NCBI GenBank assembly: GCA_964530955.1
Contig: CAZHCL010000013.1
Location: forward strand, 1-28,336
Length of the DNA: 28,336 nucleotides
DNA from: Candidatus Woesearchaeota archaeon
GTDB taxonomy: Archaea; Nanobdellota; Nanobdellia; Pacearchaeales; GW2011-AR1
Direction: 5' to 3'
In this document: in pieces, positions 1 through 28,336 of the stretch
Position numbering within the stretch: position 1 is the first letter of the stretch
Layout: each line of letters begins with the position of its first letter
Notes under the pieces: generated by a model
Database searches by the model: none
The model's input: only the letters and a program-made list of their open reading frames with translations
Told to the model about the DNA's origin: nothing
Translations under genes and position numbers: made by a program

Positions 1-1
1 A

Positions 2-421
2 GTTGAAGCATCAATTAGTATAATATTAATTCTTGGTGCGGTTCTCTTATTTTATCAAACCAGAAGTTCCAAAGTCACTGATAATTTTGCCAGTGAACTG
101 CCTGCTATTACTGATGAAATAGCTAAGAATTTAACCATAAGAGAAGGAATAATTGAACTTGACATGAGCCAGCAAAGCAATGTACTGGCAATTCAAAGCC
201 AGATAAATTCTTTCCTTGGAGAAAGAATAACTAGAGTTGACCTAAATTATACAGCACTTATTTGTAGAATGAATGAATCTTGTTCAATAGATAATCCTTC
301 TGATTTGAATGGTAATTTATACAATTACGAAAGAATAATTGCTGCGAATGTAAACTCAACAAATTTTGATATTAGTACGACTCCAAAGAAATTAAGACTA
401 TATGTTTGGAAAACAAAGTAG
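2..421 (+). CDS. Pilin-like/class III signal peptide surface protein, 5'-truncated by the window edge
   Basis: Frame 2 is open from base 2 (VEASISIILILGAVLLFYQTRSSK...) through the listed 164..421 ORF. It has a hydrophobic N-terminal helix with an early Glu and ends in LRLYVWKTK. The true start lies outside the window, so the listed Met at 164 is internal. Confidence 0.65.
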   Translation, partial: VEASISIILILGAVLLFYQTRSSKVTDNFASELPAITDEIAKNLTIREGIIELDMSQQSNVLAIQSQINSFLGERITRVDLNYTALICRMNESCSIDNPSDLNGNLYNYERIIAANVNSTNFDISTTPKKLRLYVWKTK

Positions 422-437
422 ATTAGATGAGCGAATA

Positions 438-445
438 TTTATAAA
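438..445 (+). promoter_or_regulatory. Archaeal TATA box (TTTATAAA) of the 467 gene
   Basis: TTTATAAA preceded by purine-rich GCGAATA, ending 21 nt before the ATG at 467. Confidence 0.5.
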
Positions 446-466
446 GTTCCTTAATCTAAAAAAAAT

Positions 467-2161
467 ATGAAGAGGATAGCTATATTTTTACTGCTTTTGG
501 TGTGTGTATTCACTTTAAGTTTTTATTTTACACAGGCAGCGCAGGCTCCTGTACAGACTCAAACTGACAACCCAGCAAATGGTCCTACATCAGGCATTAA
601 TAAGATTGTATCTTTTTGTTCAGACCCAAGCCAAACAATATATTCTCTTTATCAGAATGTGAATTCACACGCTGCAATTTTTAACAGCACAGTTAGTGAT
701 CCCGTTGCGGATGTTTCTGTATGTTATGACTCTCTATTTGGGCGTTCTTCCGCTTCTCCAAATCCTTGGAGCTGCAATGGAGCAAATACTTTATTTTATC
801 TTGACTCTCCTTCAAACTCTCACGCATCTGCAACCCGAGACTCAACTTATAACATACCTGTATGCTATGGAGACCTTGCTTGTGTAATAAATGCTACATG
901 TAGTTCAAGTCAGATAGAAGTAGGTGCTTTGTCTTCAGCAACTAATGCACACGTATCTGTAAATGCACAATCAAGTGGTTATCCTTTAAGGATTTGCTGC
1001 ACTTCTGCTGGACCTTCAGGTCAGGCTACTTGGTCAGATCCAGCTAGCGGAGAAGTTATAACGCAGGCAACTCCTTCAACAATAGTTAATATGAGTGTTG
1101 ACTTTTTCTCCAATGATTTGAATGGAAAAAATCTAGTTCTCTCCGTTTATGACGATGCAGATAATTGGCTTGAAAACTTTTCAACAAATGTACAAGAAAG
1201 TCACGCAAGATATCAGGCAAATATTGATAATTTAATTCCTTCTGGATACCCTCTTGAAAGAAGTATTTATTTCATTGCAAGATACTATGATTCGTCAGGC
1301 AATTTGGGTGTTCAGGTAAAGAGTAACAGCCTAACTTATACTAGTGTAATAAAGACTCTTACTTCGGCTAATTGGACTAACGCGGATCAAGAAACAATAT
1401 ATACTGCTCCATTGGATGCAAATGTTGTTTTGTCTGTTGGAACTAAGGGTTATCCTGCAGGAGATACTGTTAACATAGAAGTATATCAAAAGGGTAGCCC
1501 AGATAGTGTTGATTCAATTCAAAATATTCAAATAGATAATAATGGAAATGCGAATACTCAACAAACCCAATTTGGAGGTCTTGCTGGAAATGCAAATATG
1601 GGCGACCAATATTATTTCCTTGCTTATGATAGTAATGGAGCAAGCATAAGAAGCAATGACTTGACAGTATACAAAAAAGAAACAAATATTCAGGTAGGTT
1701 ACTGTTTTGAGATACTCCAGCCTAACAAAGATGATTGTAATAATGCCGTGCCAATCCATGGAAATCCCATAACTGCTCCTAACTGCAATATACAAAGCAG
1801 TGTTTCATATTGCCAATGGAACGACACAACTAATTTATGTGAAACTAGAACTGATTTCTTTGATACTACACAGACTAATGTAGCTTCTTGTATATCTTCA
1901 GCGAGTAATTCGATAGGCGCCTGTGTAAATGGAGTTAGACAAATATTAGTTGATACTAGATCAAATAACATCGCTTGTTCTGACCCTATAACTTGCAATA
2001 GCTTATGTCCTTCAGGCTCATGCGAGATACCTTGCGGGCAGGCGATTGTCGCTTTGCCTTTCTTCACAAGCATTAATTTAATATTAGTAATTGGATTGTT
2101 AGTAATAATTTATGCAATAATAGAAAGCAGTAAAAGAATAAAGAAAATTTCTAAAAAATAA
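467..2161 (+). CDS. Cys-rich secreted, membrane-anchored surface protein (564 aa)
   Basis: N-terminal Sec-type hydrophobic signal, three N(S/A)H...Y/V..(V/I)C repeats, two similar Ig-like segments, a Cys-rich distal region, and a C-terminal TM helix followed by a Lys/Arg-rich tail. Confidence 0.8.
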   Translation: MKRIAIFLLLLVCVFTLSFYFTQAAQAPVQTQTDNPANGPTSGINKIVSFCSDPSQTIYSLYQNVNSHAAIFNSTVSDPVADVSVCYDSLFGRSSASPNPWSCNGANTLFYLDSPSNSHASATRDSTYNIPVCYGDLACVINATCSSSQIEVGALSSATNAHVSVNAQSSGYPLRICCTSAGPSGQATWSDPASGEVITQATPSTIVNMSVDFFSNDLNGKNLVLSVYDDADNWLENFSTNVQESHARYQANIDNLIPSGYPLERSIYFIARYYDSSGNLGVQVKSNSLTYTSVIKTLTSANWTNADQETIYTAPLDANVVLSVGTKGYPAGDTVNIEVYQKGSPDSVDSIQNIQIDNNGNANTQQTQFGGLAGNANMGDQYYFLAYDSNGASIRSNDLTVYKKETNIQVGYCFEILQPNKDDCNNAVPIHGNPITAPNCNIQSSVSYCQWNDTTNLCETRTDFFDTTQTNVASCISSASNSIGACVNGVRQILVDTRSNNIACSDPITCNSLCPSGSCEIPCGQAIVALPFFTSINLILVIGLLVIIYAIIESSKRIKKISKK

Positions 2162-2162
2162 A

Positions 2163-3074
2163 TTATTGACTTCTGGCTCGGTAGTATCTTGCTGGCGAAT
2201 TAGTTGATGAATTATCTCTAAATGAATAAGGAAGCCACATATTTACGCTTGAAGAATAGGTAGTATTAGTTGCTAAGGGTGTCCAATGCTTTAAATCGCT
2301 TGAAGATTCTAAAATAAACTTTTTATCATTCATACGAGTATCTACAAAAAGAGTTGGTCCTAGTTTTGAGGTGTTAGGTAGGGTGGTTTGATCCATCAAG
2401 ACATTTACTGAATTTGTGAGAGAATTATAATTAAGAACTACTTCTATATGCATAGCTGAACCTGAAGAAGGTTCTAAAGAGCCATTTGTTAGGTAAGCTT
2501 CTGTGCCTGTAACTCTGAAGCATTTGTTTCCTAAAGAGGTATTTGTAGTCATGTTGAATATATAAGCTCCAACTAAGCCCCTAGTACCCTTAGGACCTAT
2601 GGAGGTAGCTACTGCTCTGTCTGCTGGAGAAAGAGAATTTGGTCCTGTCTTGCTTCCTGTCGAATTTGTTTTTGAAGACATTTGATACTGATTGAAAAAA
2701 TCCACCTGTGCCCCAGAAATACCATTTGTAAGATTTATCCACCCGTTATTATTTGTAGAAATAATTGTAGCAAGAGTTATTGCAGGGTCGCTTGGAGGAA
2801 CTAACGTCCACTTTAATTCTTTTATTCCGTTTGTATCTGTGCTTTCTGCATAAACATTTACTTGAATAGAACGATTTGAATTGTTGGCAAAATTTCTAGT
2901 TGTAAATCCATTGCTATTGCCAGTCTCTACACTGAAAATAACGTCAGCACTTGCAGGATTAGAATAAAGAGGAAGACTAGCAGCAGCTATTAGCGGAGCT
3001 AAGCCTATGGCTTTCTTGACTTTCCTTGCTGCTGTGCCTGCTTTTTCAAGCAGATATTCGAGTGTCTTTTTCAT
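2163..3074 (-). CDS. Secreted protein (303 aa) with beta-sandwich-like core and a Verrucomicrobia-like C-terminal module
   Basis: Long basic leader plus hydrophobic segment ending ...NPASA|D. C-terminus is FILESSSDLKHWTPLATNT...FRDNSSTNSPARYYRARSQ. No C-terminal TM helix. Opposite orientation to both neighbours. Confidence 0.75.
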   Translation of the reverse strand: MKKTLEYLLEKAGTAARKVKKAIGLAPLIAAASLPLYSNPASADVIFSVETGNSNGFTTRNFANNSNRSIQVNVYAESTDTNGIKELKWTLVPPSDPAITLATIISTNNNGWINLTNGISGAQVDFFNQYQMSSKTNSTGSKTGPNSLSPADRAVATSIGPKGTRGLVGAYIFNMTTNTSLGNKCFRVTGTEAYLTNGSLEPSSGSAMHIEVVLNYNSLTNSVNVLMDQTTLPNTSKLGPTLFVDTRMNDKKFILESSSDLKHWTPLATNTTYSSSVNMWLPYSFRDNSSTNSPARYYRARSQ

Positions 3075-3253
3075 GTTTTTCTTACCTTATTATGAGCCTA
3101 AACCAATTTATTTAGTTTGCTCTTTAGTGTTATTATTATGTAGTAACAACTATATTTAAACCTTTTTATTGCGCTATCTAGACATGCATTGAAACTATGC
3201 AAAAAGACCTAAATCAGCACTATGTTTTTAAATAAGGCAGGATTAGGACATTA

Positions 3254-5938
3254 ATGAAAAAGGAGAGTGTTTTTGTAATAGCTTTTTGTTTTGCAGTCGT
3301 ATTTTTTGTTGGACTAACTGTTGCTAGTTTTTCCTATTCGGGGAATAATATTCAAGACACCTATGTTGGAGGAGATAATATAACCGGAACAATAAACTTA
3401 AGCCTCAATAGTGAACCTGCAGGTTCTCTTCTTACAAGTAGTGTAGGTAATCAAAGTATACGGCTTGTTGATTTTTTGAATAATAATGGTTTAATTCTTG
3501 GGCAGGACTATAACTGCAGTAGCACTTCTTGTTCTGATATATATTCATCTTCTGGCTCAGCTATTTCTTCAATTTCACTTTTGAATCCTGATGATAAGAA
3601 TATAGGATTCAAAATTACGGGGAGCGGAGTCGAGATTGTTTCTCTCTCCCTTTCTTTGTCCGGAAGTTCAGGACCTTCCTGCTCTCCTGGAGCAGAGGTA
3701 AATTTTCTAGGAAATGATACTAGTCAGTACATGCAAAGTAGAGCGTATGTAAATCAGACCTGTGGCTCAGTTACAAAAGGATGCTACGCTGGTTCAAGTA
3801 GTAATGATTGGGTAAGTCTTGAACAAGGACAATTCTGTGAACAAATGAATCTTTCGGTTGCTCCTGCTTTCAAAGTCGGAGCGCATATAAAGCAAGACTC
3901 TGGGGCAAACGGAGATATAATAATGGAATTATTTGATTCGAACTGGAATTCAAAAGGAACTTGCCATCTTTCTAATCTTACGCAGGGAGTTCAGGATTCC
4001 AATTGTGTTATAGCAGCACCTAATCCTGTTCTTCAGCAAGATTATTTATGTATATCGACTGATGGGCAAGGATATTCAATAGATACTGAAGATTCTGAAC
4101 CTGTGTGCGGAAATGCGGGAACCAACTTTAATGATTTTGTAATAGATTATGATGTCTCTGCTCAACCACTTGAATTTGATTCAACAAATATTGTAATAAA
4201 TGAAAGCACTTATCAACAACTGACTGGAGCCAGTTTTGCGGGAGCAGCAGACTCTTATATTGATCAGGTTTATAATAGAAACTGTAGCAATGCTGGATGC
4301 ATAATTCCATTTGAAGTATTTTCTCAAAATAATCAAAACTTAAACATAACGAATGCAGCAATAACTTTTAGAAAATCAGGAACCGGAACGGGTACATCTC
4401 AAAGAACAGATATTTATCAACTTCAAAAAACAAATTCAACTATAACTTCTCCGTATTTAACTCTTGAATTAGCTAATAGTGGATTAACCATTCCTTTTTC
4501 ATCTACTGCAAAGACCCTCCAGTTATATTTGGGAGGAAAACAGTTACTAAAGTCTGCACTACCGATAGATGTTACTCAAGGATTTACATTTGATGTTGCT
4601 CCAAAAACAATAATAGTTGGAATTAATACTTTGTTTAGTTTAACTAGCAGTGCTAATTTAAGTTCTGTGGCTTGGAACTTTGGAGATGGAACAAGTAATT
4701 CAACTCCTGATGGAAATTCTTTCCATACTTATTTACAACAGGGGCAATTCAACATTGTTGTTCAGGCAACAAGCGAAGCTGGAGCAACAATAACTAAGAA
4801 TTTCACTGTTAATGTTGGTGACGCTCAAACTGCTGCCGATTTACTGATAAAAAGAGATACTGGATATATGGATAATATAAGTTCGGATCTTAATGGATAT
4901 GACTCTTGGATAAGAAACGCTATCTCTGACAAAATTAATTTGAGCAGTATGAACCAGACTCTTTCTCTTGCTAAACAGGAATTCGATTCTGGAAACAATT
5001 ATTCGGATATAGTAAATAATCTTCTTGCTTTGAGCATCCCGCAGGGAATAACCTCTGGAGTTATCGGAAACGTGCCTTTGGAAATAGGATTCAATGGAAT
5101 AAATCCTTCCTATGTCGAGTCTCTTTCAGGAAATAATAATACTTTGACTGCAACTCAACTTGCTGATATTAAACAGAATTTGATAGATTGGAATACGAAT
5201 AATTATAATACTAATGTAAACTATAAGGTTATCTCCGAGCAGACAGAATCTGGATTAATACCTGTTTTTACTTACATAAATATAACTGCTAACTCTAAAA
5301 ATAATACCAATGATAATTACAATTTTTTAATAGACTACCCCTCACAGAGTGTTTTATTTAAGCAAAACTATAACCCGAAGAATATTAACGCAGATTCAAG
5401 CTCTGCGACGGCCATTCCTATTTCGGGAAGCAGTTCCCTTGAATTTTTATTGCCTGGAAGCGTAGATATTTCACAGATTGGGGCGTACATTGCTCCTCCT
5501 TTGAGTGCTCTTGGCGTTGGAAATAATCAGGATATTACTCAAGTACCTGTAAATACTAGACCAAGCACAGGTATCTGGCTTTATATTTGGTTAGCTTTGT
5601 TATTTTTAGTACTGTATGTCGCGCTACAGGAATGGTACAAGAGGAGATATGAATCTTCCTTATTTAGAAACAAGGATGATTTGTATAACCTAATTAATTT
5701 TATATTTAATTCTAGAATATCTGGACTTAGAGATGATGACATAAGAAATAAGCTTTCTGGATATAATTGGAGAGGTGAGCAGTTAAGCTATGCATTCAGA
5801 AAGATAGATGGAAAAAGGACTGGAATGTGGGAAATACCTATATTCAAGTTCATTGAAAACAGAAAAGTTAAAGCAGAGATACAAAAAAGGCAGGAGCAAA
5901 ATATGAATAACGGAAGGTTTATTAAAACACAGTATTAA
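3254..5938 (+). CDS. Large PKD-domain surface/S-layer-like protein (894 aa) with C-terminal TM and cytoplasmic domain
   Basis: Signal peptide; PKD signature VAWNFGDGT...HTY...G.F.I.V; TM IWLYIWLALLFLVLYVAL; ~100-aa charged cytoplasmic tail. Confidence 0.8.
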   Translation: MKKESVFVIAFCFAVVFFVGLTVASFSYSGNNIQDTYVGGDNITGTINLSLNSEPAGSLLTSSVGNQSIRLVDFLNNNGLILGQDYNCSSTSCSDIYSSSGSAISSISLLNPDDKNIGFKITGSGVEIVSLSLSLSGSSGPSCSPGAEVNFLGNDTSQYMQSRAYVNQTCGSVTKGCYAGSSSNDWVSLEQGQFCEQMNLSVAPAFKVGAHIKQDSGANGDIIMELFDSNWNSKGTCHLSNLTQGVQDSNCVIAAPNPVLQQDYLCISTDGQGYSIDTEDSEPVCGNAGTNFNDFVIDYDVSAQPLEFDSTNIVINESTYQQLTGASFAGAADSYIDQVYNRNCSNAGCIIPFEVFSQNNQNLNITNAAITFRKSGTGTGTSQRTDIYQLQKTNSTITSPYLTLELANSGLTIPFSSTAKTLQLYLGGKQLLKSALPIDVTQGFTFDVAPKTIIVGINTLFSLTSSANLSSVAWNFGDGTSNSTPDGNSFHTYLQQGQFNIVVQATSEAGATITKNFTVNVGDAQTAADLLIKRDTGYMDNISSDLNGYDSWIRNAISDKINLSSMNQTLSLAKQEFDSGNNYSDIVNNLLALSIPQGITSGVIGNVPLEIGFNGINPSYVESLSGNNNTLTATQLADIKQNLIDWNTNNYNTNVNYKVISEQTESGLIPVFTYINITANSKNNTNDNYNFLIDYPSQSVLFKQNYNPKNINADSSSATAIPISGSSSLEFLLPGSVDISQIGAYIAPPLSALGVGNNQDITQVPVNTRPSTGIWLYIWLALLFLVLYVALQEWYKRRYESSLFRNKDDLYNLINFIFNSRISGLRDDDIRNKLSGYNWRGEQLSYAFRKIDGKRTGMWEIPIFKFIENRKVKAEIQKRQEQNMNNGRFIKTQY

Positions 5939-5946
5939 CAAATAAA

Positions 5947-6585
5947 ATGCTTAAAATAATTAGAGATTTTTCGAAGAGAATGCTCAGGGCTCTTTTCAAG
6001 AAAAAAGAAAATATAAAAATAGGTTTTTACGGACCTCCCAACGCTGGGAAGACCTCTCTTGCTAATAGAATATGCAAAGATTGGACTGGCGAAGAGATAG
6101 GGATAGTCAGTAAAATTCCCCATGAAACTAGACATGTTCAATTTAAAGAAAAAGTTGAGATAAAACATAAAGGGAAGACCTTGACTTTCAAACTCGTTGA
6201 CACTCCAGGTATCGCCACTAAAATAGATTATGAAGAATTTATAACTTTTGGATTGAAAAAGACCGATGCTAAAAAAAGAGCTAAGGAAGCTACTCAGGGA
6301 ATAATCGAAAGCATTCAATGGCTTGAGGATATGGATGCAATTGTCGTTGTCCTTGATGCAAGCGAGAATCCCTATTCACAGGTGAATATTACAATAATAG
6401 GGAACATAGTTGCAAGAAAAATACCTGTATTAATAGTTGCTAACAAGATAGATTTGAAAAAAGCAGATATAAAGAAAGTTGAGGCAGCATTTCCAGAATA
6501 TGATGTAATAGGAATTTCCGCAAAGGATGGAATTAATATCGAAGAATTTTATGAGTCATTATTTAAACTTGCTAAGAAAGCGTAA
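5947..6585 (+). CDS. oapA: Small P-loop GTPase (Era/EngB-like; haloarchaeal OapA-type)
   Basis: G1 GPPNAGKT, G2 HETR, G3 DTPG, G4 NKID, G5 ISAK. Followed by a DUF2073-like gene, with a Zn-ribbon gene nearby. The symbol refers to the archaeal origin-associated protein, not the bacterial OLE-RNA OapA. Confidence 0.85.
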   Translation: MLKIIRDFSKRMLRALFKKKENIKIGFYGPPNAGKTSLANRICKDWTGEEIGIVSKIPHETRHVQFKEKVEIKHKGKTLTFKLVDTPGIATKIDYEEFITFGLKKTDAKKRAKEATQGIIESIQWLEDMDAIVVVLDASENPYSQVNITIIGNIVARKIPVLIVANKIDLKKADIKKVEAAFPEYDVIGISAKDGINIEEFYESLFKLAKKA

Positions 6586-6595
6586 AAAATAAAAA

Positions 6596-6985
6596 ATGAA
6601 AGATAAAAAATTGAGTGGATTGAGCCTACAGGTTATTCCATTCGCAGAAATAGAAAAGATGAGTATCAATGAAAGAGTAAAGAAAATACTTGGACTTGTC
6701 CTTGGAAATAGGATAGTTATTATTCATGGAAGATTACGCTCTGAAGAAGAGGCAAGACTTATTGAAGATACTATGGCAATGGTAGATCATGTTAAAGGAT
6801 TCAAGGGAATTGAGCTTGCAGTCATTGAACCAAATACAAAAGATAAAAGTATGTTTGATAAAATGAAATATAATATTGCAAAATCTCTTGTTGGAGACAG
6901 CGCTGCTTTGACAGTAATAGGTCCGAGTTCTATTGTAAAGGAAATAAGAAGAGATCCTAAGAAAATAGAACTACTTCTAAGCTAA
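6596..6985 (+). CDS. oapB: DUF2073-family protein (OapB-type)
   Basis: Recognised motifs ...ILGLVLGNRIVIIHGRLRSEEEARLIEDTM...GIEL...LTVIGP..IVKEIRRDP; lies directly after the GTPase. Confidence 0.7.
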   Translation: MKDKKLSGLSLQVIPFAEIEKMSINERVKKILGLVLGNRIVIIHGRLRSEEEARLIEDTMAMVDHVKGFKGIELAVIEPNTKDKSMFDKMKYNIAKSLVGDSAALTVIGPSSIVKEIRRDPKKIELLLS

Positions 6986-7022
6986 AAAATGAGAATTTCT
7001 TCCTAACAAAAAATGAAGAAAT

Positions 7023-7030
7023 ATTTAAAT
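7023..7030 (+). promoter_or_regulatory. TATA box (TTTAAATA) of the RCC1-repeat gene
   Basis: GAAGAAATA-TTTAAATA (BRE-like plus TATA) ending 22 nt before the ATG at 7053. Confidence 0.6.
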
Positions 7031-7052
7031 ACCAAATAATACTAGAAGAGAT

Positions 7053-8681
7053 ATGAAATTCGAGGTGGATTTGGGAAAGAAGTATTTGTTTGGTCTTATT
7101 GTCGTTATGATTATTTTTCTTGGAGTTTTAGGAGTATATGCTTATGATAATGCAATTCCAAATCCAGGTCATGGCGGAGACCAAGTTTGGGTCACGACTC
7201 CTGATGGTAATGAAATGACTTTGCAAGATGCAATCGATATGGGTGCCTTCACTCCAATAACTCCTTCGGTTGGCGGAGATGGATTGCCTGCTGGCTCGAC
7301 GATAGATTTGGGAGTTATGGGTGCTGGAGGTGGTTCTGTATGCGCTTTAGTAAAATTGAATACTACTGGTACTGGAATAAAATGCTCTGGAGCTAATACT
7401 TATGGACAACTTGGAGTAGGAGATGTTTCAAGAAGACTTAACTTTAAGGCACTCAATCTTAATGTAAGTAATGCCGTTCAAATATCTACTTATGGTGATT
7501 TCAATTTTGCCCTTCTTAGCGATGGGGCTGCTTTGGGCTGGGGGTATAATGGTTATGGACAGTTGGGTACTGGCGGTACTGCCAATGCATTAATACCTCA
7601 CCCTGTTTTAGGGTCTACAGGTCAGCCATTAACGGGAATTATAAAGTTTGCAGAAGGAAGGCCGTCAAGCGGTTATCAATTTGTATGTCTTATTCTTAAT
7701 AATGGACATGTAAAGTGTAGTGGGTATAATGGTTATGGACAGTTGGGTAATGGAAAAACAACTTCTAGTAAGAATTTTAGTGATGATGTAGTTGGGATAG
7801 CAAATGCGCGCGATGTTAAAATTGGAGGTCATGCTTCTGGAGGATTTGCTTGTGCTTTATTGCCTGACTCTGTTAAGTGCTGGGGGTATAATGGTTATGG
7901 ACAGTTGGGTAATGGAAAGACGGTTTCTAATTCTACTCCGGTTTCAGTTCTGAATTTGCCTGGAAACTGGAATACTAACTTACAAATATGGAATACTAGT
8001 GTCACTGATGTAGAATTGGCAAATGATGATTACGGCAGTGCTTATGCTATAACTGCACAAGGAGACCTTTATGCATGGGGATATAATGGTTATGGACAGT
8101 TGGGTACTGGGAATACTACTAGTACATCTACCCCTAATAAGCCCCTCATACTTGGATCGGCAAATGGAAGACCAGTCAAAGCATTAAGAACAATCGGTGC
8201 TGGTGCGACTGACACTGTTTGCGCGATAACTGGGGTAGGTACAAACTCAGCTGATGGCGATGTCTATTGCTGGGGGTATAATGGTGGAGGTTCGGCAGGA
8301 CAGGGAACCACAGCTTCTCCAATAAAAACACCTACGAAGGTAGCTACTCTTTCAAGTGTCGCCGACATTGAAGGATTTGGCTGGGGTAATTACAATACTT
8401 TCTGTGCGTTGACTACTAATGGAAAAGTGTGGTGCTGGGGGTATAATGGTTATGGGCAAACAGGAATAGGTAGCACGACAACTCCTCAAACAACTCCTGT
8501 GAATATACAGTTTGGTAATGTGGTTACTAATATTACTATGTCTGGCTATGGAAACATAGGATTTGGTTGCGCGACTTTAGCTGATAATAACGTTAAGTGC
8601 TGGGGGTATAATGCTAATGGTGGACTGGGAACTGGAGATACTTTGAATGTTCTTTACCCAACACAACCACAAGCACCTTAA
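7053..8681 (+). CDS. RCC1/BLIP-II-like beta-propeller surface protein (542 aa)
   Basis: N-terminal signal/TM. About seven to eight (C/A)WG(Y)NxxGQLG repeats with V..I..G...(F/T)C.L...G.V spacing. Confidence 0.9.
   Translation: MKFEVDLGKKYLFGLIVVMIIFLGVLGVYAYDNAIPNPGHGGDQVWVTTPDGNEMTLQDAIDMGAFTPITPSVGGDGLPAGSTIDLGVMGAGGGSVCALVKLNTTGTGIKCSGANTYGQLGVGDVSRRLNFKALNLNVSNAVQISTYGDFNFALLSDGAALGWGYNGYGQLGTGGTANALIPHPVLGSTGQPLTGIIKFAEGRPSSGYQFVCLILNNGHVKCSGYNGYGQLGNGKTTSSKNFSDDVVGIANARDVKIGGHASGGFACALLPDSVKCWGYNGYGQLGNGKTVSNSTPVSVLNLPGNWNTNLQIWNTSVTDVELANDDYGSAYAITAQGDLYAWGYNGYGQLGTGNTTSTSTPNKPLILGSANGRPVKALRTIGAGATDTVCAITGVGTNSADGDVYCWGYNGGGSAGQGTTASPIKTPTKVATLSSVADIEGFGWGNYNTFCALTTNGKVWCWGYNGYGQTGIGSTTTPQTTPVNIQFGNVVTNITMSGYGNIGFGCATLADNNVKCWGYNANGGLGTGDTLNVLYPTQPQAP
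7542..8106 (+). repeat. Dispersed 28-bp intragenic direct repeats GGGTATAATGGTTATGGACAGTTGGGTA
   Basis: Exact copies at 7542, 7722 and 7884, and a one-mismatch copy around 8079-8106. Partial copies occur near 8272, 8437 and 8602. Confidence 0.9.
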
Positions 8682-8713
8682 CTTAATTATTACACCAATT
8701 TGATTTTTATAAA

Positions 8714-9118
8714 ATGGAAGAAGGAACACAAAAAACTTTGAAAATAACTGCAGTTATTCTTGCAGTAATAATTATATTGCTCCTTATCTTTGTAGTTATT
8801 AGAACATTTACAAATTCTAAAAATCAGACTCCCTCCAATAATATTAACACTGCTCTACAAAACAATCAAAAGGTGAATAATGTTGCTATAAACCCTAATA
8901 CCTCTAAGCCCCCTGTTGTAAATTCAAGTAATCAGACTTCCAATATAAATGGAGCGCCTTCTCCTTTGCCGACTCCTCCTAGTGATCCTAATAGCGCGCC
9001 CGTTGTGGATACAAGAGCAGATTCACCTGCGACTCCTCCTGCTGGTAGTTCGGACTCTGCTCCGGTTGTGGATACAAGAGCAAATTCACCTGCGACTCCT
9101 CCTGCTGGTTATAGTTGA
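8714..9118 (+). CDS. Small single-TM protein with Asn/Pro/Ser/Thr-rich tail and 21-aa tandem repeat
   Basis: TM ITAVILAVIIILLLIFVVI; SAPVVDTRA(D/N)SPATPPAG occurs twice. Confidence 0.75.
   Translation: MEEGTQKTLKITAVILAVIIILLLIFVVIRTFTNSKNQTPSNNINTALQNNQKVNNVAINPNTSKPPVVNSSNQTSNINGAPSPLPTPPSDPNSAPVVDTRADSPATPPAGSSDSAPVVDTRANSPATPPAGYS
9002..9109 (+). repeat. Tandem repeat, period 63 bp
   Basis: 9002-9046 and 9065-9109 match at 44 of 45 nt; a degenerate partial unit (GACTCCTCCT) lies upstream near 8970. Confidence 0.9.
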
Positions 9119-9172
9119 TAATAATCTATTACGCACATAAAACTTTATTAATGGAGTAATTTTGATAATTTC

Positions 9173-9577
9173 ATGCCATACAAATGTGTTCATTGCTCGC
9201 AAATATTCAAAGACGGCTCGGAAGAATTGATTACAGGATGTACAAATTGCAGGAGTAAATTTTTCTTTTTCATAAAAGAAGAAAAACTGAAGGAAATGGC
9301 TGAGAGGGGAGAGCTTGAGCCTAAATTAAGCGATAGTGAAAAGAAACAGATAGAAGAGGATATAAGAGACATTGTAGGGCTTGAAGATGACAATGAAACT
9401 CCCGTATTTCTCGATTTTGAAAGCATTAAAGTAATGAAGCCAGGAAAATATTTACTTGATTTGCAGAAACTTTTCTCTATGGACAAGCCAAGAGTTTATC
9501 AGATTGAAAATGGAAAATATATAGTTGATTTGACAAAACCTTTTAAGCTGACCAAAAAAGAAGGCTCGGCAGATTAA
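9173..9577 (+). CDS. oapC: Zn-ribbon protein (DUF2072/OapC-type)
   Basis: MPYKCVHC...GCTNC.SKFFFF at the N-terminus and ESIKVMKPGKYLLDLQKLF downstream, typical of the family linked to the GTPase and DUF2073. Confidence 0.75.
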   Translation: MPYKCVHCSQIFKDGSEELITGCTNCRSKFFFFIKEEKLKEMAERGELEPKLSDSEKKQIEEDIRDIVGLEDDNETPVFLDFESIKVMKPGKYLLDLQKLFSMDKPRVYQIENGKYIVDLTKPFKLTKKEGSAD

Positions 9578-9606
9578 TTTAAATATAATGATTAATAGTA
9601 TGATTA

Positions 9607-10875
9607 ATGAGCGTGAAAAATATTCTAGCGGAACTTTCTCTTTTGCCTGATAAGTCTGAAATATCTTCTTTAAAAAAGGAAGCAGCAAAATTTTGTGGTA
9701 TGCTTAAAGATGAAATATCAAGACAAAAGATAGATGCAGATATTTTTATCGGTGGAAGTTTTGCAAAGGGGACATTAGTAAAAAAAGAGGGATATGATAT
9801 TGATATATTCGTGAGATTTGACTGGGAGTACGAAAACTTAAGCAGTTATCTAGATAATATTATCAAGAATGTATGTAAGAAAAACAAGATTAGATATGAA
9901 AAAATTCATGGGAGCAGAGATTATTTCAAAATAAATAAAGAAGGCATTCTGTTTGAGGTGATACCTGTCCTTAGAGTTAAAAATCCAAGAGAAGAAAGAA
10001 ATGTAACTGATCTAAGTTACTTTCATGTAAGGTACATAAAAAGCAAAATAAATTCAAGATTGGCTGCTGAAATTGCTGCTGCTAAAACTTTTTGCAGAGC
10101 GCATGGAGTTTATGGGGCTGAAAGCTATATTCAAGGATTTTCAGGGTATGCTCTTGAATGTTTAATTTTGCAATATAAAAGCTTTGAGAAAATGCTCAGA
10201 GAACTATTGAAAGCTAAGGAAAGAATAATCTTGGATCCTGCTAAAAAATATAAAGATAAAAATGAAATTTTTATTTCTCTTAATGAAGGAAAACTACAGA
10301 GCCCGATAATATTAATTGATCCTACCTGGAAGGAGAGGAACGTTCTTGCAGCTCTAAGTCTGGAGACATTTAATAGGTTTAAGGAATCAGCCAGAGAATT
10401 CTTGAAGAGACCTTCCATTAGTTATTTCAGTGAAAAGAAATTTGATGTTAATGAGATGAAAAAAGAAGCTAAAAGAAGTAAAGCAGAGTTACTTCATTTT
10501 ATAATTAGCACTGAAAAACAATCGGGAGACATTGCTGGAACAAAGATGAAGAAGTTCACTAACTTTGTTGTATGTGAAATTGAGCAGTATTTCGAAATAA
10601 AAAGGAAGGAATTTATCTATAATAACAAGCAGGAAGCAAATGTCTACTTTATCTTGAAGTCAAAAGGAGAGATAGTTAGGATAGGCCCTCCTTCAAAAAT
10701 GAAAGATGCCTGCGCAGCTTTCAAAAAAGCAAATAAAAATGTTTTTGAAAAAAATGGTAATTTACATGCCACAATAAAGGCTAATTTTTCTCCTAAACAA
10801 TTTATGCTTCAATGGACTAAAAAATATTCCAAAAAGATAAAAGAAATGGATATTGCAAAGATTGAAATAAAATAA
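9607..10875 (+). CDS. cca: Archaeal class I CCA-adding enzyme
   Basis: GGSFAKGT...YDIDIF nucleotidyltransferase motif; YGAE..I.GFSGY..E.L; IILIDP....RNV.AALS. Confidence 0.93.
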   Translation: MSVKNILAELSLLPDKSEISSLKKEAAKFCGMLKDEISRQKIDADIFIGGSFAKGTLVKKEGYDIDIFVRFDWEYENLSSYLDNIIKNVCKKNKIRYEKIHGSRDYFKINKEGILFEVIPVLRVKNPREERNVTDLSYFHVRYIKSKINSRLAAEIAAAKTFCRAHGVYGAESYIQGFSGYALECLILQYKSFEKMLRELLKAKERIILDPAKKYKDKNEIFISLNEGKLQSPIILIDPTWKERNVLAALSLETFNRFKESAREFLKRPSISYFSEKKFDVNEMKKEAKRSKAELLHFIISTEKQSGDIAGTKMKKFTNFVVCEIEQYFEIKRKEFIYNNKQEANVYFILKSKGEIVRIGPPSKMKDACAAFKKANKNVFEKNGNLHATIKANFSPKQFMLQWTKKYSKKIKEMDIAKIEIK

Positions 10876-10878
10876 AAA

Positions 10879-11187
10879 TTAATAACTATCTCTTTCATAC
10901 ATCGAAGAATATCTAAGAACTTTTCTAAGTGGAATGCTCAGATGACCTTTTTTTCTGAAGCCTAAAACATTTCCTATTACTTTGTGAGTATATACTTCTA
11001 AACTTCTATTGGGAAGATTGGTTTTTTGATTATTATTGTTTCCTAATCCTAGAACATAAAATACCTGGGTTCTTTCTACCAATCCTCCAAAAAAATTAGT
11101 ATCTCTAAATGTTACTTGAGCGATATCAGAATAACTTCTTTCTTTACGCATTTCCTCAGTCACGATAGGTAAATCAGAAAGGTCCAT
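10879..11187 (-). CDS. Hypothetical protein (102 aa)
   Basis: ORF fills the gap between cca and the TrmB gene, starting 1 nt after the TrmB stop; no recognisable motif. Confidence 0.55.
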   Translation of the reverse strand: MDLSDLPIVTEEMRKERSYSDIAQVTFRDTNFFGGLVERTQVFYVLGLGNNNNQKTNLPNRSLEVYTHKVIGNVLGFRKKGHLSIPLRKVLRYSSMYERDSY

Positions 11188-11188
11188 T

Positions 11189-11986
11189 TTATTGTTTTAC
11201 TAATCCGGAACCATTCTTCATTGAATAATCTATCATCTGAGTGATTGAAGATGTGAAAAATGGAGATTGAAGCCAGACACCCATTTCTTCCTCTGAATGC
11301 TCTGGAGTAACCATAAAGAATGTTTCTTTCCTATCAGAGATATAGAATCTTGCATTTGAATCAATGGACTTTACTTTTATATTGTGTTTTGCGCCTATTT
11401 TCTTTATTTTCTCTGCATCGCCTGAGAGTGAAAGCTTTATCTTTATATTTTGCTTGTTCAAGTTTTCAAGTGCTGGAACAAGTACTCTGCTTTTATCCTC
11501 AAAGTCTGAAACTGATGTGCATATAATTACTTCATTCTTTGCATTATCAAGTAAATCACGCAATCTTGCCATGATGTTTGCTCTTCCTTTCAATGAGCCA
11601 GTTATATCATGAGATTTTATAGGGGCAATTCCAGAATTATGCAAGCTTTCAAGCTCAGTATATTCTGAAGTTGTCTTAAGAGTTGAGAGAGAGTTTACTT
11701 TTTCCTGTGCTTCCTGCATAACTGAAGTTTTCATCTTTTCAATTATTTCAGTAGGTTTTACAGAAATATATTTTACTGGCTTGCCTATCTTTGTCATTGC
11801 GAATCCCATTTTCTCAAGTGACTCTAAAACATCATAGGTTCTTGATCTTGGAACTCCAGACAAATCAGCTACTTCTCTTGCAGAAGCGATGCCTCTTGAA
11901 AGCAATGCTAGCCAGACCTTAGCTTCATAAATATTAAGATTAAAGTAATCCTTTATTCTCTTGACCAATTCAGGTTTTATTATCAT
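11189..11986 (-). CDS. TrmB-family transcriptional regulator
   Basis: LNIYEAKVWLALL...A.EVADLSGVPRSRTYDVLESLEKMGF winged HTH; C-terminal PLD-like effector domain. Confidence 0.9.
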   Translation of the reverse strand: MIIKPELVKRIKDYFNLNIYEAKVWLALLSRGIASAREVADLSGVPRSRTYDVLESLEKMGFAMTKIGKPVKYISVKPTEIIEKMKTSVMQEAQEKVNSLSTLKTTSEYTELESLHNSGIAPIKSHDITGSLKGRANIMARLRDLLDNAKNEVIICTSVSDFEDKSRVLVPALENLNKQNIKIKLSLSGDAEKIKKIGAKHNIKVKSIDSNARFYISDRKETFFMVTPEHSEEEMGVWLQSPFFTSSITQMIDYSMKNGSGLVKQ

Positions 11987-12052
11987 GCAATAGTGATGAA
12001 ATAAACACTATTTAAATCTTTCTCTTTGTACTATTATATAGTTACAACACTT

Positions 12053-12976
12053 CTAAATAATGTATGCTAGTGCCAGTGCAATAAAGCAACCTATGGAGAT
12101 GAAAGGCATTGCCGGATAGAACTTGCCTTTCTCTGAAAAGTAGAATAATACTGCCAGTGCAATTGTTGCTCCTATTGAAATCATTAATGCTGGAATCAAT
12201 CCTAGGGTGTTAAGGACAACTCCTGCAAGAATCATTGGGAAAACTACATCTCCTCCGCCTAAAATAGCGACACTGACCTTAAGATTCTTTACCTTTTTGT
12301 TTTTTGATATTCGTGAATTCCTAACCAGGTCTTTTTCTTTCCTTCCAAGATAGGGAATAAAAAATCCTGAGAAAATCTTAAGCTGTTTTATCTGATATTT
12401 GGCCATCTTTTGCATACTTCCTGAATGCCAGACCGCATACATATCGTATAATGAAATTAATACCAGAAGCAGAGAGACTGTCCAGACGTTAAGAAGAGGA
12501 ACAAATATTGCTGCAATTCCTGGATAAATTAGAACTTCAGTTATGTTATGAACTATTATATTTCTTTGAAAAACTTTAATTAGGGCGAAGGGAAGCGCGA
12601 CTATTAATGCGATTATTGAGGAATAGGCTACATTCTGAATTAAAGAGTTTATCGTGATTCCAAGTGCTAGGGTAATGACAAACAAAAACCATATTCTTAG
12701 GAATACATTAGCCCCGAATTTCATAAGGAAAAACATTGCTAGTGCTGCAATTATTACTGCAAGGACTATTGAAATGAGATTTACATTGGCGTCAGTGCCC
12801 TGGGGTGGAGCCATTCCGTAAGGAAGGTTATAATTTGTTACATTCACTATTGTGCCATTTGCGTCTGTTGTCTGACTTATTGTTGGAGAATACGAATGAA
12901 TAACTGCAAGTCCGACTAGCTGAGATAGAAAGAACATGGCAAGCAAGATTAATGTTATTTTAAGAGAATGCTTCAT
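12053..12976 (-). CDS. Presenilin/SPP-like GxGD intramembrane aspartyl protease (archaeal PSH type)
   Basis: Multi-TM; catalytic YD (LYDMYAVW), LGGGD and PAL-like PAMPF motifs. Confidence 0.88.
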   Translation of the reverse strand: MKHSLKITLILLAMFFLSQLVGLAVIHSYSPTISQTTDANGTIVNVTNYNLPYGMAPPQGTDANVNLISIVLAVIIAALAMFFLMKFGANVFLRIWFLFVITLALGITINSLIQNVAYSSIIALIVALPFALIKVFQRNIIVHNITEVLIYPGIAAIFVPLLNVWTVSLLLVLISLYDMYAVWHSGSMQKMAKYQIKQLKIFSGFFIPYLGRKEKDLVRNSRISKNKKVKNLKVSVAILGGGDVVFPMILAGVVLNTLGLIPALMISIGATIALAVLFYFSEKGKFYPAMPFISIGCFIALALAYII

Positions 12977-13024
12977 TATAGGGTTTGGAGAAGATGGTTT
13001 TTAATACTTTGGAAAAATTAGTTT

Positions 13025-13852
13025 CTAAAATTTATTTTTATGGGTGTTCTTTTTACTTGTAACTTTGCTCAAAGAAATCACAAGTTTTTCCATAAACTTA
13101 TTCCTTAACCTAGGATTAATATCCAAAAGAGAGAGATAAGGGCACCAATCTTCAATTTCCATAAGCAGAAGACTGCCGTCTCTTGTCCTGCAAGCATCAA
13201 TCCTCTGTATTCCATAGGGAAGATTGTTCAAATTCACAAAACTTTGAGCAAAAGCTCTATCTTTTTTATTTACTTTAAGTTCTTTTAATTTCCAACGCTT
13301 CTTTTTATCGGGTGCGTAAAGAGCATAAATAAATTTATTATCTATAAAGTAAAACGACACTTCATATTTGAAATCTAAAAAAGGCTGAACAATATACTTT
13401 TGAAAATCTACCTTTCTTATATCTTTAGCTAATATCTTTTTGCACCCTTCTCTGCCACCGCCATGTTTTGGCTTAATAAAGTAAAAATTCTGTCCAGATA
13501 TCAAATCAGAATCTAATTTTTCATCAATGGAAGGTATGACTGGAAAACCTTTCTTGTAAAGATAAACTAAATACTCCTTCCCGATAATATCTTCTTCATT
13601 TATTCCTGGATTGTATATAGTCATTCCTTTTTTAATCAATGAAGAAAGTATTTTTCTATCTTGGGCTAAAAAATTGCTAGTTGGCCAAATATTTCTGATC
13701 AATATTAAGTCAGAAGTTTTAGCCATATCTTCGCATTTATTGATGTTTGATACTTGAACTATAAATTTCTTTTTTAGATATTTTGCCAAGAATAAATCTT
13801 CTTTACGGCCTTCTGCTTTTTTACCTGTTAATAGCAATATTCTCTTTTTCAT
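13025..13852 (-). CDS. ATP-grasp ligase (RimK/glutathione synthetase-like)
   Basis: FPVIP...IKPKHGGG, YIVQPFL..E.S..F, RID and LLLMEIE motifs of the ATP-grasp fold. Confidence 0.8.
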   Translation of the reverse strand: MKKRILLLTGKKAEGRKEDLFLAKYLKKKFIVQVSNINKCEDMAKTSDLILIRNIWPTSNFLAQDRKILSSLIKKGMTIYNPGINEEDIIGKEYLVYLYKKGFPVIPSIDEKLDSDLISGQNFYFIKPKHGGGREGCKKILAKDIRKVDFQKYIVQPFLDFKYEVSFYFIDNKFIYALYAPDKKKRWKLKELKVNKKDRAFAQSFVNLNNLPYGIQRIDACRTRDGSLLLMEIEDWCPYLSLLDINPRLRNKFMEKLVISLSKVTSKKNTHKNKF

Positions 13853-13894
13853 GAATAAATTAAAGTAAGATAATATAAAAGTCTATCTTATTGA

Positions 13895-15787
13895 TCACTT
13901 TAATCTTACTGTCTCGAGATTTCTTGGAACAATGGTTTCAATTTTGTTCTGCTTGTAGAGAGTAGATGCAAGGTCGAGACATTTGGAAACTTCTCCATGA
14001 TTAATAATAATTTTCTTTGGCCTTGGAACCATTCTTGCTATATACTGCATTAGCTCGTTTCTTCCTGAATGTTGGGAAAGACCAACTAAAGTTTCGACTT
14101 CTAGCTTGACTGTTATTTTTTCTCCATCTGCGCCTTCTCCTAGGATGAGGTCAGAATTTCCTTCCTGAACTTGCCTTCCTAGAGAGCCTATTGCCTGATA
14201 ACATGCGAAGACAATCATGTTGTTTGGATTATCCGCAAGATGCCTGAAATATTCTACTGAAGCTCCGCCCACGAGCATTCCTGAAGTTGCAATTATTATA
14301 CATGGGCCTCCTTCAATTACCTGTTTTCTTTCGGCAGGACTGCCAACTCTTTTGAATATATCTGAAATGAATGGATTGTTATCCTGAAATATTTGATTTC
14401 TCACTGAAGAGCTAAGGAAATCAGGATAGGCTGTATGAATTGCTGTGATGTCCCAAATCATTCCATCAATATATACTGGAACTTTTGGAAGCTCTCCAAG
14501 TCTGACTGCTTCTTCAACTCTTAGCAATGTTTCCTGTGCATGTCCAAGACCTAATTCGGGAAGAAGTATTTTCCCTTTTCTCTCGATAACTTTTTTAGCC
14601 ATTTCAATGAATTTCATTTCTGTTTCTTTTCTTGGAGGAAGAACATCATCTCTGCTTCCGTATGTTGATTCTATTGTTAAAGTTTCAACTCTTGGGAAAT
14701 GATTTACTGCGGGATCAAGCAATCTTGTCTTTCCATACTTAGTGTCTGCGCCATAAACAAAATTATGTAATCCGTTCCCGATATTTATGTGCACCTGAGC
14801 AGAGCCAAGTACGTGCCCTGCGTTGTAGAAAGTTATTCTTATATCTGGAGTAATATCAGTTACCTCTCCATAATCTAGGCTTATCGAATGTCTTACCATT
14901 TCCTTAATATCTTCTGCTCTGTAAAGAGGAGAAGCTGCTTGTTTGTAGGCTACTCCGACAAAATCAAGTGCAAGAAGCGCTGAAATATCTCTTGTGGGCT
15001 CGGTCATGTAGACAGGTCCTTTGTAACCCATTTTGTAAAGATAAGGAAGAAGTCCGCAGTGGTCAAGGTGTGCGTGTGAAAGAACTACTGCATCTATTGA
15101 ATTCAAATCTCCGACTTCAGGAACATTAAGATATGGAAATTTATCTGGTCCTTCTGAAATCGCTGGATTTATTCCGCAATCTAAAAGAACTTTTGAATTT
15201 GGAGTTTGCAGCAAAAGGCATGAACGACCTACTTGTCTTCCCGAACCAAGATAGGTAACTCTAACCCACATATCTTTTTTCTCAGGATTCCACTCGTTGT
15301 ATATTTTCTTTCCTATATCATTAAGAAATTTTTTTCTATACACGTTATTTGCGTATAAAACAGATCTTATTTTTTCAGTAATTTTGCTTGGAATTATAGG
15401 ACTTCTTCTAACTGAAGGAGACCAGAAAGTGCTTTTCTTTATGTCATAAAGAATTGAACCTTGTTTTCCTATGACTAGCCCTGGTTTTTTCGCTTCTACT
15501 ATTACTGAAGATCTCTGGACATCGAAAATGACGCTCGTTATCTCCGCGTCTTCAGGAACTAGAGCACGAATTGTTTTTTCAGTCTCTTGCTCGGAAAGAA
15601 GGATTGACTGCTCTGCTCTAAGCTCTATTCTTTTTTTTATCTTATCAACTACTGCTTTGACCTTGCTTTCTCCAGTCTTAAAGAACTCTTTATCTTCTGT
15701 GTAAAGAACTATGTTCGCTCCTTCAAATGCCGCGTCACTTATTACTTTAGGTAATTCTTCCTTAATGCTTTTCAAAATATCTGCCAT
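13895..15787 (-). CDS. fttA: aCPSF1/FttA KH-beta-CASP ribonuclease (transcription termination factor)
   Basis: N-terminal KH domains (FEGANIVLYT; PGLVIGKQG), HAHLDH MBL motif, AGHVLGS, ESTYG, SQHSGR and INHGE; adjacent to proteasome beta. Confidence 0.95.
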   Translation of the reverse strand: MADILKSIKEELPKVISDAAFEGANIVLYTEDKEFFKTGESKVKAVVDKIKKRIELRAEQSILLSEQETEKTIRALVPEDAEITSVIFDVQRSSVIVEAKKPGLVIGKQGSILYDIKKSTFWSPSVRRSPIIPSKITEKIRSVLYANNVYRKKFLNDIGKKIYNEWNPEKKDMWVRVTYLGSGRQVGRSCLLLQTPNSKVLLDCGINPAISEGPDKFPYLNVPEVGDLNSIDAVVLSHAHLDHCGLLPYLYKMGYKGPVYMTEPTRDISALLALDFVGVAYKQAASPLYRAEDIKEMVRHSISLDYGEVTDITPDIRITFYNAGHVLGSAQVHINIGNGLHNFVYGADTKYGKTRLLDPAVNHFPRVETLTIESTYGSRDDVLPPRKETEMKFIEMAKKVIERKGKILLPELGLGHAQETLLRVEEAVRLGELPKVPVYIDGMIWDITAIHTAYPDFLSSSVRNQIFQDNNPFISDIFKRVGSPAERKQVIEGGPCIIIATSGMLVGGASVEYFRHLADNPNNMIVFACYQAIGSLGRQVQEGNSDLILGEGADGEKITVKLEVETLVGLSQHSGRNELMQYIARMVPRPKKIIINHGEVSKCLDLASTLYKQNKIETIVPRNLETVRLK

Positions 15788-15809
15788 TTTAAATTAAATA
15801 ATAAAGTTA

Positions 15810-16478
15810 TTACTTAGAATCTTTCTCTTCGTAAACGAACTTTTTGTCTACAACTTGCTCGACTTTGCCTTTTCTTATTACGTACAAATCTATTCCTTCA
15901 CCGACTCCAGGATCTCGTGCCATAGAAGCCCTAATACATTTAACTGCTAATTTTATTCCATCCTCTATACTCATACCTTTTGAATATTCTGAGTCAAGAA
16001 TAGGATCTGCCTGAACCATTCCCGAACCAGTTGCAGCATAATCCTGGACTTCTTTGAGATATCCATCTGGAGAGATATCAAATATATGCAATCCTGTTTC
16101 GTCGTAGCCTGCAGCCATGAAATGAGCTATACTTGGAATCATGCTTGGAGTTCTTATGTTTTGAAATAGCATATTTGAAGCCAAAGAAGCAGCTTCATTT
16201 ACAGATACTTTTCTCTTTGTTCTAAGTTCTTTTAACCTTAATTCTGCCTTCAAAATAGATATTGTTTTTAGTGCATCTGAAACGGTTCCAGCCATGGTCA
16301 ATACTATTCTTTCATTTAGCTCAATCACTTTCTTTGCTGACCTTGCTATATAAGATACTCCGCCCCCACCACCTAAAGAAACTTTTCTATCTGCTCCTAT
16401 TACTACTCCATCCTTGCAGACAATTCCTATTGTCAAAGTGCCTGTTTTCAAAACTGAATCTTGTATTTCGTTATTCAT
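15810..16478 (-). CDS. psmB: Proteasome beta subunit
   Basis: Propeptide ending ...LKTG|TLTIG (Thr1 nucleophile), GVVIGAD, AG.V.DA, ATGSG. Confidence 0.95.
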   Translation of the reverse strand: MNNEIQDSVLKTGTLTIGIVCKDGVVIGADRKVSLGGGGGVSYIARSAKKVIELNERIVLTMAGTVSDALKTISILKAELRLKELRTKRKVSVNEAASLASNMLFQNIRTPSMIPSIAHFMAAGYDETGLHIFDISPDGYLKEVQDYAATGSGMVQADPILDSEYSKGMSIEDGIKLAVKCIRASMARDPGVGEGIDLYVIRKGKVEQVVDKKFVYEEKDSK

Positions 16479-16564
16479 GAGAATGATAAAACCCCTACCT
16501 TGTTTTGAGAAATAAGAGGTATTTAAATTTTTGGTTTTGATAAATTTGCTTTCCCGATGATTAA

Positions 16565-16825
16565 TTAATGAGAAATTTTATTATCCCGAACATAGGCTGA
16601 AAGCCATTTTATATTTCTCATTGTAGGCTTTTGGTCAAGGATCCCTTCTTTGTAGAGAGGCAGGAGAGCTTCAATTTCTCTTCTTTTTCTATCCCTCTCT
16701 TTTTTATAATTATAAGTTAATTCTCCTATCTTATAGACTCCTGCAACATATACTACTGTGCCCGCAAGCTGAAAAGAGAATTTCAAATAAAAATCATATT
16801 CCTTAAGAACTTCTTCAAGACTCAT
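16565..16825 (-). CDS. Hypothetical small protein with one hydrophobic segment (86 aa)
   Basis: Fills the intergenic space; has its own TATA-like element around 16845-16852; no known motif. Confidence 0.55.
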   Translation of the reverse strand: MSLEEVLKEYDFYLKFSFQLAGTVVYVAGVYKIGELTYNYKKERDRKRREIEALLPLYKEGILDQKPTMRNIKWLSAYVRDNKISH

Positions 16826-16868
16826 AAGATTTTACGTATCATTTTATTTATAAATATTTAGATAAAAA

Positions 16869-18917
16869 TTATTCTGAAAGAGCTTGAGAAGAATCTGAAT
16901 CCTTTTTCACCTTGATAATATGGTCTACGAAGCCTTCCATTTTCTGCTCATGACTGACAAGAATTAGCTGCTTGGCATTAAGTTCCCTTAGAACTTCTCT
17001 TATTTTATCTATTTGGGCATCTGAAAATCCTTCAGTAGGTTCATCAAGAATTATTAAATCGCGGGTTTTTATTGTTGTAACTGCTGAATTTATAGTTTGA
17101 TTAAGAGCTAGACGATATGCAAGAGCTACTGCGGTCCTTTCCCCTCCCGAAAGGAAAGAATAGTCCATTTCTGCCCCGCCCTGTGCAATTATCGGAGTGA
17201 AATTTTCATCCAAATGAACTTCAAAAGAATCCTGGACTAGAAGAGAGAACCATTTGCTGAACAGTTTTGAAAATTCGCTTCTGAGTCTTAGCATTACACT
17301 TCTCTCTGTGAAATTTATGAGACTAGAGAAATGATTTGACAGCCAGTCATTCAACTCAAGCAGAGAACCAAGTCTTCTCTTCTTCTCTTCTTTCTCAGAT
17401 ATTGTTTTTTCAAGAAGGGTGATTTCTTTGCTCGTTAATTCTATTTCTTTTTTCAGTTCTGCAAGGGAGATTTCTGATCTCTTCTCATTAACAAATGCTT
17501 TTTTTAATTCATCCTGTTTAAGCTTGTAAATATTAATAAAACGAGAATATTCAAGTATTCCTGCTTTTAGGTCTTCAAGATGCTTTGTTAAAAGAGAAAT
17601 ATCCTTTTCGGCACTAACTTGATTTTTCAGAAGTTCCTGGAGTTTTTTTCTATACTTTTCAACTTCAAACATTTTTGACTTTAATACTTCTAGTTTTAAT
17701 TTATTTTCTTCAAGAGCAGATTTCTTTATTCTCATTTCCTTTATTTTTGCGGGAAGTAATGAAATAGACAACTCAATTTTTTCTATTTCTTTTGAAATAG
17801 AGCTTATTTGTTGCTCAGTTTCGTTTAGAATATTGTGCTTGTGGGCAATAGGAACGTCCTGTAGGCAGGTAGGGCAGATGTCTATTTTGAAAACCCTTTC
17901 CTTCTTTGTGAGACTTTCTGCTTTTCTCTGCTTAAGGGAATTTACTTCGCTTAACAAAGTAGTATACTCTCTCTGAACTGATTCAAGTTCAGAGTTTATT
18001 TTGTCTATTTGAGAAATGAAGCTGACTAGTTGACTTTCCTCAAACTTATCCTTATTTTCAGATAGATATTTTTCAATTTCTCTGCTTTCCAACTGCACGG
18101 AAGATAAAACTTCTTTTTTTGCTCCTAGGGCTATTTTAGCTTTTTCAACCTCCGTCTGAAGCTTATCACCTTCGCGCATCTTTGCTTCTATTCCCTTATT
18201 TTCCTCCTCAACCCTTTTCCTATTAATGACTGCCTGCTCTATTGTTTTCAACTGCTCAATTACTGTGAGCTCAAGACTTTTTATGTCCCCATATTTTGAG
18301 ATTAGCAATATCTTGTCTAAGTCAAGGGAAGAAATTTCTCCCTGCAGGAGTTTTGAGTCAATTTTTATCTTATCAAGAAGAATGATCAGATTTTCTCTTA
18401 TCGTCTTATACTTGTCTATTCCAAAAATATGCCTTAATATATTGAGTCTTGTTTCAGAGTCTTCTGAAATTATCTGTTTCATCTGTTCCTGAGGAGTATA
18501 GACAGTATACCTGTAGAGAATATTATTCTTTTTTATGAACTCTGACGGGTAGCCCAATAGAGAGATTATTTTTGACTTAAGCTCGGTTATTGAGCATTCT
18601 GTCTTTTCTCCATTTATTATTATGGCAGAATAATCATTTACGACACTCTTTCCTCTTTTCAATTTTCTTTCAATGATTATATTGCTTCCTGAAAGTTCAA
18701 ACTCGAGTGAAACCTCTCCCGATGATGCACTATTTCTAAGAAGCGCTGAACCAGTCTGGCCTGGCTGTAAACCAAAAAGAGCATACTCTATTGCCAGAAG
18801 CAAAGAGGTCTTTCCAGAGCCAACATCACCGGCAAGCATCAGTGAACCTTCTGGAAAATTTATTTCACAGTCACGATAACTTCTTATGTTTTTTAGTATT
18901 AATTTTTTTATTCTCAT
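16869..18917 (-). CDS. rad50: Rad50/SbcC SMC-like ATPase
   Basis: Walker A GDVGSGKT, Q-loop, coiled coils with central CPTC zinc hook, signature LSGGE, Walker B LIILDEPT, H-loop VSH. Confidence 0.93.
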   Translation of the reverse strand: MRIKKLILKNIRSYRDCEINFPEGSLMLAGDVGSGKTSLLLAIEYALFGLQPGQTGSALLRNSASSGEVSLEFELSGSNIIIERKLKRGKSVVNDYSAIIINGEKTECSITELKSKIISLLGYPSEFIKKNNILYRYTVYTPQEQMKQIISEDSETRLNILRHIFGIDKYKTIRENLIILLDKIKIDSKLLQGEISSLDLDKILLISKYGDIKSLELTVIEQLKTIEQAVINRKRVEEENKGIEAKMREGDKLQTEVEKAKIALGAKKEVLSSVQLESREIEKYLSENKDKFEESQLVSFISQIDKINSELESVQREYTTLLSEVNSLKQRKAESLTKKERVFKIDICPTCLQDVPIAHKHNILNETEQQISSISKEIEKIELSISLLPAKIKEMRIKKSALEENKLKLEVLKSKMFEVEKYRKKLQELLKNQVSAEKDISLLTKHLEDLKAGILEYSRFINIYKLKQDELKKAFVNEKRSEISLAELKKEIELTSKEITLLEKTISEKEEKKRRLGSLLELNDWLSNHFSSLINFTERSVMLRLRSEFSKLFSKWFSLLVQDSFEVHLDENFTPIIAQGGAEMDYSFLSGGERTAVALAYRLALNQTINSAVTTIKTRDLIILDEPTEGFSDAQIDKIREVLRELNAKQLILVSHEQKMEGFVDHIIKVKKDSDSSQALSE

Positions 18918-18918
18918 T

Positions 18919-20064
18919 TTAAATTCCTAATATTTTTTCTGATTCTGATATTACTCTTTCTGCAAATACGGATGACTTTTCATCATCCATTTTTTCAATT
19001 TGAAGTGATTTTAAGAGTGAATTTATAAGATGATTGAACTTGCCAGGATTTTTATCAACAAAAGTCTTTACTATTTGTTCCTCAATATTTGAAGAGTCGG
19101 TTACGTCCATTATTTCGGGCTCTAGAATTGAAAGCCTTGAGGTGGTTCTTAATATGGAGTAAGCTCCTTTGCTTTTAACAAAGGATTCTATTTTTGCAAA
19201 ATCTATGTCTGAAGTTTTTCCTTTTTCAATAGTTCCAAAAAATTTTAATATGGTTATTTTATCTTTCAAAGATTCTTTTTCAAGCAGAGAAAGAATTTGG
19301 TCTGTGGCAGAAAGTGCATCTTTTATTTCTATACTGAAAACCTTAACTTCTTTCAGCTTTAAGTCAATTCTTTTTACAAGTCCATTATCAAAAATATAAA
19401 ATGATCCGGACTCAAGCTCTTCAAGTTCTGAAATGTTGTTTGGGAAAATTGGACCAGAATAAACTCTTCCTTCTTTGCTATAATTTATGTGGAGATGTGA
19501 AAGCGCAAGGTAATCTACTTTTGGAAGAGCAGAATGGTCTACTGCTTCAATAGGTAATGTACCCACTGCATCTCTTAATGCTGTATGAAGCATTAATATT
19601 TTGAATAATCCTGGAGAGTCCTGCAGTTTGACTCTCTCAATGTCCTGAACTTCCATTGATGACTTTTTTCCAGGATATCCGTATATTGCAACATTTTGAT
19701 GAATTGTCGGGAATAAAATTATGCTGTCATCTCTTTCTTCATAATTCATTACATTTATGCAGAAACCTGCTTTCTCAAGTACATCAAGAAATGTTTTTCC
19801 AGAAGCTGAATAGTCGTGACTCCCAGTTATGTAGAATACAGGTATTTTTGCTTCTTTCAGCCTTTTTAGTTCTCCAAAGGCATCCTTAATTGTGTCTATT
19901 GGAGGGTAGGGATTATCAAAAAAGTCCCCAGTTAGAAGAACGAACTCTACTTTTTCTGCAATACATTTTGATATTGCAAGCTGAAAGCTCTGTAAATTTA
20001 ATTCCAGTAGTTCTGGCTGTCTCCATCCTCCGAGATGGCAATCACCCATATGCGCAAATTTCAT
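18919..20064 (-). CDS. mre11: Mre11/SbcD nuclease
   Basis: DCHLG, GDFFD, GSHD, LMLH and SHLH phosphoesterase motifs; directly upstream of rad50. Confidence 0.92.
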   Translation of the reverse strand: MKFAHMGDCHLGGWRQPELLELNLQSFQLAISKCIAEKVEFVLLTGDFFDNPYPPIDTIKDAFGELKRLKEAKIPVFYITGSHDYSASGKTFLDVLEKAGFCINVMNYEERDDSIILFPTIHQNVAIYGYPGKKSSMEVQDIERVKLQDSPGLFKILMLHTALRDAVGTLPIEAVDHSALPKVDYLALSHLHINYSKEGRVYSGPIFPNNISELEELESGSFYIFDNGLVKRIDLKLKEVKVFSIEIKDALSATDQILSLLEKESLKDKITILKFFGTIEKGKTSDIDFAKIESFVKSKGAYSILRTTSRLSILEPEIMDVTDSSNIEEQIVKTFVDKNPGKFNHLINSLLKSLQIEKMDDEKSSVFAERVISESEKILGI

Positions 20065-20123
20065 TAAATTTTTAGCAGGGAGAGATTATTTATAGATTGT
20101 TGTTGTAAAAAGAAAGAGAGTTA

Positions 20124-20627
20124 TTAGCAGGAAATATCTTGGGATATAATTGCATTGTCACAGGCAGCAAGAACATTAAGATTCTTGTCAGTCACTGCAG
20201 GCTCAACTTCCAAAATATAACTTCCAGGATTGCTAATTATCTTATTGTTTATCGAAAATGATTTATTCAGAGGAGGCTGGCTTGGGATCAACCCGGAAGC
20301 GAAATAGAGGTCTGAATTATTCGAATTTATTAGTGTTTTTGTTGACTTTCCAGGGAGGCCTATTCTTATGTATGCTGCGTCTATTGTAAATCTTCCTCGG
20401 TTTACAAAGCTAATAGAAAGAGTGGAATTATCAACTCCATAGGCACAGTTAATGCTGGGAAGAGAAAGGCTTATTTCATCAGGGCATACTGGTCTGTCTT
20501 TTGGGACATAGACTTTCAAATAACCAAAAACAAGAACTCCTGCTGCGATTGCTATAATGATTAGTAAAGTGTAGCTGACTAGTTCACTTACTCCTTTTTT
20601 ATTCTGCAGATATATAGGTTTCACCAT
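20124..20627 (-). CDS. Archaeal type IV pilin-like protein (class III signal peptide)
   Basis: NKKG|VSELVSYTLLIIIAIAAGVLVFGYL prepilin motif; globular domain with a Cys pair. Confidence 0.8.
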   Translation of the reverse strand: MVKPIYLQNKKGVSELVSYTLLIIIAIAAGVLVFGYLKVYVPKDRPVCPDEISLSLPSINCAYGVDNSTLSISFVNRGRFTIDAAYIRIGLPGKSTKTLINSNNSDLYFASGLIPSQPPLNKSFSINNKIISNPGSYILEVEPAVTDKNLNVLAACDNAIISQDISC

Positions 20628-21078
20628 CTTGATTTGCGCTAACTATAACATAAAAGTTATAGCCTTTAGTTATATTAAAAGAATAGGGGACATTATTTAA
20701 ACTTACTCCGAGAACTGGGTCTGTTGTTAAATCTAAATTATAACTTGTGCCAGAAGAATATGTTGCTGCATTAAAAACGGAATCATAACTGTTTCCATAA
20801 ATTATTGAAATATTGTATTGAGGATAGAATTCTGAATAGGAGGAGGTTATATTTTGCAAATCAAAATATATTACGGCAGAAGTAAAGTTATTGTAAACTC
20901 CCTGATTGATTAACTGGACTGATTCATATTTTATGTCCTTTGCAACCGCATTTAATTTTCCTGAATCAAAATTTGATGTTCTCGCTGAATTTGAAACTAC
21001 TCCAAAGCTGAAAACAACAACGATTATTACAAGTGCTGCGATAAGGAAAAACTGACCTCTTTTTCTTTTTACTGCCAT
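20599..21078 (-). CDS. Type IV pilin-like protein (class III signal peptide)
   Basis: KRKRG|QFFLIAALVIIVVVF prepilin-type N-terminus. Confidence 0.75.
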   Translation of the reverse strand: MAVKRKRGQFFLIAALVIIVVVFSFGVVSNSARTSNFDSGKLNAVAKDIKYESVQLINQGVYNNFTSAVIYFDLQNITSSYSEFYPQYNISIIYGNSYDSVFNAATYSSGTSYNLDLTTDPVLGVSLNNVPYSFNITKGYNFYVIVSANQDGETYISAE

Positions 21079-21121
21079 GATTGAATATGTTCGACTTTCT
21101 TTTTATATGTTATGCAGAGAG

Positions 21122-21132
21122 ATAAAAAATTA
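21122..21132 (-). terminator. U-rich terminator after SRP RNA
   Basis: The minus strand reads TAATTTTTTAT immediately 3' of the terminal helix. Confidence 0.5.
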
Positions 21133-21389
21133 TGCAGACGGGGAGCTTGCTCGGTTAGGATAGGTAAGTTTACTCTTGTCTTTCTCGGCTTTGCACTCCT
21201 GCAAGCACCCTACTTCCTGTTTATGGCTGCTCCGATCAAGGCCTGACCAGTTTCACAGGAGCAAGATCGAACAGGACAAAACGTCAACGTTGGACAAAAG
21301 ACTTACAAATCTTTGCCTCACTTGCTCCTTTAAGCCCACTTGAAGCCCGCTAGTGAATGGCGCAGGGCTAGCGCGCCGGCTCGTCTACA
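21133..21389 (-). ncRNA. ffs: Signal recognition particle RNA (SRP/7S RNA), ~257 nt
   Basis: The minus strand contains the helix-8 motif UCCUGU-GAAAC-UGG-UCAGG-CC-UUGAUC-GG-AGCAG-CCA-UAA-ACAGGA. The terminal helix pairs UGUAGACG with CGUCUGCA. Alu hairpins GGCGC/GCGCC and CACU/AGUG have complementary GCCC/GGGC loops. A TATA box lies upstream and a U6 run downstream. GC content is higher than the flanks. Confidence 0.88.
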
Positions 21390-21409
21390 TTTTCAGGTAA
21401 TTGAAGAGA

Positions 21410-21417
21410 TATTTAAA
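21410..21417 (-). promoter_or_regulatory. TATA box (TTTAAATA) of SRP RNA
   Basis: Ends 20 nt before the predicted 5' end at 21389. Confidence 0.6.
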
Positions 21418-21475
21418 TGTGAGTATTCCAAGATTGTTGAGTAAAAGTTTTTAAACTACATGACTATATATCAGC

Positions 21476-22144
21476 ATGGCTGGTGGCAATATTATCTCTT
21501 GGAAGAAAAGAATTGCGGTTATGGTAATTGTCTTGATTGCTGCTTTTTTGATTCTCTTTTTTGTTGAGATGAGATGTAATTTTCTAAACTGGAGTGGAGC
21601 GCCAGCAGATTGCAGGATACTTCCTATAACAAAGATATTGAGCCTTGGCTTTGAAACTCCATTGTTTATCTATCAATATTTGTTTGCCTCACCTATCACT
21701 GCTCATCCAGATATACCCTCGGCGTTTTCCTATTTGTCTTTACTTTGTGAAGTAGTATATGCCTATTTTATTTCTATGATTTATCTCCGACGTAAAGAAA
21801 TTGCGGATAAGTATTCGAAATGGAGTATTTTACTTTTTTTATTTTTATTCCTCTATATATCTTGGATAGTCCTCTTTAATCTGCCATTTGCGCTTGATTC
21901 GTCTTATGGATTCGGAACCACCCATATGCCCAACTCAAGTGGTGGTTGGTCTTCGGATTATAACTCGCGTACTGCATTCGCTTATTCTTTAGTTTGGCCT
22001 ATTGCTCCTTTTCTTAATCCTGAAGCATTATACTTTTCTTCTTCAATAGAAGTATTTGTAGGGAACGTCCTGCCATTATTATTAGTTACATTATTAATTT
22101 ATTTTCTATTCTTTAGGGTTAAGCCAGCAGCACAATCTAAGTAG
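21476..22144 (+). CDS. Polytopic membrane protein of unknown function (222 aa)
   Basis: About five hydrophobic segments; divergent from SRP RNA, with a TATA-like TTTAAACT at 21450-21457. Confidence 0.65.
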   Translation: MAGGNIISWKKRIAVMVIVLIAAFLILFFVEMRCNFLNWSGAPADCRILPITKILSLGFETPLFIYQYLFASPITAHPDIPSAFSYLSLLCEVVYAYFISMIYLRRKEIADKYSKWSILLFLFLFLYISWIVLFNLPFALDSSYGFGTTHMPNSSGGWSSDYNSRTAFAYSLVWPIAPFLNPEALYFSSSIEVFVGNVLPLLLVTLLIYFLFFRVKPAAQSK

Positions 22145-22214
22145 AGATTTATCTGCACAATTCAGATAAATATAAATAAGAGATTTATCTTCTGGAACAA
22201 TCTAGCTCTAGAGC
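22143..22214. promoter_or_regulatory. Repeat-laden promoter/operator region
   Basis: Inverted repeat ATTTATCTG(22147-55)-N7-CAGATAAAT(22163-71); direct repeat AGAGATTTATCT at 22143 and 22179; TATAAATA at 22171-78; palindrome GCTCTAGAGC at 22205-14. Confidence 0.55.
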
Positions 22215-22218
22215 GAAG

Positions 22219-22629
22219 ATGAAAGGAGGGATAAAAATGGATAAGAATACGTGGGGAATAGTGATTGCAGTGGCAGTCATTGTTGGGGTGATTTCTTCAG
22301 TTGTAACTGCTTCCTTTACGGGCAGCGTTATAAGAAGTACTGATCTACCTTCTGGGAACTATAAAGTCTATACTACTACAGATATAGACAGCAAGTTTGC
22401 GAGCTTCAAGGCGAAGTCCTGTGATGGAGATTCTATATGTGAAGTTTCTAAAATAATTTCAACACCTAAAGGTAGCACGGGGAATCTTGTTTTGACTTCA
22501 GACAATAAGGTAGTCTATGTTGATGGAACTCTCGTAGTTACTAATTTGATTGGAAATGGTACAGTCTATGCATGTATAAATGGCCAGGGAGTTATTTTCA
22601 GAAGCCAGACGCCTTGTGTTGCGCATTAA
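22219..22629 (+). CDS. Small secreted/anchored Cys-containing protein; true start may be 22237
   Basis: N-terminal hydrophobic helix; CDGDSICE and GNGTVYACINGQGVIFRSQTPC segments; AGGAGG lies upstream of the ATG at 22237. Confidence 0.7.
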   Translation: MKGGIKMDKNTWGIVIAVAVIVGVISSVVTASFTGSVIRSTDLPSGNYKVYTTTDIDSKFASFKAKSCDGDSICEVSKIISTPKGSTGNLVLTSDNKVVYVDGTLVVTNLIGNGTVYACINGQGVIFRSQTPCVAH

Positions 22630-22832
22630 TTAGAAATTTTCTTTTTGTTCTTAGCTGGCAGAGATAACTTTGAAACTCTGCCTCCGTTAATCTGAGACTT
22701 TATGTTGGTAAGATTTTCCGTGGAATCAGTCCCGATATTCTTTCTAGGGAAGGTAAATACAATTATTAGCGCGATGAGTATTACTAATAATAAAATGTTT
22801 CCGACAATCATTGCCAAGGTAATATCCATCAA
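22626..22832 (-). CDS. Small single-TM protein (68 aa)
   Basis: N-terminal TM and basic tail; TATA-like element at 22851-58; stop codon overlaps that of the convergent gene. Confidence 0.5.
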   Translation of the reverse strand: MMDITLAMIVGNILLLVILIALIIVFTFPRKNIGTDSTENLTNIKSQINGGRVSKLSLPAKNKKKISN

Positions 22833-22873
22833 ATCTGGAGAAAAAAATTGTATTTAAGCATTTATGTCATCCA

Positions 22874-24535
22874 TTACATTTTTTCCAATGCTTCAATTCC
22901 AAGAAGAGAAAGAGAATTCTTTAGCACCTGAGAGAAACAATCAACTAAAGTAAGTCTTAATTGTTCATTCTCTGAGCCTATGACCTGCTCTGAATGGTAG
23001 AATTCATTGAATTTTTGAGATATTTCAAAGGCGTAATTTGCGATGATAGCTGGAGATAGCTCTTTGCATGAATGATTAATTATCTCGGGGAATCTTGAAA
23101 GAAGTAACGCAAGAGATTTTTCTTTGTCACCTACGCCAGATATGCCTGACTTTGGTTTGTATTTAGCCTTTCTTAGAATGCTTTTTGCCCTTGCGTATGT
23201 GTAAAGTAAATAGGGGCCAGTGTTTCCTTCAAATGAAATGAACTTGCCAATATCAAAAGTCATATCATTTACTCGATTATTTTTTAAATCTCCGTAAAAT
23301 ATCGCAGCTATTGCAATTATTTTTGCTCTCTTTTCAAGTTCGTTCTTGCTTAACTTTTCTCGTTTCGATATCTCTTCTCTCGCAAGGGAAATAGTTTCAT
23401 TTAAAATATCTTCCATGAACACAGTTTTACCTTCTCTTGTTGAAAACTTCTTTCCATCCTTGTCCAAATAAAGACCGTGAGAAACATGGGTGCAATTTTT
23501 CGCCCAGGAATATCCCATTAATTCAAGAACCTTGAATAATTGTTGGAAATGTAGCTTCTGCTCCTGGCCTACTTCATAGATCATTCTATTAAAATGATAT
23601 TTATTGAAACGATCTATTGCAGCTGTTAGGTCTCTGGTTGCGTAAAGAGTCGCACCATCGCTTTTTCTTATAAGACAGAAACCTAAATTATATTTTTCAA
23701 GGTCAACTCCCTCTGCTCCTTCGTTCTTTACAAGTAGACCTTTTTCTCTCAGCTCTTTTACCGTTTCGTCCATCTTTTTATTGTACAAAGATTCTCCAGA
23801 AATAACATCGAACTTAATGTTCATCAAATAGTATAAATTACTAAACTCTTTCATACTCATATTCTTGAAAAGTTTCCAAAGTCTTAGGGCTTCTTTATCT
23901 CCATCTTCGAGTTTTTTGAACCAATCCCTTGCCTCCTGATCATACTCTTCGCTGTTTCCTTTCACATATAATTCAAGCAAGTGCTTTATTGGCTCTTTTT
24001 TGAGTTTTTTTGCGTCTCCAAACTTCTTGTAACCTACAATTAATTTTCCAAATTGAGTTCCCCAATCCCCTAAATAATTAATTTTTGTTGTTTTATACCC
24101 TAGAAAAGAGTATATTTTGGATATGGAATTGCCTATTATTGTTGAACGTAAATGCCCTATTCCGAATGGTTTTGCTATGTTTGGAGAAGACATATCTAAC
24201 ACAACTTTTTTTCCAGCTCCTTGCTTTGAAGAACCGTATTTATCTCCCTGTTTCAATATATCCTTCAGTATATCGAAGGTTACTTTTTGATTATTAAGAA
24301 AGAAATTTATGTAAGGTCCATGAGATTCTACCTTTTCAAACGCAGGATTTTTTATCTTTGAAGAAATATCTTTTGCAATTTCCACAGGATTTTTCTTCAA
24401 AACTTTCGCGAGAGAGAAACAAGGAAATGCAAAATCCCCCAATTCTTGAGAAGGAGGAACTTCTAATGCCCTTTCGATATCTTCTCTACTCAATTTAATT
24501 AGGGTAGATAGTTCGGATACAATAATATCTTTCAT
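22874..24535 (-). CDS. argS: Arginine--tRNA ligase
   Basis: GDFAFPCF N-domain, SSPNIAKPFGIGHLRSTIIG (HIGH), NYLGDWGTQFG, KFSTREG, EGNTGPYLLYTYARAKSI anticodon domain. Confidence 0.97.
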   Translation of the reverse strand: MKDIIVSELSTLIKLSREDIERALEVPPSQELGDFAFPCFSLAKVLKKNPVEIAKDISSKIKNPAFEKVESHGPYINFFLNNQKVTFDILKDILKQGDKYGSSKQGAGKKVVLDMSSPNIAKPFGIGHLRSTIIGNSISKIYSFLGYKTTKINYLGDWGTQFGKLIVGYKKFGDAKKLKKEPIKHLLELYVKGNSEEYDQEARDWFKKLEDGDKEALRLWKLFKNMSMKEFSNLYYLMNIKFDVISGESLYNKKMDETVKELREKGLLVKNEGAEGVDLEKYNLGFCLIRKSDGATLYATRDLTAAIDRFNKYHFNRMIYEVGQEQKLHFQQLFKVLELMGYSWAKNCTHVSHGLYLDKDGKKFSTREGKTVFMEDILNETISLAREEISKREKLSKNELEKRAKIIAIAAIFYGDLKNNRVNDMTFDIGKFISFEGNTGPYLLYTYARAKSILRKAKYKPKSGISGVGDKEKSLALLLSRFPEIINHSCKELSPAIIANYAFEISQKFNEFYHSEQVIGSENEQLRLTLVDCFSQVLKNSLSLLGIEALEKM

Positions 24536-24573
24536 TAATCAGAATAGAAAATGCAATTAATAAATATAGCTAT

Positions 24574-24897
24574 CTATTGCGCAGGAACTGCAGCAACAGA
24601 GGAAACTTCCGTTGGCTTTAAATTATAGCCACATCCCGTACAGAATTTTTGAGATTCATCAATAGATACCTTGCACCCTGGACAATTGGTAATTGGAACT
24701 ACCATCTTTCCTCCACACTGGGGACAAAACTTCTGGTCATGATCGCCTCCTCTTCCACAACCAACACACTTTGGAGGGATTTTCTTTCTTTCTATTACCG
24801 TCTTATAACCCATTTTTCCACCTGATACAATCTTGGAAAAAGCATCCTGGATAGAATCCTCACTCTGATACTTACGTAAATCTAAACAACTTCCCAT
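24574..24897 (-). CDS. Double zinc-ribbon (DZR) protein
   Basis: Four CxxC pairs (CVGC, CPQC, CPGC, CTGC); Shine-Dalgarno-like GAGGTG 4 nt before the ATG. Confidence 0.8.
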   Translation of the reverse strand: MGSCLDLRKYQSEDSIQDAFSKIVSGGKMGYKTVIERKKIPPKCVGCGRGGDHDQKFCPQCGGKMVVPITNCPGCKVSIDESQKFCTGCGYNLKPTEVSSVAAVPAQ

Positions 24898-24980
24898 TTT
24901 ACACCTCTTTAATTGATAAATATAGCCTTTTTCTTTTTATAAATATTTTGTTTTTTGAAATTTTGTCGAGGAAATGGAAA

Positions 24981-25054
24981 AGCCTCTAGAGAGATTTGAA
25001 CTCCCGACCTACTGATTACGAATCAGTCGCTCTGACCAACTGAGCTATAGAGGC
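24981..25054 (-). tRNA. tRNA-Thr(CGU), intronless, CCA not encoded
   Basis: Cloverleaf: acceptor GCCTCTA/TAGAGGC, D-arm GCTC/GAGC, anticodon arm ACTGA-TTCGTAA-TCAGT, T-arm GGGAG-TTCAAAT-CTCTC, discriminator U. Confidence 0.96.
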
Positions 25055-25258
25055 ATACTGGGCAAAATAATGGGAAGATTATAAATGTTTCAATGAAGAA
25101 TCTTTCGATTTGGATTATCTGAAAAATAAAATAAAAAAGTTCTGAAATATTTTTGTCGTCGTAAAAGATAAAAGTTGTTGAAAAGCGATTGGTATCTATA
25201 AAAGTAGTAACATTTATAAATAGGATATTCCTTTTTACTGAAGCAAAAAAAGAGTACA

Positions 25259-27226
25259 ATGACCAGCCAGAAAAAAATTCCTAGGGCAATTATTTCTTTG
25301 TCAATAGTTTTCATAAGCGTCTTATTCACTTATCTTGTTCTTGCACAGCATATCGTTACTCCCTTGAGTTTTACAGTTAATCAGAGTCAAAATTTCTTCT
25401 ACAATATAACAATAAATAATAATGATATAAGTTCTATCAATAACGTAACAAGAATCAATATAACTTTGCCTGCAGGTTTCACTTTTGTCGTGGGTTCAAA
25501 TGGTTCTTATTGTACAGTCCCTACTGGATGTGCACCTGCTAGTTTCACTTTCAATAGCACTTTCAATCTCCTTTCTTGGTTCAATGATACTGCCGGATTA
25601 GCTAACGGAACTTGGAATAGATATGTGTGGTTCAACGCAACTGCGAACTCTACTGTTAATGCTTCTGCGGCAACGTATATTATGACTGTTGTTACCATGG
25701 CAAATAGTACTGCAACTACTACTAATACTACAAATATCGCTGTGGGGGTTAATGATATCCGTGCTCCGAGTTTTTCATTTATATCTCCTACTCCGTCTAA
25801 TGTAGCAAACCTATCTTACTCTAACCTTACTATTAATGTGAGCGTCGCTGACAATGTTGCTTTGAAAACTATAGGGATATATGTCTATAATATGACTGGA
25901 GCGTCTGCAGTTCTTCTTAACAATACTAATACTACTCTTTCGGGTACAACGAACTTTACTAATCTTACTATATTTAATCTTCCTGATGGAGTTTATTCTG
26001 TTAATATAAGTTTGAATGATACTGCTGGAAATGTTAATGCGACATCTATGGGTGCTAATGGGATAATGATAAAGGTGGATACTGTTTATCCTAACTCATC
26101 ATGGGCATTAAGTGGAAATGCGGCGGACTATCTAAATACAACACAAACATCAATATTTGCAAATGTAAGCAATGTTTCTGATGCTAATCTTGTAAATATT
26201 ACTTTCACTTTAGCAAATAGTACTGGAGTTGTTAACATAACTACTTTTACTACTAATTCATCAGATAATCATACGATTACTTGGTCAGGATTACCTGATG
26301 AGCATTATAGCTACAATGTGACTGTCTCGGATGCTGCTGGTAACATAAATACAACTTCTACATTGCACACTACAATAGACACTCATGCTCCAGCAGTTTC
26401 ATTGAGCAAATCTTCGTCAGATACGACTTCATTGACTCTTAATATAGGAATATCTGAGGCTATGACTGGAATATCTAGTTGTAGCGTAAATAGGGATAAT
26501 GCAGTTATTAGTGGAAGCAATACTAGCCAGACAGTAACTGAAGATAATCTTGCTTGTGACAGTGGATATCAATATTCTGTAACTTGCACAGACTATGCGG
26601 GAAATCATGGAAGCGATACTGAAACATTTGCTACAGCTGGATGTGGAAGTAGTGGCGGAAGTAGTGGTGGATCAAGTAGTAGCGATACTACTTCTTGGAC
26701 TGCGACTTATGCCTATGCAGACACTGAATTAAGTGTTCAAGGACCTGTCACCAGAGACTTGACTCAGAATCAGAGAGAAAGTGTTAAGGTAAATAATGTA
26801 GTTCATTATGTTGGAGTAACAAGCGTTTCTAGTACTCAGGCAACGATAGTTGTTATGTCTACACCACAACAAGCTACCTTGAATGTAGGCCAGAGTCAAG
26901 AGTTTGACTTGAATGGTGATGGATATTATGATGTAAAGGTAACTCTCAATAGTATAACTGGATCAAAAGCTAATGTTAGCACAGTATATGTTCATGACCT
27001 TGTTTCTGCAAGTGCAAACAGTGCAGGTAATGAAACAACGAATACTGCAGGGAATGCTGCTTCAGATAATGGGGCAAGTGCCGGTAATGTTCAGACAAAT
27101 ACATCAAGCAAGATGATTTATTGGATAATTGGAATAGTAGTCTTAGTGATTATAATCGTGGTAGTTGCTATGGGTATGGGCAAAAGCCGAAAGATAAACG
27201 GTAGAGTAAAAGTTAAGCATCCTTAA
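25259..27226 (+). CDS. Heavily N-glycosylatable surface glycoprotein with tandem Ig-like domains and C-terminal TM (655 aa)
   Basis: Signal peptide; about 39 N-x-S/T sequons (manual count); repeated D..AP...DxAGN Ig-like units; GSSGGSSGG linker; DLNGDGYYD motif; C-terminal TM and basic tail. Confidence 0.85.
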   Translation: MTSQKKIPRAIISLSIVFISVLFTYLVLAQHIVTPLSFTVNQSQNFFYNITINNNDISSINNVTRINITLPAGFTFVVGSNGSYCTVPTGCAPASFTFNSTFNLLSWFNDTAGLANGTWNRYVWFNATANSTVNASAATYIMTVVTMANSTATTTNTTNIAVGVNDIRAPSFSFISPTPSNVANLSYSNLTINVSVADNVALKTIGIYVYNMTGASAVLLNNTNTTLSGTTNFTNLTIFNLPDGVYSVNISLNDTAGNVNATSMGANGIMIKVDTVYPNSSWALSGNAADYLNTTQTSIFANVSNVSDANLVNITFTLANSTGVVNITTFTTNSSDNHTITWSGLPDEHYSYNVTVSDAAGNINTTSTLHTTIDTHAPAVSLSKSSSDTTSLTLNIGISEAMTGISSCSVNRDNAVISGSNTSQTVTEDNLACDSGYQYSVTCTDYAGNHGSDTETFATAGCGSSGGSSGGSSSSDTTSWTATYAYADTELSVQGPVTRDLTQNQRESVKVNNVVHYVGVTSVSSTQATIVVMSTPQQATLNVGQSQEFDLNGDGYYDVKVTLNSITGSKANVSTVYVHDLVSASANSAGNETTNTAGNAASDNGASAGNVQTNTSSKMIYWIIGIVVLVIIIVVVAMGMGKSRKINGRVKVKHP

Positions 27227-27227
27227 A

Positions 27228-27416
27228 ATGCTCTATTCTGCAAGTAGAACCTCTCTCTCAAGAATTAAATTTTTATCATTAGTTTTTATGTTTGCGCTAT
27301 TGTTTATAATTATTGGTGCTATTTTATCAATTAATTTGTTGATTGCTCTTGGAACTTTAGTGATAATTATTTATATTGCTTATGGTGTTGTTTGGATAGT
27401 TCAAAATAAATCTTAA
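27228..27416 (+). CDS. Small two-TM membrane protein (62 aa)
   Basis: Two hydrophobic helices; starts 1 nt after the stop of the surface glycoprotein. Confidence 0.55.
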   Translation: MLYSASRTSLSRIKFLSLVFMFALLFIIIGAILSINLLIALGTLVIIIYIAYGVVWIVQNKS

Positions 27417-27459
27417 CTATTCAAAACCTTTAAATACTATCCAAAAGACGAATGGGAAT

Positions 27460-27894
27460 ATGGCAGTAAAAAACGGAAATAGAGTGTCAGTAGATTATGA
27501 AGGGAGATTTGAGGACGGAGAAGTATTTGATTCCTCTATGCATGGGGATCATTCTCATCCCCTTGAATTTGTCGTTGGTGAAGGACAAGTTATACCTGGA
27601 TTTGAAAATTCTGTTATTGGAATGAATGAAGGTGAGGAAAAAGAAGTCAAAATATCTCCTTCTGACGCCTATGGAGAACTAAATGATAAGCTTATTCATG
27701 AGTTGCCAAGAAAAGCTCTTCCTAAAGATCAGGAACCTAAAGCAGGGATGGTTTTGATGATGAAAACACCTGATGGGAATCAATTCCCTGCAAGAATAAC
27801 TAAAGTCATCGGCGATAAAGTTACACTTGATTTAAATCATCCTCTTGCTGGAAAGACATTAATATTTAAGATAAAACTTGTTAAAGTTAATTAG
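27460..27894 (+). CDS. slyD: FKBP-type peptidyl-prolyl isomerase with IF chaperone insert (SlyD-like, no His-rich C-tail)
   Basis: V.VDYEGRFEDGEVFDSS...PLEF.VG.GQVIPGFE...G...P.DAYG; DLNHPLAGKTL.F. Confidence 0.92.
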   Translation: MAVKNGNRVSVDYEGRFEDGEVFDSSMHGDHSHPLEFVVGEGQVIPGFENSVIGMNEGEEKEVKISPSDAYGELNDKLIHELPRKALPKDQEPKAGMVLMMKTPDGNQFPARITKVIGDKVTLDLNHPLAGKTLIFKIKLVKVN

Positions 27895-27951
27895 TTTGTT
27901 AATAGATCTCTCTTTCATAATCTTTATAAGTCATTTCTTCTCTAGTCTTTA

Positions 27952-28336
27952 ATGCCCTTAAAAAATAGGAATCTTGGAATGTTTGTTTTTGTCTTATCTG
28001 TTTTTCTCAGTATTTCTTTAGCTAGCGCAGTTTCCCTGAATGGCTATACTGTAGAGTTAAAGTGCAGAGCAGACTTTGTATCTAGGGTTTCTGGCTCATT
28101 AGGAGTGAATAATGATTCAAAGCTGCAGCAGGACGAGAATCAGATTCAGACATATGTTTCTCAGGGAAATTTAACCTTACTTAAAGATTATGTCAAGGGA
28201 AATTTTGATAATGATTTAAAAAATGCAAGAGAATCAATTGTGGGCTGGAGAAAACAAGCTAGAAATGAATCTCTTTCTGATAGACAGAAGATTATTTCTC
28301 AGTATAACTCTGCTAAAAGTGGCTATGAGAGTTGTA
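27952..28336 (+). CDS. Secreted helical protein, 3'-truncated (not in the ORF track)
   Basis: Open from ATG 27952 to the window end: MPLKNRNLGMFVFVLSVFLSISLASA|VSLNGYTVELKCRADF...; TATA-like TTTATAAG at 27923-30. Confidence 0.7.
   Translation, partial: MPLKNRNLGMFVFVLSVFLSISLASAVSLNGYTVELKCRADFVSRVSGSLGVNNDSKLQQDENQIQTYVSQGNLTLLKDYVKGNFDNDLKNARESIVGWRKQARNESLSDRQKIISQYNSAKSGYESC

Follow-up and report, generated by a model that had tools for sequence, protein, structure and literature searches.

The reverse-strand gene at positions 2163-3074 of the window, that is, of the whole stretch of 28,336 nucleotides analysed here from a Candidatus Woesearchaeota archaeon, encodes a real and conserved secreted protein. 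It consists of a leader with a signal peptide, a core predicted to adopt the cohesin fold and a C-terminal β module of about 80 residues, the FYR module. The protein would be a two-domain adaptor of a DPANN (Woesearchaeota-type) archaeon, equipped with an extended Sec signal peptide. The reading that we favour, and hold to be probable, is that of a secreted, anchor-less adaptor in which a cohesin is joined to an FYR module from Verrucomicrobiota, which was acquired in a single old capture, later shuffled, and acts in the manner of an anchoring scaffoldin.

The gene and its genomic context

The features of the gene and of its surroundings are the following; the two upstream elements were read from the sequence, and their roles are putative.

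2163-3074 (-): target open reading frame, 303 amino acids; coding part 2166-3074
3012-3074 (-): basic amphipathic leader MKKTLEYLLEKAGTAARKVKK, residues 1-21, ahead of the signal peptide
2946-3011 (-): hydrophobic core of the signal peptide and ASA↓DV signal-peptidase-I-type site, residues 22-43, from a hydropathy scan; cleavage putative
2430-2945 (-): β-sandwich core of predicted cohesin fold, residues 44-215, from the AF2 model and structure comparison
2166-2405 (-): FYR module, FILESSSDLKHWTPLATN...SFRD...NSPARYYRARSQ, residues 224-303, homologous to a C-terminal module of Verrucomicrobiota
3084-3087 (-): AGGT, Shine-Dalgarno-like element, 10-13 nt upstream of the ATG
3153-3160 (-): TATA-like box TTTAAATA, 79 nt upstream of the ATG
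467-2161 (+): neighbouring gene for a separate Cys-rich surface protein, 564 amino acids, C-terminal transmembrane anchor
3254-5938 (+): neighbouring gene for a PKD-domain surface protein, 894 amino acids, with a transmembrane segment (Pfam PKD_4 and PKD)

The first-pass annotation had described a single inverted gene with its own promoter inside a cluster of co-oriented surface-protein genes. This description holds: the reading frame is as quoted, both flanking surface-protein genes lie on the opposite strand, and the TATA-like box, which may act as the promoter, is located within the 179-bp divergent intergenic region. Homologs of the Cys-rich neighbour flank orthologs of the target at four loci (L002, L003, L067 and L080), and those of the PKD-domain neighbour at three of them (L003, L067 and L080).

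The foreign look of the tail, with nothing else in favour, could indicate an assembly chimera or an archaeal bin contaminated with bacterial DNA. However, five independent contigs or genomes show this gene in an identical slot between the two surface-protein genes, a shared synteny that also disposes of the misassembly that the annotation had wished to see excluded. The contig carries archaeal core genes, the GC and GC3 contents of the tail equal those of host genes, and core and tail form one unbroken reading frame in 22 diverged homologs. Chimera or contamination is, for practical purposes, refuted. A word-index protein search with the target returned the target itself as the sole match.

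Leader and signal peptide

The leader, correctly noted at first sight as unusually long and basic, keeps the pattern M-K/R-K-T-L-E-x-L-x-x-K-A-K across most of the 22-member family, and is therefore translated. In the AF2 model residues 5-20 are predicted to form a helix, at low pLDDT, and a leader HMM matched no further protein of the target genome. Behind the leader the features of a Sec-type signal are present, namely a basic n-region, an h-region of 12-15 residues (KD-11 maximum 2.15 at residue 22) and the ASA↓DV site, whose AxA↓(D/E)V form is conserved in the family. The sole hydrophobic stretch of the protein comprises residues ~19-40, immediately ahead of that site (KD-19 maximum 1.26). 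By hydropathy the target has no C-terminal transmembrane segment, as the annotation had stated, while both neighbours exceed a KD-19 of 2.5. Judging from these features the protein is probably secreted and its signal peptide cleaved.

A core with a predicted cohesin fold

The β-rich core, suspected from the outset to be cohesin-like, adopts a cohesin fold, a flattened jelly-roll β sandwich of nine strands and ~140 residues, in the AF2 model of the target (pLDDT 84.9, pTM 0.80). The predicted structure superimposes on cohesin 6kgc_A with a Z of 13.8 and an rmsd of 2.5 Å over 140 of 144 residues (VIA-align). The top 14 rows of that comparison are all cohesins, the archaeal 2xdh among them, and the best Foldseek matches of the core are cohesins as well (TMt 0.68-0.73). 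In the prediction the fold is shared over the whole domain with the cohesins of Archaeoglobus fulgidus (2xdh), C. perfringens (2jh2, 2vo8) and C. acetobutylicum (CaCohA2, 6kgc), and like known cohesin systems the target is probably secreted. In sequence the target has no detectable similarity to Pfam Cohesin or to PDB cohesins. The protein gave no Pfam match at E ≤ 1 (Cohesin PF00963 included), seven core relatives gave none to Pfam Cohesin at E ≤ 0.1, and a profile of the family alignment gave none against PDB sequences at E ≤ 10. The assignment is thus drawn from the predicted fold and from the gene neighbourhood in other genera.

In sister genera, core-only homologs lie directly after genes for giant dockerin-ended proteins (L004-L008, L071-L073 and L075), and the dockerin end of a sister-genus giant protein was confirmed by Pfam Dockerin_1 (30.2 bits). 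By analogy with cohesin-dockerin systems, the core of the target might bind a dockerin. The target genome (G000, 83% complete) differs from this arrangement in that no dockerin was found in it by PF00404, by regular expression or by tblastn searches in which dockerin proteins of sister genera served as queries. A dockerin is present elsewhere in the genome in three of five genus-mates, in proteins of a different kind that are not adjacent to the cohesin-like gene, and no counterpart of these was found in G000. The publications searched contained nothing pertinent on cohesins or dockerins of DPANN.

A C-terminal module typical of Verrucomicrobiota

The annotation had recognized in the C-terminus a pattern, (Y/F)xxExSxxLxxWxxxxTN...FxD...RxYR, which it regarded as typical of secreted proteins of Verrucomicrobia of Pedosphaera/Limisphaera type and unusual in archaea. 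The pattern is real; S-DL--W, T, D and R-YR are invariant in the alignment with bacterial modules (positions S37, D39, L40, W43, T48, D66, R75, Y77 and R78). The general motif of the module, S-DL--W...TN...F-D...N-P-RFYR, ends highly diverse secreted proteins. The tail of the target is 38-42% identical to bacterial modules over the whole module and ends in YYR-ARSQ, within about eight residues after the FYR motif, as nearly all of them do. A phmmer search against 1.84 billion representatives gave tail-only matches (E 1e-8 to 1e-3), and tblastn with the tail reached a Verrucomicrobiia locus at E 2e-12; a search with residues 236-303 for longer proteins found nothing. The archaeal and bacterial versions share the invariant S-DL--W, TN, D and R-(F/Y)-Y-R residues, the extreme C-terminal position and a predicted small β sandwich. 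In the archaeal one the loop that joins the TN and F-D strands is longer (YSSSVNMWLPYS); it differs further in its host of 35% GC and in its cores, given that the module was not seen with cohesin-like or lamin-tail-domain (LTD) cores in the four Verrucomicrobial genomes searched.

The proposed link to Verrucomicrobia was also borne out. A scan of 185,579 species genomes gave 49 module loci, 40 of them in Verrucomicrobiota, one in Kiritimatiellota and none in archaea, although the scan patterns derive partly from a Verrucomicrobial sequence and the taxon counts may be biased accordingly. The named public matches to the tail belong to Verrucomicrobiia or Pedosphaera, and the module spans several Verrucomicrobial orders, with 91, 14, 55 and 56 copies in the four genomes searched. 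When 401 genomes of the archaeal phylum were scanned, G000 alone matched, apart from one marginal match of 27 amino acids, so that the tail is essentially missing from the other 400; within the archaeal family it occurs in 2 of 191 genera. As a lead only, the look-alikes in the Atlas are all from Verrucomicrobiota. A JGI metagenome scan with a tighter alignment gave a single locus. The FYR module is a hallmark of Verrucomicrobiota.

This hallmark is without a Pfam or NCBIfam model. Neither the target protein nor its tail alone matched either collection, the T9SS CTD models (TIGR04183 / Por_Secre_tail) included, and for bacterial proteins with tandem modules the sole matches were weak, partial ones to discoidin/DUF3999, for which the S-DL--W motif accounts. 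The JGI label TIGR03803 was rejected as a name for the tail because that model matches the N-terminal GloVer repeats instead. In the publications searched there was no described C-terminal sorting domain of Verrucomicrobia and no mention of the motif. The analysis exposes a bacterial module not described in those publications, which merits a description of its own; in the four Verrucomicrobial genomes searched it ends 14-91 secreted proteins per genome.

The module is predicted to be a small fn3/Ig-like β sandwich. The tail-only model gave generic fn3/Ig matches (VIA Z ≤ 6.2), and no Foldseek match had an E-value under 0.06, so that no particular structural relative stands out. The CTDs of T9SS form small Ig-like sandwiches as well, and the Z of 5.6 to the PorU C-terminal region (6za2_B) is non-discriminating, being one of many fn3/Ig matches at Z 5-6.2.

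The polypeptide ends 0-8 residues after FYR in 46 of the 49 bacterial loci and in 75 of 80 long proteins. The cargo ahead of the module includes S8 peptidase, GalA, GH25, GH5, delta-60, Ig, PKD and Cna domains, as well as the GloVer repeat proteins that NCBI names 'choice-of-anchor'; tandem arrays of 2-4 copies occur too. The FYR module resembles the sorting or anchor domains at the C-termini of choice-of-anchor families (PEP-CTERM/exosortase, T9SS CTD and LPXTG; TIGR03803 and TIGR04312 in NCBIfam naming, for example) in being terminal on many unrelated cargo proteins, lineage-restricted and present in dozens of copies per genome. Unlike PEP-CTERM and LPXTG it lacks a transmembrane helix and a basic cluster. 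It further differs in that it matches the HMM of no curated sorting domain and occurs in tandem arrays, and no cognate processing machinery is known for it or was found. By analogy with these systems, the FYR module of Verrucomicrobiota appears to behave like a lineage-specific anchor or sorting domain.

Origin of the module

In the four Verrucomicrobial genomes only profile positions ~220-290 were matched, with no match into the core; therefore what was captured is the module and not the gene. Transfer of the entire gene, cohesin core and tail in one piece, from Verrucomicrobia might be suggested by two family members without the archaeal-type leader (P0004 and P0014), one of which (P0014) has an N-terminus resembling that of a higher-GC organism. 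It should be kept in mind that most metagenomic members of the family (P0003-P0030) were called archaeal by architecture only. Nevertheless, the four Verrucomicrobial genomes holding 14-91 copies of the tail contain no match to the core, and core-only relatives, next to dockerin genes, are found across several genera of the archaeal family, in which the core family as a whole spreads over at least eight genera. Whole-gene transfer is consequently very unlikely.

The GC content of the tail is 35.8% and its GC3 25.6%, equal to those of the core and the neighbours, whereas the bacterial loci have 46-67% GC. The tail is thus fully ameliorated to archaeal composition, which indicates an old event. 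In a tree of the modules 26 of 28 archaeal tails fell on one side of a branch, and a single archaeal clade was not rejected by the AU test (p 0.67), the constrained tree being better by 12.5 lnL. That tree, built on 76 columns, is weakly supported (SH-aLRT 78) and unrooted, and the direction of transfer is therefore read from the distribution of the module.

The unrooted tree would also accommodate the absence of any transfer, the module being ancient by shared descent or its motif convergent. Against shared descent, only one of the 400 other genomes of the phylum has even a marginal match and the module is confined to two of the family's 191 genera, in contrast to Verrucomicrobia, in which genomes from several orders hold dozens of copies each; against convergence, the identity of 38-42% spans the entire module and the invariant residues coincide. 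A history without transfer is disfavoured, to the point of being barely credible. A Verrucomicrobiota donor for the tail is well supported, and we infer that the module was captured once, long ago, by an ancestor of the archaeal genus. This constitutes a clean case of domain capture, in which a single bacterial domain entered DPANN archaea and was re-used on two families of surface proteins.

Interchangeable ends on a common core

The annotation had proposed a modular system, and a modular choice of anchor on the cohesin-like core across sister genera is indeed supported. In sister genera the core carries a PEP-CTERM-like tail (L007, L071 and L073; 13.9-19.2 bits against a cut-off of 20.7), a dockerin (L008 and L073), a short Cys-containing C-terminal module or no tail, and the FYR tail in turn is found on LTD proteins of genus-mates (L076 and L077; Pfam LTD E 4e-14). 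A tail that never varied, which by the annotation's own standard would refute its idea, was found at the level of the 22 close homologs, all of which carry FYR. The annotation had further mentioned DPANN cores combining an MKKTLE leader with PEP-CTERM tails; such tails exist at L007, L071 and L073, but the leader is absent there.

At its own C-terminus the target lacks the PEP motif, transmembrane helix and basic cluster of PEP-CTERM (PF07589, TIGR02595), the FYR module being interchangeable with the PEP-CTERM-like tail on the same core family. No exosortase/archaeosortase (PF09721) was found in G000 (83% complete) or in genome G784. Of 201 genomes of the archaeal family, 9 hold homologs above the cut-off, and the PEP-CTERM-like tails thus need no host machinery. 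An argument for mimicry from these tails as sortase-less was rejected on the same ground.

Possible role of the protein

Anchoring scaffoldins of cellulosomes combine cohesin with a cell-surface anchoring module. The layout of the target, a cohesin followed by a C-terminal module of anchoring type, mirrors theirs, although its module belongs to no known kind of anchor, SLH and sortase-type included, and its signal peptide, unlike theirs, is extended at the N-terminus in a conserved manner. After its capture the module would have been joined by shuffling to at least two secreted cores native to the archaeon, the cohesin-like one and the lamin-tail domain. On the cohesin-like core it would take the slot that in sister genera holds a PEP-CTERM-like membrane anchor or a dockerin, or is left empty. 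With the module in the anchor slot of a cohesin-like core, the target most likely works like an anchoring scaffoldin. At the cohesin end a partner protein, of dockerin type or otherwise, would be bound, and through the FYR end the resulting complex would be attached to the envelope of the archaeon itself or of an adjacent cell. This anchoring role of the tail is suggested by analogy. The tandem arrays of the module are more easily reconciled with a structural or binding domain than with a sorting signal that is cleaved off.

The same arrays, a sandwich of generic fn3/Ig type (many fn3 domains score Z 5-6) and the pTM of 0.80 of the full-length model, which suggests that the tail packs on the core, are consistent with a purely structural fn3/Ig-like spacer or stabilising domain of bacterial provenance that neither anchors nor targets. 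For a spacer, so constant a position at the very end of the protein (46/49 and 75/80 proteins, with 0-8 residues past the conserved R-F-Y-R) would be unexpected. The module also takes the slot of known anchors both in the archaeal core family and in the 'choice-of-anchor' GloVer proteins. We therefore regard a purely structural tail as rather unlikely; were it so, the finding would shrink to an ordinary old horizontal transfer.

A different role was put forward by the annotation, namely mimicry of a host tag. Worked out for the present findings, an envelope component or a sorting machinery of Verrucomicrobia would recognise the FYR module, and the archaeon, as an episymbiont of a bacterium, would use it to have its secreted cohesin and LTD proteins bound to, or displayed on, a Verrucomicrobial partner. 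The module is nearly exclusive to Verrucomicrobiota, where it is terminal on exoproteins, the target has no membrane anchor of its own, and no sortase-type enzyme was found in its genome or in G784. Moreover, the module has been retained on two archaeal protein families over a long divergence (25-48% identity) and is therefore under selection. Castelle et al. 2021 (PMC8204110) consider the existence of bacterial hosts for DPANN unsettled, which leaves room for such a partner. On the other hand, the hosts in the cultivated DPANN co-cultures that PMC6349945 lists are archaea. A shared habitat suffices for old horizontal transfer, and a fully ameliorated tail marks an old event from which a present partner need not follow. 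The PEP-CTERM-like 'borrowed tags' find their explanation in the exosortase/archaeosortase homologs that the archaeal family itself possesses, and the likeness of the target tail to a sorting tag or docking handle is itself a matter of analogy. Docking on a Verrucomicrobial host is for these reasons unlikely, and Verrucomicrobiota as host of the archaeon is only a lead. Somewhat less likely again is the more specific proposal that FYR is the handle of an undescribed surface-display system of Verrucomicrobiota, captured in order to plug the cohesin and LTD proteins onto Verrucomicrobial cells. Were this so, the archaeon would be the first archaeal episymbiont whose host is a bacterium and whose molecular docking tag is defined. 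The candidate partner clade can in any case be named, Verrucomicrobiota of Pedosphaera/Limisphaerales type, with the 80-residue module as a specific probe.

The target gene and its full-length family

The protein quoted in the first-pass annotation is the product of a 303-residue open reading frame which, as that annotation had noticed, is inverted, with both neighbours on the opposite strand. The neighbours encode a 564-residue Cys-rich protein and an 894-residue PKD protein, both with strong transmembrane anchors. In the target protein the sole hydrophobic stretch comprises residues ~19-40 and is followed by ASA/DV; the hydropathy scan gave no C-terminal anchor, in agreement with the earlier claim that a transmembrane anchor is absent. 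The features of the gene are the following.

2163-3074, minus strand: target open reading frame, 303-residue protein
3012-3074, minus strand: N-terminal extension ahead of the signal peptide (columns 1-60 of the family alignment, in most of the 22 members)
79 nt upstream of the target ATG: TTTAAATA box, read from the sequence
10-13 nt upstream of the target ATG: AGGT element, read from the sequence

An exhaustive HMMER (phmmer) search against 1.84 billion representatives gave 37 matches to the target protein. About 22 are full-length homologs (270-330 aa, identity 25-48%) that have in common the leader M-(K/R)-K-T-L-E-x-L-x-x-K-A-K, the AxA/(D/E)V site, the core motifs and the same C-terminal tail. 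Archaeal origin was assigned to most metagenomic members by architecture only, while P0002, P0006-like proteins, P0011, P0065 and P0095 could each be linked to an archaeal genome or a syntenic contig. Since the leader is conserved across homologs, it must be translated; it is predicted to form an amphipathic helix reminiscent of extended signal peptides, and a leader HMM found it on no other protein of the window genome.

The contig is archaeal, carrying genes for OapB, OapC, an Obg-like GTPase, FttA/aCPSF1, a proteasome subunit, Rad50/Mre11, the archaeal CCA-adding enzyme and TrmB, and the genome, assembled in 26 contigs (761 kb, GC 35%, completeness 83%), is of DPANN type. Orthologs occupy this slot, flanked by homologs of the same two surface-protein genes, at loci L002, L003 and L067 of three genus-mates and at L080, a JGI metagenome contig, and the tail-coding DNA (GC 35.8%, GC3 25.6%) equals the core and the neighbours in composition. 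On these grounds, misassembly and contamination can in practice be ruled out. Just upstream of the full-length ortholog of genus-mate G784, a degenerate tail-like ORF (L067:1107-1355, plus strand; VQLQPFSDLRNW...FDFLDFD...PGFYRP, E 0.0014) may be what is left of a tandem copy or of an earlier host gene.

A predicted cohesin-fold core

AlphaFold2, run on the 22-sequence alignment, gave a model of the target protein with pLDDT 84.9 and pTM 0.80. In this predicted structure, residues ~41-219 superpose on CaCohA2 with Z 13.8 and rmsd 2.5 Å over 140 of 144 residues (VIA-align); the 14 best-scoring representatives are cohesins without exception, 2xdh from Archaeoglobus among them, and Foldseek gives the same result. 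At the sequence level the core matched neither Pfam Cohesin nor PDB sequences, so that we call the modelled core cohesin-fold and not a PF00963 member. Genomic context in other genera of the archaeal family supports a cohesin-like role: core-only homologs of 200-290 aa lie there directly after giant dockerin-ended proteins (Dockerin_1 on the sister-genus protein, 30.2 bits; cut-off 22.9). No dockerin was found in the window genome (83% complete); in three of five genus-mates a dockerin is present, but in another protein that is not adjacent. Whereas the dockerin is C-terminal in the sister-genus giants, in G784 it lies in the middle of a ~940-aa protein (L081, G784:C8:42800-46600), a protein for which no counterpart was found in the window genome.

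The C-terminal module in bacteria

The remaining phmmer matches cover only residues ~250-302 of the tail, the ~80-residue beta module at residues 224-303 (FYR module). The proteins concerned contain the module, ~65-80 residues long, in one to four tandem copies, the final copy forming the protein end; the consensus is V-(I/V)-E-A-S-(T/S)-D-L-x-x-W-x-P...T-N...F-x-D...N-x-P-x-R-F-Y-R. The window tail is 38-42% identical to them, and S, D, L, W, T, D, R, Y and R are invariant in the alignment. The module is covered by no Pfam or NCBIfam model, and no paper describing it was found. Modelled by itself, the tail is a generic fn3/Ig sandwich (pLDDT 73.5, best Z 6.2) for which Foldseek returned nothing significant.

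A pattern and tblastn scan of one genome per species (185,579 species), with patterns stemming partly from a Verrucomicrobial sequence, gave 49 loci, of which 40 belong to Verrucomicrobiota (labelled Verrucomicrobiia, Limisphaerales, Limisphaera, Pedosphaera, Prosthecobacter or Verrucomicrobiales), one to Kiritimatiellota and none to archaea. Four of the genomes hit contain 91, 14, 55 and 56 matches, and the named public proteins are from Verrucomicrobiia or Pedosphaera. The link of the tail to Verrucomicrobia made in the first-pass annotation was thus correct. The look-alikes in the ESM Atlas, by features and structure, are also all Verrucomicrobiota, although this serves as a lead only. A few oddly labelled bins (L018, L041, L044, L049, L027, L052; Klebsiella, Bifidobacteriaceae, Pseudomonadales, Acidoferrum, Baltobacteraceae; GC 52-66%) carry modules that nest among Verrucomicrobial ones in the tree; mislabelling or mixing of the bins is a likelier explanation than a genuine presence of the module in those taxa.

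At 46 of the 49 loci and in 75 of 80 long proteins, 0-8 residues separate FYR from the C-terminus. The cargo varies widely and includes S8 peptidases, beta-galactosidases, GH25 lysozyme, GH5 endoglucanase, delta-60 propellers, LVIVD, Ig, PKD, Cna and RCC1 domains, and GloVer-repeat proteins, filed by NCBI as 'choice-of-anchor'. Judged from sequence, the module behaves like an anchor or sorting domain specific to its lineage, although its tandem copies suit a binding or structural domain better than a signal that is cleaved.

Probable capture of the module and choice of anchor

All matches of the full-length profile to four Verrucomicrobial genomes fall at positions ~220-290, and none reaches the core; the module, and not the gene, appears to have been captured. 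Among 401 genomes (mostly at least 90% complete) of the archaeal phylum, the tail search matched only the window genome, with one marginal 27-residue hit. A search of 401 genomes of the archaeal family, which cover 191 genera, placed the cohesin-like core in eight genera and the tail in only two, the window's own (six of nine genomes) and that of G716, where it is degenerate with a C-terminal extension. The tail also stands at the C-terminus of a second protein family in the window's genus, after a signal peptide and a lamin-tail domain (Pfam LTD, E 4e-14); this family is represented in public data by P0065, P0095 and P0097.

L076:1492-2241, minus strand: LTD and tail protein of the P0065/P0095 set
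L077:943-1680, plus strand: LTD and tail protein of the P0065/P0095 set

A tree of 103 modules (76 columns, weak support, unrooted) placed 26 of 28 archaeal tails, LTD-borne ones included, on one side of a branch, and a single archaeal clade was not rejected (AU test, p 0.67), the constrained tree being better by 12.5 lnL. Given the distribution of the module and its full amelioration, the simplest history would be one old transfer from Verrucomicrobiota-like bacteria, fusion to native secreted cores and later shuffling within the archaeal lineage; as the tree is unrooted, the direction is inferred from distribution.

The G716 variants (L074:1423-1722, plus strand; L078:1507-2250 and 619-816, plus strand) lack the tryptophan context (QRSLGDVLGPW / QRSTNDANGYY), and their extension after the FYR motif ends in ...ENK(T/A)GQ. 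An in-frame TGA interrupts one cohesin-like copy, and the locus, with its many toxin-antitoxin-like and ATPase genes, may be a mobile or decaying region.

In sister genera the core has other ends: a dockerin (L008, L073), a short Cys-containing end (L004, L072), nothing (L005), or a PEP-CTERM-like end, in which (I/V)PEP(T/S)T (IPEPTT or VPEPST) precedes a hydrophobic stretch and basic residues. Pfam scores for this end are 13.9-19.2 bits, slightly below the cut-off of 20.7.

L007:1465-2325, plus strand: cohesin-like protein with a PEP-CTERM-like end
L071:1375-2520, plus strand: two cohesin-like cores with a PEP-CTERM-like end
L073:264-1148, minus strand: core, dockerin and PEP-CTERM-like end together

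PEP-CTERM-like tails on related DPANN cores therefore exist, as the first-pass annotation had stated, but the MKKTLE-type leader said to accompany them is missing there, as it is from the LTD and tail family. Exosortase/archaeosortase homologs scoring above the cut-off occur in 9 of the 201 genomes searched in the archaeal family (21 of 201 at E <= 1e-3), so that these tails do not depend on foreign machinery; the window genome (83% complete) and G784 gave no such homolog. Some of the family's homologs are fusions of 720-745 aa.

Proposed role

The target protein probably acts as an adaptor resembling an anchoring scaffoldin, the cohesin end of which would hold a partner protein while the FYR end would supply attachment, to the archaeon's own surface or to that of a bacterium. 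This would fit the slot that the module holds, its terminal position on bacterial exoproteins and the lack of another anchor. Docking on a host, with the tail attaching the archaeal protein to a bacterial surface, is attractive because it is still open whether DPANN have bacterial hosts (Castelle et al. 2021, PMC8204110); yet an old horizontal transfer requires a shared habitat only, and we regard such docking as improbable. The hosts listed for cultivated DPANN co-cultures are archaeal (Dombrowski et al. 2019, PMC6349945).

Other features of the window

Shortly downstream of the PKD surface-protein gene lie the genes for a GTPase (MMR_HSR1), OapB and OapC (5947-6985 and 9173-9577, plus strand), and, as OapB and OapC are origin-associated, a replication origin may be near. 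At 7053-8681 (plus strand) a 542-aa protein combines seven RCC1 repeats (RLD propeller, E 6e-55) with a transmembrane or signal segment at its N-terminus. RCC1 propellers are FYR-module cargo in Verrucomicrobia, and this protein is without a FYR tail; the GC around its gene is 42-44%, above the rest of the contig.

Follow-up and report, generated by a model that had tools for sequence, protein, structure and literature searches.

A signal recognition particle RNA without helix 6 in a Nanoarchaeota archaeon whose genome has no detectable SRP19

The window, by which we mean the whole stretch of 28,336 nt analysed here (contig CAZHCL010000013.1), belongs to an assembly of 761 kb in 26 contigs that is 82.7% complete, and it encodes the archaeal markers aCPSF1/FttA, an archaeal CCA-adding enzyme and Rad50/Mre11. 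An Rfam search revealed one match to the SRP clan in the window, on the minus strand (Table 1). The best-scoring family is RF01857 (Archaea_SRP), which aligns from 21390 to 21132 over model positions 1 to 317, i.e., over its full length, with 74.5 bits and an E value of 9e-17. This score does not reach the gathering cut-off of the family (96.5 bits), and the match surfaces with E-value reporting. RF01854 (Bacteria_large_SRP) aligns from 21388 to 21134 over model positions 1 to 256 and, with 63.0 bits, passes its gathering cut-off of 60. The initial annotation had placed an SRP RNA at 21133 to 21389, which is correct to within 1 to 2 nt, and the Infernal search that it proposed with the archaeal and large-bacterial models gives a match to both, with helix 6 left unmatched.

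Table 1. Features of the SRP RNA locus and its surroundings (window coordinates)
Feature	Position	Strand	Remarks
SRP (7S) RNA gene	21132..21390	-	~257-259 nt; Archaea_SRP and Bacteria_large_SRP matches
TATA-like box TTTAAATA	21410..21417	-	precedes the RNA 5' end by ~22-28 nt; putative in function
T6 run	21124..21129	-	just past the RNA 3' end; read from sequence, likely an archaeal terminator
Helix 1, 5' strand GUAGACG	21382..21388	-	pairs with CGUCUGC; terminal helix of both covariance models and of the minimum-free-energy fold
Helix 1, 3' strand CGUCUGC	21134..21140	-	both covariance models and minimum-free-energy fold
Alu (small) domain	21333..21381	-	10 of 13 pairs with compensatory changes in 30 relatives
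Helix 2	21381-21378 / 21336-21333	-	within the Alu domain
Helix 3	21377-21372 / 21364-21359	-	within the Alu domain
Helix 4	21355-21353 / 21339-21337	-	within the Alu domain
Helix 3 loop AGCCC	21365..21369	-	kisses GGGCU of the helix 4 loop
Helix 4 loop GGGCU	21344..21348	-	kissing partner of AGCCC
Helix 3/helix 4 junction AUU	21356..21358	-	replaces the UGUNR U-turn motif; read from sequence
Helix 6 branching site	21259..21260	-	nothing inserted in the Archaea_SRP alignment; flanking covarying pairs are continuous
Helix 8, SRP54 M-domain binding hairpin	21216..21259	-	both models; 11 of 11 pairs supported, 9 with compensatory changes
Symmetric loop, 5' side UCAGG	21242..21246	-	model consensus CAGG; near-invariant in the 30-RNA alignment
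Symmetric loop, 3' side AGCAG	21227..21231	-	model consensus AGCA; G161, C162 and A163 invariant in the 30-RNA alignment
Helix 8 apex UUGAUC	21234..21239	-	flanked by CC/GG; UGAU tetraloop closed by U.C, or hexaloop
Distal internal loop of helix 5, GUGCUU	21203..21208	-	G185, C186, U187 and U188 invariant in 30 relatives; aligns to the UGCC/CGC model consensus
Two overlapping ORFs	20124-21078	-	directly downstream of the SRP RNA gene; no family match
ArgRS	22874-24535	-	
tRNA-Thr (CGU)	24981-25054	-	73.6 bits, ordinary

In each of the 26 loci inspected, a TATA-like box precedes the RNA start by about 22 to 29 nt, and T-rich tracts follow the SRP RNA genes of many relatives. The conserved promoter-like box suggests that the RNA is transcribed. 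The first of the two downstream ORFs (159 aa) starts with MAVKRKRGQ-FFLIAALVIIVVV, a sequence similar to archaeal signal peptides of class III (type IV pilin-like). Elsewhere in the window, the ArgRS shares 52 to 60% identity with DPANN relatives, followed by 43 to 49% identity over the full length with proteins from Bacillota (Bacillus, Brevibacillus, Enterococcus and Clostridium), which suggests a bacterial-type enzyme gained by transfer.

On its own, the RNA folds at minimum free energy into a long rod with a 5' domain (-92.9 kcal/mol; z = -2.9). For covariation analysis, the SRP RNAs of 30 genomes were aligned, which represent nine families of the same order. RNAalifold predicted 48 pairs in this alignment, 36 of them with compensatory changes. 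Counting the consensus pairs together with the loop-loop interaction gave a structure of 53 pairs, for which 96.1% of the alignment cells were paired, compared to 80.7% after shuffling, and none of 500 shuffles was as good; when the partners were slid by 1 to 3 columns, pairing fell to 39 to 54%. Changes on both sides were seen in 38 of the 53 pairs, and the proposed covariation check therefore upholds the fold. The Archaea_SRP features present include helices 2, 3 and 4 with their loop-loop tertiary interaction, closed by helix 1, as well as helix 8 with the conserved symmetric (CAGG/AGCA) and asymmetric loops. All five tertiary pairs of the kissing loops can form in each of the 30 RNAs, with A-U replaced by C-G in three and C-G by U-A in six of them. 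From helix 5 into helix 8 the paired columns run on uninterrupted, and a small internal loop remains at the former three-way junction. The data thus support a rod that leads from helix 5 into helix 8, joined to an Alu domain with covarying kissing loops. The rod that the initial annotation had drawn by hand matches both the minimum-free-energy fold and the covariation-supported consensus, and the symmetric loop and GCCC/GGGC kissing loops that it described are indeed intact, the latter with covariation. Based on the model alignment, we take the GUGCUU distal loop to be the equivalent of the GUGCC distal site, on which the Ffh-FtsY GTPase complex docks in E. coli 4.5S RNA.

Helices 1, 2 to 4, 5 and 8 all align to the Archaea_SRP model, and helix 6 alone is deleted. 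Its 40 model positions face no residue at all, with the gap falling between GAUCUUGCU, which ends at 21260, and CCUGUG, which starts at 21259. A helix 6 with a GNAR tetraloop, the SRP19 site, is hence missing from the window RNA, in line with the earlier remark that no clear helix 6 could be seen. The same form recurs among the relatives. RF01857 matches of 258 to 272 nt were obtained for 35 of the 41 genomes of the order and matches of almost always 258 to 279 nt, with scores up to 175 bits, for 109 of the 151 genomes of the class, and none of the approximately 130 SRP RNAs of the class contains a true helix 6. The helix-6-less form is a phylum-wide trait, beyond this one genome. Literature searches turned up no account of an archaeal SRP RNA that lacks helix 6.

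Two candidates for a helix 6 or its remains were considered and rejected. The initial annotation had suggested that a small AACGU-UG-ACGUU stub sits in the place of helix 6. This did not hold up: the stub is paired in 76.5% of the cells compared to 77.7% after shuffling, shows no covariation, and is broken at three of its four pairs in 9 of the 30 sequences. A hairpin loop of 2 nt is, moreover, sterically impossible. The stub falls, about 30 nt on the 5' side of the helix 6 site, into an internal loop of helix 5 that is conserved (GUUGA in both models). Its 3' half pairs across helix 5 instead, and this pairing covaries. The second candidate was the set of longer SRP RNAs in the class, in which the additional nucleotides turned out to sit within helix 8. 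In three species of one genus (G206, G170 and G242, at loci L156, L157 and L159; family f58), the 5' strand of helix 8 is interrupted by an insert of 36 to 46 nt, which in one case the Rfam covariance model had forced into the helix 6 slot. This insert, possibly an expansion segment or an intron-like element, lies between CCUGGUC and AGG and has short complementary flanking segments and a hairpin of its own. In a further RNA (G097:C137, L148:361-670, on a 1.7-kb contig), helix 6 is deleted and a 37-nt insert is found in the apical loop of helix 8. It is the second SRP RNA of its bin (72% complete), and the short contig suggests that the bin includes another organism.

It is conceivable that helix 6 is supplied in trans or through processing, from a split or permuted gene, such that the mature particle is canonical. 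Permuted SRP RNA genes are known in Thermoproteus (PMC4731332), and the 36- to 46-nt helix 8 inserts of some relatives could be taken to point in this direction. Against this, the ends of the RNA pair as a normal helix 1, the stack of helix 5 on helix 8 is continuous and covaries, the genome contains no second RF01857 match, and there is no SRP19 that could use such a helix. We consider this explanation very improbable.

SRP19 was searched for with two models. PF01922 gave no match in the window's genome, returned nothing above noise in 40 relatives (E values of 0.02 to 0.07), and found SRP19 in none of the 151 genomes of the class and in none of 301 genomes of the phylum above the cut-off, the two weak matches in this last set containing stop codons. 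Of the phylum genomes, 300 are at least 90% complete. Controls were 14 named genomes, including 4 archaeal ones; they replaced a locus first taken as a non-DPANN control (L136/G435, CAZLYC010000004.1, titled "uncultured Methanosarcinales archaeon"). That genome belongs to a class of 0.5- to 1.3-Mb genomes in which SRP19 was found in 0 of 41, and its label is almost certainly wrong, the organism being a relative instead. It also has the same ArgRS type as the window. PF01922 missed the SRP19 of the Sulfolobus acidocaldarius control genome, and for this reason a search with NCBIfam NF001973 (PRK00754) was added. NF001973 recovered SRP19 in all four archaeal control genomes, and with it no match was obtained in the window's genome and none above the cut-off in the 301 phylum genomes; the single match, of 18 bits, lies inside a 411-aa frame. 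The check for srp19 suggested at the outset is thus negative with both models. The window's genome is 82.7% complete, yet the 300 relatives with a completeness of at least 90% give the same result. SRP19 is therefore most likely absent from this genome and from the phylum, with a very divergent version beyond the reach of the HMMs as a possible exception.

In this regard, PF01922.12 was previously dropped from CheckM marker sets, since it was absent in all 152 Woesearchaeota genomes examined in one study (PMC8421398) and in all Jingweiarchaeales and Parvarchaeales examined in another (PMC10134863). Neither of these studies named the protein or linked its absence to the RNA. A review states that every archaeal group has SRP19 and that the protein coexists with helix 6 (PMC2905702). 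Alternatively, an SRP19 too divergent for two HMMs, or a nonhomologous replacement, might assist assembly away from helix 6. A single HMM can miss SRP19, as the Sulfolobus acidocaldarius control demonstrates, and the genome holds several small unannotated ORFs. However, NF001973 found all four archaeal controls and none of the 301 phylum genomes above its cut-off, the helix 6 tetraloop that is the primary binding site of SRP19 is missing in all of the approximately 130 RNAs, and the ORFs flanking the SRP RNA gene are a pilin-like protein and a membrane protein. We regard this alternative as unlikely.

The genome encodes both of the other proteins for which a check had been proposed: the genes for SRP54 (451 aa) and FtsY (399 aa) are separated by about 3 kb on contig 12, while the SRP RNA gene is located on contig 13. 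In two relatives ftsY lies near the RNA gene, 40 nt away in G036 (C1:75051-76193) and 2 kb away in G031 (C1:172267-175751). The NCBIfam models cannot separate SRP54 from Ffh, with TIGR00959 scoring 397 bits and TIGR01425 scoring 372 bits, both below cut-off. Direct comparison gave 384 to 304 bits for the SRP54 proteins of M. jannaschii (2V3C; 384 bits), P. furiosus and S. solfataricus, about 280 bits for eukaryotic SRP54, and at most 244 bits for bacterial Ffh. By these similarity scores, the protein is clearly SRP54 of the archaeal type.

This bears on the question of whether the RNA or the entire SRP could have been acquired from bacteria of the Bacillota type, which would explain why the RNA passes the Bacteria_large_SRP cut-off (63.0 bits versus 60). 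The ArgRS in the window, with Bacillota as its nearest non-DPANN relatives, illustrates that bacterial genes occur here. On the other hand, the archaeal RNA model scores 74.5 bits despite the 40-position deletion, short-form relatives reach 175 bits with it, and SRP54 is closest to the M. jannaschii protein. Neither a bacterial Ffh partner nor RF01854 as the best SRP-clan model is found. Since an archaeal SRP54 accompanies an RNA for which the archaeal model outscores the bacterial one, a bacterial origin of the system is ruled out, and we assign it scarcely any probability.

The locus might also be a decaying, nonfunctional SRP RNA gene. Its score is below the Archaea_SRP gathering cut-off, and sister families appear to be without the whole SRP pathway. 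In these families, namely f30 (e.g., G067, G082, G093, which is GCA_042850255.1 AP031373.1, and G103), f19 (G050) and f57 (G162), there is no SRP RNA, and several of the genomes are closed single contigs of 0.5 to 0.8 Mb. RF01857 was negative in 16 of 16 f30 genomes and RF00169 in 5 of 5 genomes. The M domain of SRP54 (PF02978) was found in none of the 16 f30 genomes and not in the single genomes of f19 and f57, compared to 129 of the 151 genomes of the class, and the SRP54/FtsY GTPase domain (PF00448) was absent from all five genomes tested, while SecY was detected in all five. Some families of the Nanoarchaeota thus look as if they had lost the SRP pathway altogether. In the window's genome, however, SRP54 and FtsY are intact, and the covariation, the invariant SRP54-binding loops and the promoter box, all maintained across nine families, argue for purifying selection. 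Of all the alternatives, decay seems to us the least likely.

Taken together, the best explanation is that the SRP RNA gene in the window, from 21390 to 21132 on the minus strand, is functional and belongs to a DPANN archaeon of the phylum Nanoarchaeota (Pacearchaeota/Woesearchaeota type) and that its product is part of a two-component SRP composed of SRP54 and a helix-6-less RNA; we put the probability of this explanation as a whole at roughly 0.8. With helix 6 missing from the RNA and no SRP19 found in the genome, SRP54 would most likely bind helix 8 directly, as Ffh does on Bacillus scRNA or E. coli 4.5S RNA. The RNA of such a particle would consist of the Alu domain, with helices 2 to 4 and their kissing loops closed by helix 1, an uninterrupted helix 5 rod, and helix 8, and its receptor FtsY would act at the apical loop of helix 8 as well as at the conserved GUGCUU in the distal loop. 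Such a particle, which keeps both Alu domain and distal site, would work in a Bacillus-like manner from archaeal parts. This reading fits earlier findings that archaeal SRP54 binds 7S RNA without SRP19 and that the canonical large domain is organized by helix 6 rather than by SRP19 (PMC2905702 and PMC6098224), as well as the viability of a Haloferax strain in which the deletion of SRP19 is tolerated (Yurist 2007, as cited in PMC6098224 and PMC2905702).

The apex of helix 8 is unusual as well. As first noted from the sequence, it reads CC-UUGAUC-GG, and a GRRA tetraloop is not present on helix 8 of the window RNA. The apex is conserved: among 48 SRP RNAs of the order, 26 have UUGAUC, 4 have UUGACC, 1 has UUGAAU and 16 have GGAA, while that of 1 was not determined. 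The UUGAYC apex, as in CC-UUGAUC-GG, has the same length as the GGAA apex of relatives (UCA-GGAA-UGA). Given this equal length, UUGAUC is best read as a probable UGAU/UGAC (URRY) tetraloop on a 3-bp stem of which the last pair would be U.C. The closing stem covaries (CC/GG, CU/AG and UC/GA), and the loop is kept. In one other family of the class, all 12 RNAs have CCC-UGAC-GGG or CCU-UGAC-GGG. In bacterial SRP RNAs, URRC is a widespread alternative to GNRA and URRU is rarer (PMC4091067); for archaeal helix 8 loops, GRRA alone has been reported (review PMC2905702).

On an FtsY tree of 37 genomes, the loop type requires six changes, at least four of which are forced by well-supported branches. 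URRY and GGAA have thus been swapped at least four times within the order. Between sister species, 7 of 10 apex nucleotides differ and the flanks are unchanged. In light of the repeated swaps and the unchanged flanks, the UGAY and GGAA loops look functionally interchangeable. The apex may be free to vary because there is neither a helix 6 tetraloop nor an SRP19 clamp. A co-variation of FtsY with the loop type was looked for and rejected. The residue aligned to K399 of E. coli FtsY, which is reported to tether the tetraloop (in work discussed in PMC4091067), is lysine in 41 of 41 genomes with either loop type, and the other associated columns follow phylogeny.

At the junction of helices 3 and 4, the RNA carries AUU where UGU would be expected, as the initial annotation had pointed out. 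At this position, UGUNR occurs in 3 of 30 RNAs of the order, compared to 23 of 30 RNAs in the other orders of the class that were sampled and 11 of 12 in an additional family, and these counts make its loss an order-level trait. Such variation is already known in some archaea: Desulfurococcales have no UGUNR, and in Sulfolobales the motif varies (PMC2905702).

The suspicion that standard annotation could miss such RNAs proved justified. Among 20 gene-bearing loci of the order, 11 receive no SRP label at all under the Rfam gathering cut-offs; the other 9 are called bacterial, 6 as Bacteria_large_SRP and 3 as Bacteria_small_SRP, the latter covering the helix 8 region only, and not one is labelled Archaea_SRP. 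On the protein side, completeness estimates treat PF01922 as a "universal" marker of archaea, yet here it is truly absent.

An entire and very diverse phylum without helix 6 and SRP19 runs counter to the review claim on their general presence (PMC2905702). It would provide a natural two-component archaeal SRP with which the need for SRP19 and helix 6 can be tested, and the exchange of GGAA and UGAY against an unchanged FtsY lysine amounts to a natural experiment on the role of the helix 8 apex. The helix 6/SRP19 character also bears on whether DPANN are reduced or early branching. A possible, though in our view rather doubtful, idea is that the absence of both is ancestral, i.e., that the archaeal, perhaps even the universal, particle began as a Bacillus-like RNA of Alu domain and rod with SRP54 as its only protein, to which helix 6 and SRP19 were added later toward the other archaea and eukaryotes, while DPANN keep the older form. 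If so, the swaps between GGAA and UGAY would show how the helix 8 apex behaved before it was clamped by SRP19.

The initial annotation had proposed a reduced, SRP19-independent archaeal SRP that converged on the long bacterial architecture. The Bacillus-type rod and the lack of a detectable SRP19 bear out its first part; convergence does not follow, since the state could be ancestral. Compared to the canonical archaeal 7S RNA (RF01857; M. jannaschii; 1LNG and 2V3C), the window RNA has the same helix 1, Alu helices 2 to 4 with a loop-loop contact, long helix 5, symmetric and asymmetric loops of helix 8, and archaeal-type SRP54 partner. It differs in that helix 6 is missing from the RNA and SRP19 from the genome, the apex is UUGAUC rather than GRRA, AUU stands in for UGUNR, the kissing loops have the opposite G/C polarity (GCCC in helix 3 and GGGC in helix 4), and the score is below the gathering cut-off. 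With the Bacillus-type large SRP RNA (scRNA; RF01854) it shares the combination of Alu domain, helix 5 rod and helix 8 without helix 6 and SRP19, but it comes from an archaeal host with an archaeal SRP54 and scores higher with the archaeal model. The Bacillus-type RNA is, as far as tested, not a relative by descent, and the shared shape reflects loss or retention. Bacterial URRC/URRU SRP RNAs (PMC4091067) have the same UGAC/UGAU apex in place of GNRA, alternating with GGAA among relatives, whereas the RNAs described here are archaeal and their tetraloop would be closed by a U.C mismatch. Finally, the SRP19 deletion mutant of Haloferax volcanii, as cited in the two reports named above, is an archaeal SRP that works without SRP19. 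That mutant was made in the laboratory and retains helix 6; here, both are naturally missing across a phylum.
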